Shown piece by piece: positions 1-64,000 of a stretch of DNA of 64,000 nt (position 1 is the stretch's first letter; each line of letters begins with the position of its first letter). Under the pieces are notes generated by a model. It was given only the letters and a program-made list of their open reading frames with translations, was not told the origin of the DNA and did no database searches. The stretch comes from a candidate division WWE3 bacterium GW2011_GWC2_41_23 (GTDB lineage: Bacteria > Patescibacteriota > WWE3 > UBA101185 > UBA10185). The stretch is taken from contig LCBB01000003.1 of NCBI GenBank assembly GCA_000996895.1, forward strand, positions 3,659-67,658, read 5' to 3'. The translations under genes were made by a program, and so were the position numbers.

Positions 1-184
1 TCTTTTCAAACTCATCGAAATTGGCGGCTATTCTGTGGGTTATGAAACCAAAAGTCTCGCCGTTTTTTACCAGTCTGTACGATTGAACGTAGGTGGCTGT
101 TATTGCCTGCTGGAGGGTGTGAAATACCCTAACATCCACGGCTTTTTGAACACCTTGAGCTTTCGGGCTTGGGTCCATATACAT
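1..184 (-). CDS. hypothetical protein, 3' part outside window (N-terminus MYMDPSPKAQGVQKAVDVRVFHTLQQ...)
   Basis: Reverse complement of 176-200 reads AAGGAGAGAA-ATG-TAT-ATG, with the SD AAGGAG at 189-194 (minus strand). The ORF runs off the window start. It is absent from the ORF track, which likely lists only complete ORFs. Confidence 0.4.
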   Translation of the reverse strand, partial: MYMDPSPKAQGVQKAVDVRVFHTLQQAITATYVQSYRLVKNGETFGFITHRIAANFDEFEK

Positions 185-237
185 TTCTCTCCTTTTCTAA
201 GATTTACGGGGATTTTAGCACAATTTAGGGGAAATAC

Positions 238-265
238 TAAATGGAGCCAAAGGTGGGGATCGAAC
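238..265. repeat. 28-bp direct repeat (taaatggagccaaaggtggggatcgaac) identical to the tRNA-Thr 3' end plus 4 nt; att-like distal copy
   Basis: Exact 28-nt match to 2163-2190, which covers the T-loop-to-CCA 3' portion of the minus-strand tRNA-Thr plus 4 flanking nt. Confidence 0.8.
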
Positions 266-276
266 GGGGGTTAGAT

Positions 277-795
277 TTAATCCGGTACTTTCATATTTTC
301 AAATTGCTCGTTTGCCCATTTTATGTGTTCTTCCAAGCTTTGGGAAAGGCCGAAATCAGCCCTGATTTTATTCACATTCTTTGGATTTTGAAGGGGAAGT
401 GGTTCGGATACGCTCTTACCATCCATGTTCTTGTGAATCTGCATAATTTCACCGAAGCGCTGTTTTTTTCCGCTACGTACGAGAGCATTATCAATTAATA
501 TGGCAACTTTTTCTCTGTCAGATGTACATTTTAGTATTTCGTCGGATTCGCAAATGCTTTCGATGAATTTTAGGTCTCTTGAGTGGCAGGATAGTGTTAT
601 GAACCGGTTAACACCCGATTCACCTAATTTACAAACAAAATCTGTCCCGAGAGTGCCGATTAAAAACTTCAGAATGTTTGTGGTAATGGTATCTGTAATT
701 TTGACAGGTAACACACCGTATTTTCCTTGGTATCTGACTTTTTGATCTACTTTAAATAGTATTGAAAGGAAGAAATTAACTATTTTGATTTTCAT
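277..795 (-). CDS. hypothetical protein (172 aa) inside the tRNA-Thr-associated island, downstream of the ATP-grasp gene
   Basis: Complete ORF with ATG start. It follows a terminator-like hairpin after the ATP-grasp gene. No recognisable motifs and a weak SD. Confidence 0.35.
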   Translation of the reverse strand: MKIKIVNFFLSILFKVDQKVRYQGKYGVLPVKITDTITTNILKFLIGTLGTDFVCKLGESGVNRFITLSCHSRDLKFIESICESDEILKCTSDREKVAILIDNALVRSGKKQRFGEIMQIHKNMDGKSVSEPLPLQNPKNVNKIRADFGLSQSLEEHIKWANEQFENMKVPD

Positions 796-817
796 ATAAG
801 TTTATTTAAAAAAGGCC

Positions 818-850
818 TGCAGGTGGTGCAAATTTCATGCATTGTGCAGG
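818..850 (-). terminator. rho-independent terminator-like hairpin after the ATP-grasp gene
   Basis: ggcctgcag...ctgcaggcc 8-9 bp stem, followed on the minus strand by TTTTTTT (ggcctttttttaaat). Confidence 0.5.
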
Positions 851-858
851 CCTTGCTG

Positions 859-1788
859 TTAATTCAGAAGCTTAGCAATCTCTTGGGCTATAGGGTGTCT
901 GCCTCCATTTTGAACAAAAATCCACGAACCTGTCGGATTGTTCTCTAGGAAGTAGTATATACCGTCTGTGCCTAAGATAAAATCCATTGCGCTAAACTTC
1001 AACCCGAAGTTTCGGACAAATGCGACACACCTGCTTTCTAGTTCTGCTGGAAGTTCTATGCGGCTATAGATTAGTTCGCCTTTTCTCCCATCTCTATAGT
1101 CCACGTCGTTTGTTTTCCGACCGACTTGTGTAATGGAGATGGAAAACACTCTATCGCCAACCACGATTGTTCTAATGTCAAACACCCTTTCTATTTCCTC
1201 CTGAAATATTGCCGGGGAAATAGGTAGCAGGCTGAAATCAACGGGGTCCTCCAGACCTATCCTGTTGGTAAAGATTGCCAAGAGTTTTCCCTCGCTGTTT
1301 ATAAGCATCTGTTTAGCTACGGGTTTAACTACAATTTTACCAACATCTGATCTGAACCTAATTGCCTCTTCGGGGCTGCTGGTTACTAGGGTTCTGGGTA
1401 TGGTCATGCCTAAACACTTGGCGGTTTCAAGCTGTAGCTGTTTGTTATCCGCGCGTTTTATGCGGTAAGGGTTTGACACCCACCGGGCTTTTTCCAGGAG
1501 TCCGTACAACTGGAAAACCATTTCTTCTCTGCACGCCCTGTTAAGCATCTCGTACGATCCGGCTTTTTCTTTTGTGTAAAAAAGGTTGGCGATGCGAAAC
1601 CATACGGAGGTAACGCTGTCAAGATCGAGGTTGTCCAAAGAGTGTCTGAATTTGTTTCCATTCCACTCATAGGACAGTTTTGGGAAGGGTATGTCATCAA
1701 TGTTCAGGCGTACAATTGGTTTGTCAATGTACTTTGTGACTTCCTGGAGCGTACGGTCGTTTGTGAGAGTGATTACTAACAGGCACAC
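859..1788 (-). CDS. ATP-grasp ligase, RimK/MdnC-MvdD-like (candidate graspetide/ribosomal peptide maturase)
   Basis: N-terminal 'CLLVITLTNDRTLQEV...RLNIDDIPFP' and C-terminal 'DVDYRDGRK...ELPAELESRCVAFVRNFGLKFSAMDFIL..DGIYYFLENNPTGSWIF' match the ATP-grasp peptide-ligase pattern (xENNPxGxW). Proposed start is GTG at 1788, preceded by AAGGAG 9 nt upstream. The track's TTG start at 1857 would overlap the upstream terminator hairpin. Confidence 0.7.
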   Translation of the reverse strand: MCLLVITLTNDRTLQEVTKYIDKPIVRLNIDDIPFPKLSYEWNGNKFRHSLDNLDLDSVTSVWFRIANLFYTKEKAGSYEMLNRACREEMVFQLYGLLEKARWVSNPYRIKRADNKQLQLETAKCLGMTIPRTLVTSSPEEAIRFRSDVGKIVVKPVAKQMLINSEGKLLAIFTNRIGLEDPVDFSLLPISPAIFQEEIERVFDIRTIVVGDRVFSISITQVGRKTNDVDYRDGRKGELIYSRIELPAELESRCVAFVRNFGLKFSAMDFILGTDGIYYFLENNPTGSWIFVQNGGRHPIAQEIAKLLN

Positions 1789-1814
1789 GGCATTACTCTC
1801 CTTGTCGGACGTAC

Positions 1815-1855
1815 AAAAAAAGATGGGGAAGGTCTGTGGTGGTAAGCACTTCCCC
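1815..1855 (-). terminator. intrinsic terminator/attenuator between precursor peptide gene and ATP-grasp gene
   Basis: Minus strand: GGGGAAG-(17 nt loop)-CTTCCCC followed by ATCTTTTTTT. It lies between the precursor stop (1869) and the ligase SD (about 1799-1804). Confidence 0.6.
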
Positions 1856-1868
1856 AAGGTAGCGACGC

Positions 1869-1988
1869 TCAGCAGGATTCGTAGTCGGTCTGTGTCCCGC
1901 TGGTATCGGCGTCATAAGTACACTTGCCATCGCATGTGGACTCGTCCGTTCTTTCAAGAACAACAACAAATTGCTCGTAGAAAGACAT
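1869..1988 (-). CDS. candidate graspetide (microviridin-like) RiPP precursor peptide, 39 aa: MSFYEQFVVVLERTDESTCDGKCTYDADTSGTQTDYESC
   Basis: Hand translation of the minus strand. ATG at 1986-1988 with the SD AAGGAGG 6 nt upstream; TGA stop at 1869-1871. The N-terminal aromatic helix-like segment (FYEQFVVV) resembles the PFFARFL-type leader motif. The C-terminal core is rich in Thr/Ser, Asp/Glu and Lys plus 3 Cys. The gene sits immediately upstream of the ATP-grasp ligase on the same strand. Confidence 0.65.
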   Translation of the reverse strand: MSFYEQFVVVLERTDESTCDGKCTYDADTSGTQTDYESC

Positions 1989-2034
1989 TGTAACCTCCTT
2001 TCTTATATATTCGATATGTACCAATTCTGAGTGT

Positions 2035-2062
2035 ATTGTATCCCAAGCTTTTGTCCTGTCAA
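2035..2062 (-). promoter_or_regulatory. sigma70-like promoter for the precursor peptide gene (-35 TTGACA, 16-nt spacer, -10 TACAAT)
   Basis: Minus strand TTGACAggacaaaagcttgggaTACAAT, located about 45 nt upstream of the precursor ATG. Confidence 0.55.
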
Positions 2063-2162
2063 ATGTTGTGGTGGCAAGGTTTTCTCCTAATGAGGTTGCT
2101 GACCTTGGGGGTAGCCTTCGCTGTAGTGGAATCCGCGCACAGGCTTGTGTAATTTGAGTTTT

Positions 2163-2190
2163 TAAATGGAGCCAAAGGTGGGGATCGAAC
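2163..2190. repeat. proximal copy of the 28-bp direct repeat (within the tRNA-Thr 3' end)
   Basis: Identical to 238-265. Confidence 0.8.
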
Positions 2191-2241
2191 CCACAACCTG
2201 CTGTTTACAAAACAGCTGCTCTACCATTGAGCTACTTTGGC
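2167..2241 (-). tRNA. tRNA-Thr (anticodon UGU), CCA encoded
   Basis: Reverse complement is GCCAAAGTAGCTCAATGGTAGAGCAGCTGTTTTGTAAACAGCAGGTTGTGGGTTCGATCCCCACCTTTGGCTCCA. It has a 7-bp acceptor stem, a GCTC/GAGC D-stem, a GCTGT/ACAGC anticodon stem with loop TTTGTAA, and a GTGGG/CCCAC T-stem with TTCGATC loop. Confidence 0.9.
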
Positions 2242-2366
2242 GAGTGTAACGAGCCAATGAGCGATGAAGTCGCACCTTTGGCGAGGCGAAGCGGGCCAAA
2301 GACTAATGACTTTGGCGAGTGTAACGAGCCAATGAGCGATGAAGTCGCACCTTTGGCGAGGCGAGG
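2235..2366. repeat. tandem duplication (2 x 55 bp, 76-bp period) of the tRNA-Thr 5' leader plus first 7-8 nt; upstream copy carries a minimal acceptor-stem hairpin
   Basis: ctttggcgagtgtaacgagccaatgagcgatgaagtcgcacctttggcgaggcga occurs at 2235-2289 and 2311-2365. On the minus strand the upstream unit ends GCCAAAG-tcattagt-CTTTGGC. Confidence 0.75.
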
Positions 2367-2524
2367 ATAGCATAAACCAATAGATTTTAGCACGAAATTT
2401 TTTGCAATAGAAAGAGTTGTTGTCCGCGTATGCGGAGCGATCCTGTTTACGTAATCTTTATATTTGTTGTAGAATCGGGTAAATACTTTTTTCTATTCAT
2501 GTAAGTCCAAAAGGAGAGCGCTAA

Positions 2525-2743
2525 ATGAATACGAAAGATGGTGACCCACTTAGGAAGAGTGCTGTTAATTATAATACCGGTGTTTCTAATACCGGTAATA
2601 ATTGGGGCGTTTCTACACCGATGCTATGGCATGAATCTTCAAGCATCAGCATTGCGGTCGACCACTGCTTGGGTTGTCAATGCCTGGATTCAGCCTGTCT
2701 TCACTGCCGCCACAAGCAGAACAGAAACCATAACGGACACTGA
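2525..2743 (+). CDS. small Cys-rich protein (72 aa; C-terminal HCLGCQCLDSACLHCRH), unknown function
   Basis: SD AAGGAG 6 nt upstream of the ATG. A strong hairpin plus T-run terminator follows at 2803-2856. An overlapping alternative frame (2538..2765) encodes a hydrophobic 75-aa peptide, so frame assignment is uncertain. Confidence 0.4.
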   Translation: MNTKDGDPLRKSAVNYNTGVSNTGNNWGVSTPMLWHESSSISIAVDHCLGCQCLDSACLHCRHKQNRNHNGH

Positions 2744-2802
2744 CCTTAATCAGAAAAGGAGCTAACCATTCAGGTACCTGAAAAGTATTTGCCTTATTAA
2801 AG

Positions 2803-2856
2803 CCGGAGGAACTGTGAAAATTTTTTATAAATTCACAACCTCCGGCGTAGTTTTTC
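2803..2856 (+). terminator. rho-independent terminator
   Basis: ccggaggaactgtgaa...ttcacaacctccgg stem (about 14 bp) followed by cgtagTTTTTcc. Confidence 0.6.
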
Positions 2857-2924
2857 CGTCAAAAAACCCTATATTTCTCAATCGTTGACACAGCAACGGC
2901 ATGTATGGTTTAATTCACTACGTT

Positions 2925-3173
2925 ATGTCAAGAATATGCGACTTTTGCGGTAAAACTTATCAGCAAGGAAACTTGGTCCCGAGAGGGGTCGGTAACCGTG
3001 TTACCAGAAGAACCACTAACAAGAGAAAAGCTAATTTAAGAAGTAAAAGGCTTGAGATTAACGGCCGAATGGTCAGAGTCACTATCTGTGCCTCCTGTCT
3101 GAAAAGACTTAAAAAAGACATTAAAGAGGCAAATTTGGCTTTAGTACAGGCGCAAGCACAGGTAGCCGCCTAA
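2925..3173 (+). CDS. rpmB: 50S ribosomal protein L28
   Basis: MSRICDFCGK...GN...NLRSKRLEINGRMVRVTICASCLK matches the L28 family pattern including the paired Cys motifs. Start taken at the internal Met of track ORF 2901..3173. Confidence 0.8.
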   Translation: MSRICDFCGKTYQQGNLVPRGVGNRVTRRTTNKRKANLRSKRLEINGRMVRVTICASCLKRLKKDIKEANLALVQAQAQVAA

Positions 3174-4108
3174 ACGAGATATCCGTTTTCAAACTCTTTC
3201 CACGACATCATTTTTTTCCCTTCAATTTGTAAATTATCAATCGAAATTTTATCTTTTTCCGGATGCGCGGAGTATATTTTGACCGCAAGCCCGCCGTCTA
3301 CGTGATCCCTGAACTTAATTTTTCCCTGTGAAAGACACCCGGCTTCCTGAATATCTTTCAGGTAAGTCCACGCAATAGGCCAGGGGTTAAACGCCCTAAT
3401 TTTTTGGTCGATGTTTTTTGTATCATTTTTCCAGTTAATAAGCCCGTCCTCTTTAAAAACGAAGGTATTGTGAGGATGAGTTCTGGAGAAGGTGTAAGTA
3501 GCGTTGTCTTCATCCTGGGGCATGGGCTTAATACTTCCTGAGCAGTACCCAAGAATAACATCAGGAAGTTTGTCGGCGGCAACGTGGAACAAAGTTTCGT
3601 AAAGTTCTCCCGACGTTTCGGTTTGGTTCATCTTATAACCTATCTGGCTAAGGATATCACCCGCATCCATACGTTTGCTAATAAGTTGATATGTAATTCC
3701 TGTTGTTTCGTCCCCGTTTAATATCGCGAATTGTACAGGGCTTGCTCCCCGGTATTTGGGTAGAAGAGAGAAGTGTATATTAGTCAATTTTCCGTCAAAA
3801 AATTTAATGATGTCTTCCGGAATCATGTAGCTGAAATCCGCGACTACTCCGTAGTCGGGCTTGTATTTGTGAAGGTCTTCTATCACCATTCGCAGGTCAT
3901 AATCTTTCAAGGACCTTATTTCCACATACCTGACACCCTGTTCCCGCGCCCACTTTTTAACCGCGGTTTCTCTTGTTTCGTGGTTTCTCCCCACTTTGGT
4001 ATCGCTTTTAGTAACACACAAAACCAGGCTAAACTCTTTGTGAAGACTCTCAAGTATGGGGAGCGACCTGTCCGAAGTTCCGAAAAACGCGACTTTTAAT
4101 TTTTTCAC
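3170..4108 (-). CDS. fmt: methionyl-tRNA formyltransferase
   Basis: KVAFFGTS..., SLLPKYRGASPVQFAILNGDETTGITY motifs. Overlaps the def stop, as in a def-fmt operon. Confidence 0.9.
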   Translation of the reverse strand: MKKLKVAFFGTSDRSLPILESLHKEFSLVLCVTKSDTKVGRNHETRETAVKKWAREQGVRYVEIRSLKDYDLRMVIEDLHKYKPDYGVVADFSYMIPEDIIKFFDGKLTNIHFSLLPKYRGASPVQFAILNGDETTGITYQLISKRMDAGDILSQIGYKMNQTETSGELYETLFHVAADKLPDVILGYCSGSIKPMPQDEDNATYTFSRTHPHNTFVFKEDGLINWKNDTKNIDQKIRAFNPWPIAWTYLKDIQEAGCLSQGKIKFRDHVDGGLAVKIYSAHPEKDKISIDNLQIEGKKMMSWKEFENGYLV

Positions 4109-4641
4109 TGCCCCTCCTGTGAAAATAAGGCGTCCATTTCCTGCTCGGTTATTACGCCCCCAACCACTCTGTCCGTAAACAAAACGCCCTCCAAGTGGTC
4201 TATTTCATGCTGAACTGTCCTTGCAAAAAAATCCTGAGCCTTAATTTTTATGCGTTCTCCCGAAATGTCCAGAGCATCTACTTTTATTTTTTTGTAGCGT
4301 TCTACCTTTCCGTAAACATTTGGGACGCTTAGGCACCCCTCGTAATCAATTTCGGTTTCTTTGGAGGTACTCACTATTTTAGGATTTATAAGTACGTAAT
4401 CTTCGTGTGTGTACTCGCCGTTTTTGGCGGGGTCGGGAAAAAAATTCCTTACAACACACATCTTTTTTGAAACCCCGATTTGTGTAGCGGCGATGCCGGC
4501 TCCCTCAGGGTCTTTTGCCACTTCTAAGGTATCCAGCAGGTCCCGAGCAAGCTTTTTTTCTTCTTCTCCGACCTTGCTTACCTTTTGAGCCTTGTTCCGT
4601 AACACGGGGTCAGGTATTGTAACTATTTGTCTGATTGCCAT
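4105..4641 (-). CDS. def: peptide deformylase
   Basis: GIAATQIG, EGCLSVP and HEIDHLEG motifs. Confidence 0.92.
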   Translation of the reverse strand: MAIRQIVTIPDPVLRNKAQKVSKVGEEEKKLARDLLDTLEVAKDPEGAGIAATQIGVSKKMCVVRNFFPDPAKNGEYTHEDYVLINPKIVSTSKETEIDYEGCLSVPNVYGKVERYKKIKVDALDISGERIKIKAQDFFARTVQHEIDHLEGVLFTDRVVGGVITEQEMDALFSQEGQ

Positions 4642-4737
4642 GCCTCATATTTTACCACTATTAAGGGATTTCTATGTGAGTGGGGCAGTTGAGCGTACGT
4701 GTTGTGTTATACTCGAAAATGTTACTCTAAGGTAAAT

Positions 4738-4836
4738 ATGAAACTTGTAATTGTTGAGTCGCCTACAAAAGCAAAGACGCTGTCCAAGATTTTACCTCAG
4801 TCTTACAGCATAAAGTGGTTTAGGTGTGGATGTTGA
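4738..4836 (+). other. topA: topA N-terminal fragment (MKLVIVESPTKAKTLSKIL...) in a different frame from the main topA ORF
   Basis: ATG at 4738 encodes the canonical topoisomerase I TOPRIM start, ending at TGA 4834-4836 in frame 1. The rest of topA is in frame 2. Confidence 0.6.
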
Positions 4837-6868
4837 AAAAGATTTTACCCTCACATACGAAGTCCCTTCCAAAGCAAAAAAAGTTTTGACAGATTTGAAA
4901 AAAACTGCGAAAGAGGCGGAGGAAATTGTTTTAGCAACTGATCCTGATAGGGAAGGGGAGGCGATTGCATGGCACCTGGAGGAGCTGTTGCGCGGAAAAA
5001 AAGACACAAGAGTTTTTTCACGCGTTGTTTTTCACGAACTAACTAAAGAAGCAATTAACGAAGCGTTTAAAAATCCCGGAAAAATAGATTTGGATTTGGT
5101 CGACGCCCAACAAGCACGCAGGGTGCTGGACAGATTAGTGGGCTACAAACTGTCCCCATTACTTTGGAAGAAAGTTATGTACGGGCTGTCGGCAGGCCGC
5201 GTTCAGAGCGTTGCTGTGCGGTTAGTTGTTGAACGTGAAAGGGAGCGGCAGGCATTTAACCCCGAGGAATACTGGGGGGTTTTGGGGGAATTTCAAAACG
5301 GCAGCAAAAAAAAGATTCGGGCCGAGCTTTCGGAGATAAACGGCAAGAAAGTTGAGATAAAAAACGGAGGACAGGCGGAAGAAATTAAAGCCGGGGCGTT
5401 AAAAGGAACTTATTCAGTCATCTCATTAAAAAAATCAGAGCGAAAAAAGAACCCATATCCCCCTTTCAAGACATCCACTCTCCAACAGGCAATGGCCAAT
5501 ATATATGGGTTTAACGCCAAAAAAACGATGCGGGCAGCACAGGGGTTGTTTGAGAAGGGGTACATCACCTACCACAGAACGGACTCACTGAGCCTTTCCC
5601 CGCACTTTATCAATACGGCGCGCGAACTGATAAAAAAACGCTTCGGAGAGACCTATTTGCCTGCTACCCCTAACCTATATAAGACAAAGTCAGCTAATGC
5701 TCAGGAGGCACACGAAGCAATTCGTCCTACTTCGGCACATGCAGTGCCATCAAAAAGTATAGGGTTGTCAGGAGATGAGTTTAAAACATACTCGATAATT
5801 TGGTTAAGGAGTTTAGAATGCCAGATGAATCCCTCCATATATGAACAGACATCTTTATCTATAGGTTCGGATGAGGGGTATATTTTTAAGGCTTCGGGAT
5901 CCACAGTGTTGTTCGAGGGGTGGTTGGCCGTCTCAAAAATGGTCGGAGTAAAAGAGGACGAAGAGGAAACCTCTAGTATTCTTCCGGAATTAGTCGAAGG
6001 AACCAAAATGAAGCTTCTGGAGATAAAAAATGAACAACATTTTACCCAACCTCCGGCGAGATACAACGACGCTTCTTTGATAAAAAAGATGGAGGAAATG
6101 GGAGTCGGACGACCTTCGACTTACGCGCCCACACTTTCCACCATTCAGGACCGCAAATATGTGTTACGTGACGGTAGATATTTTTACCCCAACGATGTTG
6201 CTTATGTGGTCGTTGACCTTTTAGTAGAGCACTTTCCGGAAATTGTCGATTATAACTTTACAGCCCTGATGGAGGAGAGTTTGGATAAGGTTGCGGAAGG
6301 AAAAGTACAGTGGGTTCCGGTAATACGCGAATTTTATAAACCTTTCGAAAAGAAAATACTCGCGAAAGACAAAGAACTAAATAAAAGGGATGTGACAAAT
6401 CTGGGTGACAGTGAAGAAAAATGTCCGGAATGCGGCCGTGTTCTGGTTTTTAAACTAGGCAAATTCGGCAAGTTTTTAAGCTGCTCGGGATACCCGGATT
6501 GCAAGTACGCCAAGCCTTTAGAACCACTAAACGGTGTCGGCGGGGAAGATGAAGATTTTGGAAAATGCGATAAATGCGAAGATGGAATAATGGTTTTGAA
6601 GCAGGGAAGATTCGGAAAGTTTTTAGCCTGCAGCAATTATCCGAAATGCAAGAATACTAAGCCGTTTTTGGATAAAATAGGAATGAAATGCCCGCAATGC
6701 GGGGAAGGCGAGGTAGTAAAGAAAAAGTCTAAGTGGAAAGAGTTTTACGGATGCAGCAGATACCCCGATTGCGACTGGAAGAGTTGGAAGAATCCGATGG
6801 TTGTGGCAAGTGGGAATGGGGAAGATAGCGAGAAAGAGAGTGGCGATTCAATTGACAGTTTAGTTTAA
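4826..6868 (+). CDS. topA: DNA topoisomerase I (main body; three C-terminal C4 zinc ribbons)
   Basis: DPDREGEAIAWHL, YITYHRTDS, and 3x CxxC...CxxC ribbons. The apparent 5' frameshift and small deletion are described under findings. Confidence 0.85.
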   Translation: MDVEKDFTLTYEVPSKAKKVLTDLKKTAKEAEEIVLATDPDREGEAIAWHLEELLRGKKDTRVFSRVVFHELTKEAINEAFKNPGKIDLDLVDAQQARRVLDRLVGYKLSPLLWKKVMYGLSAGRVQSVAVRLVVERERERQAFNPEEYWGVLGEFQNGSKKKIRAELSEINGKKVEIKNGGQAEEIKAGALKGTYSVISLKKSERKKNPYPPFKTSTLQQAMANIYGFNAKKTMRAAQGLFEKGYITYHRTDSLSLSPHFINTARELIKKRFGETYLPATPNLYKTKSANAQEAHEAIRPTSAHAVPSKSIGLSGDEFKTYSIIWLRSLECQMNPSIYEQTSLSIGSDEGYIFKASGSTVLFEGWLAVSKMVGVKEDEEETSSILPELVEGTKMKLLEIKNEQHFTQPPARYNDASLIKKMEEMGVGRPSTYAPTLSTIQDRKYVLRDGRYFYPNDVAYVVVDLLVEHFPEIVDYNFTALMEESLDKVAEGKVQWVPVIREFYKPFEKKILAKDKELNKRDVTNLGDSEEKCPECGRVLVFKLGKFGKFLSCSGYPDCKYAKPLEPLNGVGGEDEDFGKCDKCEDGIMVLKQGRFGKFLACSNYPKCKNTKPFLDKIGMKCPQCGEGEVVKKKSKWKEFYGCSRYPDCDWKSWKNPMVVASGNGEDSEKESGDSIDSLV

Positions 6869-6990
6869 AGTTTTAAGAATTTTTCAGTAGCTTATAGCAA
6901 TTGTCATATTGCATTGTTTGTGCTAATATCCAGCCACGCGAATGCGTTAGTCAATCAGACAAAATACTCTTAGAAAGAGGAGGAGAGAAA

Positions 6991-7761
6991 ATGAACGCCA
7001 GAAACTTAAAAGGACTTTTGGTCCTGGTCTTGGTGGTTTCTTTAGTTGGTGGTTGTAGAGGATGCGATGTTATAAAGCCTACTGCTGTGTCAGTAGTGCC
7101 GTCGTCTACTCCAAAGCCTGTAGTACCCGCTGCAACCCAAACACCAACTGCAACCCAAACACCAACGGTCAAACCGACTGAAACCAACACACCGACGGTT
7201 ACGCAAACACTTGAACCGACGGTTGTTCCTACCGCGCTTTCGGCGGAGGGATACACATTCTTTGGAACCCAGCTTAAGTATTTGATTGATACTTCCGGTT
7301 GGGACTACAAGCCTTTGAATTGTGGGGCTGATGTATTTATAGGCGAAAGGAATGTGCTAATCGCAGAGTCGGGCGTCTGTCCCAGAATAATCGTTCCTGT
7401 TGCGGATAGAGCGGACGGGAGCTACCTAATTGAGGCAGAATATTGGTGGTTACCGTCGGATGGTACCAACAGCACGGCAGTACCTTTTGACCACAGATTC
7501 TATGTATACAAAGGAGACATGATAGACTCTGGGATATCCTGGCTGGATTTGGATGAATCCTCTACTATAGAGGCAATTGCAGGAGGGTATAATTTCGTTT
7601 GGGAAAAATCATTGGAAATCAGTGCTTCTATTGGAACGGAGGTGTTTCTTCCAAGCCCTGTGAAAATTTTCCCGCTCACTTCTGCAGAGTACCTATCGGT
7701 GATTTCTCGCCCGGATCTTTTTCCTCAGTATTTGGAATCTGCGGTTCAACCGAGAAAATAA
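6991..7761 (+). CDS. putative lipoprotein with Thr/Pro-rich low-complexity linker
   Basis: AGGAGG SD before ATG 6991. Signal peptide ends in the lipobox-like LVGGC. Contains TQTPTATQTPTVKPTETNTPTVTQT repeats. Confidence 0.6.
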   Translation: MNARNLKGLLVLVLVVSLVGGCRGCDVIKPTAVSVVPSSTPKPVVPAATQTPTATQTPTVKPTETNTPTVTQTLEPTVVPTALSAEGYTFFGTQLKYLIDTSGWDYKPLNCGADVFIGERNVLIAESGVCPRIIVPVADRADGSYLIEAEYWWLPSDGTNSTAVPFDHRFYVYKGDMIDSGISWLDLDESSTIEAIAGGYNFVWEKSLEISASIGTEVFLPSPVKIFPLTSAEYLSVISRPDLFPQYLESAVQPRK

Positions 7762-7861
7762 AACGGCCTTTTTGGGGACAAGTTAGTGCTTAACAACACT
7801 GAACGGTTCCCATTTTTTTTTGCTCTTGATATTTGGTGGCACCTCCGTACATAATTAATCT

Positions 7862-8416
7862 ATGAAGAAATTTTTGATAGTATCTCTAGCGTTGTTTTTT
7901 ACTGTGGCAATCTTTCTGTTTGTTGGTTGGTTTCTTCTACAAAAATACCCCGGACTGACAAGAAAAGACGCCGGTAAATTTGATAATGCTTCAAGCGGGA
8001 GTACTTTTTCTAAATTTATTGCAGAACAGCCTTACGTATTTGATATCGACGTTGGTTCCTACCCCGGGGATAAAATACTTAACATTGGGGCAGAAGAGTT
8101 CTATGAAATTCAAAGTTCTAGAGAAACTTCTGCACTTCTTGATAAAACATACAAGTTTTATTTAGTGGCTGCGATTGAAGATAGAAATAACGGATTAGTG
8201 ACTCTTTATGAAGAAGGCACAGATTCGAAGAGGCGTGTCTTTAAATGTTCGGGCGACAGGGTTTTTGCAATGAAGAATAGGAATTTTTCCTTCATTTCTT
8301 CAGGATTTGATTTTATGGAGACATTGAGTGTAGGTGACCGTGTTTATACCAAGTGTTTAAATAGTGACTGTACAACGCTGGGTCCGGATTGTATTATTGT
8401 AAAGGAGATAGAGTAA
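7862..8416 (+). CDS. hypothetical membrane-anchored protein
   Basis: N-terminal TM helix; no recognisable domain. Confidence 0.5.
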   Translation: MKKFLIVSLALFFTVAIFLFVGWFLLQKYPGLTRKDAGKFDNASSGSTFSKFIAEQPYVFDIDVGSYPGDKILNIGAEEFYEIQSSRETSALLDKTYKFYLVAAIEDRNNGLVTLYEEGTDSKRRVFKCSGDRVFAMKNRNFSFISSGFDFMETLSVGDRVYTKCLNSDCTTLGPDCIIVKEIE

Positions 8417-8427
8417 CGGGTGTTTTT

Positions 8428-11169
8428 ATGAAAGTATATTTAAAATTACTACTTTTTTATGTTGTCTTCACGATACCATTTGCTGGGGGGTTTCCCGCTG
8501 TTTCAGCTGCTACGTGCAGTTCAACCGAATGTTCGGGAGTTAAAGTTGAGAACGGTCTTACTTACTATGAATATGCGTGTGCTGGAAACACATATTGTTG
8601 CTACGCTGAGGGGTGCCCTAGCTGGGATTGCGTTGCTAGAGGTTGTTGCTGGTACTCAACAAGCGACGGCGCCGGTATGTGTAACACGAGAGCTACTTCC
8701 GGTTGTCCCGGATCATATTATGGTATATCGTGTACCATCAATGCTGCGGATGAATGCAGACCGTGCGGGGGTACTACCGGTGGCGGTGGCACAACATACG
8801 GTAAAATCATCGGCCGCATATGGAATGATGTAGATAAAAATGGCACGTATGGCGGCGTATCGGAACTATGGTCCAATACCGCTACAACGTGTTCTACATA
8901 CAAAAACGATTCTTTCAATATCCAGGAAGCGGGAACCAATAGGTTAGCTAGCTGGGCCTGCAATACCGAATGGGGTGTTCAGGCAGCATACTACACCTCG
9001 TCTGATATAGTTATCGGCTCAAAAACAATCACCCTAACAGGACTTCCTTCCGGTTATGCGTGCGGTAGCTGGTCATTTTCCAAGACCGGCGACACCAGCA
9101 CCACTGATGGCACAGGATGTGTCACAACAGCAGTTCCGATTATTGAGGGGACGAACAACCATCTATGGTGGAGAATTGTGAAAACTAATATCGCCCCTAC
9201 GCTTAGTATTGTGCCCTCCAGCGTTTCTTACTCAGGATACGCTTTGCATCCGCTTAAGATCGTTGCGGCAGATGGGGAGCCGTACGGCAGTTTAAAAATA
9301 TCTACGTCACTATCACCACCCAACAACGGGTGGCTTCCTGAGGTTCCGGCGATAAGTTTCCGTGCTTACGGTTCGACCGGCGACGGTATTTGGCCAATTG
9401 CCAAGATTTATGGTTGGAACAAGAGTACGGGCAGCCGCGTCGAGCTTAAAACTTTTAATATCAATACCGCAACTCCCACTGACTACTGGTTTGACGTTCC
9501 TTCTCCCGGTTTATACTCTTTTTTTGATTTGGAATTTACAAATGACTACAACGGGGGTGTGGGAAAGGACGTAAATCTTTACGTTGATAATCTTACCTAC
9601 ATTGCGGATAACATGTTTTATCAGACCCTTTACAAATTTGAAGCCGAGGATGCAAATCTTGTCCAGTACGATCGGTACCATCCTGACGACGGATACGGGC
9701 TGGTAAGCCCAAGTACAGCTACATCATCCGTGCCCGGCGCAACGTATGCGGTGATGGCCTGGAACGGCGCATTAAGATTTCCTGTTGTCTGGCAGTCTCC
9801 CACAACGGCGATAAACGGAAAGATTAATTTCACTGTTACGGATGATATCGGTGCTTCACTTTCCAAGTCGGTTCCAACAACGCCTATCACAGGTACTGTT
9901 ACCGGAAAGGTTTGGATAACTGCAAATCCTGCAGTATGTACGGCCTCTCATACGCCAGTTCTAACTACAGGTATAGTTACGGCAACTGCAGGCGGCACAA
10001 ATCTATCGGCACCTTTAAATTCTTTCGGTCAATACACTGTAGCCGGTTTGTTTGGCAGCATAAGCCAGTTGTGTCTTAGCGGACTGCCGGCAACCCCCGC
10101 ATACCGAATTGCGTGTAGAAACGGAGTACCCGTTTCTGCCACAACGGGTTCGTGCGACTATATCTCTCCTTCACTTTCCGGAACCGGTACCACAACAATT
10201 GATATCGGCATCCGTCCTATAACGGCAAAGGGTTGGCTGGCCGCTATGGGAAGCGATCTTTACGCAAAGGATGTTGTAGAAAGTCTTCCGCCTTACACGG
10301 GATGTCCGTTTTTGGGTAACTACTATGGTATGTGTCCGACATTCACGGAGACGCATCCTACAAGGATACCGGATCACTACGTGCTTAACTACAATCCTTG
10401 GGTAGCAACTCCCGCGTCCTCAACCGTATTTACGGAAGATGATGTGGTATCTCTTGGTCCTTCTTTGGACGAGCTGTCGGAGTCAGGGGTTTCTGCGACC
10501 CGGGTCGGTTCAAAGTTTAGAGAGAAAAACAAACAGTATTTTTCCTCTTTTCATAGTCTGATCGACACACTAAAAAATGCTCCTACCGGTACTTACAGTG
10601 CCACATCCAGTTTAAGTAACCGAACTTTTACAAAAAATTCAATAACAATCTGGAATGCCGGTACGTCGACCATTCCTGCTCCGGCCATCGGAAACTATAG
10701 TTATACCGTTTCGGACGGTTTGGCCTTTTTAGTCATTCCAAGAAACGGTCCTTCCACTAACGCGATTAACATAAACAAAATCACAACCTCAGGTGCGGGG
10801 CGTCTCGTGATTCTTGCCGATAGGGACATAAATATCGGCAGTTCTGCTGTAGGATCTTCCAACAACCTTAAAAACGATACCGCGGATATTCAGGCATCCA
10901 TTATTACAACGGGTAACGTCACCGTAAACAACTATCTGTCAGCGTCATCTTCCGCAGGGACCGTTATCATAGAGGGCCCTCTTATTATCGGGGGAGGAAC
11001 GGGAATGACGATAAACAGATCCCTTGGAACAGACAATGAATTTAGGCCTGCGGTCTTTGTCAGATTCAACCCGCTTTATATTACAAAACTAAACGATTTA
11101 GCTATGAAAAATACAATTCCTGCCCTAAATCCGCTTTTTACATTTGATTTTACAAGTGAGACGGAATAG
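8428..11169 (+). CDS. large secreted Cys-/Gly-/Thr-rich surface protein (about 913 aa), possible pilus-associated adhesin
   Basis: Signal peptide MKVYLKLLLFYVVFTIPFAGGFPAVSAA. Cys-rich N-terminal module, and a C-terminal Gly/Ser/Thr-rich region (beta-helix-like; structural interpretation is speculative). Sits directly upstream of a PilX-like gene. Confidence 0.6.
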   Translation: MKVYLKLLLFYVVFTIPFAGGFPAVSAATCSSTECSGVKVENGLTYYEYACAGNTYCCYAEGCPSWDCVARGCCWYSTSDGAGMCNTRATSGCPGSYYGISCTINAADECRPCGGTTGGGGTTYGKIIGRIWNDVDKNGTYGGVSELWSNTATTCSTYKNDSFNIQEAGTNRLASWACNTEWGVQAAYYTSSDIVIGSKTITLTGLPSGYACGSWSFSKTGDTSTTDGTGCVTTAVPIIEGTNNHLWWRIVKTNIAPTLSIVPSSVSYSGYALHPLKIVAADGEPYGSLKISTSLSPPNNGWLPEVPAISFRAYGSTGDGIWPIAKIYGWNKSTGSRVELKTFNINTATPTDYWFDVPSPGLYSFFDLEFTNDYNGGVGKDVNLYVDNLTYIADNMFYQTLYKFEAEDANLVQYDRYHPDDGYGLVSPSTATSSVPGATYAVMAWNGALRFPVVWQSPTTAINGKINFTVTDDIGASLSKSVPTTPITGTVTGKVWITANPAVCTASHTPVLTTGIVTATAGGTNLSAPLNSFGQYTVAGLFGSISQLCLSGLPATPAYRIACRNGVPVSATTGSCDYISPSLSGTGTTTIDIGIRPITAKGWLAAMGSDLYAKDVVESLPPYTGCPFLGNYYGMCPTFTETHPTRIPDHYVLNYNPWVATPASSTVFTEDDVVSLGPSLDELSESGVSATRVGSKFREKNKQYFSSFHSLIDTLKNAPTGTYSATSSLSNRTFTKNSITIWNAGTSTIPAPAIGNYSYTVSDGLAFLVIPRNGPSTNAININKITTSGAGRLVILADRDINIGSSAVGSSNNLKNDTADIQASIITTGNVTVNNYLSASSSAGTVIIEGPLIIGGGTGMTINRSLGTDNEFRPAVFVRFNPLYITKLNDLAMKNTIPALNPLFTFDFTSETE

Positions 11170-11179
11170 GCAAGTTACT

Positions 11180-12103
11180 ATGAGCGGACAAAAAACTTAC
11201 TCAAAAACCAATATTTTAAAAAACAACGAAGGGCAGGCTCTGCTTTTTGTGGTAGTAGCCCTAACTATCTCAACGGTTATTGGAGTTTCGGTAGCAACGC
11301 GTACGCTTTCCGTGACAAAAAGGGTAGCCCAAACGGATACCCAGACAAAAGTTTACTACGCGGCAGAAGCGGGGATTGAGAGATTTGTTAATCTTTCCAC
11401 CCCCGATCTTAAAGCTTTGGCAGCGGTGGGGGGTAACACGGCCGATAACTGCGCAAAGGCTAAAGCTGTTACTGCACCTAATAATTTTTGCTCGTTTACT
11501 CTTGGGAGTACTACCACGGTTGAAACCTCAACCCTTGTTAAAGTTCAGGAGATAACCTACAACGAAACCAGTCCCTCGCCGCACTACTCGGTAAAATCCA
11601 AAAACGGAATCTTTTCCTCAGTGTCGCTTTCCGGATACACCGGAAACCAGGTGACTATATGCTGGAAAGACAAGGCAGTCGAGCACACAGCCGTTTATTA
11701 CACATTATGGGGTCCTACTAATTTTATTAGCAAGGCAGTGATAAATCCTACTTCCATCGCCGGCGGCGATCCACTTTCATTTACCACTACCAATGCCCTT
11801 GATGCGGTAACTTCAGGAAACAGTATCTACAGCTCATGCCACACTGTTCTTACCCCCATTGCCTCCAACCCCTACTTTTTAAATGTCATGCCTCTGGGGG
11901 GAGACGCCACAATCGGAATCTTTCCCGGAACACAGCCCATACCTCCGCAGGGGTTTCTCATAACATCAAAAGCTTCCCTTAACACCACAAGTACACTTCA
12001 GCAGCAGGTGGTCAAAGTCATAGAAGCAACCCGCACATACAATCACGTACCCGGATTCTACGATGCCGCCCTATATGTTCAGGACGATATCATTGCGCCC
12101 TAG
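11180..12103 (+). CDS. PilX N-terminal domain-like pilus assembly/minor pilin-like protein
   Basis: EGQALLFVVVALTISTVIGVSVATRTLSVTKRVAQTDTQTKVYYAAEAGIE resembles the PilX_N pattern (G.ALI..L.LL.VLT..GVS...AAEAG.E). Confidence 0.5.
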   Translation: MSGQKTYSKTNILKNNEGQALLFVVVALTISTVIGVSVATRTLSVTKRVAQTDTQTKVYYAAEAGIERFVNLSTPDLKALAAVGGNTADNCAKAKAVTAPNNFCSFTLGSTTTVETSTLVKVQEITYNETSPSPHYSVKSKNGIFSSVSLSGYTGNQVTICWKDKAVEHTAVYYTLWGPTNFISKAVINPTSIAGGDPLSFTTTNALDAVTSGNSIYSSCHTVLTPIASNPYFLNVMPLGGDATIGIFPGTQPIPPQGFLITSKASLNTTSTLQQQVVKVIEATRTYNHVPGFYDAALYVQDDIIAP

Positions 12104-12284
12104 CTTATATTGTGCTAACTTATCAATTGCCTATATCTCCCTCCCGAAAGGGCATAGGTGAGGAGCTGCGCAAAGGCAGCGCCAAAAGTAAAAGGGAACC
12201 CGCTATTAAACTCTACGCAGTTACTGTGCGGTTTCCCAACAAATATAAATTTAAATAAGAAAGTCGTACTTAACAGAAGATACT

Positions 12285-13223
12285 ATGTCTAAATACAAAG
12301 TGCCTAAAATAGAAGATTTAATTGAAGCAGGTGTCCATTTTGGCCACCAAATTAGAAGGTGGCATCCGAAAATGGAGCCCTACATCTACACTGTCAGCAA
12401 GAATATTCATATTATTGATTTAGAGGACACCGAGCGTTTGTTGAAAGAAGCGTGCGAATTCTTAAACAAAATGGCCTCTGAAGGCAAGAAAATAGTGTTT
12501 GTCGGAACTAAAAAGCAATCCAAGGACATTATCAAGTCCGAGGCGACAAGAAGCGGGGCCATGTTTGTAAATGAAAGATGGATAGGCGGAACTATTACCA
12601 ATTTTCCTACTATAAAAAAGAACCTCGATAAATTAATCAAGTACATCCGCGGCAAAGAAACGGGGGAATTTGATAAATACACCAAGAAAGAAAGACTCCT
12701 CATTGATAGGGAAACCGACAAAATGAACCTGGTTTACGGCGGTATTTTAAGTCTCGCCGAAACCCCCGATGTCTTGTTTGTCATAGATCCTAAAAGAGAG
12801 AGAACTGCAGTAAAAGAGTCCCAGAACGCAGGAATACCTGTAGTTGCTATCGTTGATACTAATGCAGATCCTACAGGCATAGACTATATTATTCCGGGCA
12901 ACGACGACGCAATTAAGTCAGTTGCATTGTTAGTCCGTGCTATAGCCGATGCCGTCGAAGAAGGCTACAAGGACTTCGATAAAAAAGGTGCCGACCAAAG
13001 CAAGAAAGATGCAAAGAAGGCTGAGCCCGTTTCCGAAGATAAAGACGATATGGTAGTTACAACCACTGAAAGTCCTGTTGTCACTGCCGAGGTTGAAGAG
13101 ATAGAAGAAAAGCTCGTTGTCGAAGTGGTCGAACCTAAAAAGATAGAGAAGATAGAAGAAAAAGTCGAAGAAAAAAAAGAAGAAACAAAAACGCCTAAAA
13201 AGGCTAAATCAAAAAAGGCCTAA
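12285..13223 (+). CDS. rpsB: 30S ribosomal protein S2 with Lys/Glu-rich C-terminal extension
   Basis: VHFGHQIRRWHPKM..., IVFVGTKKQ, VVAIVDTNADP motifs. Confidence 0.92.
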   Translation: MSKYKVPKIEDLIEAGVHFGHQIRRWHPKMEPYIYTVSKNIHIIDLEDTERLLKEACEFLNKMASEGKKIVFVGTKKQSKDIIKSEATRSGAMFVNERWIGGTITNFPTIKKNLDKLIKYIRGKETGEFDKYTKKERLLIDRETDKMNLVYGGILSLAETPDVLFVIDPKRERTAVKESQNAGIPVVAIVDTNADPTGIDYIIPGNDDAIKSVALLVRAIADAVEEGYKDFDKKGADQSKKDAKKAEPVSEDKDDMVVTTTESPVVTAEVEEIEEKLVVEVVEPKKIEKIEEKVEEKKEETKTPKKAKSKKA

Positions 13224-13272
13224 GCATTGAGAGTACCGTAGTTACTAAACTAAATTTATATAAGGAGAAAAA

Positions 13273-13734
13273 ATGGAACTAAACATAAAAGACATTAAAA
13301 ACTTGAGAGAAGAAACCGGAGCGGGGGTTTTAGAAGTAAAACAAGCTCTGGAGAATTTTGCCGGGGATTACACCAAGGCAAAAGAAGAGTTAATGAAAAA
13401 GGTTGGCGCGAAGGCGGCTAAAAAATCTGAAAGAGTCACGAAAGACGGGTTGATTTTTTCGTATTTACACGCAGGGGGAAGAGTAGGGACTATGATATAC
13501 ATGGCCTGTGAGACCGATTTTGTAGCCAAAACAGAGGATTTTCAGAAGTTGTGCAAGGAAGTGGCTATGCAGGCCGCAACGGGTGATTACAGCTCTGTCG
13601 AAGACCTCTTGAATGACGAGTACATAAGGGAACCTTCAAAAAAGATATCAGACCTGTTGAACGAGGTCACCGCCAAGGTCGGAGAAAAAATTGAACTTAA
13701 AAAGTTCATTAAATACTCGGTCGGCGAAGACTGA
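13273..13734 (+). CDS. tsf: elongation factor Ts (short form)
   Basis: LREETGAGVLEVKQAL..., GRVGTMIYMACETDFVAKTEDFQKL. Confidence 0.85.
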   Translation: MELNIKDIKNLREETGAGVLEVKQALENFAGDYTKAKEELMKKVGAKAAKKSERVTKDGLIFSYLHAGGRVGTMIYMACETDFVAKTEDFQKLCKEVAMQAATGDYSSVEDLLNDEYIREPSKKISDLLNEVTAKVGEKIELKKFIKYSVGED

Positions 13735-13780
13735 AAACGTTTAGTTGGTAAGCCCGCGTTTTCCTGATATTATTCATCAT

Positions 13781-14329
13781 ATGAATACTTCGGAATTAAA
13801 ATCAAAACTTTCCAAAGTCCATGAGTTTCTGCAGGGAGAGTTGGGGCAGATTAGAACCGGAAGAGCATCCCCGGCTCTTATTGAGAATATTGCCGTGGAA
13901 GCTTACGGAGCCAAAATGATGGTAATAGAGCTGGGTTCCATTACGGTTTCGGACTCCCAAAATCTTGTGGTAGTGCCTTGGGACAAAGGTCTTATTAAAT
14001 CCATAACAAAAGCTATAAGAGAAAGTCAGGCAAGTCTTAATCCTATTGAAGAAAGTGACAGGATTAGAATACCCGTGCCCTCACTAACGGAAGAAAGGCG
14101 AAAGGAATTGGCAAAAATCGTCGGTGTAAAAGCAGAAGAAGCCAAGAACTCCGTAAGAAATATAAGACAGGACGCTATGAAGGACATTGAAAAAATGTTC
14201 TCCGATAAAAGCATCGGTGAAGATGAAAAATTCCGTCTCAAGGAAGAAGTTGAAAAGACAGCCAAAGAGTTCACTGACGGGGTAGAAGAAATAAGCGAGA
14301 CAAAACGATCCGAAATTTTATCAATCTAA
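13781..14329 (+). CDS. frr: ribosome recycling factor
   Basis: Classic RRF sequence (LGQIRTGRASPALIENIAVEAYG...). Confidence 0.9.
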   Translation: MNTSELKSKLSKVHEFLQGELGQIRTGRASPALIENIAVEAYGAKMMVIELGSITVSDSQNLVVVPWDKGLIKSITKAIRESQASLNPIEESDRIRIPVPSLTEERRKELAKIVGVKAEEAKNSVRNIRQDAMKDIEKMFSDKSIGEDEKFRLKEEVEKTAKEFTDGVEEISETKRSEILSI

Positions 14330-14346
14330 AGTTCCGGTTTTAAATA

Positions 14347-15474
14347 ATGACAACTCTAATAATCTTTATATTAATACTCTCGGTTTTGGTTCTAATCCAC
14401 GAGTTCGGGCATTTTATGGCCGCAAAAGCCAATGGGGTTAGAGTAGAGGAGTTCGGATGGGGGCTTCCCCCCAGGGTATTCGGGAAGAAGTTCGGAGAGA
14501 CCATCTACTCGATTAATCTGTTGCCTTTCGGGGGTTTTGTAAAACTTACAGGCGAAGATTCAGAAGAGGCTACCTCCGCCAAGGACCCCAAAAGCTTTAC
14601 ATCGAAAACACCGTTACAGAGGGCAATAATACTAATCGCGGGTGTTTTTATGAACGTAGTCTTAGCCGTTACAATTTTCTATGTTTTTATGTTCGTGAAC
14701 GGTTTCAAAACTTTCCAGATGCCACTTATATTCGATTATGATTTTAAGTTCGGAGAGACCACAAAAATCGGAACGGTGATCTCAGGCATTCAGCCGGGTT
14801 CTCCTGCTGAAAAAGCCGGATTGACCTTAGGCGAGGCGGTAACTGCTGTAAACGGCAGGAAGGTTACCGATATCACACAGTTTAAAAATACTCTGGCTGA
14901 ATACAAGGGAGAGCCTGTAAAACTCACGTTAAATGACTTAAAAGACACTACTTACACAAAGATACGGGACGTTCAGGTTTCTCCTACAAAAGATGAAGCC
15001 GGAAAACCCATCATAGGTGTCTACCTCGGTGAGTCGGTGTCTATTTCATACGAGAAGCCCCTTGATAGGGTTCTTGTGGGTTTTTATCACTCCTATAATG
15101 TGATGGGTTACTCGTTGAATACCTTAAGTCAGATGGTTGCCCTTTCGTTTAAAACAAAAGACATCTCCCCGGTTTCAGAAAGTGTCTCGGGGCCGGTTGG
15201 AATTTATAATCTTGTTGATATGGTTTTGAAATACGGAGGACCTAACGCTTGGCTTACGTTGTTTGATTACACCGCGCTTATGTCTTTAAGTTTGGCGCTT
15301 GTTAACATAATGCCTTTTCCGGCGCTGGACGGCGGCAGAGTAGCCTTTGTATTGTTTGAGGGGGTAACACGTAAGAAACCCAACCCTAAAACGGAGGCTG
15401 CTTTTCACAGGCTGGGAATGTTTTTCTTGCTGGGCTTTTTAATACTCATAACAATCAAAGATGTGGTCAGGTAA
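14347..15474 (+). CDS. rseP: RIP metalloprotease RseP (site-2 protease, PDZ domain)
   Basis: HEFGHFMAAK HExxH motif, PDZ segment and the C-terminal LDGG motif. Confidence 0.85.
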   Translation: MTTLIIFILILSVLVLIHEFGHFMAAKANGVRVEEFGWGLPPRVFGKKFGETIYSINLLPFGGFVKLTGEDSEEATSAKDPKSFTSKTPLQRAIILIAGVFMNVVLAVTIFYVFMFVNGFKTFQMPLIFDYDFKFGETTKIGTVISGIQPGSPAEKAGLTLGEAVTAVNGRKVTDITQFKNTLAEYKGEPVKLTLNDLKDTTYTKIRDVQVSPTKDEAGKPIIGVYLGESVSISYEKPLDRVLVGFYHSYNVMGYSLNTLSQMVALSFKTKDISPVSESVSGPVGIYNLVDMVLKYGGPNAWLTLFDYTALMSLSLALVNIMPFPALDGGRVAFVLFEGVTRKKPNPKTEAAFHRLGMFFLLGFLILITIKDVVR

Positions 15475-15781
15475 GATTTGTCATTGTAGCTGCAAGAATT
15501 AGAAGCCGGTCTTTTTAGGTTATATCCCGAGCATTTTACCCGTGTGTTCTAATAGTAAAAATTTGACATAGGTAATATACTAGAAATTGACGTAATGTTC
15601 TGGTAGAATCGTTCGGCTCTCTGTTAGTTACTGGTTAAACTGTTAACATACGAAGAAGCCAAGTGCCAGAATTGTGCATAAGTACGGAAGCGCGTTTTTA
15701 TTTAATACAAAGCGTTTGGAGGTGCCTACTGAATAGCAGTCTATATTAATTAGCACTAATTGATAATAGCTGCTCATCATA

Positions 15782-15973
15782 ATGACAAAAATTAAAATAA
15801 GGAACGGTGAATCTTTGGAACAGGCCTTGAGAAGGTTCAATAGAGAAGTACAAAGATCCGGTATCCTTGACGAAGTAAAAGACAGATCTCACTATAGAAA
15901 ACCCAGTGAATTAAAAAGACAGAAATCCAAGGAACTTGAAAGAAAGTTTAAATTTGAGAAACTTAGAGGATGA
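15782..15973 (+). CDS. rpsU: 30S ribosomal protein S21
   Basis: MTKIKIRNGESLEQALRRFNREVQRSGIL... matches the S21 family. Confidence 0.85.
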   Translation: MTKIKIRNGESLEQALRRFNREVQRSGILDEVKDRSHYRKPSELKRQKSKELERKFKFEKLRG

Positions 15974-16305
15974 TCTACGATAATTTAAAGGCTATGGTTT
16001 TCACACTGCAGAAGTCCGGCGACACTTTTAAGCTCGGCGTGTTGAGGTATTTCATTTCCCAGGTTCAGAACAAAGAAATAGAACTTAGAGCGCAACAGAA
16101 ACCTTTGACCGACGAGGACGTATTCAAAGTAATAAGAAAGCAGATAAAGAATAGAAAAGAAGCTGCCGAACTCTTTGAAAAGGGCGGAAGGGCAGAGTTA
16201 GTCGAGAAAGAACAAAAAGAACTCGCAGTCTACGAGGAATTTGCAAAAATGTTTCCCTTCGAACTTGAACAACCGGTTAAATTTCCTCCTCATCAGCAGA
16301 AGTAA
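15970..16305 (+). CDS. yqeY: GatB/YqeY domain protein
   Basis: Typical position after rpsU. Contains the KNREIEL...LTDEDV...RKEAAELFEKGGRAEL pattern. Confidence 0.7.
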   Translation: MIYDNLKAMVFTLQKSGDTFKLGVLRYFISQVQNKEIELRAQQKPLTDEDVFKVIRKQIKNRKEAAELFEKGGRAELVEKEQKELAVYEEFAKMFPFELEQPVKFPPHQQK

Positions 16306-16662
16306 ATGAAAAAAGGTCTACCCGAGAAACTCAACAAGGATGACATCGTCATTTCCGTTACCATTACCGGTGATGAGGCAGTTCAGGAGCTCAATAAAAA
16401 GTATCTCGGTAGAGATAGCACTACAGATGTCCTGTCCTTTCCAATAAATGAAAAACAAGAAGATGGGACGTACTACTTAGGCGATGTGGTAGTCAACAAA
16501 GAGCAGGCTTTACGACAGGCGGATAAGTATGGAAATGACGTTGAAACCGAGGTGTCGGAGCTTGTAGCCCACGGAGTACTGCACTTGCTGGGGGTGCACC
16601 ATCACGACGATGACGAGCACACCGTTCACGGAAAGCCTGTTAATAAGGACACCGGACAATGA
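16306..16662 (+). CDS. ybeY: rRNA maturation endoribonuclease YbeY
   Basis: HGVLHLLGVHH metal-binding motif. Confidence 0.8.
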   Translation: MKKGLPEKLNKDDIVISVTITGDEAVQELNKKYLGRDSTTDVLSFPINEKQEDGTYYLGDVVVNKEQALRQADKYGNDVETEVSELVAHGVLHLLGVHHHDDDEHTVHGKPVNKDTGQ

Positions 16663-17168
16663 AAATGATTGTGGGACTGGGAAATCCCGATAAAAAATAT
16701 TCAAAGACCCGCCACAACACCGGATTTATTATTCTGGACGAAATGGTTAAAGAATTATCCTGGGAAGCATCTCCGAAATTAAAATCGGAAATTTGTAAGA
16801 CAGGCGAACTTTTATTCGTTAAACCCACAACTTTTATGAACAAGTCCGGAGAAGCAGTCAGCCTGGTGAAGGAGTATTACGGCATTGATTTAGTCGACAT
16901 TTGCGTAGTCCACGACGATGTTGATTTGCTGTTCGGACAAAGAAAAGAGCAGGTAGGTGCGGGGCACGCCGGGCATAAGGGTGTTATGAGCATAATGGAT
17001 TCATTGGGAACAAAAGATTTTAAGAGAATCAGAATCGGAATAGGAAGACCTCCCGCCGGTTCGGAACTACCCGTAGACGATTTTGTTCTTAACGATTTTT
17101 CTCCTGAAGAGCTGGAAGAGGTTAAAAAAATTGGGCCAACGCTTAGGGAAAATTCAAATTTTCTTTGA
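16659..17168 (+). CDS. pth: peptidyl-tRNA hydrolase
   Basis: MIVGLGNPDKKYSKTRHNTGF... Confidence 0.9.
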   Translation: MKMIVGLGNPDKKYSKTRHNTGFIILDEMVKELSWEASPKLKSEICKTGELLFVKPTTFMNKSGEAVSLVKEYYGIDLVDICVVHDDVDLLFGQRKEQVGAGHAGHKGVMSIMDSLGTKDFKRIRIGIGRPPAGSELPVDDFVLNDFSPEELEEVKKIGPTLRENSNFL

Positions 17169-17329
17169 TACGTAAGCTTTTTCGAGAATTTCTACGGATA
17201 AGTATAAATAGCGTCATATCAGCAAAAAGTCATATTTAAAATAGTAATGTTACGGCACGTATGGGTAAGTTGTGGGTTGTACTAACACAGGTTGGTTGTA
17301 TCTGACGGGGGTGTTGTAATACAGTTATT

Positions 17330-18961
17330 ATGTTTATGTTTTACACCAAGTACCGCCCTCAAAAATTCAGCGACGTTTGCAGACCGAATGATGCTGCTGA
17401 TGCTTTGTCCAAGCAGGTGGTAAGCGGTAAAACATCCCACGCCTATCTTTTTGTGGGACCCCGTGGAACAGGTAAAACAACTTTAGCCAGGGTTTTAGCT
17501 AAAGCATTAAATTGCTCGGATGTTTCGGCTAAAGGCGACCCCTGCTGCAAGTGCTCTTCCTGCGTGGCCATAAAAGAAGGCTCTTTCGTGGATATGATAG
17601 AGATTGACGCTGCCAGCAACAGGGGAATTGACGATATAAGAGAGATCAAAGATAAGATAAAACTTGCACCGACGATGGGTAAGAACAAGGTTTACATAAT
17701 AGACGAAGTCCACATGTTGACTAACGAAGCCTTTAACGCGCTTTTGAAAACTCTGGAAGAACCTCCGAAAAAAACCACATTTATACTTTGTACCACCGAG
17801 CTTCATAAAGTTCCCGATACTATAAAATCCAGGTGCCAGGTTTACAGATTTAAAAGGGCTACGATGCCCCAGCTAATAGAAAAGTTAAAAGAGATTACAA
17901 AGAGCGAAAAAATAAAAATTTCTGAAAGGGATTTGGAGAAAATTGCTCTCGCTTCCATGGGCGGCTTCAGGGATGCCGAGACTTTATTACAGCAGGTTTC
18001 GGACGGGGAAATCAGTGTCGACTCTTTAGTGGGAATGGGTTCAAAAGAAATATATGTAGAGCTGACAGACCATCTTTTGAACGGAGATTCCGGATCGGCA
18101 ATAAGGATCGTGTCAAAGGTCTACGAAGAAGGATTGGATTTGTATGTTTGGACAGGCGAATATCTCAGATATTTGAGAGAGCTACTATTTATAAAATCAG
18201 GAGTAAAAGAAGAAGTGTCGGGAGCGACCTCTGAGCTTTTAGTAGAAATGGAAAAACAGGCGTCGCGTTTGTCAGTGGGTTGGATACTTAACGCCATGAA
18301 TTCAATACTAGAAGAACACAAAAATATTAAGACGTCTTTTATTCCTCAGCTTCCGGTTGAGATGGCCCTGGTAAAAATCGGCGGGGGCGAGGAGTTGCGT
18401 TTAAGTTGGTGCGGTTCAGGTACAATTGAGACTCCGAACCAACCCAAACCTTCTCTCGGCACAGGTAAAACAGCGACAAAAGATGCTAAAGATGAAGAAG
18501 ATGGGGATGAAGAGGGTTCTGAAGAAGATGCCGGAGAAGTTAAGGCGAAAAAGAATGCAGTCGAGGACAAGGAAGTTTCACCCATAACTTTAGAGGCTCT
18601 TGAAGAGAAGTGGAGGGAATTTATAAAAAGAAGCCGGGAACTAAATCATTCTTTGACAGCACTTTTGAAATCAGGAACACCCGTGAATGTTGAGGGTAGA
18701 TTTGTCATACTAGAAGTGTTTTACCCGTTTCACAAAGAAAGACTGGAGTCACCTCAGAACAGAAAGTTAGTAGAAAAACTTATGTCCGAGATATTTGGCA
18801 CACGCTTATCCCTAAAATGTATTTTAAGCAAGGAGAAACCAAAAAAACTTAAAAGCGGAGAATCAGGAAATTTGACAGACCTTAACATAGCTCCGGCGCA
18901 GGTGGTGTTTAATAAAGACTCGGTGATTGAAGCATTTGATGGCGGGCTCCCCTTAATTTGA
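17330..18961 (+). CDS. dnaX: DNA polymerase III subunit gamma/tau
   Basis: GPRGTGKTT Walker A, CxxC...CxxC zinc module, DEVHMLT. Confidence 0.9.
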   Translation: MFMFYTKYRPQKFSDVCRPNDAADALSKQVVSGKTSHAYLFVGPRGTGKTTLARVLAKALNCSDVSAKGDPCCKCSSCVAIKEGSFVDMIEIDAASNRGIDDIREIKDKIKLAPTMGKNKVYIIDEVHMLTNEAFNALLKTLEEPPKKTTFILCTTELHKVPDTIKSRCQVYRFKRATMPQLIEKLKEITKSEKIKISERDLEKIALASMGGFRDAETLLQQVSDGEISVDSLVGMGSKEIYVELTDHLLNGDSGSAIRIVSKVYEEGLDLYVWTGEYLRYLRELLFIKSGVKEEVSGATSELLVEMEKQASRLSVGWILNAMNSILEEHKNIKTSFIPQLPVEMALVKIGGGEELRLSWCGSGTIETPNQPKPSLGTGKTATKDAKDEEDGDEEGSEEDAGEVKAKKNAVEDKEVSPITLEALEEKWREFIKRSRELNHSLTALLKSGTPVNVEGRFVILEVFYPFHKERLESPQNRKLVEKLMSEIFGTRLSLKCILSKEKPKKLKSGESGNLTDLNIAPAQVVFNKDSVIEAFDGGLPLI

Positions 18962-18973
18962 TAGAATACTCAA

Positions 18974-19621
18974 GTGAAACTACCCCAATCTTTAACAAGG
19001 CTAATAGAATCTTTCGAAAGACTTCCGGGCGTTGGTCCTAAAACTGCACAAAGGCTGACATTTTACCTGTTACATTTTCCCCAGGAAGAATTAGAGGCTT
19101 TTGCCGAAGCCTTAGAGGGTTTAAAGAAAAATACTAAACTGTGTTCTATATGTAAAAACGTGTCGGAAACTGATGTTTGTTCGGTTTGCGGAGACCCGGC
19201 GAGAGATAAAAAAACAATTGTGGTAGTGTCAAACCCCCTGGACTCTTTTGCGTTAGAAAGAACAGGATTTATGGGAACTTACCATGTACTACACGGCATC
19301 ATAGATCCTCTCAACAATATCGGACCCGAGGAGATTTTTATTAAGGAGCTCATCGATAGGGTGGGAGCATTGGCCGGTGAGGTGTCTTTTGAAAATGTAG
19401 ACAGCCCTGAAATTGTCGAAATTATCATTGCGACAAACATGAGCATGGAAGGGGAGTCGACGGCTATGTACATTTCCAAAATGCTAAAGGAACGTGGCCT
19501 GGACGGAGGAAAGGTGAAAGTAAGCCGTATCGCCAGAGGACTTCCGGTCGGGGGCGACGTAGAGTACGCCGATGACATAACGTTGGGCCGTGCGCTTGAA
19601 GGCCGTTTTGAGATTAAATAA
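18974..19621 (+). CDS. recR: recombination protein RecR
   Basis: LPGVGPKTAQRL HhH motif, C4 zinc finger and Toprim domain. Confidence 0.9.
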   Translation: MKLPQSLTRLIESFERLPGVGPKTAQRLTFYLLHFPQEELEAFAEALEGLKKNTKLCSICKNVSETDVCSVCGDPARDKKTIVVVSNPLDSFALERTGFMGTYHVLHGIIDPLNNIGPEEIFIKELIDRVGALAGEVSFENVDSPEIVEIIIATNMSMEGESTAMYISKMLKERGLDGGKVKVSRIARGLPVGGDVEYADDITLGRALEGRFEIK

Positions 19622-19680
19622 AACTTCCTTGTTTATTATTAACGTATTCCTTCTTGCACTGTTGTGCTAAAATCGAAGTA

Positions 19681-21069
19681 ATGAAGTTATACAACTCACT
19701 CACGCGAAAAGTTGAAGATTTCAGTCCCCTTAACACCGAGATGGTCACAATGTACACCTGCGGTCCTACCGTTTATGACTATGCCCACATAGGTAATTTT
19801 AGGACATATTCCCTATCAGATTTTATAAATAGAGTTTTATTGTTCAACGGAAACCGTGTGAAATTTATTATGAACCTGACGGATGTGGGTCACATGACAG
19901 GTGACAATTTAGGAGACGCGGATACCGGTGAGGACCGTATGGAAAAATCAGTTGCCAAAGAAGGTCGCACCGCAATAGAAATTGCTAATTATTATATTCA
20001 GAAATTTACGCAAGATTATGACAAAATGAATTTTATACGCCCCGAAAAGTTTACCCGGGCTACCGAATATATTGATGAACAAATCCGTTTGGTTAAGCTT
20101 TTAGAAGAAAAGGGTTTTACTTATACGACGTCAGACGGAGTATATTTTGATACTTCTAAATTTGAAAGTTACGGTCAGCTCTCGGGGTATACAACGGACA
20201 ACGTGATGGAGGGTGCCCGTGTGGAAGTTAATCCCGAGAAAAAGCATCCTACCGATTTCGCGCTTTGGAAATTTTCGCCAATCAATGTCAAACGTTCACA
20301 GGAGTGGGCGTCGCCTTGGGGCACGGGATTTCCCGGGTGGCACCTCGAGTGCTCGGCTATGTCTTTAGCCGAGCTGGGAAATACTCTGGACATTCACGTC
20401 GGGGGAGAAGACCTGAGGATGACACACCACCAAAATGAAATTGCTCAAAGCGAGTGTGCGACGGGAAAGAAATTTGTCAGATACTGGGTTCACGGAGCCC
20501 ATATGATGGTGGACGGCGGAAGAATGGGGAAGAGCTTGGGGAATGCTTATACCTTGGCTGATATTGAGAAGAAGGGTTTCGATCCCATGGTTTTAAGATA
20601 CTTTTTTATGTCGTCTCACTACAGAAGCAAGCTGAATTTTACATGGGAGGCTCTACAGAGTGCCCAAAACGCCTTAAGAAGACTATACGAACTTGCCAGG
20701 GGTTACAAAAAAGAAGAAACAGCTAAACCGTCCAAAGATTACATCAAGAAATTCGGTGAAAAAATAAATGATGACCTGAATATGCCGGAAGCCCTTGCGG
20801 TAGTTTGGGAAATGATAAAGTCCGAACTGGAGGAGCCTGAAAAGCTTGCTACCCTCATAAAAATGGATTCGGTGTTAGGTTTGAGAATTGAAGAACATCT
20901 GGCGTACGATACCCCTCAAAAAGTGTTGGACGTTGCTAAAATGAGGTCTGAATACAGGAAGGCAGGAATTTGGGACAAGGCCGATCTGGCAAGAAAGCAG
21001 ATTTTAGAGATGGGGTACGAGGTAGAGGATCTTCCGGACGGAAAGTTCAAGATTAAAAGAAAGATGTGA
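19681..21069 (+). CDS. cysS: cysteine--tRNA ligase
   Basis: CGPTVYDYAHIGN (HIGH), RMGKSLGN (KMSKS) motifs. Start taken at MKLYNSL. Confidence 0.9.
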   Translation: MKLYNSLTRKVEDFSPLNTEMVTMYTCGPTVYDYAHIGNFRTYSLSDFINRVLLFNGNRVKFIMNLTDVGHMTGDNLGDADTGEDRMEKSVAKEGRTAIEIANYYIQKFTQDYDKMNFIRPEKFTRATEYIDEQIRLVKLLEEKGFTYTTSDGVYFDTSKFESYGQLSGYTTDNVMEGARVEVNPEKKHPTDFALWKFSPINVKRSQEWASPWGTGFPGWHLECSAMSLAELGNTLDIHVGGEDLRMTHHQNEIAQSECATGKKFVRYWVHGAHMMVDGGRMGKSLGNAYTLADIEKKGFDPMVLRYFFMSSHYRSKLNFTWEALQSAQNALRRLYELARGYKKEETAKPSKDYIKKFGEKINDDLNMPEALAVVWEMIKSELEEPEKLATLIKMDSVLGLRIEEHLAYDTPQKVLDVAKMRSEYRKAGIWDKADLARKQILEMGYEVEDLPDGKFKIKRKM

Positions 21070-21081
21070 GCAGCGCGTTCC

Positions 21082-23013
21082 TTATTCTGTCAGCAACCAT
21101 CTCACGGCGTTTATTCCTATATATTCCCTTAGTAGATTGCCGTATCTTGGCTCATAAGTAAAATCTTCAGACGGATCTTCAACATTGTCGGTTCCCTGTA
21201 GTGTTCTCTGGAATATAAATTTGTTTGCCACGAAGACCCCCCTTAATTTTAGAGTGCCTGTTTGGTCGCCTTCATCAGTATCGTAAGCTGTATAAAACGT
21301 ACCATCCGTGTGGATAGCACAATTTATTTCACTTACCGTTTTCCTTATTTCCACGTCCCCCGAGACTATGAACAATACGGCAGAGGAAGGAGCCAATGTG
21401 ATTTCTTTATCAAATCTTAGGTTGCCGTTTATGAATACCACTTGCTTAAAGGTGCTGGTGCCGTAACCGTTGGGTAGACTTGTGGCGCTGATTGTGAAAT
21501 CACCGTTTTTAATGTAAACGCCATCTGTAGTTGGCAGGGTGTTGAAGATTTCTATGGGTGTTCTTGTGGATTCGAGTAATTCAAGATATGTATAATCCTT
21601 TATACCGGTGTTGTTTTTGACCACCCACCCCTTGGTGCTTGTAAAAAAGTTTACCTCGGAGTTACCCGCTTCAATCACACTGTCTGTATTATTATCACTT
21701 GACTCAGAAAGCATATCTATTCCCAATCTGCTTCCTACTAAGCCGCCTCCCCGTAATTTGATCCACGGACCGTTAATACACAGGTCTTTGGTGGACGAAT
21801 TACCGGCCAAATCCTCGGCGTAAAACCTTACCGTTTTACAAATTTTCCAGTTACTATCGCAAAAATCTGTTTTGGGGCTAAGGAGAGTTGCGGTTACTAC
21901 CCCGGGTAAAAACGGAGGCGATATCAGAGGTGCCCACGTATTCGGTTGCCACGCACTGGCGCATGACATTAAATCGGCAAAACTACCGAATTCCGGGTTT
22001 CTGTCCGTGTGGTATTGAAATTTGTCGGTAAGAGTAGATATTCCGGACGTAGTGTCGTCAACCATGGTTGTCACGTAAAGGTGATGGTCGCTTGGCCCGA
22101 ACACACCTCTGTAAGCATTGGAATTACGCCAATTGGTCGGAGGAGTTTGGTCTATTTTAAATGAAGCAGTCTGAACCGGCTCAATATTTCCCGAACGGTC
22201 GACCGAGTAATAAGAAATTATGTGATTCCCGTCTGTTGATACCGTAAAAGTTGTATCCGCGGATTTCAGAGAGTTGTTTATGGTAGCACCGTCCATATAT
22301 ACAATACCCGCGCCCTCAAGACCGACCTCAATATATACACCGATTGCGTCCGCCACACTGACGACAAAGGGCTCTGAAATTTTTGCCCACGCGGTGGTGC
22401 CGTTAACGGTGGGGCTTTGCCCAAGTTCGGTGTATACAAAGTTATCATTTATATCTTTAGACACGGCAAATATTTTAAAATAAGCGTTTCCGAGAACGGA
22501 TTCGGTTTTAAGCCATACTTCAGCCAGCATATTACTAAGAGGGTTGGCCGCCGAGTAGCTAACAGCATGATTGATAGAGTGCCAACCAGCCCCCGCAGAG
22601 TTGATCTTTATTGATGTGCTGTCGAACACGTAATTTAGAGTATTCCTACCGTATGTTGCCAGTCCGTCCTGCAAACCGGCTTCCCAATATAGTGTGTTTA
22701 TAGATGAACCTGAGCTGGCGATTTCGAACGAAGGATTAGGCGCAAGATTAAGAGTGTCGGATTTTGTTACCGTTATCCAACTGCCGGAGTCTATCTTGTA
22801 ATTTATTGAACCCACGCCACTGTCAAGGTCGGTTGCTGCGAGGACGATATTGACGGGGGTTATATACCAGTCGGCCAGCCCGTTCGGAATTGCGGGTGTT
22901 TTAGTTAAGGTTGTGTAAGGCGGCACTTTGCTGGCAAACACAGGCTGCTGAGATACCAGGATAAAAAGCAAAGGTAACACTATTACAGCTAGGGCAGTCT
23001 TCCTTAAATTCAT
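21082..23013 (-). CDS. large secreted hypothetical protein (643 aa)
   Basis: Signal peptide MNLRKTALAVIVLPLLFILVSQQPVFA. No recognisable catalytic motif. Confidence 0.55.
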   Translation of the reverse strand: MNLRKTALAVIVLPLLFILVSQQPVFASKVPPYTTLTKTPAIPNGLADWYITPVNIVLAATDLDSGVGSINYKIDSGSWITVTKSDTLNLAPNPSFEIASSGSSINTLYWEAGLQDGLATYGRNTLNYVFDSTSIKINSAGAGWHSINHAVSYSAANPLSNMLAEVWLKTESVLGNAYFKIFAVSKDINDNFVYTELGQSPTVNGTTAWAKISEPFVVSVADAIGVYIEVGLEGAGIVYMDGATINNSLKSADTTFTVSTDGNHIISYYSVDRSGNIEPVQTASFKIDQTPPTNWRNSNAYRGVFGPSDHHLYVTTMVDDTTSGISTLTDKFQYHTDRNPEFGSFADLMSCASAWQPNTWAPLISPPFLPGVVTATLLSPKTDFCDSNWKICKTVRFYAEDLAGNSSTKDLCINGPWIKLRGGGLVGSRLGIDMLSESSDNNTDSVIEAGNSEVNFFTSTKGWVVKNNTGIKDYTYLELLESTRTPIEIFNTLPTTDGVYIKNGDFTISATSLPNGYGTSTFKQVVFINGNLRFDKEITLAPSSAVLFIVSGDVEIRKTVSEINCAIHTDGTFYTAYDTDEGDQTGTLKLRGVFVANKFIFQRTLQGTDNVEDPSEDFTYEPRYGNLLREYIGINAVRWLLTE

Positions 23014-23102
23014 CTACGTATATGATAGTTTAGGGCGGTTTATGGTGCAATGATTTATCAGATATGGTTGTGTATTACCGCCGATTCGTTTAATCTTTTT
23101 AT

Positions 23103-23834
23103 ATGGAAATGACACGCGAATCTGACAGCACATTTTCAGATCAGGAAACCTCTAATTCTACTACCGGGTTCGGAGGGGGTGAAGAGGGCGTCTCTGAAAA
23201 GGTAACTTCTATTGTTCCTGTCAGCCCCGTACAAAAACCTGATTCGTTTCAGCTTATGCAATCTGTGCTTGCTGATCAGGAAGCACGAAGGAAGCAGTCA
23301 GCGAAAAAAGCTGAGGACAGAAAAATGAAGCTGGAGTCGGAGAAGCGGGAAGAGGCAAGAATAAGAAAAGAAATAAGGGAAGGTACGGGACCGTCCGAAA
23401 AAAAACTAGACGAGTGGCGTACGGAGATCGGTCATGAGGCAGAAGAGAAGTTGCTTGAGTACTTTATGAAAATTCCCGTTGTTACGGTTGTTGATTGGGA
23501 AAACCACGAAAAAGAGGTACAAATGCCGGGAAAAGTTTACGTAGCCCGTGTCAACGCTATGCAGGACTGGAGCGGTAAAGGAGATTTTGCTCTTTCATGG
23601 GGTAAAGAGTGGATTTTGGTGGACTTAACCATCTCTAACGATTCCAGGGTATTGGCGGAGAAGTTTGAAAAAGAACGTAACGGGGGACCCAGAGTCCTGA
23701 AAATAAGCCGGACCACGCTGAATAATGCTGCTTTGGGCGGGGAATATTACCAAGATAAGGTTGTAAGTGCCCTAAGGGAAATGGTAGTTGCGTACAAAGA
23801 AGACCGTTTGCGTAAGCCCCAAAATAGGGTATAA
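23103..23834 (+). CDS. hypothetical protein (Lys/Glu-rich coiled-coil-like N-terminal half)
   Basis: ORF only. Confidence 0.4.
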   Translation: MEMTRESDSTFSDQETSNSTTGFGGGEEGVSEKVTSIVPVSPVQKPDSFQLMQSVLADQEARRKQSAKKAEDRKMKLESEKREEARIRKEIREGTGPSEKKLDEWRTEIGHEAEEKLLEYFMKIPVVTVVDWENHEKEVQMPGKVYVARVNAMQDWSGKGDFALSWGKEWILVDLTISNDSRVLAEKFEKERNGGPRVLKISRTTLNNAALGGEYYQDKVVSALREMVVAYKEDRLRKPQNRV

Positions 23835-23865
23835 TCCATAATCACTATAGGGTAAAGGAGAGGAT

Positions 23866-24150
23866 ATGATGCTGCGCAAAGGGTATTTGATGGCCTACCT
23901 TGTACAAATTTCTGAGGAAAATCTCAAGGTAGTGATTTTAGCAGTTACCACGCACAATCCTCCTTTTGTCAAAATTTTTGATAATTTGGAGGAGGCAAGG
24001 ACAGCTGTCTTTGGCATTACCGGGGCGCATCTTCCGGAATTGACTCCGATAACCAAAGACGTTTTTTGGAGCAATATCAAAGATCTAAAAAAATCCGATG
24101 AACGGTTAGCCCCTATAAATTTTGGCTCTGTCCTTAAAAGGCTTGTGTAA
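23866..24150 (+). CDS. hypothetical protein (94 aa)
   Basis: ORF with AGGAG SD. Confidence 0.4.
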   Translation: MMLRKGYLMAYLVQISEENLKVVILAVTTHNPPFVKIFDNLEEARTAVFGITGAHLPELTPITKDVFWSNIKDLKKSDERLAPINFGSVLKRLV

Positions 24151-24283
24151 AAACAATAACCTTTTTGACAGATCCCTTTACCCATACCCCCGCAATGAAC
24201 TTAATTATTAGGTTTTTGACGGGGGATTTTTTTGGTTTCAAGTTTGTTTCCAAACTTACACTATCCCTATATAATCACCCCAT

Positions 24284-25399
24284 ATGTCTTTATCAATAGG
24301 AATAGTCGGTCTCCCCAACGTCGGAAAATCAACATTATTTAACGCCCTTCTTAAACGCCAGGCCGCACTCGCGGCTAACTATCCCTTTGCCACCATTGAG
24401 CCCAACACCGGTATCGTGGATGTTCCGGACCCGCGCCTGAACATTCTTGCCCAGTTTGTTAGAAACGATTACGGCAATAAGGCAGGTGACAGGCAAATAC
24501 CTGAAAAAATAATTCCTGCGGTAGTTCAGTTTTATGACATAGCAGGCCTCGTCAAAGGAGCTTCTCAGGGAGAAGGACTCGGCAACGAATTCCTCGGTCA
24601 CATACGCGGGGTAGATGCCATCGTTCAGGTTGTCCGCGACTTTACCGACGAAAACGTAATAAGAGCAGGGGCGACCAATCCCGAAGAAGATGTTCAGACA
24701 ATAAACACAGAACTAATTCTTGCAGACCTCCAGTCCTTAGAAAAAAAGATTCCAATCCTCGAAAAAGAACTAAAAACGGCAAAAGACCCTGATTCGCAGC
24801 GTAAGCTACAGGTTATAACAAAGGTGCGCGAGACCCTTAATAGGGGAGAGCTTGCCTTGTCTTTAAACCTCGAAAAAGAGGATGAAATCCTCATAAAAGA
24901 CCTTAATCTTCTCACTCTTAAACCAATGATTATTGTACTAAACACGGATGAGTCAAAATTGAGCACCCAGGATACTCAGAATATAACAATATTAGGTAAG
25001 GGCGGTTTAAGGATTTGTGCCAAAATCGAGTCGGAACTTGCGGAATTTGACGAAAACGAGAGGCAATCCTACATGAAAGAAATCGGAATTACCGAACCCG
25101 GTCTCGACCGCCTGATACGCAAGGGGTACGAGCTTCTTAACCTCGAATCTTTTCTCACTATGGGACCTAAAGAAGTGCGGGCGTGGACTTACACAAAAGG
25201 AGACAAGGCACCCCAGGCGGCCGGAAAAATTCACACGGATTTTGAACGTGGTTTTATATCTGCCGAAATAGTTAATTATGCTGATCTAAAGCCATTGGAG
25301 AGCCTAAAAAAGGCCAGGGAAAAGGGTTTGGTTAGACTGGAGGGCAAGAACTACACGATGCGGGACGGAGACGTGGTTGAGTTTAATTTTAGCGTTTGA
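24284..25399 (+). CDS. ychF: ribosome-binding ATPase YchF
   Basis: GLPNVGKST P-loop and the C-terminal TGS domain. Confidence 0.9.
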   Translation: MSLSIGIVGLPNVGKSTLFNALLKRQAALAANYPFATIEPNTGIVDVPDPRLNILAQFVRNDYGNKAGDRQIPEKIIPAVVQFYDIAGLVKGASQGEGLGNEFLGHIRGVDAIVQVVRDFTDENVIRAGATNPEEDVQTINTELILADLQSLEKKIPILEKELKTAKDPDSQRKLQVITKVRETLNRGELALSLNLEKEDEILIKDLNLLTLKPMIIVLNTDESKLSTQDTQNITILGKGGLRICAKIESELAEFDENERQSYMKEIGITEPGLDRLIRKGYELLNLESFLTMGPKEVRAWTYTKGDKAPQAAGKIHTDFERGFISAEIVNYADLKPLESLKKAREKGLVRLEGKNYTMRDGDVVEFNFSV

Positions 25400-25539
25400 G
25401 CCGACCCCCTTGCGCAAAAGTCACTTTTTTTGTACTATTCATAAGCTCAAATGATTCTAGTTACATTAGACGTCTTTGGTAGACACCTAAACCATAATGT
25501 ATATAATAGACTCGTTGACGAAGGAATTTATCTAAACAT

Positions 25540-25824
25540 ATGAAGCAATACGAAATAATGAATATTTATAAATTGGAACTCGGAGAAGAGGGGGCTAAAG
25601 AGCTTTCTTCCAAGGTCCAGGAAAATATTGATTCTAACGGAGGCAAAGTAACTGCCTCTAATTTTTGGGGAAAGAGGAAGTTTGCTTATGAAATGAATAA
25701 GCAGAGAGAAGGCTTTTACGAGGTAATAAACTTCGAAATCGATCCCTCTAAACTCAAAAAATTTGAAAGTAAACTTAAGTTAATGAACGGTGTATTTAGG
25801 TATTTAATTACAGCTCAGAGCTGA
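25540..25824 (+). CDS. rpsF: 30S ribosomal protein S6
   Basis: Classic S6 sequence and rpsF-ssb-rpsR synteny. Confidence 0.85.
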   Translation: MKQYEIMNIYKLELGEEGAKELSSKVQENIDSNGGKVTASNFWGKRKFAYEMNKQREGFYEVINFEIDPSKLKKFESKLKLMNGVFRYLITAQS

Positions 25825-25837
25825 CATTTGGAGGTAT

Positions 25838-26245
25838 ATGGCATCAAGAAACCTGAACAAGGTAATACTCATAGGTAACCTCACGAGAGATCCAGTGGCC
25901 ACCAACAGGGAATGGGTCACACAGGGTGAAAAGAAACAGTCCGTTGATTTTCACAATATCGTAGCCTGGAATAAATTGGCCGAAATCTGCGGACAGCTCC
26001 TTAAAAAGGGCACCAAAGTTTACGTTGAAGGCAGACTTCAGACCAGGGATTGGACCGGCGACGATGGCAAAAAGAGATACAAGACCGAAGTAATAATTGA
26101 CGACATGATTATACTTTCTCCTAAGAAAGACGGGGTGGAAGGCGAGGAAGAAACTTCGGAAGAAGACTTCGTAACAGGCAGCACCACCGGAGAAGAGATC
26201 AACCTTGACGATATAGATTTAGGAGACCTTGATTCCTCCAATTAA
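25838..26245 (+). CDS. ssb: single-stranded DNA-binding protein
   Basis: OB-fold SSB pattern with an acidic C-terminal tail. Confidence 0.85.
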   Translation: MASRNLNKVILIGNLTRDPVATNREWVTQGEKKQSVDFHNIVAWNKLAEICGQLLKKGTKVYVEGRLQTRDWTGDDGKKRYKTEVIIDDMIILSPKKDGVEGEEETSEEDFVTGSTTGEEINLDDIDLGDLDSSN

Positions 26246-26277
26246 TTAAGAAAATAAGGCCCCTGCCCGGCAGGGGC

Positions 26278-26553
26278 TTGGTTAACAAAGATATGCCGAT
26301 TAAGAAAAAAACAAATACAAAATCATCAATAAGAAAGCCAAAAAGAAACACCGAGTGTTACTTTACACAAACGGGAACTAAGCCTGACTACAAAGAGGCT
26401 TTGGTTCTGAGAAGATTTATAAGTGATAGAGGTAAGATTATTCCCCAAAAGTATTCCGGACTGATGTCCAGGCACCAAAGAAAGCTTGCCCAGGAAGTCA
26501 AAAAAGCCAGATATATGGGTCTTATCCAGTATACAGACAGACACGCCATCTGA
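26278..26553 (+). CDS. rpsR: 30S ribosomal protein S18
   Basis: DYKEALVLRRFISDRGKIIP...RKLAQEVKKARYMGLI. Confidence 0.85.
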   Translation: MVNKDMPIKKKTNTKSSIRKPKRNTECYFTQTGTKPDYKEALVLRRFISDRGKIIPQKYSGLMSRHQRKLAQEVKKARYMGLIQYTDRHAI

Positions 26554-26565
26554 TACTATATATTC

Positions 26566-27567
26566 ATGCCCGTTTTAGCTGCCTATATTGGATATTCAGG
26601 TGTGAGTGTTGCTATTGAAAAGCAGGACGGGACTTTCGATTTTCAGAGATTTCCATATTCTTACTCCCGCGAACTTTTTTCGAGTGTTTGCGACGAGAAC
26701 TATTTTTACGCCGAGGTGCTGGAAGGTATTGCCAAAGAAAATAAGGTAAAACTAGCTGATTTCGACTTGCTCATGACCGGTTTTATAAGTTTTCCCCTGC
26801 CCGACCTGAATATAAAACTAATGGCTGACGTACGGGATCTTCTGTCCAAACAAGAAGAGAATTTTCCTGTGTTGATAGATGAGGTTACGGTGCTTACGAA
26901 GGATACCATGCTTTCCCAGGTTCCCATCGACTTTTTAACAAATAATGAGTATTTTGCGAATATTTCTATCTACCCCCAGCTTATAACCAGAGACTACAAC
27001 GACCAGGTAAGCCTTGACGGCTTGATAATAGATAAGGTTAAAAAAGCCGGAATCAAGCTCACCTCAAATAAGCCCGTATTATTTACGGGGGATCGTTTTG
27101 CCCGCCGTGATTTTGAACCTGTGTTTAAATACTCTTTGGCTTTGGATCTTTTCGACAGCCCGGGTTACTACTACGTAAAAATCGATAGAAACAACGCAAC
27201 TCTCCTGTCTCAGCTAATAAAAGAGTACAACCCTAACATAAACGTGGATACCTCGCAGGTAATCGAAGAAGTTGGTACTTTTGCTATAGTTCCCGGTGAC
27301 ACTGAAGTTCTACTTTCAACAGCCTTGGATACCGGGCAGTTTTTTGAAATCGAAAAAAACTCAGTTTTTTCCGTTCCCCTGGATAATTCTATAACTACTA
27401 AACTTAGTGTAAAAAATAAATCGATAGGTAACCTCGTAGGTGGGGTAGTGGGAGGAACCCTGGGTCTTCTTTTTGACACAAGGCTGGAACGTAACCAACT
27501 TATCTCAGACATAAAGATAATGAACACATTTATGAGGGAAATTGAGGAGGCCGTGAAGGGAATTTAA
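26566..27567 (+). CDS. hypothetical protein (333 aa)
   Basis: ORF only; tightly coupled to the next ORF (3-nt gap). Confidence 0.45.
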   Translation: MPVLAAYIGYSGVSVAIEKQDGTFDFQRFPYSYSRELFSSVCDENYFYAEVLEGIAKENKVKLADFDLLMTGFISFPLPDLNIKLMADVRDLLSKQEENFPVLIDEVTVLTKDTMLSQVPIDFLTNNEYFANISIYPQLITRDYNDQVSLDGLIIDKVKKAGIKLTSNKPVLFTGDRFARRDFEPVFKYSLALDLFDSPGYYYVKIDRNNATLLSQLIKEYNPNINVDTSQVIEEVGTFAIVPGDTEVLLSTALDTGQFFEIEKNSVFSVPLDNSITTKLSVKNKSIGNLVGGVVGGTLGLLFDTRLERNQLISDIKIMNTFMREIEEAVKGI

Positions 27568-27569
27568 CA

Positions 27570-28583
27570 ATGCTGGCTCCGATTATAAGAAAAATAATAC
27601 AAAATAAAACAGTTATGGTGGAGAGGTATTTACCTAGTAAGGGTAATTTATTTGTTCAAAAGGGAGACAGGTTAGAACCTTTTCAAAAACTGGGGGATTG
27701 TATGCACTCTCCGAGTAGTGTTTACTTCCCGAAAGAATTCGAACCGGTAAAATTTTTACGCGAAAAAGTTTACTTTCAAAAAGGTAACCTACTTGGAAAG
27801 CTGGGGGCAAAAAAAATCACGGCAGAAGAAAACGGTTATATGAGTTTCGACGATGCCTCCGGAGAATACTTTTTCGAAGACATGCCCGTAAAATTTACTC
27901 TGCTTTCAGGTCTCTGGGGAGAAGTTAGTGACATCGTTCCCGAGAGCTCTGTTTTGATTAAAACCACTGTAGCCGAGGTTGATCTCGTGGCGTGTACACC
28001 TAATTTCTCATTCGGGGAACTGGTAGTTTTTCCAAATCCTACTGAGATACTGGAGAAGTTTTACCTGGAAAGTTTTGTAAAGTCCACCGAAGGTAAAATT
28101 GTATACGTCGGCCATTACGCCGATTTGGACACGATAAAGAAAGCACATGACCTCAAAATATCAGCCATAGTTGCCGGAAGTGCGGACCCGGTAGGATTTT
28201 CTTACGCAAAATCGGCTAATATCGGGCTTGGCGTGCTTTCGGGCTTCGGTAAACTGGAAACTCCCGATTTTGTTTATAAGTTGTTTAATTCCGTGGCTTA
28301 CAGGCACGTGTTTTTCCATGGGGATTTGGGCGTTTTGCGTATTCCGATGTCCGGCACTGAAGAAGAAACTGCCCCCTCAAAAAAGAAAAAAACCGCGCTT
28401 AAGGTTATGCGCAAGGTTATAAAGAAAGTGATGAGGGGACAAAAAGTACAGGTATTGCAGAAACCGCATTTCGGTAAAATCGGGATAATTGACAGAGTTT
28501 CAGTATCTAGTATATTTGTAAGGTTCGATAATGAGCTAGGTCCCGTAGAAATTGACCTACCGAATTTTTTCATCATCGAATAG
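27570..28583 (+). CDS. hypothetical protein (337 aa)
   Basis: ORF only. Confidence 0.45.
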   Translation: MLAPIIRKIIQNKTVMVERYLPSKGNLFVQKGDRLEPFQKLGDCMHSPSSVYFPKEFEPVKFLREKVYFQKGNLLGKLGAKKITAEENGYMSFDDASGEYFFEDMPVKFTLLSGLWGEVSDIVPESSVLIKTTVAEVDLVACTPNFSFGELVVFPNPTEILEKFYLESFVKSTEGKIVYVGHYADLDTIKKAHDLKISAIVAGSADPVGFSYAKSANIGLGVLSGFGKLETPDFVYKLFNSVAYRHVFFHGDLGVLRIPMSGTEEETAPSKKKKTALKVMRKVIKKVMRGQKVQVLQKPHFGKIGIIDRVSVSSIFVRFDNELGPVEIDLPNFFIIE

Positions 28584-28593
28584 AAAAAAATTA

Positions 28594-29811
28594 ATGAGTA
28601 CTTTCGAGAAATTTCAGCGATTTTTAATTACTGTCCTTATAGCCGTGGGTTTTTTTTACGGAGGTTACTATTTTGGTAAGAGCGGTTATATATTCGAAGT
28701 ACGTAAGAATCCACCGAAAATCGAAATCAAAAATCAATATCCCGGAAATAAAGAGGTGGATTTTTCTCTTTTTTGGGAAGTATGGGATATCGTAAGCAAA
28801 GATTACCTTGAGAGGCCGGTTGATGCCCAGAAAATGCTTTACGGTGCTATTCAAGGGATGGTCTCATCTTTGGATGACCCCTACACTTCATTCCTTCCTC
28901 CCGCAATTAATAAAAACCTTAATGAACAATTGGACGGAAAGTACCAGGGCATTGGAGCGGAATTGGGGCAGAAAGACAACCAGCTGATAATTGTCTCTCC
29001 TTTGGACGGATCTCCTGCTAAAGCGGCAGGTTTATTGCCCGGAGATAAAATATTACTTATTGAAGACGAATCCACGATGGGAATGAGTATCACGGAAGCA
29101 GTCGCAAAGATCAGAGGAGACGCCGGAACAGAAGTGAAATTAACAATTCAGACGGAGAACAACGAACCTCGGGAAATTGCACTTCGTAGGGATGTTATTA
29201 AAATCTCAAGTGTGAGCTGGAAGGACATGGGCGAAGGAACAGCTTATATCAGAATCAGCAGATTCGGTGGAGAAACCAACAAGGAATGGGACACCGCGGT
29301 CAATGAAATTGCCATGGGTATGAGGGAACTGGATTCTATAATAATCGACGTGAGAGGCAATCCCGGAGGCTACTTGCTGTCTGCTTCCCATATTTCCAGT
29401 GAATTCTTCGGAGGAAAGCCTGTGTTGTATCAAGAGGATGCTACCGGAAATCAAACCCCGTTGAACTCTGATGCTGCCGGAAGTTTCAAAGATGTGCCCA
29501 GGGTTTATGTACTAATCGACGGAGGCAGTGCTTCAGCTTCGGAGATTTTGGCGGCAGCTTTGAAATCTCAGATAAACGCAAAACTCATCGGAACAAAGTC
29601 TTTCGGAAAAGGTACCATTCAGGACGCTAGGGATTTCAAGGACGGCTCGGGTGTGCATATAACAATCGCCAAATGGCTCACTCCCGACAAGGTGTGGGTT
29701 CACAAGGTCGGTATAGAGCCTGACGTGGTCGTGGAAGTGACAGAACAGGACATTAAGGACTTAAAAGACCCTCAGCTAGACGCCGCTGTTGAGTTGGCTA
29801 AAGAGCTGTAG
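28594..29811 (+). CDS. ctpA: carboxyl-terminal processing protease (S41 family, PDZ domain)
   Basis: PDZ segment GLLPGDKIL; DVRGNPGGYL; SASASEILAAAL. Confidence 0.85.
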   Translation: MSTFEKFQRFLITVLIAVGFFYGGYYFGKSGYIFEVRKNPPKIEIKNQYPGNKEVDFSLFWEVWDIVSKDYLERPVDAQKMLYGAIQGMVSSLDDPYTSFLPPAINKNLNEQLDGKYQGIGAELGQKDNQLIIVSPLDGSPAKAAGLLPGDKILLIEDESTMGMSITEAVAKIRGDAGTEVKLTIQTENNEPREIALRRDVIKISSVSWKDMGEGTAYIRISRFGGETNKEWDTAVNEIAMGMRELDSIIIDVRGNPGGYLLSASHISSEFFGGKPVLYQEDATGNQTPLNSDAAGSFKDVPRVYVLIDGGSASASEILAAALKSQINAKLIGTKSFGKGTIQDARDFKDGSGVHITIAKWLTPDKVWVHKVGIEPDVVVEVTEQDIKDLKDPQLDAAVELAKEL

Positions 29812-29841
29812 TAAAATTCTGAACCAGCAGGAGGAATTGTT

Positions 29842-31020
29842 ATGAAAAAAACTTCAAGAACAATAACCGGAATTGCCTGGCTTATTTTTTTCGTTTCCAT
29901 ACTTTTAGTGCTCGACATCAGATTTAACGGGGAAAACTCGTTGGTAAGTAGGGCAGGGACATCTGATTCCGGTTGGTTTTCAGGATTTGCCGAAAAAATA
30001 TCCAGTATATTTAAAAAAGACAGTTCTCAGTACTCTTCTTCCAAAGTTGTTACACGCCAGCAGGTAGTGAACGAGGAATCCACTGTAATTGACGCTGTAG
30101 ATAAGGTGTCGCCTGCTGTTGTTTCCATAGTCGTTAAAACAGTAAACTTTGACTATTTCAGCGGACCTACCACAAGTGATCAGGGCATAGGAACCGGCTT
30201 TATTGTAGACAAAAACGGATTGATTATTACCAACAGTCACGTAGTCGATGACCCCGTCGGTGAGTACACGGTTGTGACCAAAGATGGTAAGACTTACGAA
30301 GTAAACAAAATATATTTGGACGAAAGTTCGGATCTTGCAATCATCGAAATTACGGCGCGCGATTTACCTGTCGTGGAGTTTGCAGATTCGGACAACACTA
30401 AGGTAGGACAAATGGCAATTGCCATAGGAAATGCACTCGGCAGGTTCCAAAACACGGTTACCGTGGGTGTCGTTTCAGGTATTTCAAGACAGCTCCAGGC
30501 TACCGGAGGGTTCGGCGGGGTTAAAACCTATGAGAACGTTATCCAAACAGATGCGGCTTTAAACCCGGGAAATTCAGGGGGTCCTTTGGTAAACTCTTCC
30601 GGCCAGGTCATCGGGATAAATGTCGCTACCTCGATCGGAGCTGACAATATAAGTTTTGCTATTCCTGTTAACACTTTAATTCCTATTCTTGACGGATTTC
30701 TTAAGGAGGGCCGTATCATTAGACCCTATCTTGGAGTTACTTACACCATGGTCACCCCCGAGATATCGGAATTACGAGATATGCCGGTCGGCGCGTTCAT
30801 TTCAAGAGTTAGCCCGGAATCTCCTGCCAGTAAAGCAGGGTTACTAAGGGGCGATATTATTACAAAAATAAATGAGACTACTATGGACGGAGAAAATTCT
30901 TTATCCCAGGTTATTGCCAAGGCAAAAGTTGGGGATAAGTTAAAACTGTACGTCGATAGGGAAGGGAAGGAAGAAATATTTACGGCGGAAGTAGAAGCAG
31001 CTCCGGAAAATTTGAAGTAA
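29842..31020 (+). CDS. htrA: HtrA/DegP-family serine protease with PDZ domain
   Basis: TNSHVV, GNSGGPLVNSSGQVIGIN, C-terminal PDZ. Confidence 0.85.
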   Translation: MKKTSRTITGIAWLIFFVSILLVLDIRFNGENSLVSRAGTSDSGWFSGFAEKISSIFKKDSSQYSSSKVVTRQQVVNEESTVIDAVDKVSPAVVSIVVKTVNFDYFSGPTTSDQGIGTGFIVDKNGLIITNSHVVDDPVGEYTVVTKDGKTYEVNKIYLDESSDLAIIEITARDLPVVEFADSDNTKVGQMAIAIGNALGRFQNTVTVGVVSGISRQLQATGGFGGVKTYENVIQTDAALNPGNSGGPLVNSSGQVIGINVATSIGADNISFAIPVNTLIPILDGFLKEGRIIRPYLGVTYTMVTPEISELRDMPVGAFISRVSPESPASKAGLLRGDIITKINETTMDGENSLSQVIAKAKVGDKLKLYVDREGKEEIFTAEVEAAPENLK

Positions 31021-31050
31021 GAAATTACTTAAGTTCGCTGGGCACTGTAA

Positions 31051-31992
31051 TCAGGTCCGCAGGTTCTCTTTTTCCAGATAGCTTAGAATATCCTCTATAT
31101 CCCCGTCCATTATCATGCCGATGTTGTGCCATGACTTATTAGCGCGGTGATCTGTAACTCTGCTTTGCGGATAGTTGTATGTACGGATTTTTTCATTTCT
31201 CATGCCTGCCCCCACCTGACCTGCCCTTAGGTCCGAGATGCTTTTAACCTGTTGTTCCTGCATTTCGGTGTAGATTCTGGAGTACAGAATATCGAGTGCT
31301 TTTGACCTGTTTTTACCTTGTGAGCGCTCTTCCTGACATTCGACAATTATGCCGGTGGGTTTGTGAATAAGACGCACGGCTGTGGAGACTTTATTTACAT
31401 TCTGGCCGCCGCTTCCCCCGGAGCGGAAAAACTCCCATACAAGATCGTCGGGGTGTATTTCAATTTCTACTTTTTGGAGTTTAGGTAATACGGCAACGGT
31501 AGCAGTTGAGGTGTGAATACGTCCTCCCGATTCGGTGGAAGGAACTCTTTGTACCCGGTGAACCCCCGACTCATTTTTTAGCAGTCCGTAGGCGTTAGTG
31601 CCTTTGACCTCTACGGAGATTGTCTTTATGCCCCCGATTTCATTTTCCGAACGGAATACCTCGGTAATTTTCCAGTTCTTTTTTTCGGCAAAGCGCTCGT
31701 ACATTCTAAAAAGGTCGTATGCAAATAACCCCGCCTCGTTCCCTCCCGTACCCGATCTTATCTCCAGTGTGGCGACGTTTGGGTTTATATTACCGGTAGT
31801 TTCTTCCTGCGCATCTTCTGCCACCTCTTTAGGAGATTCGAGCTGACTTTTTTGTTCTTTAAGTTTAGAAATCTCTTCTTCTATGAGCTGCAGCATTCCT
31901 TCGTCGGCGCCTTCTCTCATATCTTCATGTTCCTTTATGAGGCTGTTTATCTTTTCGGCTTCTTTTTTTACGTAGTCGTTGTAGTAATCCAT
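31051..31992 (-). CDS. prfA: peptide chain release factor 1
   Basis: GGQ motif ([12 protein letters not shown]) and PST tripeptide ([15 protein letters not shown]) indicate RF1 rather than RF2. Start taken at the internal ATG (MDYYNDY). Confidence 0.85.
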
Positions 31993-32110
31993 ATCACCTT
32001 TATTATTCCAGAGAATGGGCGATTGTTGAAGAGCCGCGGTGTCCGGAATCAATTACACTTACAGAAGTATTATGGTCGTTGTCGTTGGAAATTGTGCTAT
32101 TTTTGGTAAT

Positions 32111-32434
32111 CTACTGACCTTCTTTTTTGATGTGCTCAAGCATTTCTTTTACACTCATATCTTTTGAACCGGAGAATTTCTTCTGTACCTTTTTGGAGGT
32201 CTTTATTTTATCGGCAGCTTTCTTTTTTTCATCCGCCAAAATCATTTTTCTGTTGAATTTGTCAATTCTCTTCTCGGTGTCTACAAATCTTCTCTGACCT
32301 GTGTAAAAAGGGTGGCAGGCGCCACAAATCTCCACGGAGATGGAAGGTAGGGTAGAAATGGTCGTAAAAGTGTTACCGCAGGCGCAGGTTACGAGACACT
32401 CTTTATTAACTTTTGGGTGTATTCCCTTTTTCAT
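32111..32434 (-). CDS. rpmE: 50S ribosomal protein L31 with Lys-rich C-terminal extension
   Basis: MKKGIHPK...CACGN...[27 protein letters not shown]. Confidence 0.85.
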
Positions 32435-32486
32435 AGCGGTAACGAGTATATCAATATTTTTAAACGAGTACAAGCCCGGGCGCTTT

Positions 32487-33503
32487 CTAGAGCCCGGAAC
32501 TATTATTTTTTTCGGCAATTACAACCCCGGCGGCTATAAAAGCTGTCCCTATAAGCATTAAGGTGTTGGGCAGCTCACCTAAAATAAGATATGCGAAGGG
32601 TAGGGTAAAAACCGGCGCCAGATAGCCGAAAATGGCAAAATCGGAGACTTTTGCATTCTCCAAGCCCCATTCATTAAGCCAGTACGCCACTATGGATGAA
32701 AACAGGGCCATATAAAGGAGACCGAGCACGCCTTTTATGTCGATACTGAGAATGTCAAAGTTACTCTCGCCGGCTAAGCCTAGATTTTCAAATACTGCGA
32801 GCGGAATCAATGTTATTAAGCCCACATAAAAAGAAGTAAGCACGATGGTTCCTGCCGAGTATTTTCTGGTCATAGGTTTTATTTTGATAAAACTTAAGGT
32901 TTTTTTCAGGCTGTGTGACTTTCCGCCCATGCTGAATTTTGCCCATATTACATAAACTACCCACGTCATTGCGTAAAAAAGACCCAAAACGTTACCCAGA
33001 ATTCTTTCAGCTGCCCGGCCGCCCCCGTCATTTCCCCAAAGAATAGGTTCAAGAACAATCAAAATAGTCCCCAGACTGGCGAGGACAACCCCGGCGGTTA
33101 TACCCTTATTAATTTTGTCGTGATAAAAGTAATGACCAGCATACACGGTCAAAACGGAAGCCATGACTCCGATAATCGTGTAGTCCAAAGCTGAGGTAAA
33201 CTTTAACGCTACGAACGGAAGTATAAGGGATGTTTGTGAAAAAAGCCCCAGCAGAAAAAAATTTAGATAATCGGACTTGTGAATAGGCTCCTTTTTAAGT
33301 TGAAGTGCTACCAAAGGTAGAACTACCAGGCACACTATCATAAATCTTAAGTACAGAAACGTAAAAGGAGGGATATAGCCAAGCGTGTATTTAATAACGG
33401 CAGTAGCGGCGCCCCAAATAATATTTGCCCCAAGAAAGGCAACTTGCACAGCCATAAAGTTATCGGGTATTGATTTGGGCAGAGGTCTATTGGGCATATA
33501 CAT
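32487..33503 (-). CDS. EamA/DMT-superfamily transporter (10 TM)
   Basis: Two-repeat hydrophobic architecture typical of EamA. Confidence 0.6.
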
Positions 33504-33620
33504 AAAAGATTATATGATACTTTCCCGTATAACAGAACACCCGTATTTTGGGGAATTTGCCGCAGTAAAAGGAAAGTCTGTGCCTTTTCTTAAAATGATT
33601 TAATTGATATGATGTGAACT

Positions 33621-34271
33621 ATGGAAATTACGTATATCGGACACTCATGTTTCAAAATTAAGGGAAAAGATTTAACAATTGTTATAGATCCGTATGACCC
33701 GAAAATCGGATACAAATTACCTAAGATGGAAGCCGACCTTTTACTTACCACACACGATCATTTCGATCACCACAACATTGCCGGGGTTTCCGGATACAAG
33801 TTATTGATAGATGGCCCGGGGGAGTATGAGGTTAACGGGGCATTCGTATACGGAATTCCGACTTTTCACGACGATAAAAAGGGTGAAGAGAGGGGTACTC
33901 AAACTATGTATGTGATAGATATAGACGGTTTTACGCTAATGCACCTGGGAGATTTAGGACACGAACTCAACACCGATCTTCTGGAAAAAATCTCAAAGGT
34001 TGACGTGCTGATGATACCTATCGGGGGAGGCTTTACCATAAACGCAGAGAAGGCTTCGGAAGTCATTTCATCAATAGAACCGGGAATTGTTTTACCCATG
34101 CACTACAAGACCGATGATCTCGTCGGATTTGATGATTTGCAGGGGATAGACAAGTTCATGGACGAGATGGGAGTAGAGAATAATATTAAAAAAGAAGAAA
34201 AGCTGAAAATTGCTTCTGCAAGTGATATACCTGAAGATACCGAAGTGGTTATACTTAAACCTGCCCACTAA
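33621..34271 (+). CDS. metallo-beta-lactamase-fold hydrolase
   Basis: TTHDHFDHHN HxHxDH motif. Confidence 0.7.
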   Translation: MEITYIGHSCFKIKGKDLTIVIDPYDPKIGYKLPKMEADLLLTTHDHFDHHNIAGVSGYKLLIDGPGEYEVNGAFVYGIPTFHDDKKGEERGTQTMYVIDIDGFTLMHLGDLGHELNTDLLEKISKVDVLMIPIGGGFTINAEKASEVISSIEPGIVLPMHYKTDDLVGFDDLQGIDKFMDEMGVENNIKKEEKLKIASASDIPEDTEVVILKPAH

Positions 34272-34276
34272 ATAAA

Positions 34277-35638
34277 ATGTCCGCCAAAAGAACGAATGAA
34301 CATAGAGATAGAGCGCACACGGCGCAGCAGAGCGTGCACGTACCTCCGCACGACGAACAGGCCGAGAAATCGGTACTTGGGGCTCTTTTATTGGATAAGG
34401 ACGCCATAGTTAAGGTAGTTGAATTTTTAAGACCCCATCATTTTTACCGTGAAAATCACCAAAATGTTTATGAAGCTATACTTACGCTTTTTGAAAAAAG
34501 AGAACCCGCAGACCTGATCACAGTGCCCAGCGAACTTAAGAGGAAAAATCTTCTTACACAAGTGGGAGGAGTCTCCTATTTAACAGAGCTTGTAAACTCA
34601 GTTCCCACCGCTGCCAACATCGAGGCATACGCAAAACTTATAAAAAATGACTATATCAAGAGAGCGTTGATTTCAGCGTCCGCTGAAATCGGAGAATTAG
34701 CTTTTGACGAAGGCGAGGTAGCGGAGGTTTTAGACAGAGCTGAGCAATTGGTTTACTCAGTTTCCCAAGACGCGATGTATCAAGACTTTGTACCTCTTAA
34801 AGATACCCTGGAGATTACATTTGAAAGACTTGATGAGCTGAGCAAAAATAGGGGAGCACTCAGAGGTGTGCCTACCGGGCTTAAGAGTTTGGATAGATTG
34901 TTGTCAGGTCTGCAAAAAGAAAACTTGATAATTTTGGCCGCAAGGCCTTCGGTCGGTAAAACATCACTCGCCTTGAATATCGCACAATACGCCGCAGTAG
35001 AAAAAAAGGCCGGGATTGGAATTTTTTCTTTGGAAATGGGCAGGGAAATGCTTGTGGACAGGATGATATCAGCCCAGGCAGGCATAGATAACTGGAAAAT
35101 CGCGACGGGTAATCTTGACGACGAGGATTTTGAAAAATATGGTGTAGCGGCAGGAGAACTAGCCGAGGCCAGCATATTTGTCGACGACACGGCAGGAATA
35201 GGACTACTCGAAATGCGCACGAAGGCCAGAAGACTTATGCTGGAGCAGAAAATTGATTTGATAATAGTTGACTACCTGCAACTTATTAGAGCGCCTAAGG
35301 CAGAAAGTAGAGTGCAGGAAGTATCCGAGATTTCACAGGGTTTAAAGAATCTTGCACGTGAGCTGAAAGTTCCCGTACTGGCACTTTCCCAGCTATCGAG
35401 AGCAGTGGAGCAGAGAGGTGGAGATAAAAAACCACAGCTATCCGACCTCCGCGATTCAGGTTCCATTGAGCAGGACGCCGACGTTGTCATGTTTTTATAC
35501 AGGCCGAACGAGGAAGACAGAACGAATTTGAAACTAAATGTGGCTAAGCACAGAAATGGTGCCACCGGAGAGTACGATATGTTCTTTAAATCTGAATTTA
35601 CGAAGTTCTTCGAGGTCGAATCTCACACTCAGGATTAA
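34277..35638 (+). CDS. dnaB: replicative DNA helicase DnaB
   Basis: AEKSVLGALLLD N-terminal domain, ARPSVGKTSLALNIA Walker A, Walker B, LSQLSR. Confidence 0.9.
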   Translation: MSAKRTNEHRDRAHTAQQSVHVPPHDEQAEKSVLGALLLDKDAIVKVVEFLRPHHFYRENHQNVYEAILTLFEKREPADLITVPSELKRKNLLTQVGGVSYLTELVNSVPTAANIEAYAKLIKNDYIKRALISASAEIGELAFDEGEVAEVLDRAEQLVYSVSQDAMYQDFVPLKDTLEITFERLDELSKNRGALRGVPTGLKSLDRLLSGLQKENLIILAARPSVGKTSLALNIAQYAAVEKKAGIGIFSLEMGREMLVDRMISAQAGIDNWKIATGNLDDEDFEKYGVAAGELAEASIFVDDTAGIGLLEMRTKARRLMLEQKIDLIIVDYLQLIRAPKAESRVQEVSEISQGLKNLARELKVPVLALSQLSRAVEQRGGDKKPQLSDLRDSGSIEQDADVVMFLYRPNEEDRTNLKLNVAKHRNGATGEYDMFFKSEFTKFFEVESHTQD

Positions 35639-35683
35639 CTTCCATTTTTGTCTTCAAATTGTTAGAATTGAGCGGTTCAAGCG

Positions 35684-35778
35684 CCTTTGTTGTGGCGCGG
35701 AATAAGGGCTTACCTGCGGGAAGGTACACCTTTTGATGTTAGCCGATGTCTCTTGCCTCTAAGCCGTGGTGGCGGAAT
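35684..35778 (+). repeat. two tandem degenerate copies of the tRNA-Leu 5' end (gtggcg(c)ggaataag(g/a)gctt) upstream of the intact tRNA
   Basis: 35763-35778 is identical to the first 16 nt of tRNA-Leu (gccgtggtggcggaat). A more degenerate copy lies at about 35689-35710, with spacing of roughly one tRNA length. Confidence 0.65.
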
Positions 35779-35851
35779 AAGAGCTTGCTCGACGCAGTAG
35801 CGTCTGCGCTTCCTCATATTCCACTTGTCCGGCGCGATTGGTGAAACCCGG

Positions 35852-35938
35852 GCCGTGGTGGCGGAATGGTATACGCGGTGGTCTCAAAAACCACTGGGAT
35901 CTGATCCCGTGAGAGTTCGACTCTCTCCCACGGCACCA
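35852..35938 (+). tRNA. tRNA-Leu (anticodon CAA), long variable arm, CCA encoded
   Basis: GCCGTGG acceptor, anticodon stem GTGGT/ACCAC with loop CTCAAAA, a gggatctgatccc variable-arm hairpin, T-arm, then CCACGGC-A-CCA. Confidence 0.85.
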
Positions 35939-35966
35939 AAAATTATGAAACGGACAGCCTCTGCAG

Positions 35967-36458
35967 GTGATTAAATACGAGCACATAAAGGTCAGCCGGG
36001 GTAGTGCAAACGTCAAAGTCAGGGTCAAAAACCTTATCACCGGACAGGTTCTGGACAAAGGTTACATTGCTACGGCAAAAGTCGAGGATGCGGACGTTCA
36101 GACCAAAACTACCCAATATTTGTATAACGACGGGAGTTACATTTTTATGGATCCGGTAACTTTCGAGCAATTTAGTATCTCCGAAGATATTCTGGGTAAA
36201 GCCACAGATTTTTTAATAGAGGGCGAGAAGGCAATTGTTCAGTATTTCGACGGCCGACCAATCTCTGTAGATCTTCCGGCATCTCTCGTTTTCGAAGTTC
36301 AATATACAGAGCCCGGTTATAAGGGGAACACTGTGACTAATGTTCAAAAAGAGGCGACTCTTACAAACGGAACGGTGGTTAAAGTTCCCATATTTATAAA
36401 AATCGGGGATAAAATAAAGGTTGATACGCGTTCCGGAGAGTATATTTCTAAAGCCTAA
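35967..36458 (+). CDS. efp: elongation factor P (apparently lacking about 17 N-terminal residues; Arg-type KOW loop)
   Basis: IKYEHIKVSRGSANVKVRVKNLITG aligns to EF-P beta2-beta3. An in-frame stop at 35946 lies just after tRNA-Leu. Only GTG 35967 or non-canonical starts are available. Confidence 0.75.
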   Translation: MIKYEHIKVSRGSANVKVRVKNLITGQVLDKGYIATAKVEDADVQTKTTQYLYNDGSYIFMDPVTFEQFSISEDILGKATDFLIEGEKAIVQYFDGRPISVDLPASLVFEVQYTEPGYKGNTVTNVQKEATLTNGTVVKVPIFIKIGDKIKVDTRSGEYISKA

Positions 36459-36459
36459 T

Positions 36460-37464
36460 ATGCTGTTATCAGAAAATATTAATTTCGGCCTTGTGCGGGT
36501 TCCCACAATGTACCTTGTTCTGTCGATAGGTTTTGTATTTTGGATTTTTGTGATGTGGTACGAAGCCCGTAAAGACGGTTTTGACGACGAAAGATTTCTC
36601 GACCTTGTTGTTGTTTCCACACTGACCGCGGCTTTGTTTTATTATCTTTTCAGGCTGCTTTACACGTATATAAGTCTTTACAGGCCTAACAACCCGCTTT
36701 TATTAGTTAATTACGAGGTTATGGTAAGTTTTATTGCGCTCTTAGGTGCTTTCTTACCGCCGTTCTATTTTTCAAATAAAAGGCGCTGGTCTCTGTTTAG
36801 AATATTCGACATTTATTCCCTTGCTTTCGGATTTTTTCTTGTTTTTGTAAGCCTTGGAGGATATTTGATAACCGGTGAAATGAATCATTTATGGGTTGCT
36901 GCTTTGACGCTGGTCTTTTATCTGGGGGTGCTGAGATTTAGAGGATACAGATTTGTATCGGGGCTCGTTTTTTCCTTGTTTTCCTTTTACCTGGGTGTTG
37001 TAGTATTTGTATTTTTTAAATCCCCGGCTTATTTGCTCTTTTCGGGAGCATTGTTTATTATTGGTCTATCCAATTTGTATTACAGGAGTAAAAAATATAT
37101 GAACACAAGAAATTTACCAAAAGAATTTATAGAATTAATTAAGAAACAACTTGTCAGAAAAGAAAAAGAACTTCAGAAAGAGCAGGCAAGCCTTATCAAA
37201 GAAGATCCCTACCTCCAATCCGGAAGGACTGAATCAAATTCCGAGTATATGGACGAAGCTATCCTGGAGGATACTAGAAAATCCGTTGCCGACGCTCAGG
37301 CGAGTATCGTACAGACGATGCTGATAGAGGTAAAAAGAGCTTTGGCAGCAATAAAAATAGGCAAATACGGCATATGCCAGGTATGCGGCGAACCAATAGA
37401 CAAGGCCCGTCTCAGAGCATATCCGCAAGCTACCACTTGTCTAAAGCACGCCGACGGGGAGTAA
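36460..37464 (+). CDS. Lgt-like polytopic membrane domain fused to C-terminal DksA/TraR (YlyA-like) C4-type zinc finger
   Basis: The N-terminal 230 aa align loosely to prolipoprotein diacylglyceryl transferase (…KRRWSLFRIFDIYSLAFGFFLVFVSLGGYLITGE vs Lgt …[32 protein letters not shown]). C-terminus CQVCGEPIDKARLRAYPQATTCLKH is CxxC-x17-CxxH. Confidence 0.5.
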   Translation: MLLSENINFGLVRVPTMYLVLSIGFVFWIFVMWYEARKDGFDDERFLDLVVVSTLTAALFYYLFRLLYTYISLYRPNNPLLLVNYEVMVSFIALLGAFLPPFYFSNKRRWSLFRIFDIYSLAFGFFLVFVSLGGYLITGEMNHLWVAALTLVFYLGVLRFRGYRFVSGLVFSLFSFYLGVVVFVFFKSPAYLLFSGALFIIGLSNLYYRSKKYMNTRNLPKEFIELIKKQLVRKEKELQKEQASLIKEDPYLQSGRTESNSEYMDEAILEDTRKSVADAQASIVQTMLIEVKRALAAIKIGKYGICQVCGEPIDKARLRAYPQATTCLKHADGE

Positions 37465-37470
37465 CTTTCC

Positions 37471-37773
37471 GTGGGTTTTTTATCTGCACCGGTTAGCAAT
37501 TGTGAAATTTTTTATCCCCTTCAACTAAGTTTTGTGGTACTTGTGGGTGTTTTTTATTTGATTCGAAAAAAATACTTTGTTTCCCGTTTGTCCCGCCTGG
37601 GCATTATTTTTATATTATTAGGAGGAATTGGGAATACGTTGGAGCGCGTTTTCACAGGTTGTGTACGTGATTATGTGGACTTTTTCGGCCAATTCCGTTT
37701 TAACTTTTTTGACCTGTTAGTGACTTCGGGAGTCTTTCTGTTAATATACGAACTGTGGAAGAACAAAAAATAA
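37471..37773 (+). CDS. lspA: lipoprotein signal peptidase II, C-terminal two-thirds only (TM1 absent)
   Basis: LLGGIGNTLER, VRDYVDF, FNFFD motifs correspond to the LspA GGxxGNxxDR / VVDF / FNxAD blocks. GTG start lies 2 codons after the in-frame TAA of the previous ORF. Confidence 0.6.
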   Translation: MGFLSAPVSNCEIFYPLQLSFVVLVGVFYLIRKKYFVSRLSRLGIIFILLGGIGNTLERVFTGCVRDYVDFFGQFRFNFFDLLVTSGVFLLIYELWKNKK

Positions 37774-38483
37774 GCATAATTCATGAAACCGACGATTACC
37801 TGGTAATAGACAAACCGGCCGGATTGGTAGTTAACCGCTCAAATACAGCCAAAGGGATTACTTTACAGGACATGATAGAGGAGAGAAGTCCTGTAGTCGG
37901 TGAGTGGGATCCGGAAGAGGTAGCACCTAGTGACTTTACTGCGCGCTCCGGTATAGCACACAGGTTGGATAAGGACACCTCAGGTATTTTACTGGTTGCA
38001 AAAAACGAGGAGTTTTTTGAAAATGTTTTAGATCAATTTAAAGAGCGGAAGATAGAGAAGGAATACGCCGCCGTTGTTCACGGGACCCCGGAAGAAGATA
38101 CATTGGAAATTGATGCTCCGATTAAAAGAAGCCCCAAAGACCCGATGAAGATGGCGATTGTGGCAGGGGGGAAGGAAGCTCATACGTTTGTAAGAAAACT
38201 AAATGAACTGGAAATAGACGGAAATCTTTTTTCTTATCTTCAAATCCTTCCGTCAACAGGACGGACTCATCAGATTAGAGTACATTTGGCAGCAGCTTTA
38301 CTGTATATTGCGGGAGACCCGATTTATTGTCCAAAAAATTTACTCACAATTGGCAGAGAAGCGTTCGGTAGAATGATGTTACACGCGACCAAAATAAGAT
38401 TCTTTGACCCTCATTTACATGAATTTGTACAATTTGAGTCCCCTTTGCCAACGGAATATCTTCCATTCACTTCAAAAATATAG
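37755..38483 (+). CDS. rluD: RluA-family pseudouridine synthase (RluD-like, no S4 domain)
   Basis: HRLDKDTSGILLVAKN catalytic motif; conserved lspA-rluD synteny. Confidence 0.8.
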   Translation: MEEQKISIIHETDDYLVIDKPAGLVVNRSNTAKGITLQDMIEERSPVVGEWDPEEVAPSDFTARSGIAHRLDKDTSGILLVAKNEEFFENVLDQFKERKIEKEYAAVVHGTPEEDTLEIDAPIKRSPKDPMKMAIVAGGKEAHTFVRKLNELEIDGNLFSYLQILPSTGRTHQIRVHLAAALLYIAGDPIYCPKNLLTIGREAFGRMMLHATKIRFFDPHLHEFVQFESPLPTEYLPFTSKI

Positions 38484-38499
38484 TAATGTATGAACATAT

Positions 38500-39618
38500 A
38501 TGAGATCTGTACCTGCCCAAAGGAAGGCTCCCATTCGTAATAGGAGTTCCTCCCGGACAACTAAAAATAAAGTTAATTCCGGAGCGGGTAAGAAAAAACT
38601 GATTAACAGAGGCACCCAGAAGTATTTTTCACAAATGGCATTAGGCGGGCTGATTTTTTTCTCCGCCTTTATTTTTTTGGCGGGGTATTCCATCTATAAA
38701 TATTTAAACCAGGCGTTTGCTTCGGCATCCTCAGCAGATTCCTATGCCATCTCTGACAGCAGTATAGTTACTCTGTCTTTTATTGAAGTCGAAAATGTAA
38801 ACGCCGACCCTGTCATCCTAAAAGGTTTAAAGTATATTGTTTTTGACAAAAATGATGAAAAGGTAAGTGTTTTTGACATCCCGCTCGACATCAAGGTAGA
38901 CATGACCGGAAAGTTCGGAGAAGAGGAGATTTCAAAGGTTTTTGCTCTCGGGGCACTAAATTCCACTAACGTGACGGTAGACGGTATAAAATCGGTAAAT
39001 AATACGATAATGAGGATTTTTGGGTTTTCCATAGACAGGTACATTTTGGTCAACGAGGACTTAGCCGAAACGTTGCTGAATTCTTTCAGCGGGAAAGGAC
39101 TATCGGAAATATTAAATCTTCAGGTAGCTTCGGATTTAAAAAAATTCACAATAAGCAATTTAACAATCAGCGAATATTACTCCTTGGTTAATTTTTCGGG
39201 CGGTTTAGCAAAAGATAAGATAGCTATGTATTCAATCACACAAGAGGATATAAACGACAGCGGGAACCTGGACAGCCAGATTGCTGATATGAATTTTGAC
39301 GGGGATATATCGCGCGAAGAATTGAGTGTCGCAATTCTTAACGGCACAGATTATCCCGGGGTGGCTATGTTTGGGTCGAGATTGGTAACTAACTCCGGTG
39401 GTAGGGTAGTGGCGGTTTCAAACGCAGCGTCGAGATACGAGACAAGTTATATCGCTACGGATATCCGCGATTCTGCCACGTTGAGCTATTTAAGCCGGGT
39501 TTTAGGTATCCGAAACATTATTTCCAAACAAGAAGCCCAAAAATTCAATGAAAACGAGGTTGATAGGTCCGAAATCACTGTAATAGTGGGATTTGACACT
39601 GCCGACTCTTTGTACTAA
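38500..39618 (+). CDS. LytR-CpsA-Psr (LCP) family-like membrane-anchored protein
   Basis: N-terminal TM; DIPLDIKVDM...IDRYILVNEDL block resembles the LCP core. Confidence 0.45.
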   Translation: MRSVPAQRKAPIRNRSSSRTTKNKVNSGAGKKKLINRGTQKYFSQMALGGLIFFSAFIFLAGYSIYKYLNQAFASASSADSYAISDSSIVTLSFIEVENVNADPVILKGLKYIVFDKNDEKVSVFDIPLDIKVDMTGKFGEEEISKVFALGALNSTNVTVDGIKSVNNTIMRIFGFSIDRYILVNEDLAETLLNSFSGKGLSEILNLQVASDLKKFTISNLTISEYYSLVNFSGGLAKDKIAMYSITQEDINDSGNLDSQIADMNFDGDISREELSVAILNGTDYPGVAMFGSRLVTNSGGRVVAVSNAASRYETSYIATDIRDSATLSYLSRVLGIRNIISKQEAQKFNENEVDRSEITVIVGFDTADSLY

Positions 39619-39687
39619 CATAACCCTAGTACTCTCTCCTTTCTACCCCCGTCCCAAATAAGGGCGGGGGATTATATATTTTAGGAC

Positions 39688-42267
39688 ATGTTTCTTACAT
39701 ACATTCTAATAACAGCAGGCTGCTTTCTAATAGTAGTGTTCTTAATTTTCTTAAAAAGCCGTTCAGGTGGTGAAAGTGTTGATTCCACGCTCGTAAAGGA
39801 CAGTTTGTTGGATGAGAGTAGTTTCGCGGTTTTTGAGGTTCAGCTGAGTAAAAATGAAGAAATTGCCGACATATCGCCAACAAGGGCATCTTTGGCAGCC
39901 GAAAGTATGTTCGCTGCTTTACACGGGTTACTCCGTGAAAAACCGGTAAATCAGGAATACTTGTCATTCGAGATTGTTTCCTCAACTTCCGACGGTATAC
40001 GTTTCTATTACACATGCCCCCGTGAAATCATCAAATTCGTAGAAAGTCAGGTTTACGCTCAGTTCCCCGGTGCCCACGTTAAGGCTGTTCCCGACCACGC
40101 GATGAGATTCAAAAATACATCTAAGCAGTATGAAATCGCTACAATTGACTTCGCCAGACCTTATTTTTTCCCCATAAAAAGTTTCCGTGATTTCGAAATA
40201 GACACGATGAGCGCCCTTACTTCGGCGATTTCTTCAGTTGGTGACAATGAGGAGATTTGGTATCAGTTTGTTATCAGACCCGTTGCAGATACCTGGCAGA
40301 AAGAAGGATATGATTACGTTCAAAAAGTTAGAGAGACCGGAGTTTCCTCGTCCGGAGGAAACGGATTTTTTTCAGGTTTTTTGAAAATTGCAGCGAAGGA
40401 ATTTAATGAGTTTGCGTCGGGTACTGCTACCGGGATGTTTCAATATAAGGAAAGAGTCGACGATTCCAGATTATCGGCAAAGCCACAAATAAAACTCCAA
40501 CTTTCCACCGAAATGGAACTCAGGGCTATCGAAAATAAACTATCGCACATGGGTTTTGAGACTAATGTCCGTGTTATGGCGACAGGAAATGATCACGACA
40601 GGGTTGATAACAACCTTAGGTCGTCCTTAGCTGTTCTCAAGCAGTATTCATCCACAGCCAATAACTCCTTTGTAGCCGACAAGGCGTCGAACAAGCCGCA
40701 TTTTTTGGGCATGATGTGTAACAGGACAATGGACGAGGACAAAATATTACTTCTAAATGCCGAAGAGCTTGCAACCTTTTTCCACTTTCCTTCGGCGGCT
40801 ATCGACACGCCGAACATACCGTGGATCTATTCAAGAAAGTCGGAACCTCCGGCGGATCTTCCTACCGAAGATTGTGTTTATATAGGAGAAACCACATTTA
40901 GGGACAAGAAGGTACGGTTCGGTCTAAAGAACAACGATGACCGTTTGAGACATTTATATGTGATAGGGAAGTCGGGTACAGGAAAATCTTCACTCTTTGA
41001 ATCTATGATTGCGCAGGACATTGCGGCCGGGGCAGGAGTAGGTGTTTTGGACCCGCACGGTGAAACAATAGAAAGAATTCTGGACAGGATACCTGACAAC
41101 AGGATTGAGGACGTCGTTTATTTTGATCCGTCAGACACCGAGCTTCCGGTGGGTCTTAACTTGCTGGAGATAGATGATCCTTCTAACAAAAATCTTATGG
41201 CATCGGGGCTTGTAGACGCTATTAAGCAGCATTTTGACTACTCCTGGGGTCCGAGATTGGAGTATCTTTTGAATTACGCGATCCTTACTCTTTTGGAAGT
41301 TCCCGGCACCAACATGCTCGGTATCACCCGTTTACTGGAAGACAAAAATTACCAAAATTACATCCTTCATTTTGTAAAAGACCCCGTGGTCGTTAAGTTC
41401 TGGGAAACCGAATTTAAAGAGATGAAAGGAAATCAGAAGCTCGTAACCGAAGCTATATCTCCTATTCAAAACAAGGTTAATAGGTTCTTAGCTTCTACTA
41501 CAATCAGAAATATTTTGGGCCAGAAGAAATCCACGCTGGATATATGGGATGCAATGAATTCCGGAAAAATACTTCTCATGAATCTCTCTAAAGGTAAGAT
41601 CGGAAGCGACAACGCTAACCTTTTAGGTGCACTTTTGGTGTCACGTATTCAGTTTTACGCTTTGCAGAGAGCTAAAATACCTTACGACGACCGCCGCCCC
41701 TTCTATCTTTACGTTGATGAGTTCCAGAATTTTGCCACCGGAAGTTTTGAAGAGGTGTTGTCTGAATCCAGAAAATACAAACTCGGTTTATACCTTACCC
41801 ATCAGTTTACCGCCCAGCTACCTGAAGAACTGCTAAAGTCCGTTTTTGGTAATGTGGGGACAATTATGGCATTTTCTTTGGGAGCGCCGGACGCAAAAGA
41901 ACTTGCCAATGAGTTTGCACCGTATTTCAATGCTGAGGACATCATCTCTCTTGAGCGTTTCCAGGTTTACATGAAGCTGATGAAAGACGGAATGACCTCC
42001 CATCCGTTTTCAGCCAGAATATTGGTGCCTTTTGAAAAGGACTTTTTGCTTGCCAAGACGGGTAATAGGGACAGGGTAATCCAAAGAAGCCGCGAGAAGT
42101 ACGGAGTGCCCCGTGAGTACGTGGAGAGCAAGATTAATAAGTGGGTAGAGGCAAAATTTGACAAAGGTACCGCAATTGCTCAAGAATATAAAGACAAGGA
42201 AGGAAAGACCCTGGGTACAACCGAAATTCCTTTGGATAAGGGCACTTCGGAAGGGCAATTAATTTAA
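39688..42267 (+). CDS. membrane-anchored VirD4/TraG-like (type IV secretion coupling protein-like) P-loop ATPase
   Basis: N-terminal TM; Walker A GKSGTGKSS; Walker B-like YLYVDEFQNF; RKYKLGLYLTHQFTAQL resembles the TraG/TrwB C-terminal motif. Confidence 0.6.
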   Translation: MFLTYILITAGCFLIVVFLIFLKSRSGGESVDSTLVKDSLLDESSFAVFEVQLSKNEEIADISPTRASLAAESMFAALHGLLREKPVNQEYLSFEIVSSTSDGIRFYYTCPREIIKFVESQVYAQFPGAHVKAVPDHAMRFKNTSKQYEIATIDFARPYFFPIKSFRDFEIDTMSALTSAISSVGDNEEIWYQFVIRPVADTWQKEGYDYVQKVRETGVSSSGGNGFFSGFLKIAAKEFNEFASGTATGMFQYKERVDDSRLSAKPQIKLQLSTEMELRAIENKLSHMGFETNVRVMATGNDHDRVDNNLRSSLAVLKQYSSTANNSFVADKASNKPHFLGMMCNRTMDEDKILLLNAEELATFFHFPSAAIDTPNIPWIYSRKSEPPADLPTEDCVYIGETTFRDKKVRFGLKNNDDRLRHLYVIGKSGTGKSSLFESMIAQDIAAGAGVGVLDPHGETIERILDRIPDNRIEDVVYFDPSDTELPVGLNLLEIDDPSNKNLMASGLVDAIKQHFDYSWGPRLEYLLNYAILTLLEVPGTNMLGITRLLEDKNYQNYILHFVKDPVVVKFWETEFKEMKGNQKLVTEAISPIQNKVNRFLASTTIRNILGQKKSTLDIWDAMNSGKILLMNLSKGKIGSDNANLLGALLVSRIQFYALQRAKIPYDDRRPFYLYVDEFQNFATGSFEEVLSESRKYKLGLYLTHQFTAQLPEELLKSVFGNVGTIMAFSLGAPDAKELANEFAPYFNAEDIISLERFQVYMKLMKDGMTSHPFSARILVPFEKDFLLAKTGNRDRVIQRSREKYGVPREYVESKINKWVEAKFDKGTAIAQEYKDKEGKTLGTTEIPLDKGTSEGQLI

Positions 42268-42280
42268 GGAAGGGAAGAAA

Positions 42281-43069
42281 ATGGCCGAAAACGAATTAGA
42301 CGCAATATCTGAAAGAGGTGTAGAAGATTTAAGAAAATTAGTTGCGTTAACACACAGCAACTTAGAAAAGATTTCCCGTATTCTGGACAACATAGATAAA
42401 GAGAAACGTAAAGAAATGTATAAAGAGATGCCCGGAGTATCCGGATATTTTGACGGAACCTATTTGATAGGGGAGGACGGTTCAAAGTATGAGGTTCCCG
42501 CTAATTACGCAGCCAAATCAAGAATAGTGTTCGGTGATACCCTGAAAATGATAGAAGAGGACGGCAAAAAGCTGTTCAAGCAAATCGATAAGGTTCCCAG
42601 GAAACGACTGGAGGGAATTTTGTCCAAAAAAGAAGGCAAATGGTACTTTCTCTCCGACGGAGGGACTTATAAAGTATCGGATATAGCCGCAGAATTCCAC
42701 AAGGCAGAGTTAAATGATAAAGCCGTAGCGTATGTACCCGAGAATGCGCTGAACGCAACGTACGCAGCTCTAGACTATCTTGAGAAAGAAAAGTTACCCG
42801 AAGTTACGCAGGATCAGAAGAAAAAAGAAGTTCCGGTTACTGCGACCTTGAAAAAAGCTGACAGTGAGATTAAGGTAAAAATCGCGGAAACTAAAAAATC
42901 TGAAGCTAGAAGTGTGCAAAAACCGGTAGAGAGAAAAATAGTAAGTCCTGTGAAACCTAAACCCACCGTCAAGCCGGAAGTCAAACCCGAGTCAAAATCG
43001 GCTCCCGAGCCGCCAAAAACACAAAAAGAATTCGTCGCTAATATAATGGATGACGATGATTTGAGGTAA
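42281..43069 (+). CDS. hypothetical protein with Lys/Pro-rich repetitive C-terminus
   Basis: ORF with an SD (GGAAGGGAAGAAAATG). Follows the VirD4-like gene with a 13-nt gap. Confidence 0.45.
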   Translation: MAENELDAISERGVEDLRKLVALTHSNLEKISRILDNIDKEKRKEMYKEMPGVSGYFDGTYLIGEDGSKYEVPANYAAKSRIVFGDTLKMIEEDGKKLFKQIDKVPRKRLEGILSKKEGKWYFLSDGGTYKVSDIAAEFHKAELNDKAVAYVPENALNATYAALDYLEKEKLPEVTQDQKKKEVPVTATLKKADSEIKVKIAETKKSEARSVQKPVERKIVSPVKPKPTVKPEVKPESKSAPEPPKTQKEFVANIMDDDDLR

Positions 43070-43070
43070 A

Positions 43071-43766
43071 TTATTCCTCGACTATCTCTTCTTCTTCCTC
43101 GGCTTCTTCATCCTCGAGGTCTATGTCGTCCAACCCCTTCTTAATGTAAGGTCTTATGTCTTGTTTTTCACCGCGGAAAATTGGAACGGATGATTTAATT
43201 ATCATAGTCAGAGACTTGTCGGCTGCCCTGACAACATAGCCGCTCACTTCTGCATGTATATCCGCCGCTTTATTCAATCTGGAAACAATTTCTTTTTCTT
43301 CAAGGACTGAGACCAAAATTTCCTTGTCTTTTCTGCACTTATAAACATCGATGTTTTTCTTTTTTATCTTGAATTTAAGGCATTCTCCGATGGTAAAATC
43401 CCTTCCGGTAATACCTTTGCAGTTTATATTTGCAACTATTTCAACGGTTGTGCCGGGTTCTTTGAGAAGGTGGTTTGAATTTATGCCGTTTTCGTGTTTA
43501 ACGTCGATTTTTTTGGCTTTGGCAACTTCGTAATTTTTCAGTGCGACCGCGTTTATGGGGTCTACAGCTAGTACCTCTTTAAATATTTTTTTGGCTTTAT
43601 CGAATTGCTTTAGCTGTATCATCGCTCTTCCCAACCTGATTTTTGTTTCCAGGTTGTTAGGATATTTTTCTAGAATTTGGGAGTTTAATTCTATTGCTTT
43701 TTCCCAGTTGTGGCCGAGTGCGGCCTCTATTGCCTTCTTGCTCAGTATAGCGAGGCTTAATTGCAT
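43071..43766 (-). CDS. TPR-like repeat hypothetical protein with acidic C-terminal tail
   Basis: Start placed at the internal Met (MQLSLAILSKK) to avoid overlap with yebC. Appears to contain TPR-like helical repeats. Confidence 0.45.
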   Translation of the reverse strand: MQLSLAILSKKAIEAALGHNWEKAIELNSQILEKYPNNLETKIRLGRAMIQLKQFDKAKKIFKEVLAVDPINAVALKNYEVAKAKKIDVKHENGINSNHLLKEPGTTVEIVANINCKGITGRDFTIGECLKFKIKKKNIDVYKCRKDKEILVSVLEEKEIVSRLNKAADIHAEVSGYVVRAADKSLTMIIKSSVPIFRGEKQDIRPYIKKGLDDIDLEDEEAEEEEEIVEE

Positions 43767-43827
43767 GCCTACAAGGATAATAAATATAAAGTTTTTGTCA
43801 ATCACAAAAAATGCTAATATAGCATGT

Positions 43828-44370
43828 ATGTCGGGGCACTCTAAATGGGCAAATATCAAAAGAAAAAAGGAAGTTACGGACGCTAAAAAAGGCAAAATTT
43901 TCTCAAAGATGAGCCGTCTCATCAGTGTTGCAGCCCGTAACGGCGCGGATCCCGATTCTAATGCTCCGTTAAGAATAGCGGTCGAAAAGGCTAAAGAAGC
44001 CAGAATGCCGAAGGAAAATATAGATAAGGCTATCGCTAAAGGCTCGGGACAGGGCGGGGGAGACAGCTATTCGGAGGTCACTTATGAAGGTTTTGGACCC
44101 GGGGGTGAAGCTTTTTATATTTTAGCTTTAACAGACAACAAAAACAGGACGGTTTCAGAAATCAGAAACATTTTTAGTAAAGCCGGTGGATCTTTAGGTG
44201 GGGCGGGTAGTACCGCGTACATTTTTAATCCTGATCCTGAGAACCCTTCTTATTCAATGGAAATCGATGATCCTAAATATGCTTCAAGACTGGAATCTCT
44301 TTTGGAAGAACTGGACGACCATGACGATGTTCAGGATGTATATGTAAATTTCGTCCTGCCGGAAGAATAA
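43828..44370 (+). CDS. yebC: YebC/PmpR-family transcriptional regulator (short form)
   Basis: MSGHSKWANIKRKK... hallmark N-terminus. Confidence 0.85.
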   Translation: MSGHSKWANIKRKKEVTDAKKGKIFSKMSRLISVAARNGADPDSNAPLRIAVEKAKEARMPKENIDKAIAKGSGQGGGDSYSEVTYEGFGPGGEAFYILALTDNKNRTVSEIRNIFSKAGGSLGGAGSTAYIFNPDPENPSYSMEIDDPKYASRLESLLEELDDHDDVQDVYVNFVLPEE

Positions 44371-44374
44371 CGAC

Positions 44375-44857
44375 ATGGTAATTTTAGGTATTGATCCGGG
44401 AACGGCGAGACTCGGGTATGGAATAATCAAAGAAAAAACTAAAGACAGGTTGTCGTTAGTTAAATCGGGCGTTTTTGTTACAGCAAAAGAATCACAATTA
44501 CAGGACAGACTCCTTTATTTATACGAAAATCTTCTTGAGCTTATTGAAAAATATTCCCCTGACGTAATAGTCGTGGAACGTATATTTTTTAACACGAACG
44601 CTAAGACAGCTATTGCAGTGGGACAGGCTAGGGGAGTAATACTTTTGTCAGCGGCCCGTACAAAAACCCGTATACACGAGTACACGGCTCTTGAAGCTAA
44701 ACTGGTGTTGACGGGGTACGGCAGATCGGACAAAAAAGTTATGCAGGAAGCTGTAAAGGATATTCTTCAGCTTGAGGCTATCGTCAAGTCCGACGACGCT
44801 AACGATGCCGTTGCTATGGCTTTATGTTACATAAAAAAAGGAGAGTCCAAAAAATGA
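44375..44857 (+). CDS. ruvC: crossover junction endodeoxyribonuclease RuvC
   Basis: ILGIDPGTARLGYGI and catalytic acidic residues. Confidence 0.9.
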   Translation: MVILGIDPGTARLGYGIIKEKTKDRLSLVKSGVFVTAKESQLQDRLLYLYENLLELIEKYSPDVIVVERIFFNTNAKTAIAVGQARGVILLSAARTKTRIHEYTALEAKLVLTGYGRSDKKVMQEAVKDILQLEAIVKSDDANDAVAMALCYIKKGESKK

Positions 44858-45675
44858 TTCGCACTATTACACAGACAATAACCCAAAAAGTAGAGAAGAA
44901 ATACAGGTTTGCAATACACGCGCTATTTTATGCTGCATTTTTGTTCTTACACAGCAGCGGATTTATCCCTCTTGAGAGTTTCGGACTTTATTTCGCCATA
45001 CTTTTAGTTACAAGCTTTTCAGTAATCCTCGTGCATTATCCGAACGTGACCTACAGGAACATTTTTATGGCTGTACTTTTACCTATGAACCTCGCCTTAG
45101 GAGGCACCCTGGCTTTATTGCTTTTTCCTAATATAAGTTTGGTATTTAAACTCTCAGCGATAATTGCCTTTTCATTTTTGGATTATATTATTTTGCTGAT
45201 AAATAATGTTTTTTTGGTGATAGAAGACAGAGAAGAAGTGATCCCTCTTTATAGGGTTGCGGTTACGTGGAGTTTAATACTACAAATCATAGTTCTGATA
45301 CCCCTTGTCGCCTCCATCTACAAATTTAATGTTAATAGCTTTTACCATGCCACAGCAGTAGCTGTTTTAGCATTTTTTTATTCTTTATATCAGATATGGG
45401 TTACCAGGTACGATAAAGATGCGAAGAACGCCGGGGTAGCAGAGAAGATTTTTTTATCGTTTATCGTATTTTTCCTGGTTTTTTCCGGTGTGATAGGTGT
45501 TTCTTTCATTCCGTCTGAACCGTTTCTAAGAGCTTTGTTTACATCGTCCGTTGCCATGTTCGGGCTTAGCTATGTAAGCGCCTATTTAAAAAACGAAATT
45601 AATAAGAAATTTATATTTCAGTACGCTTTTATTACGATAGTTTTCCTCGTGTTAATGTTGATATTCCGCCCTTAA
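44854..45675 (+). CDS. hypothetical polytopic membrane protein
   Basis: Multiple TM helices; ATG overlaps the ruvC TGA (ATGA). Confidence 0.45.
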   Translation: MIRTITQTITQKVEKKYRFAIHALFYAAFLFLHSSGFIPLESFGLYFAILLVTSFSVILVHYPNVTYRNIFMAVLLPMNLALGGTLALLLFPNISLVFKLSAIIAFSFLDYIILLINNVFLVIEDREEVIPLYRVAVTWSLILQIIVLIPLVASIYKFNVNSFYHATAVAVLAFFYSLYQIWVTRYDKDAKNAGVAEKIFLSFIVFFLVFSGVIGVSFIPSEPFLRALFTSSVAMFGLSYVSAYLKNEINKKFIFQYAFITIVFLVLMLIFRP

Positions 45676-45679
45676 GTAC

Positions 45680-46506
45680 CCGGGTAGGTGAGTGAAGAAG
45701 GGGAGAACCAAGAGAAGAACTATAGGGTATAATTTGTCGTACTTCCTAGCAATAAATACTATAGGGTGCTAATGTCGAACATAATCCCGTACGTTTGACC
45801 TATATTTAAGGACGTTTGTCATATATCTGAGCAAATAAACTGTTCATTTTATGACAGTATTCGTTGTAACAGCAACGTTCTGCACGATTGTCATACTTTT
45901 CGGTGGGGTGGGGGTGTGGATAACTCAGGACGCCGGTTTCGGTAATTCAGTTTTAATAATTCAGATCATCCGGAGAGCAGGGAATTTTTATTCTTTTCTA
46001 TTAATAAATTAGATTAATAAATATTCGTTAATTAAAAATCATAAATAAATCTTTTGCGTTTATTTTTAGTGCATTCATTCTCTCTCACTAATTTGTGTCG
46101 TATATTTGCTTTGGCCACGCCACAGGCTCAGCCTCCAACTCAACGTCGTTAAACATACATTATACGACGTGTGGCGTGTAGACAAAACCGGCATGCCCCA
46201 CGTATAGGTATATCTTATTTTATTCACGCGAAATTATTTTTCTATTTTCTCTATTTATTACTGTAATAATATTTTCTGCTTCTCTTCCAAAAATATACTT
46301 TCCCCTATTATTCCCGTGTATCCTTATAAATTACATTTAACGCACGGTGCCCCTCCCAAAATTTTTCTGATTTCTCTACCCGCCTCCGGTTCGTTGGGAT
46401 ATTTCATCCTCTATGTACTATAATCTATATATCTTAATGAAATTCGGGCTCATTTCATGAGATGCTGTGCCATTATTTGTTGTTGTGATAAATTTTTTTA
46501 AAAAAG
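45680..46506. other. about 830-bp ORF-free AT-rich region with several inverted repeats and poly-G tracts (possible ncRNA / recombination site / regulatory region)
   Basis: No ORF over 60 aa on either strand in the track. Contains gccacgccacag...tgtggcgtg and ctataggg repeats and a gtggggtgggggtgtgg tract. Confidence 0.4.
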
Positions 46507-47547
46507 ATGACTAAAGTATCGTTAGACTCAAATCTCTCCGACGTGATAACCCAGTACCTCGAGTATTGTGAGATAGAAAAGAACCTCTCGCAGAACACTC
46601 TCAAAATGTATCATTTTTATTTAACGGATTTTTTAGAATGGCTGGGTGCGTTTTTAAAAATAGACAAAATCACCCTGGCGGAAATTACCGACGACAATAT
46701 TAAAAAATACAGACTTGATCTTAACCGCAGAATAAGTAGAAAATCCAACATGGAATTTAAACGTTCCACCCAAAAGACTTTTTTGGTTGCAATAAGGGCT
46801 TTATTGAAGTATTTGGTGGTTGAAACGGAGGTTGAGATTATGTCTCCGGAACAGATAATACTTGGAAAATCGGACGACCGTGTGCCCAAAGTCCTTAACG
46901 AAGAGCAGATGAAAAGGCTATTTGACGGCCAGGACCTGAGCAAAAGGTCCGGAATAAGGGACCGAGCCATTTTAGAAACTTTGTACAGTACGGGGCTTCG
47001 TGTTAGCGAACTCACCAAGTTAAACAGAGACGACGTTAATCTTATTTCCGGAGAGTTTACCGTTATAGGTAAGGGACGCAAAGCAAGAACTGTCTATTTA
47101 TCCCCCGCAGCAAAAGACTGGATAAAAAGGTACCTGGGGATTCGGGGGGATTCTTTTAAACCTTTATTTCTAAGATATTCAGGTAAGCACATGGAGTCGG
47201 ATGATTTTGACGGCGAGTCGTTGAGGCTTACAGTGCGCAGCGTTGAAAGAATGATTAAGAAATATGTTACGAACTCCGGCATTTCCGTTGATGCTACGCC
47301 CCATACTCTCAGGCACACTTACGCCACAGGGCTGCTTCAGGAGGGGGCGGATTTAAGAAGCGTTCAGGAATTGTTAGGCCACTCTAATGTTTCTACGACA
47401 CAGATTTACACCCACATCACGAACAGGCAGCTTAAAAACATTCATAAGCTTTATCACAAGGATATTGACGGTAAGCCGGCTTCTTACGCAAAAGACAACG
47501 AAGAAGATGTTAGTGACGACGACGCAGGAATAACTTCTTTAAGCTAA
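46507..47547 (+). CDS. tyrosine site-specific recombinase (XerC/XerD-like integrase family)
   Basis: RAILETLYSTGLRVSEL, HTLRHTYAT, LLGHSNVSTTQIYTHI with catalytic R-H-R-Y. Carries a C-terminal acidic extension. Confidence 0.85.
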   Translation: MTKVSLDSNLSDVITQYLEYCEIEKNLSQNTLKMYHFYLTDFLEWLGAFLKIDKITLAEITDDNIKKYRLDLNRRISRKSNMEFKRSTQKTFLVAIRALLKYLVVETEVEIMSPEQIILGKSDDRVPKVLNEEQMKRLFDGQDLSKRSGIRDRAILETLYSTGLRVSELTKLNRDDVNLISGEFTVIGKGRKARTVYLSPAAKDWIKRYLGIRGDSFKPLFLRYSGKHMESDDFDGESLRLTVRSVERMIKKYVTNSGISVDATPHTLRHTYATGLLQEGADLRSVQELLGHSNVSTTQIYTHITNRQLKNIHKLYHKDIDGKPASYAKDNEEDVSDDDAGITSLS

Positions 47548-48611
47548 TTCAAAATCACATCATGCGCGTTGCTTTCACGTATGCCGGCCGGGGTTACACG
47601 AATAAATTCGGCGTTTTTCCAAAGTGCCTCTAAATTTATTGCACCGGAGTAACTAAAGCCCGATCTGATACCTGCTAACAGGCTTTCGATAACGTCCTGA
47701 AGCGGCCCTTTATAAGGTACTAATGCTTCTACACCCTCGGTATGATTGGTGTACGATTCGTTTTTATCCTGCGAATACTTCCCTATCTGTCGCACCTTTT
47801 CCTTTTTAGAGGTTGAACCGTTGTACTCTTTATATTCTTTACCGTTAATTTCAATTATTTCCCCGGGCGCCTCATCCGTTCCTGCCAATAAATTACCTAA
47901 TGTTACCGCAGATGCTCCCGCGGCAAGTGCCTTAACTATGTCGCCTGAGTTTTTAGCGCCCCCATCAGCAATTATTGTTTTACCGTATTTTTCTGCTGCC
48001 TTTTTTGCCTCACATATCGCGGTTATCTGCGGGACACCGTGGCCGGTCATTATTCTTGTAGTGCAGATGGAACCCGGTCCTACCCCGACCCTGACGGCGT
48101 CGGCGCCGGATTCAAATAGGGCGCAGGCCCCTTCATACGTGGCAATCACTCCGGCAATTACCGTTAGATCTTTACCGTACTTCTCCGCTATATATTTAGT
48201 TGCGCTGACAAATCTATCCATATGTCCGTGGGCAACATCCATAAGAATTACTTTAGCTCCGGCCTTAGCCAGGATTTCCGCCACTAATTTGTAACCCTCT
48301 TTACAACCCAGCGAGGCTGCAGCAACAACTCCCGAACTTGCGATTTTGGAAATATTGTCGGCTTGAATTTCCGGAGCGTCGAATCTTGGTAAAATTCCCA
48401 TTCCCCCTAGTTTTCCCAGTGCCACAGCCATTTCCACGCCTGTTACTGAATCCATATTTGTAGATATTAATGGAATGGACAGTTCAAGATTTTTAGATAT
48501 ACGGGTATTAAGGTTTATATCCCTTCTCGACCCTATTGAAGAGACTTTGGGTATTAATAAAACGTCGTCGTAGCTGAGAGCTGTTCTCAGGTCGTTTAAA
48601 TACACAATCAT
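47544..48611 (-). CDS. guaB: IMP dehydrogenase/GMP reductase-family protein (no CBS domains)
   Basis: [36 protein letters not shown]. Confidence 0.75.
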
Positions 48612-48634
48612 TATGTTACGTCAGGAAAAAAAGT

Positions 48635-49342
48635 TCAGCAAGTATGGAGGAAAGACGCAATGGGTTCAAAACTTTTTCTGTGAATTTCGCACGGTCCGTG
48701 GATTTTCAAGGCTTCGATATGCCTGGTTGTTCCATACCCTTTGTGGGAAGAAAAGCCATAAAGAGGAAACTTTTTATCCATTTCTATCATGAAATTGTCT
48801 CTGTAAACTTTTGCGATTATTGAGGCCGCTCCCACGCTGATACTTTTTAGGTCCCCTGAGATTATGTTTAATTGGCGCGCTTCGTCGAAGTTTTTTATCT
48901 TGACCACATCCGTGATGACAAACTCAGGAGTCACTTTGAGACCTGCCACGGCATTTTCAAAAGCCCGGGATGTGCAAACAGCCATTCCTTCTCTGTCTAT
49001 TGATTCATTGTCTATTTCGGTAATTGAGTAAGAAAGACATTCTTGCAACAGAAACTCATTCGCCTTTTGCCGTTTATTCGCCGATATTTTCTTGCTATCC
49101 GTGATGTTTTTGTATCCGGCTTTTCCTATATATTCGACGTCGTTATTTCTACTGAAACTCCTATTTCTACTGATGAGAAATGCCTCGATGTCCAGCATTT
49201 TCTCTATATCCAGAATAGCTGCTGCCACAACTAAAGGTCCCGCCAGCGGTCCCCTACCCACTTCATCCACACCGGCGATATATTTAAATCCCTGCGACAT
49301 GTACAGTTCTTTTTCAATTTGGAAGTTTTCAGGAAATCTCAC
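48635..49342 (-). CDS. rnhB: ribonuclease HII
   Basis: IAGVDEVGRGPLAGPLVVAA motif. The true start may be the internal Met (MSQGFKYIAG). Confidence 0.85.
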   Translation of the reverse strand: MRFPENFQIEKELYMSQGFKYIAGVDEVGRGPLAGPLVVAAAILDIEKMLDIEAFLISRNRSFSRNNDVEYIGKAGYKNITDSKKISANKRQKANEFLLQECLSYSITEIDNESIDREGMAVCTSRAFENAVAGLKVTPEFVITDVVKIKNFDEARQLNIISGDLKSISVGAASIIAKVYRDNFMIEMDKKFPLYGFSSHKGYGTTRHIEALKIHGPCEIHRKSFEPIASFLHTC

Positions 49343-49356
49343 ACGTACAGAATAAA

Positions 49357-51927
49357 TTATTCGTCGGTTTCTTCAAGCGCTTCTTCGATAACTGCGGCTG
49401 AAGTTAGAGTGTCCCCCGAGTCCAGTTTAATGAGCCTGACGCCTTGTGTTGCCCTGCCAAGCACCGGAACGTTCTTTGCCCCTATCCTTAAGACTTTACC
49501 GCTTGATGTGGCCAGGAGTACGTCCGAGCCCTTGTCCGTGTTAACCGCTCTGGCGCTTACCAAGTGGCCTGTCTTGTCCGTTACTTTATAAGTAAGTATG
49601 CCCGACCCTGCCCTACTCTGAGTTTTATATTCACTTGTTTTTGTTCTTTTGCCGTAGCCTTTGTCTGACACGACAAGGAGATCTATATTTTTCGCGCTCT
49701 TGGGTACTATTACCGAGCCCACGACGCTGTCGTTACCTTTGCTGAGTTTTATTCCGGTAACACCTCCTGCGGCGCGTCCCATATCTCTGACATCTTTTTC
49801 GCTGAATCTTATGGACTGACCCATGGTTGTAGTGATAAGCACGTCGTCATCGCCGTAAGTAATTCCTGCAAAGGCAAGATTATCTCCGGCTCCGAGCTTT
49901 ATAGCCAGTATCCCTGAGGATCTTATGTTTGAGAATTCAGGCATTCCTGTTCTTTTTACAACACCTTTTTCGGTGACGAAGAACACAAATCCTTTCTCTT
50001 CGGCCATATCAGACGTAGTTACAGTTAAAAAGGCCTCTATTCTTTCACTTTGTGTTGTGCTTAAAAAGTTGACTAAAGGAGTTCCTTTTGCTGTTCTTGA
50101 TGATTCCGGTATGTCCCATACGCGCATTTTATATACGCGTCCGGTGTTTGTGAAAAATAGTGCCCAGTCGTGAGTCGAGCAAGTTCTGATAGTATCAACG
50201 CTATCCTCCTCTTTCAACCCCTGTCCTACAACGCCCTTTCCTCCCCTACCCTGTTTCTTGTAAGTGTCTTCTTTTAATCTTTTGATGTAGCCGCTTTCAC
50301 TGATTGTTACTATGCAGGGCTCATCTATGATGAGGTCTTCGTCGGAAAGTTCGCCGACCTTACCTTTTACGACAATACTTTTTCTCTTGTCGCCATATCT
50401 TTCTTTCAGGTCTTCGAGCTCTTTTTTGACGGTCTCGATTATTCTCGTAGGCGAGGCTATCAGGTCCTCGAAATCGTCTATGATGGCCACTATCTCTCTT
50501 AACTCATCTTCTATCTTTTGTCTTTCAAGAGCGGCGAGCTTTCTTAACTGCATATCCAGTATTGCTTGCGACTGAATTTCCGAAAGTCCGAATTTCTTCA
50601 TTAGCCCTAACTTTGCAACTTCGGCGTCTTTGCTTGCTCTGATGAGCGCTATGACGGCATCCAGGTTATCGAGAGCGATTTTTAAACCCTGTAGAACATG
50701 TTCTCTTTCCCGCGCTCTTCTGAGTAAGTAAATTGTTCTTTTTACCACTACTTGCTGTCTGTGTCGTACAAACTCTTCCAATATCATTTTTAGGGTCATG
50801 AGCTTGGGCTCGTTATCAAGCAAGGCAACGAAATTTGCATTGAAAGTGTTTTGAAGTTGGGTATATTTATACAGCTGATTCTGTATTTTCATTACTACTG
50901 CCTCTTTCTTGAGTTCTACGACAATTCTTAGTCCCTGTTTATTGGATTCGTCTCTCAGATCCGAGATGCCTTCGATTCTTTTGTCCTTTACCAAATCCGC
51001 GATTTTTGAAATAAGGGTGGATTTGTTGACCATGTAAGGAATTTCGGTGACGACGAGCTTCATCTTTTCACCTTTTCCTTCTTCTATTCCCATCTTCGCT
51101 CTGGTCACTACCCTACCCTTCCCTGTTGCGTACATCTGTATGATTTCTTTTTGATCGTAAATTGTCCCTCCTGTAGGAAAGTCGGGACCTTTGATTATTT
51201 TGACGAGGTCTTCGACGTTTGCCGAAGATTCAAAAGCAAGTTTGGCGACCTTGTCCTTATCTTCTTTTCCCGGTTTTTCGCCTATTTCTATGGCTTTTTC
51301 AATCAGGAGATTTATTCCGTCGACTACCTCGGAAAGGTTATGAGGGGGTACGTTTGTTGCCATACCTACGGCAATTCCTGCCGCACCATTTAGTAGTAAA
51401 TTGGGTAAAAGACTCGGTAAGTAGGTAGGTTCGTAGTTTTGCAGGTCATTCATTACGAATGCTATGGTTTCTTTGTCTATATCGGAATAAAGTTCCTCGG
51501 AGATTTTATGAAGTTTACACTCTGTATACCTCATAGCTGCCGGCGGGTCTCCGTCTATACTTCCGAAGTTTCCTTGAGGGAAAACCAACGGGTATCTCAA
51601 GTTGAAGTCCTGTGCCATTCTGACAAGAGCTTCATAAACCGAAGTGTCGCCGTGGGGGTGATACTTCTTTAAAACTTCTCCTATAACAGCCGCGCATTTA
51701 TGGAACTTGCCGGATGCTGACATGCCCTGATCCTGCATAGCGTAGATAACTCTTCTTTGTACCGGCTTTAATCCGTCTCTGACGTCAGGAAGGGCGCGCG
51801 AAACAATGACTGACATCGCATAGTCCAAATAAGAACTTTGCATCTCATCAGTGATTTCAGTTTGGAGTACTCTTTCATCCAGCTCCTCTTGAGTTAGTTG
51901 AGTTATTTCATCTGGTTTCTTAGCCAT
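49357..51927 (-). CDS. gyrA: DNA gyrase subunit A
   Basis: [46 protein letters not shown]-terminal beta-pinwheel repeats. Confidence 0.92.
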
Positions 51928-52048
51928 AACTAGATAATATTAACACTTTTTCGTCTGTCTTTCCACCCCTTTTTTAGTGCTATAAAGGGAAAAACGCCGT
52001 AAGTGAGTTTTTTTGCCGTGCTGTCTGAGTACAAAGAAAGACCGCGCC

Positions 52049-52073
52049 GGGCGCGGTCTTTCACGAATATTAT
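52049..52073 (-). terminator. terminator hairpin after hppA
   Basis: aaagaccgcgccgggcgcggtcttt palindrome, with a T-rich run on the minus strand. Confidence 0.5.
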
Positions 52074-52088
52074 TCTTAGCTAAATTGG

Positions 52089-54314
52089 TTACTCCTGTGC
52101 GAAAGCTTTTTTTCTAAAGTCGCCTTTCTGAAAGAAAAGTAACCAGGCAAGAGATCCAAGAATAACAGCGGCAATTCCGTATTTAACCACAGGATTAATA
52201 TCCATGACTAAAAGAGGAGCTATGATAACCGAGATTAGGTTAATCACTTTGAGTAAAGGATTAAGGGCAGGACCTGCGGTGTCCTTCAACGGATCTCCTA
52301 CAGTGTCTCCCACGATACTGGCTTTATGAGCTTCCGATCCTTTACCTCCGAAGTTACCTTCTTCAACGTATTTTTTAGCGTTATCCCAAGCACCTCCGGC
52401 GTTGGACATAAATACCGCTAATAACTGGCCCGATAAAATCAGTCCGGCGAGGAATCCTCCGAGAGGTTCGACCCCGAATAAAAGTCCTACCAACACCGAG
52501 CTTAATACTGCCAAGAGAGCTATAGGTAATAGTTCCTTTTGAGCCGATTTGGTACAGATAGCGACGGTTGTGGCATAGTCAGGTTTTACGGTACCTTCCA
52601 ATATGCCGGGTATTCTAAACTGTCTCCTCACGTCGGCAATGATAGATGACGCTGCTCGTGAGACGGCATCAATCAGACGGGAACTAAATAGTAACGGTAA
52701 AGCACCTCCTATCAAAAGCCCCACGAAAACAAGAGGCTCGGATACTCTTATACCGCTCGCCAAAGTCCCGGGTCTTACTTTTTCCACGTCGGTAATAAAA
52801 GAACCGAACAAAGATACGGCCGCAATAACTGCGCTTCCTATGGCCACACCTTTAGTAATAGCTTTTGTGGTATTTCCTGCTGCGTCAAGACGCGCCAATA
52901 TGGCCTGACCTTTAGAATCAATCTTTGCCATTTCTCCGATACCGCCCGCGTTGTCTGAGATAGGACCGAATGAGTCCATCGCAACATTGTTGCCGGTAAG
53001 GGTTAACATTCCGATACCGGTTAGCGACACCCCGTACAAAACGTATACAGGAGGGAACCCGGAATAAATTGCAATTGCCCCTACTATTGTCAGTGCGATG
53101 ACGAGAGCTGACCAAACACTGGATTCCAAGCCTGTTGAAAGACCGGAAAGTATTGTTGTGGCTGCCCCGCTTTTGGTCTGTTCCGCGATTTTCTTAACAG
53201 GAGCATACGCGCCATCCGTGAAATAACCCGTTACGTGGTCAATAACGATGGCTAAGATAACACCGATAACGACTGATCCGAATGCTCTCCACTCATGCAT
53301 ATAGAACTGAGCGAGAACTGAAAATAAGACAACGGATATTGCAGCGGATGTATAGAACCCGCGGTTAATTGTGTGTAAAGGATTTTCGTTGTTTCGGCTC
53401 TTAACAAATGCGGTTCCTATAATAGAGCTCAACACACCGATTCCTCTTACTATTAACGGGAAGACGATCCACTTTACAGATCCTGTAAGGGAAGCAAGAG
53501 CTAGCCCCAGGATCAATGAGGAAACTATAGTAACTTCGTAGCTTTCGAAAATGTCGGCTGCCATTCCCGCACAGTCTCCCACGTTATCTCCGACAAGATC
53601 AGCGACAACTGCGGGATTTCTTGGGTCATCCTCAGGTATACCGGCCTCGATTTTTCCAACAAGATCAGCACCCACATCTGCAGCTTTGGTGTATATTCCG
53701 CCGCCGACTCTCATTAATAGAGCAAGCAAAGTACCTCCGAAGCCGAATCCCAGTAATGCATCTGGAGCCGCTTTTCCGAAGGATATGAAAATTAAAGTTC
53801 CGCCGAGCAAACCAAGTCCGTCGGTAAGCATTCCCGTTACGGTACCTGCACGGTACGCGGTTTTGAGAGCTTCCGGTGCCTTTTCTTTAGACGCGAGATC
53901 GGCGACTCTAATGGATGCATCTATTGCCATTCTCATGCCAAGGCGGCCAACCATCGCCGAGAATATTGCTCCGGCTAAGAACGCAAGTGCGCGTCCTACC
54001 GCGACGATAATTTTGGCATTGGCGCCAAATACTTCTGTAGCTTCGGCAGAGGGTTGAACAACCCAAACGCTGAGAAACAGCACAACTACAAGCACGCCAA
54101 TCATATTACGGATAATGCGCCATTGTGACGCCAGGTATGCTTCGGCCCCTTCTTTGATGCCTCCCCACACTTCTCTCATTTTTCCCTCAGGTAAGGGAAT
54201 ACTTAAAATTTGACGTCTCAGATAGAATGCGTAGTAAAGCCCTAAAAGAGCTATACCCAAAACACCGAACAAACTTGCAACTTCAAACGTTGAGAATTCT
54301 TTTAATCCAATCAT
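52089..54314 (-). CDS. hppA: membrane-bound H+/Na+-translocating pyrophosphatase
   Basis: GDNVGDCAGMAADIFESYEV, DTVGDPLKDTAGPALN signatures; about 16 TM. Confidence 0.9.
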   Translation of the reverse strand: MIGLKEFSTFEVASLFGVLGIALLGLYYAFYLRRQILSIPLPEGKMREVWGGIKEGAEAYLASQWRIIRNMIGVLVVVLFLSVWVVQPSAEATEVFGANAKIIVAVGRALAFLAGAIFSAMVGRLGMRMAIDASIRVADLASKEKAPEALKTAYRAGTVTGMLTDGLGLLGGTLIFISFGKAAPDALLGFGFGGTLLALLMRVGGGIYTKAADVGADLVGKIEAGIPEDDPRNPAVVADLVGDNVGDCAGMAADIFESYEVTIVSSLILGLALASLTGSVKWIVFPLIVRGIGVLSSIIGTAFVKSRNNENPLHTINRGFYTSAAISVVLFSVLAQFYMHEWRAFGSVVIGVILAIVIDHVTGYFTDGAYAPVKKIAEQTKSGAATTILSGLSTGLESSVWSALVIALTIVGAIAIYSGFPPVYVLYGVSLTGIGMLTLTGNNVAMDSFGPISDNAGGIGEMAKIDSKGQAILARLDAAGNTTKAITKGVAIGSAVIAAVSLFGSFITDVEKVRPGTLASGIRVSEPLVFVGLLIGGALPLLFSSRLIDAVSRAASSIIADVRRQFRIPGILEGTVKPDYATTVAICTKSAQKELLPIALLAVLSSVLVGLLFGVEPLGGFLAGLILSGQLLAVFMSNAGGAWDNAKKYVEEGNFGGKGSEAHKASIVGDTVGDPLKDTAGPALNPLLKVINLISVIIAPLLVMDINPVVKYGIAAVILGSLAWLLFFQKGDFRKKAFAQE

Positions 54315-54419
54315 GAGGAGAATTTTAACTGCGCGTACATTTGTTTGTCAACCTTATTTTCCTTAATATTATAAGGTTCCCGGCATGTAGATCGTAGGAA
54401 TTTTTATGAGAAAAAGAAA

Positions 54420-54449
54420 GGACCCAAAAAAATGTTCTTTTTTGGGTCC
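54420..54449 (-). terminator. strong palindromic terminator (ggacccaaaaaa...ttttttgggtcc) downstream of the gyrB-DUF unit
   Basis: 12-bp perfect stem, followed on the minus strand by a T-rich tract. Confidence 0.6.
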
Positions 54450-54477
54450 AAGCCGGGAGGACGCGGCTGATGTAGTC

Positions 54478-54765
54478 TCAATTGAGAAAGTTTCGTACCC
54501 TACATTTAAAGAGTTCGAAATTAAAATCTTCCGGTTCGAAACCCTCCTCCATTATTTGCTTTCTGATCTTTTCGAGCGTGGGACCATGCAGTTCCCATTT
54601 ATTGCCGGTTCTGGACGCCTGTATGTAGAACAGAAATTCCTTGGTCTGTGCCTCTGAAATCAGGGTCACGGGAATTTTTACCAGGTGTTTGATGTTGTCA
54701 GGACATATTTTTTCGGTCGACGGGTTACCTATACAGCAACTTCTAATCGCCTGAAGATCGCTCAT
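54478..54765 (-). CDS. small hypothetical protein, possibly DUF721/DciA-like
   Basis: Sits next to gyrB. Weak resemblance of KEFLFYIQASRTGNKWELHGPTLEKIRKQI to the DUF721 pattern. Confidence 0.35.
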   Translation of the reverse strand: MSDLQAIRSCCIGNPSTEKICPDNIKHLVKIPVTLISEAQTKEFLFYIQASRTGNKWELHGPTLEKIRKQIMEEGFEPEDFNFELFKCRVRNFLN

Positions 54766-54827
54766 TTCTCTCTCCTTTAGTACATTATTTTTTTATATTT
54801 GTAAAAAGTATAAACCAAGTTTGGAGT

Positions 54828-56807
54828 TTATGTAATATCCAGATTTGCCTGTTTGGCGTGCGTTTGTATGAATCTCTTTCGTGGTGCCACTTCTTCACCC
54901 ATAAGCATTGTGAAAACTTCATCAGCCCTGGAGGCATCCGCCACATTTATTTGTTTAAGACGTCTTGTTTCGGGGTTCATGGTCGTTTCCCAAAGCTCAT
55001 CGGCGTTCATCTCGCCCAGCCCTTTAAACCTTTGGGTTACAGCCTTTTGACCCTCCGGAGTTTTCAGAAACTTTTCTCTGTCGCGGTCGTCGAATAAGTA
55101 TCTCTTCTCTTTTCCCCAGACTGCTTTATATAAAGGAGGCACAGCAACGAAAATATGTCCTTCCTGAATAAGTTCGGGCATGTGTCTATAAAAGAAAGTT
55201 AGATAAAGAGAAACAATGTGCATTCCGTCGACGTCGGCATCTGCCATAAGTATTATTTTTCCGTATCTGACCTTTGCAGGATTGTACTGCTCCCCTATTC
55301 CTGCACCTATGGCAATAATTAGGGCTTTAAACTTGTCGCTGTCCACTATTTTATCTAAACGAGCTCTTTCTGTGTTCAGAATCTTCCCGAATATAGGTAG
55401 AATGGCCTGATACTCCCTGTTTCGTCCTTGTTTTGCAGAACCTCCCGCGGAGTCTCCCTCGACGATAAATATCTCAGTTTTTTCCGCATCTTTTTTAGAA
55501 CAGTCAGCGAGTTTTCCGGGTAGGACACCGCTGCCCTCGAGAGCCGTTTTTCTTATAACGGTATCCCGCGCGGCTTTGGCTGCCATTCTGGCTTTAAGTG
55601 CAAGGATGTTTTTCTCTATTATTGCCTGCGCGTCTTTGGGGTTTTCGTTGAAGAAGGTTTCAAGCGACTCTTTTATTACGGATTCCACCGCTACTCTGAC
55701 ATTAGTATTACCTAATTTCGCTTTGGTCTGTCCTTCAAACTGCAAGGAGGCTGAATCAAGGGAAACTGAGATTACCGCTGTCAGTCCTTCTCTTAAGTCA
55801 TCGCCGGATAAATTTGCATCTTTCTCTTTAAGATACCCTGCTTTTCTCGCGTAATCGTTAACACATTTAGTAAGAGCAGTTCTGAAGCCGGTAAGATGTG
55901 TTCCGCCTTCGGAATTTTTAAGGTGATTTGCGAATGTGAGAACATTTTCAGTAAAAGAATCGTTATACTGCAGAGCCGCCTCAACAGTTACGTCATCGTA
56001 GTCTTTTTTAACGTGGTACACCTTCGGGTTAAGAACTGTTTTGTTCCTGTTTAATGCCGTGAGATATGCTTTTACCCCACCTTCGAAATGATACGTATAC
56101 TGCTGGCCGGTTCTGTGGTCCTCAAGTTCAAACTTAATGCCTGCAGTGAGGTATGCATATTCCCTTAATTGGTTCAAGAAATATTTAAAATCGAAGTTGG
56201 TAGTTTCAAAAATGGTATCGTCAGGCATGAATTCCACGACTGTACCCGTATCATAATTAAAAGTGGTCAGATCAATACCCCACGGTGCGGATTTTAGTTT
56301 TGAAATCGTTTTTGGTTTAGATGGATCTATTTTTTCTACCGGTCTTACGACATGACCGCCGTTTTCGTATTCTTGTATTACCGTGTTAGGTCCTCTTTTA
56401 ACCACCACCCTACACCACTTTGAAAGTGCGTTAACGACTGAGGCTCCTACTCCGTGTAATCCGCTTGAAACTTTATATCCTCCGCCGCCGAATTTTCCGC
56501 CCGCGTGTAATTTTGTGTAAGCAAGTTCAAGTGCGCTGACACCGTAACCTTTTTTAATGTCGTAGGGAATACCGCGGCCGTTGTCGTAAACAATCGCAGA
56601 TCCGTATTCGGTGAAAACGAGTTTGATGTGAGATGCAAAACCGCCGATTGCTTCATCCATTGAGTTGTTAACCACCTCGGTTATTAAATGATGCAACCCC
56701 TCCTGTCCGGTGGAGCCGATATACATTCCGGGTCTTTTTCTAACAGGATCCAGTCCCTCAAGAACCTGAATCTGATCTGAGCTGTAATTATCGTAGTTGT
56801 TAGTCAT
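54828..56807 (-). CDS. gyrB: DNA gyrase subunit B
   Basis: GHKL ATPase motifs (LHGVGASVVNALS), Toprim EGDSAGGSAKQGR, PLRGKILN-like. Confidence 0.92.
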   Translation of the reverse strand: MTNNYDNYSSDQIQVLEGLDPVRKRPGMYIGSTGQEGLHHLITEVVNNSMDEAIGGFASHIKLVFTEYGSAIVYDNGRGIPYDIKKGYGVSALELAYTKLHAGGKFGGGGYKVSSGLHGVGASVVNALSKWCRVVVKRGPNTVIQEYENGGHVVRPVEKIDPSKPKTISKLKSAPWGIDLTTFNYDTGTVVEFMPDDTIFETTNFDFKYFLNQLREYAYLTAGIKFELEDHRTGQQYTYHFEGGVKAYLTALNRNKTVLNPKVYHVKKDYDDVTVEAALQYNDSFTENVLTFANHLKNSEGGTHLTGFRTALTKCVNDYARKAGYLKEKDANLSGDDLREGLTAVISVSLDSASLQFEGQTKAKLGNTNVRVAVESVIKESLETFFNENPKDAQAIIEKNILALKARMAAKAARDTVIRKTALEGSGVLPGKLADCSKKDAEKTEIFIVEGDSAGGSAKQGRNREYQAILPIFGKILNTERARLDKIVDSDKFKALIIAIGAGIGEQYNPAKVRYGKIILMADADVDGMHIVSLYLTFFYRHMPELIQEGHIFVAVPPLYKAVWGKEKRYLFDDRDREKFLKTPEGQKAVTQRFKGLGEMNADELWETTMNPETRRLKQINVADASRADEVFTMLMGEEVAPRKRFIQTHAKQANLDIT

Positions 56808-56866
56808 AACCCTAGTATTGTATATCAGTGGGAGAGTATATTCAACACCTTTTCGCCCATTTTTGC

Positions 56867-57511
56867 CTACAGATTAAGCAAAAGAGCCTCTACCGCGAGG
56901 CGTTGGTTTACGTTGGTCTCTTCGAGAGTTTTTTTGGTTTGGAGAATCTTTTTTATCCTCACAGCAGTGACTGTTCCCGGTGACGTAGCGTGTAATTCGC
57001 GTACCCACTTTTCCATGATTTCCACCGTTTCTTCTTTTTCTGTTTCGGATATTTCTTTTGCTTTGTCCAACCGTTGTCCTGGGTTCATATTCAGGATTTT
57101 TTTTATTCCCGAATCTTCTCTTTCAATTTCTTCTGAAGGGAAAGCGCGTTTTTTTACGCATCTGGAGATTACCGTCTCAAGAAGTGAGTTTTCGGTTTTC
57201 GAAAGTAAAAAAAGCTCGGCATATTTAGGAGGTTCTTCAAGAATTTTCAGCAAAGCGTTCTGGGCTTCCGTGGTCATAAGCTCGGAATTTGCTATTACTA
57301 CTGTTTTCTTCTCTTTATTTAACGGTTTCTCCTGTAAAAATTTTTTAACTTTTCTCGAGGATGCAATTCCGATGCTTTTTTTATCTTCTTCTTTCTCCAC
57401 TATCAAAAGATCGGGGTCACCTGAGTTTTCAATATGAAGGACGCCCTCCTTTCGGAGTGTTTCAACTCTGTCTTTAAATGTTCCTCCATATATAAGTACC
57501 GCTTTTCCCAT
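56867..57511 (-). CDS. holB: DNA polymerase III delta' subunit-like (minimal, no P-loop)
   Basis: TEAQNALLKILEEPP clamp-loader motif. Confidence 0.65.
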   Translation of the reverse strand: MGKAVLIYGGTFKDRVETLRKEGVLHIENSGDPDLLIVEKEEDKKSIGIASSRKVKKFLQEKPLNKEKKTVVIANSELMTTEAQNALLKILEEPPKYAELFLLSKTENSLLETVISRCVKKRAFPSEEIEREDSGIKKILNMNPGQRLDKAKEISETEKEETVEIMEKWVRELHATSPGTVTAVRIKKILQTKKTLEETNVNQRLAVEALLLNL

Positions 57512-57637
57512 AGGAAGATTATACTTTAAGAAGAACAACGTGCCTAACTTCCTTAAACGGCGCTGTGCTTGAAAGAAGTATTGCGGACATTGGGGCAAGT
57601 TGTTAACATATTTAAGTAGAAGTTAGTTGACTGCCCT

Positions 57638-59401
57638 ATGCTAAAAACAGAAACAGTTAAAACAGTCGCAGACGTTTTGTACGAAAAAAAGCTGATAAAC
57701 TCGGATCAGCTTGCTGCTATCAAATTTGAAAATGTTAACACCGGTAAAAGTGTTGAGCAGGTTGTAAAAGACCGCGGCTATGTTAAAGCCGAAGATTTCG
57801 CCGAGGCTTTAGGTGTGGTTTACAATGTTCCTTTTATTACCCTTACTGCTGAGCAGGTCGACCCGAGCTTAATGGATCTTGTCCCCTTGAATGTCGCCAA
57901 AAAATACAGATTTGTTCCTTTTGAGCTTAAGGAAAATAAACTTTCCCTGGCGATGATAGACCCTCTTGATCTTCAGACAATCGATTTTATCGAACGTAAA
58001 ACCGGGTACAAGGTTGTCCCTTACATAACTATTGAAAAGACAATTGAAAAAGTTTTGGAAGAACAAAAAGGTAAAGAGCTCGGTGAAGAAATTACGGCTG
58101 CCTTACAGGAAATTACCGAGACCACTTTAAAAATTGAGGAAAGCGGTGGTGAAATTACGGATGCTACCCTGCGCGACGCGCCTATCGCAAGAATAGTTTC
58201 GATGATACTGGAAACTGCTGTTAAAATCGGAGCATCGGACATACACATAGAGCCGGGTGAAGACGGTTCCCGCTTAAGGTACAGGGTCGACGGTATTTTG
58301 GAAGAGAAAAGAAAACTTCCTAAGGAAATGCATGACTCGGTTATAGCGAGAATAAAAATTCTTGCCTCAATGAAGATAGACGAAAAAAGGGTTCCGCAGG
58401 ACGGACGTTTTAAGGTACAGGTCGGAAAAAGCGAAACCGACTTGAGAATTTCTACCCTACCCACTATTTACGGCGAGAAAGTCGTTATCAGGTTATTAAA
58501 AGAAGAAGGTACCGTTTTCTCATTCCGCGATCTTGGTATGCGCGGTTCTACTTTAAAAAGATTTGAAGAAGCCTCTTTGAAACCTAACGGAATGCTTTTG
58601 GTCACAGGTCCTACCGGTTCGGGTAAGACTGTTACTTTGGCTTCCGCTTTAAGTAAATTAAATACTGTCCGCGTTAATATTGTGACACTCGAAGACCCGG
58701 TAGAAATACGGGTGCCCGGTGTTAATCAGGTGCAGGTCAATCCTCAAGCAGGTTTGGATTTTGCCGACGGGCTGAGATCTTTCTTAAGACAGGACCCGAA
58801 CATCATCATGGTTGGTGAAATTCGAGACGGAGACACTGCAGAACTGGCAGTTCACGCTGCTCTCACAGGACACTTGGTCTTGTCTACTCTGCACACAAAT
58901 TCAGCGGCAGGCGCATTGCCCAGGTTATTGGATATGGGAGTTGAAAACTTTTTATTAGCTTCAACTGTTAACGCGATATTGGCACAAAGACTCGTCAGAA
59001 AGATTTGTGTGGATTGCAAGGAAGAATATGAACCTCCCGAGGAAGTTCAGGAGAGTGTTAAGAAAATTGTAGCGGAGATTTCTGAAAATAAAGCGCTGCT
59101 AGCCAGAGACCCCGAAATAACAAAAATTCTAAAAAGCGTATCCGGAAAAGATAAACTTACTCTTTGGCACGGAAAAGGTTGCCCAAAGTGCGGAAATACC
59201 GGATATAGGGGAAGGATTGGTATCTACGAACTTCTTTACATGACTGAAGAAATTTCTCATCTGATTCTTGAAAATGCTCCGTCGAGCAAAATTCACGAAA
59301 CGGCTGTAAAACTTGGAATGCTCACTCTTCTCCAGGATGGTTACCTCAGAATTGTCGAAGGCATAACAACTCTTGAAGAAGTATTGAGAGTTGCCAAGTA
59401 A
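57638..59401 (+). CDS. pilB: type IV pilus assembly ATPase PilB (GspE family)
   Basis: GSPII_E N-domain, GPTGSGKT Walker A, C4 zinc motif CVDC...CPKCGNTGYRGRIGIYELL. Confidence 0.9.
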   Translation: MLKTETVKTVADVLYEKKLINSDQLAAIKFENVNTGKSVEQVVKDRGYVKAEDFAEALGVVYNVPFITLTAEQVDPSLMDLVPLNVAKKYRFVPFELKENKLSLAMIDPLDLQTIDFIERKTGYKVVPYITIEKTIEKVLEEQKGKELGEEITAALQEITETTLKIEESGGEITDATLRDAPIARIVSMILETAVKIGASDIHIEPGEDGSRLRYRVDGILEEKRKLPKEMHDSVIARIKILASMKIDEKRVPQDGRFKVQVGKSETDLRISTLPTIYGEKVVIRLLKEEGTVFSFRDLGMRGSTLKRFEEASLKPNGMLLVTGPTGSGKTVTLASALSKLNTVRVNIVTLEDPVEIRVPGVNQVQVNPQAGLDFADGLRSFLRQDPNIIMVGEIRDGDTAELAVHAALTGHLVLSTLHTNSAAGALPRLLDMGVENFLLASTVNAILAQRLVRKICVDCKEEYEPPEEVQESVKKIVAEISENKALLARDPEITKILKSVSGKDKLTLWHGKGCPKCGNTGYRGRIGIYELLYMTEEISHLILENAPSSKIHETAVKLGMLTLLQDGYLRIVEGITTLEEVLRVAK

Positions 59402-59471
59402 TAAAAGTATGTTCGTATTTGTAGGTATAAAAATAAGGATTTTATTAAAAAAAGGAGAGAATAATTAAAGT

Positions 59472-60545
59472 ATGAAACTTAACGCAACACAATTATTAGA
59501 AAGAGTCGTATCTTTGAATGCTTCGGATTTACACGTGTCGGTGGGGAGTAAACCTTACGTTAGGGTCAAAACTGTTCTTTCGTTGCTTGAGGATTTTGAT
59601 GTACTTACCGTTGATGATGTTGAGTACTTTCTTTCACAAATATTAGATACCCAGCAACGGGAAGTTTTGGAAGTAAATAAAGAACTGGATTTTTCTGTTG
59701 CTCTTGGAACAAAAGCCAGGTTTAGGGTAAATGCTTTTTTCCAAAAAGGATATCCTTCGGCTGCTCTGCGACACATACCTATGTCGGTTCCTTCACTCGA
59801 GGAATTAAATCTACCTCCGTACTTAATGAATTTGTGTCAGCTGAAATCGGGATTGATATTAGTTGTGGGACCTACCGGACACGGTAAATCTACCACTATC
59901 GCTTCAATGATAGACAAAATAAATGAAGGCCGGGCCGAACACATACTGACGGTTGAAGATCCTATCGAATACATTTTTGCAAATAAAAAATCCTTAGTTG
60001 AGCAGAGAGAAATGTTTTTGGATACTCACGATTGGACAGTCGCTCTTAAATCTATGTTACGACAAGATCCTAACGTCATTCTAATCGGTGAAATGAGAGA
60101 TTCGGAAACAATTTCTTCCGCGCTGGAGATTGCGGAAACAGGCCACTTGGTTTTTGCAACTTTACACACGAACTCCGCTTCTCAAACTGTTGAAAGAATC
60201 GTTTCTTCGTTTGCATCTGAAAAACAGAATGAAGTAAGAGTCCAACTTTCGCAGGTGCTTGAAGTGGTCGTCTCTCAGAGACTAATACCCTCCCCCACTA
60301 AAGGTGTAGTTCCCGCCGTGGAAATAATGTTGGGTAGTGACGCAGTGCGAAATTTAATCCGTGAAGGTAAAGCTCACATGATAGATAATATTATCAACAC
60401 AAGCTCCCAAGTAGGAATGGTCAGTTTAGACAGATCAATTGCATATTTGGTTAACAACGGACTTGTGGACTTCCAGGAAGGTATTAAGTACACCCTGAGA
60501 CCTGAAGACTTCAGACGTTTGATAGACTCCAAGATGGTGAAGTAA
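59472..60545 (+). CDS. pilT: twitching motility retraction ATPase PilT
   Basis: GLILVVGPTGHGKSTT, GEMRD, ATLHTNSA. Confidence 0.88.
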   Translation: MKLNATQLLERVVSLNASDLHVSVGSKPYVRVKTVLSLLEDFDVLTVDDVEYFLSQILDTQQREVLEVNKELDFSVALGTKARFRVNAFFQKGYPSAALRHIPMSVPSLEELNLPPYLMNLCQLKSGLILVVGPTGHGKSTTIASMIDKINEGRAEHILTVEDPIEYIFANKKSLVEQREMFLDTHDWTVALKSMLRQDPNVILIGEMRDSETISSALEIAETGHLVFATLHTNSASQTVERIVSSFASEKQNEVRVQLSQVLEVVVSQRLIPSPTKGVVPAVEIMLGSDAVRNLIREGKAHMIDNIINTSSQVGMVSLDRSIAYLVNNGLVDFQEGIKYTLRPEDFRRLIDSKMVK

Positions 60546-60547
60546 GC

Positions 60548-61750
60548 ATGGCAATTTATACATACACAGCTAAAAACATGGCGGGAAAAACAGTCGGCGG
60601 AACTGTTGACGCACGAACCAAAGATCTCGCTGTGTCTCTTCTAAAGGGACAGGGAATGTACGTTATATCCATTCAGGAAAAGAAAGAAACTATTTTTGAC
60701 ACCTTTTTGAATTTCCGCGGGGTTTCCCAGACCGATGTCGTGACTTTTACGCGTCAGTTTTCTACTATGATTTCGGCAGGGCTTCCTATTTCACGCGCCC
60801 TGGAAGTGTTGGCTGCTCAAACGCAGAGTCAGAATTTTAAAAAAGTTATTTACGATATTTTAAGAAATGTTGAAGGGGGCGCCTCTCTTTCTACAGCACT
60901 CGGGAGATATCCGGAGGTGTTTTCTATTACCTACCAGGCATTGGTTAAAGCAGGAGAATCTTCAGGAAAAATGGACATCATTTTAAAAAGACTGGCCGAT
61001 AATATGGAGGCTCAACGGGATCTGAACTCCAGATTTAAAGGCGCAATGATATATCCGATGGTTGTTATGATAGCTATGGTAGGTGTGTTCGTAGTCCTCA
61101 TGGTTTTTGTTGTCCCGCAACTTGCCGAAATGTACAAGAGTATGGATGTTGAACTTCCTCCGGTGACGCAACTAATGATTTCAACATCGGACTTTATGGT
61201 TAAAAATATCATATTGTTAGCTATCGCTACAGCAGCTGCTGTTCTTGTGATTAGATACTACGCAAAAAGTGAAAAAGGAAAGTATTATATGGCGGAGTTG
61301 GTGATGAGACTTCCTGTTTTCGGGAAAATTAATAAGGACAAGGATTTTGCGCAGTTTAGCAAAACATTGGCTTTGCTAATTAATTCTGCAGTACCCATTG
61401 TCGAGGCGTTAGGTATAGTGTCAACTGTTATGTCCAGCCCTACCTTTAGACTAGAAGTATTAAACGCTGCGAGACAAGTCGAAAAAGGAACGTCACTTTC
61501 CAGTTTTTTTAAATCTTCTGAACACTTCCCTCCTCTTTTATCGCAAATGGCAAACGTTGGAGAAGAGACCGGTAAGATGGATGAGGTCTTAGACCGTGTC
61601 GCTACTTATTACGAGGGTGAAGTGGACAATAAAGTAAAAGGATTGTCAGCGGCACTTGAGCCTATCATACTTGTTATATTGGGTGTGATGGTGGGGTTTT
61701 TGATTATCTCGATAATCACACCTATCTATAAGATTACACAGTCTATTTAA
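60548..61750 (+). CDS. pilC: type IV pilus platform protein PilC (GspF family)
   Basis: Two GspF repeats with internal TM helices. Confidence 0.88.
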   Translation: MAIYTYTAKNMAGKTVGGTVDARTKDLAVSLLKGQGMYVISIQEKKETIFDTFLNFRGVSQTDVVTFTRQFSTMISAGLPISRALEVLAAQTQSQNFKKVIYDILRNVEGGASLSTALGRYPEVFSITYQALVKAGESSGKMDIILKRLADNMEAQRDLNSRFKGAMIYPMVVMIAMVGVFVVLMVFVVPQLAEMYKSMDVELPPVTQLMISTSDFMVKNIILLAIATAAAVLVIRYYAKSEKGKYYMAELVMRLPVFGKINKDKDFAQFSKTLALLINSAVPIVEALGIVSTVMSSPTFRLEVLNAARQVEKGTSLSSFFKSSEHFPPLLSQMANVGEETGKMDEVLDRVATYYEGEVDNKVKGLSAALEPIILVILGVMVGFLIISIITPIYKITQSI

Positions 61751-61797
61751 GCAGTTGGTATTTTATTGAGTGAGGAGGTGAAAAGATAAAAACTAAT

Positions 61798-62307
61798 ATG
61801 AGAAAACAAAAAGGTTTTACACTAGTTGAACTTTTGGTTGTTATCGCAATCATCGGTATCTTAGCAGGTGCTTTGTTGGTTGCTATTAATCCTCAGTCGA
61901 TGATCATGAAATCAAACGATGCAAAAAGACTGTCTGATATCGACTCTTTGACTAAAGCAATTAACCTGGCACTAACAGAACAGGAGATTACATTAGGTGT
62001 GACCGGAACTTGTGCGGATTGTACAAGTAATACCGGCGACAGAGATCTCGACGGTTTGGGTTGGGTGAAATACACTATCCCGACAGGAAAGGTCGGACTT
62101 TCAAGGTTTGTTGCCGTGTTACCAATCGATCCGGTTAATGACACAGTTAACGCAGTCGCGCACGTTTACACTTTCGGGTCCTCAGCAACGGATTTTGAAG
62201 TTAACGTCGTATTGCAGCACGCAGATAATCTGTTGAAGATGAGTACGGACGGAGGAAATAACGCCAATGCTTACGAATCCGGTACGAGTTTATTGATACT
62301 TCCTTAG
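61798..62307 (+). CDS. type IV pilin (prepilin with class III signal peptide)
   Basis: MRKQKG|FTLVELLVVIAIIGILAG, with the conserved Glu at +5. Confidence 0.88.
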   Translation: MRKQKGFTLVELLVVIAIIGILAGALLVAINPQSMIMKSNDAKRLSDIDSLTKAINLALTEQEITLGVTGTCADCTSNTGDRDLDGLGWVKYTIPTGKVGLSRFVAVLPIDPVNDTVNAVAHVYTFGSSATDFEVNVVLQHADNLLKMSTDGGNNANAYESGTSLLILP

Positions 62308-62392
62308 TTGGTTGCCGGCAATCAGCGAGAAAGGCTCTCTTATGGGAGCCTTTTTTGTTGTGGAATCGTAAAAAAAGTGCGAGAATTTCCTA

Positions 62393-63283
62393 ATGGTGCT
62401 GACGTTTCTCAACCTCGGAATTATTTTTATTTTCGGAGCAGTTCTCGGTTCTTTTTTGAATCTTGTTTCAGACCGTGTTGTTAAAGGTGAAAAAATAGTT
62501 GCTAGTCACTCAAGATGCGACAAGTGTGGTAAGGAATTAAAAGCTTTAAATCTGATTCCGGTAATTTCATTTTTGGTGCAGAGGGGAAAGTGTTCGTTTT
62601 GTAAAACAGGGCTTTCCTGGTACTACCCTTTTTCCGAGATATTGGCCGGATTTTTATTGGTTTTGGCAGCAATACTATCCAAATTTTCCGTGGTTGATTC
62701 TTTTTCAATCGATTCGTTAATAGGTTTTCTTTTCTTAGTTATTGTGTTTTCATTTTTTGAAATTCTTTTACTCGCGGATCTTAAGTACTTATTAATTCCC
62801 GATAAAATAGTAGTGCCTGCAATAATTTTTGTTGCGTTTTTTCACATATCAACGACGGTGGCTAATTTATATGATTACCGCAATAGATTACAGAACGATG
62901 ATTTCGGAAGGTACCTTCTTAAAGCAGGTTTTTTTGAAAACCAGGTTGGGACAGCTTTACGGGCGCTGGGTTTTAATTTTGGATCTGCTATAGCTATAGC
63001 TCTATTTTTTCTATTTATAGTTTGGGTAACACGCGGCAGGGGTATGGGCGGCGGGGACATCAGGCTTGGTCTATTGGTAGGACTTGTAAACGGATTTCCT
63101 TACAATCTACTGGCAGTGTTTTTGGGATTTTTTATAGGCGCGGTTGTCAGTATAGGTTTAGTAATAACACATAAAAAGACGCTAAAAAGTGTGGTACCAT
63201 TCGGGCCATTTCTTATTTTGGGAAGCTTAATATGTTTTGTCTGGGGGGCTGAAATCTTAAACTGGTATTTCAACTTGTTTTAG
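62393..63283 (+). CDS. pilD: prepilin peptidase PilD (A24 family)
   Basis: N-terminal CxxC...CxxC zinc motif and multiple TM helices with the GGGD(I/V) block. Confidence 0.85.
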   Translation: MVLTFLNLGIIFIFGAVLGSFLNLVSDRVVKGEKIVASHSRCDKCGKELKALNLIPVISFLVQRGKCSFCKTGLSWYYPFSEILAGFLLVLAAILSKFSVVDSFSIDSLIGFLFLVIVFSFFEILLLADLKYLLIPDKIVVPAIIFVAFFHISTTVANLYDYRNRLQNDDFGRYLLKAGFFENQVGTALRALGFNFGSAIAIALFFLFIVWVTRGRGMGGGDIRLGLLVGLVNGFPYNLLAVFLGFFIGAVVSIGLVITHKKTLKSVVPFGPFLILGSLICFVWGAEILNWYFNLF

Positions 63284-64000
63284 ACTGACCCCGAGCTTTT
63301 TAATTTTATTTTTCGGAAGTGTGATCCAAAAAGTGCTTCCCATTCCCATGCCTTCAGAGTCGGCTCCTACCATTCCCCCCATTCCGTGTATGTAAAGTTT
63401 TACTATGTACAGGCCTAATCCGGTACCGCCGGAGTCTGTTGCAATAGTATAGCTGTTATCGATTCTTCCGAATTTATGGAACAGTTTGGGAAGGTCTTTT
63501 TTGTCTATGCCGGATCCCGTGTCTTTAATAGAAATTCTGTAAAATTCTTCATACTCATCTATGGATATTGTTATAATTCCGTCTTTCGTAAATTTCACCG
63601 CATTTTCAACCAGGTTTGTGAAGACATCCCGGAGCTTTTCAGAATCGGCGTCCACAAGAATTTCAGTGGAAGGAGGATTAAATTCTATTTTTAAATTCTT
63701 CTCACCCACTCTGATATCGAAGTTGGATACAACATCTTTTATGGTGTTAATCAAATTGAGCTGGGTAATGGAGAAAGAAACTTTTTTTCTCTCAAATTTC
63801 GAAATATCCAACATGTCGTTTATTAATGAAATCATTCTCTGGGTGCCCACAAGAGCTTTGTTAAGGTACTCAAGTTGCTTTTGATTAAGCTTTCCGGCTT
63901 TTTGTTTTTCTAACATCCACAGGTAGCTTTTTACTATTGTCATTGGAGTTCTAAGCTCATGAGAGGCGACCGAAAGAAATTCGTCCTTTAGTGTATTTAG
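63257..64000 (-). CDS. sensor histidine kinase (5' end beyond window)
   Basis: H-box reads SHELRTPMT when continued past the track ORF. HATPase_c motifs NLVENAVKFT, DTGSGI, GGTGLGL. Confidence 0.8.
   Translation of the reverse strand, partial: LNTLKDEFLSVASHELRTPMTIVKSYLWMLEKQKAGKLNQKQLEYLNKALVGTQRMISLINDMLDISKFERKKVSFSITQLNLINTIKDVVSNFDIRVGEKNLKIEFNPPSTEILVDADSEKLRDVFTNLVENAVKFTKDGIITISIDEYEEFYRISIKDTGSGIDKKDLPKLFHKFGRIDNSYTIATDSGGTGLGLYIVKLYIHGMGGMVGADSEGMGMGSTFWITLPKNKIKKLGVSLKQVEIPV

Follow-up and report, generated by a model that had tools for sequence, protein, structure and literature searches.

The locus at positions 36460–37773 of the window (the 64-kb stretch of WWE3 bacterial DNA that was analysed) raises the question of whether two open reading frames that follow one another in the same frame encode one protein or two, and what their products do where a lipoprotein maturation operon would be expected. 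An initial annotation described here an Lgt-like membrane domain, a DksA/TraR-type finger, the C-terminal two-thirds of LspA and then rluD. These domain calls are borne out by Pfam and NCBIfam searches, by structure comparisons and by profiles, and the locus is indeed unusual. The features are listed in Table 1.

Table 1. Features of the locus in window coordinates, with strand and supporting evidence
Feature	Position	Strand	Evidence or remark
efp (elongation factor P)	35967..36458	+	Pfam EFP_N, EFP, Elong-fact-P_C; first in a tightly packed cluster
ORF1, 334 aa, Lgt-derived 7-TM domain with DksA/YlyA-type coiled coil and zinc finger	36460..37464 (incl. TAA)	+	
Lgt-fold membrane body, aa 1–216	36460..37107	+	AF2, Foldseek, profile matches to PF01790 proteins
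Antiparallel coiled coil, helices aa 221–247 and 265–297	37120..37350	+	AF2, DksA structure matches
DksA/TraR zinc finger	37360..37449	+	Pfam PF01258, family alignment
GGGGAG Shine-Dalgarno-like hexamer	37456..37461	+	Sequence; similar hexamers in relatives
TAA stop of ORF1	37462..37464	+	Stop present in every related locus
ORF2, 100 aa, mini-LspA (signal peptidase II homologue)	37471..37773	+	Pfam Peptidase_A8, structure matches, conservation
RluA/RluD-type pseudouridine synthase, 242 aa	37755..38483	+	Pfam PseudoU_synth_2, E=2e-31; TIGR00005 positions 69-289/298

ORF1 and ORF2 lie within an MBL-DnaB-EF-P ... RluD-LytR neighbourhood. There is 1 nt between the efp stop and the ATG of ORF1, and the RluA/RluD-type gene, whose protein is without the N-terminal S4 domain, overlaps ORF2 by 19 nt. 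The 5' end of efp is apparently deleted or frameshifted in comparison with relatives. A lipobox protein had also been noted elsewhere in the window. The ORF at 6991–7761 does have a lipobox-like start (MNARNLKGLLVLVLVVSLVGGC), and a metagenome scan with its protein returned solely an identical copy.

The junction consists of the TAA, the two sense codons ctt and tcc, and the GTG at 37471, all in the same frame, as described previously. The GGGGAG hexamer is part of the final ORF1 codons and precedes the GTG by 9 nt, and purine-rich GGAG- or GAGGA-like hexamers are present directly before the ORF1 stop in many relatives. It is a putative translational-coupling signal for ORF2. ORF1 and ORF2 share one frame and are separated by 3–12 nt both in the window and in its closest relatives, which is the arrangement expected if the TAA were a sequencing or assembly error, or were read through, to give a single Lgt-like/DksA/LspA polyprotein, one of the options raised in the initial annotation. 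A comparison of about 53 species-level fused loci of WWE3-type Patescibacteria argues strongly against this. ORF1 ends in a stop (TAA, TAG or TGA) in 53/53 loci, the frame of ORF2 relative to ORF1 is 0, +1 and +2 in 16, 19 and 18 of them, i.e., about evenly spread, and the two ORFs overlap in 32. Proteins identical to ORF1 are found on 15 contigs and proteins identical to ORF2 on 41, which likewise speaks against an error in the stop codon. An ATG or GTG start with an upstream Shine-Dalgarno sequence is conserved for the LspA-like ORF in relatives. A continuous chain would furthermore have to join a cytoplasmic zinc finger to a mini-LspA N-terminus that is necessarily outside. A single polyprotein is therefore extremely unlikely. 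The TAA is genuine, and the comparison of loci shows ORF1 and ORF2 as two separate genes with predicted translational coupling. On the same sequence evidence, the fusion in ORF1 and the short LspA represent a conserved WWE3 feature; neither faulty sequencing nor read-through accounts for them.

The N-terminal moiety of ORF1 is homologous to Lgt and has the 7-TM Lgt body fold. A Foldseek search of the PDB with the AF2 model of ORF1 (pLDDT 82) ranks E. coli Lgt, 5azb, first (E=9.5e-4, probability 1.00, TM 0.52, target-normalised). In a search of 1.8 billion representative proteins, the N-domain profile gives matches at about 1e-16 to 1e-8 (e.g., P0126, 2.2e-16; P0156, 4.9e-8), and these proteins are themselves scored as LGT by Pfam with E values from 3e-26 to 8e-53. 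A custom Lgt HMM scores 70 bits against ORF1. The NCBIfam Lgt model NF000778 matches aa 10–136 with E=8.7e-5 and 22 bits (cutoff 334), which agrees with the earlier remark that the domain is only loosely alignable to Lgt. A Pfam search gives no PF01790 match for ORF1 at E<=1, and 1/35 members of the ORF1 family has a Pfam LGT match (P0045, 1.3e-8). An hhalign comparison of the family alignment A1 with a single E. coli Lgt sequence is weak (E=0.012, probability 3.7%), with the register as in later alignments. The whole-family profile from A1 finds DksA/TraR chains only among PDB sequences, and no Lgt even at E<=10.

As in Lgt (PF01790; E. coli 5AZB), the body consists of an N-terminal beta-hairpin and seven TM helices in the AF2 model, with the N-terminus outside and the C-terminus inside as inferred from the positive-inside rule. 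ORF1 also shares with Patescibacteria Lgts the cytoplasmic motifs W..E.RKDGF..E..D and KW..YR..D, including the equivalent of E. coli Lgt D129 (D117 in ORF1), and it has the same genomic position as lgt of related Patescibacteria. The differences from Lgt are extensive. The body is about 216 aa in length compared with about 260–300 aa, it scores below the Pfam and NCBIfam thresholds, and a DksA-like domain is fused to its C-terminus. The extracytoplasmic head domain between TM4 and TM5, approximately 45–60 residues that include HPxQLYE, is deleted, and the TM4-TM5 loop is about 5 residues long.

In E. coli Lgt, residues Y26, H103, R143, N146, G154 and R239 are absolutely required, and E151A/Q, E243 and R246 substitutions do not complement (PMC4728403, PMC13251419). 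A residue table of the window and all of the ~65 related loci confirms that catalytic residues have been replaced, as first noted: Y26, H103, R143, N146, E151, G154, Y235, R239 and E243 are absent throughout, and the equivalents of R246 and of the H103GGL segment are substituted or deleted in ORF1. Within the Lgt signature (G142-R143-L-G-N146-F-I-N-G-E151-L-W-G154), S, G and G of ORF1 align to R143, N146 and E151, and there is a gap at G154; R143 together with N146 is found in no related locus. As judged from these alignments, the Lgt moiety has been reduced to the 7-TM body, with loss of the head and of all residues that diacylglyceryl transfer is known to require.

ORF1 as a whole is nevertheless under strong purifying selection. 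There are 46 full-length homologues with identities down to 33%, and dN/dS is 0.03–0.07, a value obtained with synonymous sites saturated across the relatives compared. Residues lining the central cavity and the head of Lgt are all gone or variable in the ORF1 family. The invariant residues (F30, W33, E35, G40, F41, D48, W110, S111, R114, D117, G168 and R209) map to cytoplasmic loops in the AF2 model and alignment. In the Lgt moiety it is the cytoplasmic face that is conserved.

The C-terminal part of ORF1 represents a DksA/TraR-type module. Pfam zf-dskA_traR (PF01258) matches aa 301–328 with E=1.9e-10 and 41 bits (cutoff 24.9). The finger is C306-x2-C309-x17-C327-x2-H330, i.e., a C3H finger with His as the last ligand, and most relatives have C4. 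The AF2 model displays two long helices and a zinc ribbon in this part. The coiled coil and finger match DksA structures 4ijj, 6ptg, 7khi and 1tjl in both fold and profile searches, and DksA structures are the next-best matches for ORF1 after Lgt. An acidic-tip two-helix coiled coil followed by a CxxC...CxxC/H zinc ribbon is the arrangement found in DksA/TraR and in the small YlyA/DksA-like proteins beside lspA. The tip loop is conserved and acidic (EDPYLQSGRTESNSEYMDEAILED), with a conserved S-E-x-M-D-E-A-I-L-E-D in the tip region, and the fused domain has the acidic-tip motif EDP[FY]...R...N in common with stand-alone DksA-like proteins of Patescibacteria. The distance of this motif from the finger fits DksA: D265 is 41 residues before C306, and in E. 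coli DksA D74 is 40 residues before C114. At the DxxDxA tip the window reads ExxDEA, in a region where the MAFFT alignment with E. coli DksA is ambiguous. ORF1 differs from E. coli DksA in its longer tip loop and in the terminal His ligand. Scores of 38–51 bits against the DksA equivalogs TIGR02420 and NF033459 and the yteA subfamily TIGR02890 are below the cutoffs of 105–134.

Small DksA-like proteins are encoded immediately upstream of lspA in Chlamydia, Actinomycetota and Patescibacteria, which is where the module is found here. Unlike DksA/TraR, the module of ORF1 is not soluble: it sits at the C-terminal end of a 7-TM protein, and any contact with RNA polymerase would take place at the membrane. 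By family resemblance, the tethered domain may bind the secondary channel of RNA polymerase.

ORF2 is N-terminally truncated, as originally proposed. Pfam Peptidase_A8 (PF01252) matches it with E=5.6e-14 and 53 bits (cutoff 25) over profile positions 56-141/142, and its TIGR00077 equivalog score of 39.1 bits is below the cutoff of 73.95. The AF2 model (pLDDT 74), built from an alignment of database proteins, has three TM helices that are equivalent to TM2-TM4 of LspA. Its PDB matches are LspA structures only, with 6ryp (TM 0.74, query-normalised) and 5dir at the top. As in LspA (PF01252; 5DIR, 6RYO/6RYP), there is a TM2-TM4 core with an Asp dyad and the GxGN..(D/E)R, V.D and FN..D blocks (GNTLER, VRD/VDF and FNFFD in ORF2), and rluD follows. 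The catalytic aspartates D67 (codon 37669-37671) and D81 (codon 37711-37713) correspond in the alignment to the aspartates in VVD and FN.AD of 6ryo and 5dir, the S. aureus and P. aeruginosa enzymes. ORF2 departs from LspA in its length (100 aa vs ~150–170 aa), in a shortened loop of 14 residues between the two Asp and in a gained Cys pair, C11 and C64. TM1 with its conserved Asp and Lys is missing, and the N-x-G-x-A-F block of the beta-cradle is reduced to N10-C11 with the remainder absent. TM1 cannot be encoded upstream of ORF2, since the ORF1 finger region ends 9 nt before the start. Only deeper relatives, e.g., L001 and L050, have a TM1 with the D..K motif.

The charge distribution of ORF2 (R32-R42, +5, and the C-terminal KNKK) and the LspA structures place the N-terminus with N10 and C11 outside; the Asp dyad must face the outer leaflet. 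Conservation in 66 loci is very high: D67 is present in 66, D81 in 65, N78 in 64, N10 in 62 and N55 in 59. R59 and V65 are also retained, and C11 and C64 are co-conserved. The dN/dS values are 0.13–0.31. ORF2 is under purifying selection, and this together with the aspartate conservation speaks against the suggestion that LspA is inactive. From the alignments, gene 2 represents a signal peptidase II minus TM1 and most of the beta-cradle, with the Asp-Asp dyad and core residues kept. Its product is probably still active as an aspartyl signal peptidase, though with less of a substrate clamp, and a C11-C64 disulfide possibly braces it.

Lgt has lost its catalytic residues and head and LspA its TM1, and RluD and efp nearby show N-terminal losses too; this might be taken to mean that both genes are functionless, decaying relics of a lipoprotein pathway that the reduced genome does not use. 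This is highly improbable. The reading frames are intact across ~53–66 species, although synonymous sites are saturated; invariant residues are maintained; and the dN/dS ratios given above for both ORFs are low.

Comparison with relatives suggests how the locus arose. In Woykebacteria L083 and Patescibacteria L085, LGT (290–304 aa), zf-dskA_traR (111–121 aa) and Peptidase_A8 (127–142 aa) are three genes, and L085 has the same neighbourhood as the window. It had been considered that relatives may carry separate, full-length lgt, ylyA-like and lspA genes and that the window contains assembly indels. The first part holds in distant Patescibacteria only, and an indel in the window is not supported. 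As the separate genes are confined to distant Patescibacteria, the state of the window is derived and lineage-wide. The gene order and the shared acidic-tip motif show that gene 1 arose from a fusion of lgt with the adjoining downstream small DksA/TraR-type gene. By the same comparison, the locus is taken as the WWE3 (Katanobacteria-type Patescibacteria) version of an old lgt - dksA/ylyA-like - lspA - rluD operon. Adjacency of dksA-like and lspA genes is also seen in Actinomycetota loci and is published for Chlamydia as nrdR-dksA-lspA (PMC9126822). In the Bacillales loci L079 and L082, found via the finger motif, LspA is not directly downstream, and these loci give no example of the ylyA-lspA pair.

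Fusion and LspA shortening are not coupled in the relatives. A degenerate Lgt body is fused in loci L001 and L050, which have a full-length LspA, and loci L059, L060 and L064 have unfused genes with a short LspA. These combinations rule out that the fusion compensates for the loss of TM1. In loci L058, L061, L063 and L072, LspA is gone from the locus and the pseudo-Lgt and DksA-like gene are still adjacent.

These arrangements also bear on a possible regulated-proteolysis switch, in which cleavage of the pseudo-Lgt anchor, or of a partner, by the mini-LspA would release or activate the DksA-like factor. A membrane-tethered domain resembling a transcription factor is translationally coupled to an intramembrane aspartyl peptidase, and the dksA-like/lspA adjacency is widely conserved, both of which would fit a switch. 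However, the LspA active site is at the outer leaflet, across the membrane from the cytoplasmic tether (TM7 to coiled coil), and the ORF1 family alignment contains no conserved lipobox-like site. The pseudo-Lgt and DksA-like pair persists in a sub-clade without LspA, and the fusion occurs with full-length LspA as well. A switch of this type is very unlikely.

A more substantial alternative is that the lipoprotein pathway is complete. In that case the lipobox Cys would be lipidated by the head-less Lgt, either non-canonically or with another lipid donor taken from a host, signal peptide cleavage would fall to the mini-LspA, and the DksA-like domain would have an accessory or regulatory role. 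ORF1 is the positional orthologue of lgt, it is strongly selected, and no other Lgt or LspA homologue is detected in the 64-kb window or in the fetched loci. No canonical Lgt labelled WWE3 is present among 20 clusters checked of the Lgt-type matches to the N-domain profile, whose labels include Woykebacteria, Saccharimonadales and 'Patescibacteria group'. The catalytic and core residues of LspA are strictly kept, L001 and L050 pair a degenerate Lgt body with a full-length LspA that carries TM1 D..K, and there is one lipobox-like protein in the window. Against this, none of the residues that line the central cavity and head of Lgt is conserved, each having either disappeared or become variable. 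In one sub-clade the locus has kept the pseudo-Lgt together with the DksA-like partner but lacks LspA. Prolipoprotein lipidation takes place at the outer leaflet, whereas the invariant residues of ORF1 are cytoplasmic according to the positive-inside topology.

A precedent for unusual Lgt chemistry may exist in that Legood et al. 2026 describe Lgt homologues without R143 and R239 in Deinococci, Anaerolineales, Myxococcales and others and suggest another mechanism for them (PMC13251419). Like ORF1, these are PF01790-related and have lost residues considered essential. Unlike ORF1, they are stand-alone as described, and their description includes neither loss of the head nor fusion to DksA; the text of that paper does not mention Candidate Phyla Radiation (CPR)/Patescibacteria. 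Taken together, a complete pathway is unlikely.

The explanation favoured here, with a probability of roughly 0.6, is that ORF1 is a DksA-like factor tethered to the membrane by a pseudo-Lgt anchor and that its translation is coupled to that of a minimal signal peptidase II; the function is what we infer from these data. The Lgt body would have lost canonical protein lipidation and would serve instead as a membrane anchor or sensor platform. It would hold a complete DksA-like module, i.e., the acidic-tip coiled coil and zinc ribbon, at the inner face of the membrane, where the module could engage the secondary channel of RNA polymerase and so make transcription depend on the condition of the membrane or envelope. 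A ribosome ending at the TAA at 37462 would re-initiate at GTG 37471 via the GGGGAG at the end of gene 1, to make a 100 aa product with its N-terminus outside and three TM helices. If the genome has no second lgt, the complete set of catalytic residues in LspA argues for some remaining lipidation, and the degenerate Lgt body might then act by another mechanism. Instead of a docking surface, the invariant charged residues clustered on the cytoplasmic side could form a site for catalysis or ligand binding.

A broader and distinctly more tentative proposal, which we regard as doubtful at present, is that small DksA/TraR-type proteins beside lspA or lgt (Bacillus YlyA, Chlamydia DksA, and those of Actinomycetota and Patescibacteria) dock on the cytoplasmic face of Lgt. 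The WWE3 fusion would then be a one-polypeptide transmembrane signalling device, in which a dead Lgt body senses membrane lipid or prolipoprotein load and signals directly to the secondary channel of RNA polymerase. Next to it would be encoded the smallest active signal peptidase II known (3 TM, no TM1). A literature search found no description of Lgt or LspA in WWE3 or CPR bacteria or of an Lgt-DksA fusion, and the main text of Kantor 2013 does not mention lipoproteins.

The significance of the locus lies first in Lgt itself. It is, to our knowledge, described as universal in bacteria and as invariant in its catalytic motif, and it is pursued as an antibiotic target. Here, in a lineage at the level of a candidate phylum, the positional orthologue of lgt is a head-less, motif-less membrane body joined to a DksA-type domain, and its product is either a transferase that uses other chemistry or a pseudoenzyme employed as an anchor or sensor. 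That dksA/ylyA-like genes neighbour lspA across phyla has long been noticed without an explanation, and the fusion supplies a specific one that can be tested. The mini-LspA of 100 aa shows that a signal peptidase II can lose TM1 and most of its beta-cradle with the catalytic core still under selection, and it defines a natural minimal scaffold of this enzyme. As far as we know, ultra-small CPR bacteria are unable to make their own lipids, and the locus bears on whether these bacteria still make lipoproteins.

The genes at 35852–39618 form a tightly packed, same-strand cluster (see table). ORF1 encodes an Lgt-like domain fused to a DksA-like module, and ORF2 encodes a short LspA. The source lineage is WWE3, i.e., Katanobacteria-type Patescibacteria, and proteins identical to those of ORF1 and ORF2 carry that name in public records.

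Coordinates of the genes in the cluster and of the two cysteine codons in ORF2
Feature	Position	Strand	Comment
tRNA-Leu(CAA)	35852–35938	same as cluster	
efp	35967–36458	same as cluster	
ORF1	36460–37464	same as cluster	334 aa from ATG 36460; stop TAA 37462–37464
ORF2	37471–37773	same as cluster	100 aa from GTG 37471
ORF2 codon C11	37501–37503		
ORF2 codon C64	37660–37662		
RluA/RluD-type synthase	37755–38483	same as cluster	242 aa
LytR-type protein	38500–39618	same as cluster	

The ORF1 stop is followed by two codons and the GTG of ORF2 in the same frame. The initial annotation was correct in all its sequence-level statements (among them the finger, the TAA, the two codons, the in-frame GTG and the partial LspA), but one of its alternatives, that the stop is an error or is read through, is contradicted by the relatives. 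With one genome scanned for each GTDB species, 79 loci were obtained, and in 53 a fused ORF1 is directly followed by an LspA-like ORF. All 53 have an ORF1 stop (TAA, TAG or TGA), the relative frame of the LspA-like ORF is 0, +1 or +2 in 16, 19 and 18 loci, and the two ORFs overlap in 32. As all three frames are used, the in-frame state in the window is neutral; it is common to the closest relatives. A single ORF1-ORF2 protein would also be topologically wrong, in that the finger is cytoplasmic and the ORF2 N-terminus must be outside because the Asp dyad has to face outwards. The cytoplasmic parts of ORF2 are loop R32–R42 (+5) and the C-terminal KNKK. A GGAG-like hexamer is typically found just before the ORF1 stop in fused loci; in the window it is GGGGAG (37456–37461), 9 nt upstream of the GTG. 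The two genes are probably translationally coupled, and ORF2 would be made by coupled re-initiation.

The ORF1 N-terminal domain is homologous to Lgt, as established by three independent lines of evidence. Direct HMM support for this identity is weak: a Pfam search of the window protein shows no LGT match, NCBIfam NF000778 scores 22 bits, and a profile of the ORF1 family retrieved no Lgt chain from the PDB. The AlphaFold2 model (35 homologues, pLDDT 82) has a beta-hairpin at the N-terminus, then seven TM helices, a pair of long helices and a zinc ribbon. In the PDB it matches E. coli Lgt 5azb best (E = 9.5e-4, probability 1.0, target-normalised TM 0.52), and DksA structures rank next. A profile of the N-domain only, searched against 1.84 billion representative proteins, matched beyond its own family proteins of 250–300 aa at about 1e-16 to 1e-8, and these score against Pfam LGT with E values of 3e-26 to 8e-53. 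A small custom HMM of Patescibacteria Lgts from that search plus E. coli Lgt gives 70 bits for ORF1 and no other match in the window. The Lgt-like character first noticed from the sequence is thus borne out.

The suspected substitution of Lgt catalytic residues is extensive. Lgts of Patescibacteria and of E. coli were aligned with the family, and about 65 related loci with an Lgt HMM. Y26 and H103-G-G (E. coli numbering) are missing, as are the signature G142-R143-L-G-N146-F-I-N-G-E151-L-W-G154, the entire head domain including the HPxQLYE segment, and Y235, R239, E243 and R246. The D129 equivalent (D117 in ORF1) is the only one retained. In E. coli Lgt, R143, R239, H103, Y26, N146 and G154 are absolutely required, and substitutions at E151 (A/Q), E243 and R246 do not complement [PMC4728403; PMC13251419]. 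With dN/dS of 0.03–0.07, ORF1 nevertheless evolves under strong purifying selection. Residues F30, W33, E35, G40, F41, D48, W110, S111, R114, D117, G168 and R209 are invariant in the family. Lgt has its N-terminus outside and its C-terminus inside, and with the positive-inside rule this topology would place all of these residues in cytoplasmic loops, which suggests conservation of the cytoplasmic face but not of the active site at the outer leaflet. In the favoured reading, the Lgt body would be a membrane anchor or sensor through which the DksA-like module meets RNA polymerase at the membrane. The main rival is that the degenerate body has remained a transferase but uses another mechanism or another lipid donor. 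The intact LspA core would agree with this, as would the lipobox-like protein at 6991–7761, and such a change of mechanism has been proposed by Legood et al. for Lgt homologues of other phyla without R143 and R239 [PMC13251419]; with the catalytic residues and head domain lost, we regard it as unlikely. The Lgt HMM found no second, canonical lgt in the fetched loci or elsewhere in the window, and the 20 related Lgt clusters checked carry no WWE3 label.

Stand-alone Patescibacteria PF01790 proteins from the profile searches (P0139, P0140, P0150, P0156, P0164, P0168, P0171, P0173) score above the Pfam LGT threshold. Many such proteins also lack R143, N146, E151 or R239, yet keep the HP.QLYE head-domain motif, so erosion of the Lgt motif may be widespread in the superphylum. 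A Woykebacteria Lgt (P0126) is near-canonical, with K143, S146, D151, R239, E243, H103 and Y26.

The zf-dskA_traR finger (Pfam, aa 301–328, E = 1.9e-10) has the form C306-x2-C309-x17-C327-x2-H330. Helices 221–247 and 265–297 of the model form the coiled coil, and the best-conserved stretch of ORF1, EDPYLQSGRTESNSEYMDEAILED, lies between them; D249, P250, Y251, R256, N260, D265, E266, E270 and D271 are invariant in this region. Other Patescibacteria encode, between lgt and lspA, stand-alone DksA-like proteins that have the acidic-tip motif EDP[FY]...R...N in common with ORF1. An acidic D-E-A in ORF1, a candidate counterpart of D74-x-A76 in E. coli DksA, is at the corresponding distance from the finger, in a part of the alignment that is ambiguous. 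In Actinomycetota loci L078, L080 and L081, full-length lspA is preceded by a gene for a DksA/TraR-type protein with a long N-terminal Ala/Pro/Lys-rich repeat (AAPAKAAPVKK...), another lineage-specific elaboration of an lspA-linked DksA-like protein.

ORF2 matches Peptidase_A8 (LspA) with E = 5.6e-14 over profile positions 56–141 of 142 only. TM1 is missing, and none is concealed upstream because the ORF1 zinc finger stops 9 nt before the ORF2 start. The model (pLDDT 74) has three TM helices and matches only LspA structures (query-normalised TM 0.74 to 6ryp). D67 and D81 align with the catalytic Asp residues of S. aureus (6ryo) and P. aeruginosa (5dir) LspA, and over 66 related loci they are conserved in 66 and 65. 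Other conserved residues are N78 (64/66), G51 (63), N10 of the N-x-G-x-A-F block and V65 (62 each), N55 (59) and R59 (50). With dN/dS of 0.13–0.31, the retained dyad and core imply a maintained minimal LspA and not a pseudogene. Of the earlier suggestion that lspA is truncated or inactive, truncation holds and inactivity is not supported. Judged from sequence, ORF2 is probably enzymatically active and would still act as a signal peptidase. C11 and C64 occur together in 53 of the 66 loci, mainly in TM1-less forms, and C11 is missing from all nine sequences without C64. Both are on the predicted outer side and possibly form an extracytoplasmic disulfide.

ORF1 arose by fusion. Woykebacteria (L083) and another Patescibacterium (L085) have three separate genes at the same place, encoding LGT (290–304 aa), zf-dskA_traR (111–121 aa) and Peptidase_A8 (127–142 aa) proteins. 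The L085 trio is surrounded by MBL-DnaB-EF-P ... RluD-LytR, the same neighbourhood as in the window. Gene order and neighbourhood indicate that ORF1 is the positional descendant of lgt plus a dksA-like gene. Relatives with separate genes, which the initial annotation had envisaged together with an assembly indel, exist among distant Patescibacteria; this makes the fused state in the window a derived trait of its lineage and not an assembly indel. Within the degenerate-Lgt clade every combination is found. L068–L077 have unfused genes and near-full-length LspA, L001 and L050 have fused genes and full-length LspA with the TM1 D..K motif, and L059, L060 and L064 have unfused genes and short LspA. 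The majority have fused genes and short LspA (≤125 aa in 44/53). In sub-clade L058, L061, L063 and L072, LspA is missing from the locus. Here (about 3900–5400 in each locus) the pseudo-Lgt (~210 aa) and DksA-like protein (~125 aa) come from separate ORFs that overlap, and a response-regulator receiver gene takes the place of LspA ahead of RluD and LytR. The constant element across the clade is the Lgt body paired with a DksA-like protein. Adjacency of dksA-like genes and lspA is also present in Actinomycetota, and an nrdR-dksA-lspA operon has been published for Chlamydia [PMC9126822].

Three other genes show notable features. EF-P of relatives begins MIATDLKTGRIYQENGQPLQVIKYEH immediately 3' of tRNA-Leu(CAA). 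In the window (35940–35970), ATG 35945 is out of frame (MKRTASAGD, then a stop), as if ~41 nt were deleted (codons 2–14 plus a frameshift), and the longest in-frame ORF, from the GTG at 35967, has 163 aa vs. ~185 in relatives. Either efp is genuinely truncated at its 5' end or the assembly is locally wrong. The RluD-like pseudouridine synthase matches TIGR00005 only from position 69 and lacks the N-terminal S4 RNA-binding domain (242 aa), whereas the homologue in Woykebacteria (298 aa) carries both S4 and PseudoU_synth_2. An N-terminal domain has thus been lost for a second time, next to the TM1-less LspA. The lipobox protein noted at 6991–7761 does have a lipobox-like start, MNARNLKGLLVLVLVVSLVGGCRGC, and is the sole ORF in the 64 kb that fits a simple lipobox signal-peptide pattern; among metagenome contigs only an identical copy was found.

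These proteins have generic database names, 'TraR/DksA family', 'hypothetical' and, once, 'Lgt family protein', and full-text literature searches turned up no account of Lgt fused to DksA, of an LspA without TM1 or of the CPR lipoprotein pathway. The conserved pseudo-Lgt is at odds with the view that the Lgt motif is invariant, and in the ORF2-type LspA the enzyme occurs in a naturally minimal form. The Lgt-DksA fusion hints at a reason why dksA-like genes travel with lspA.
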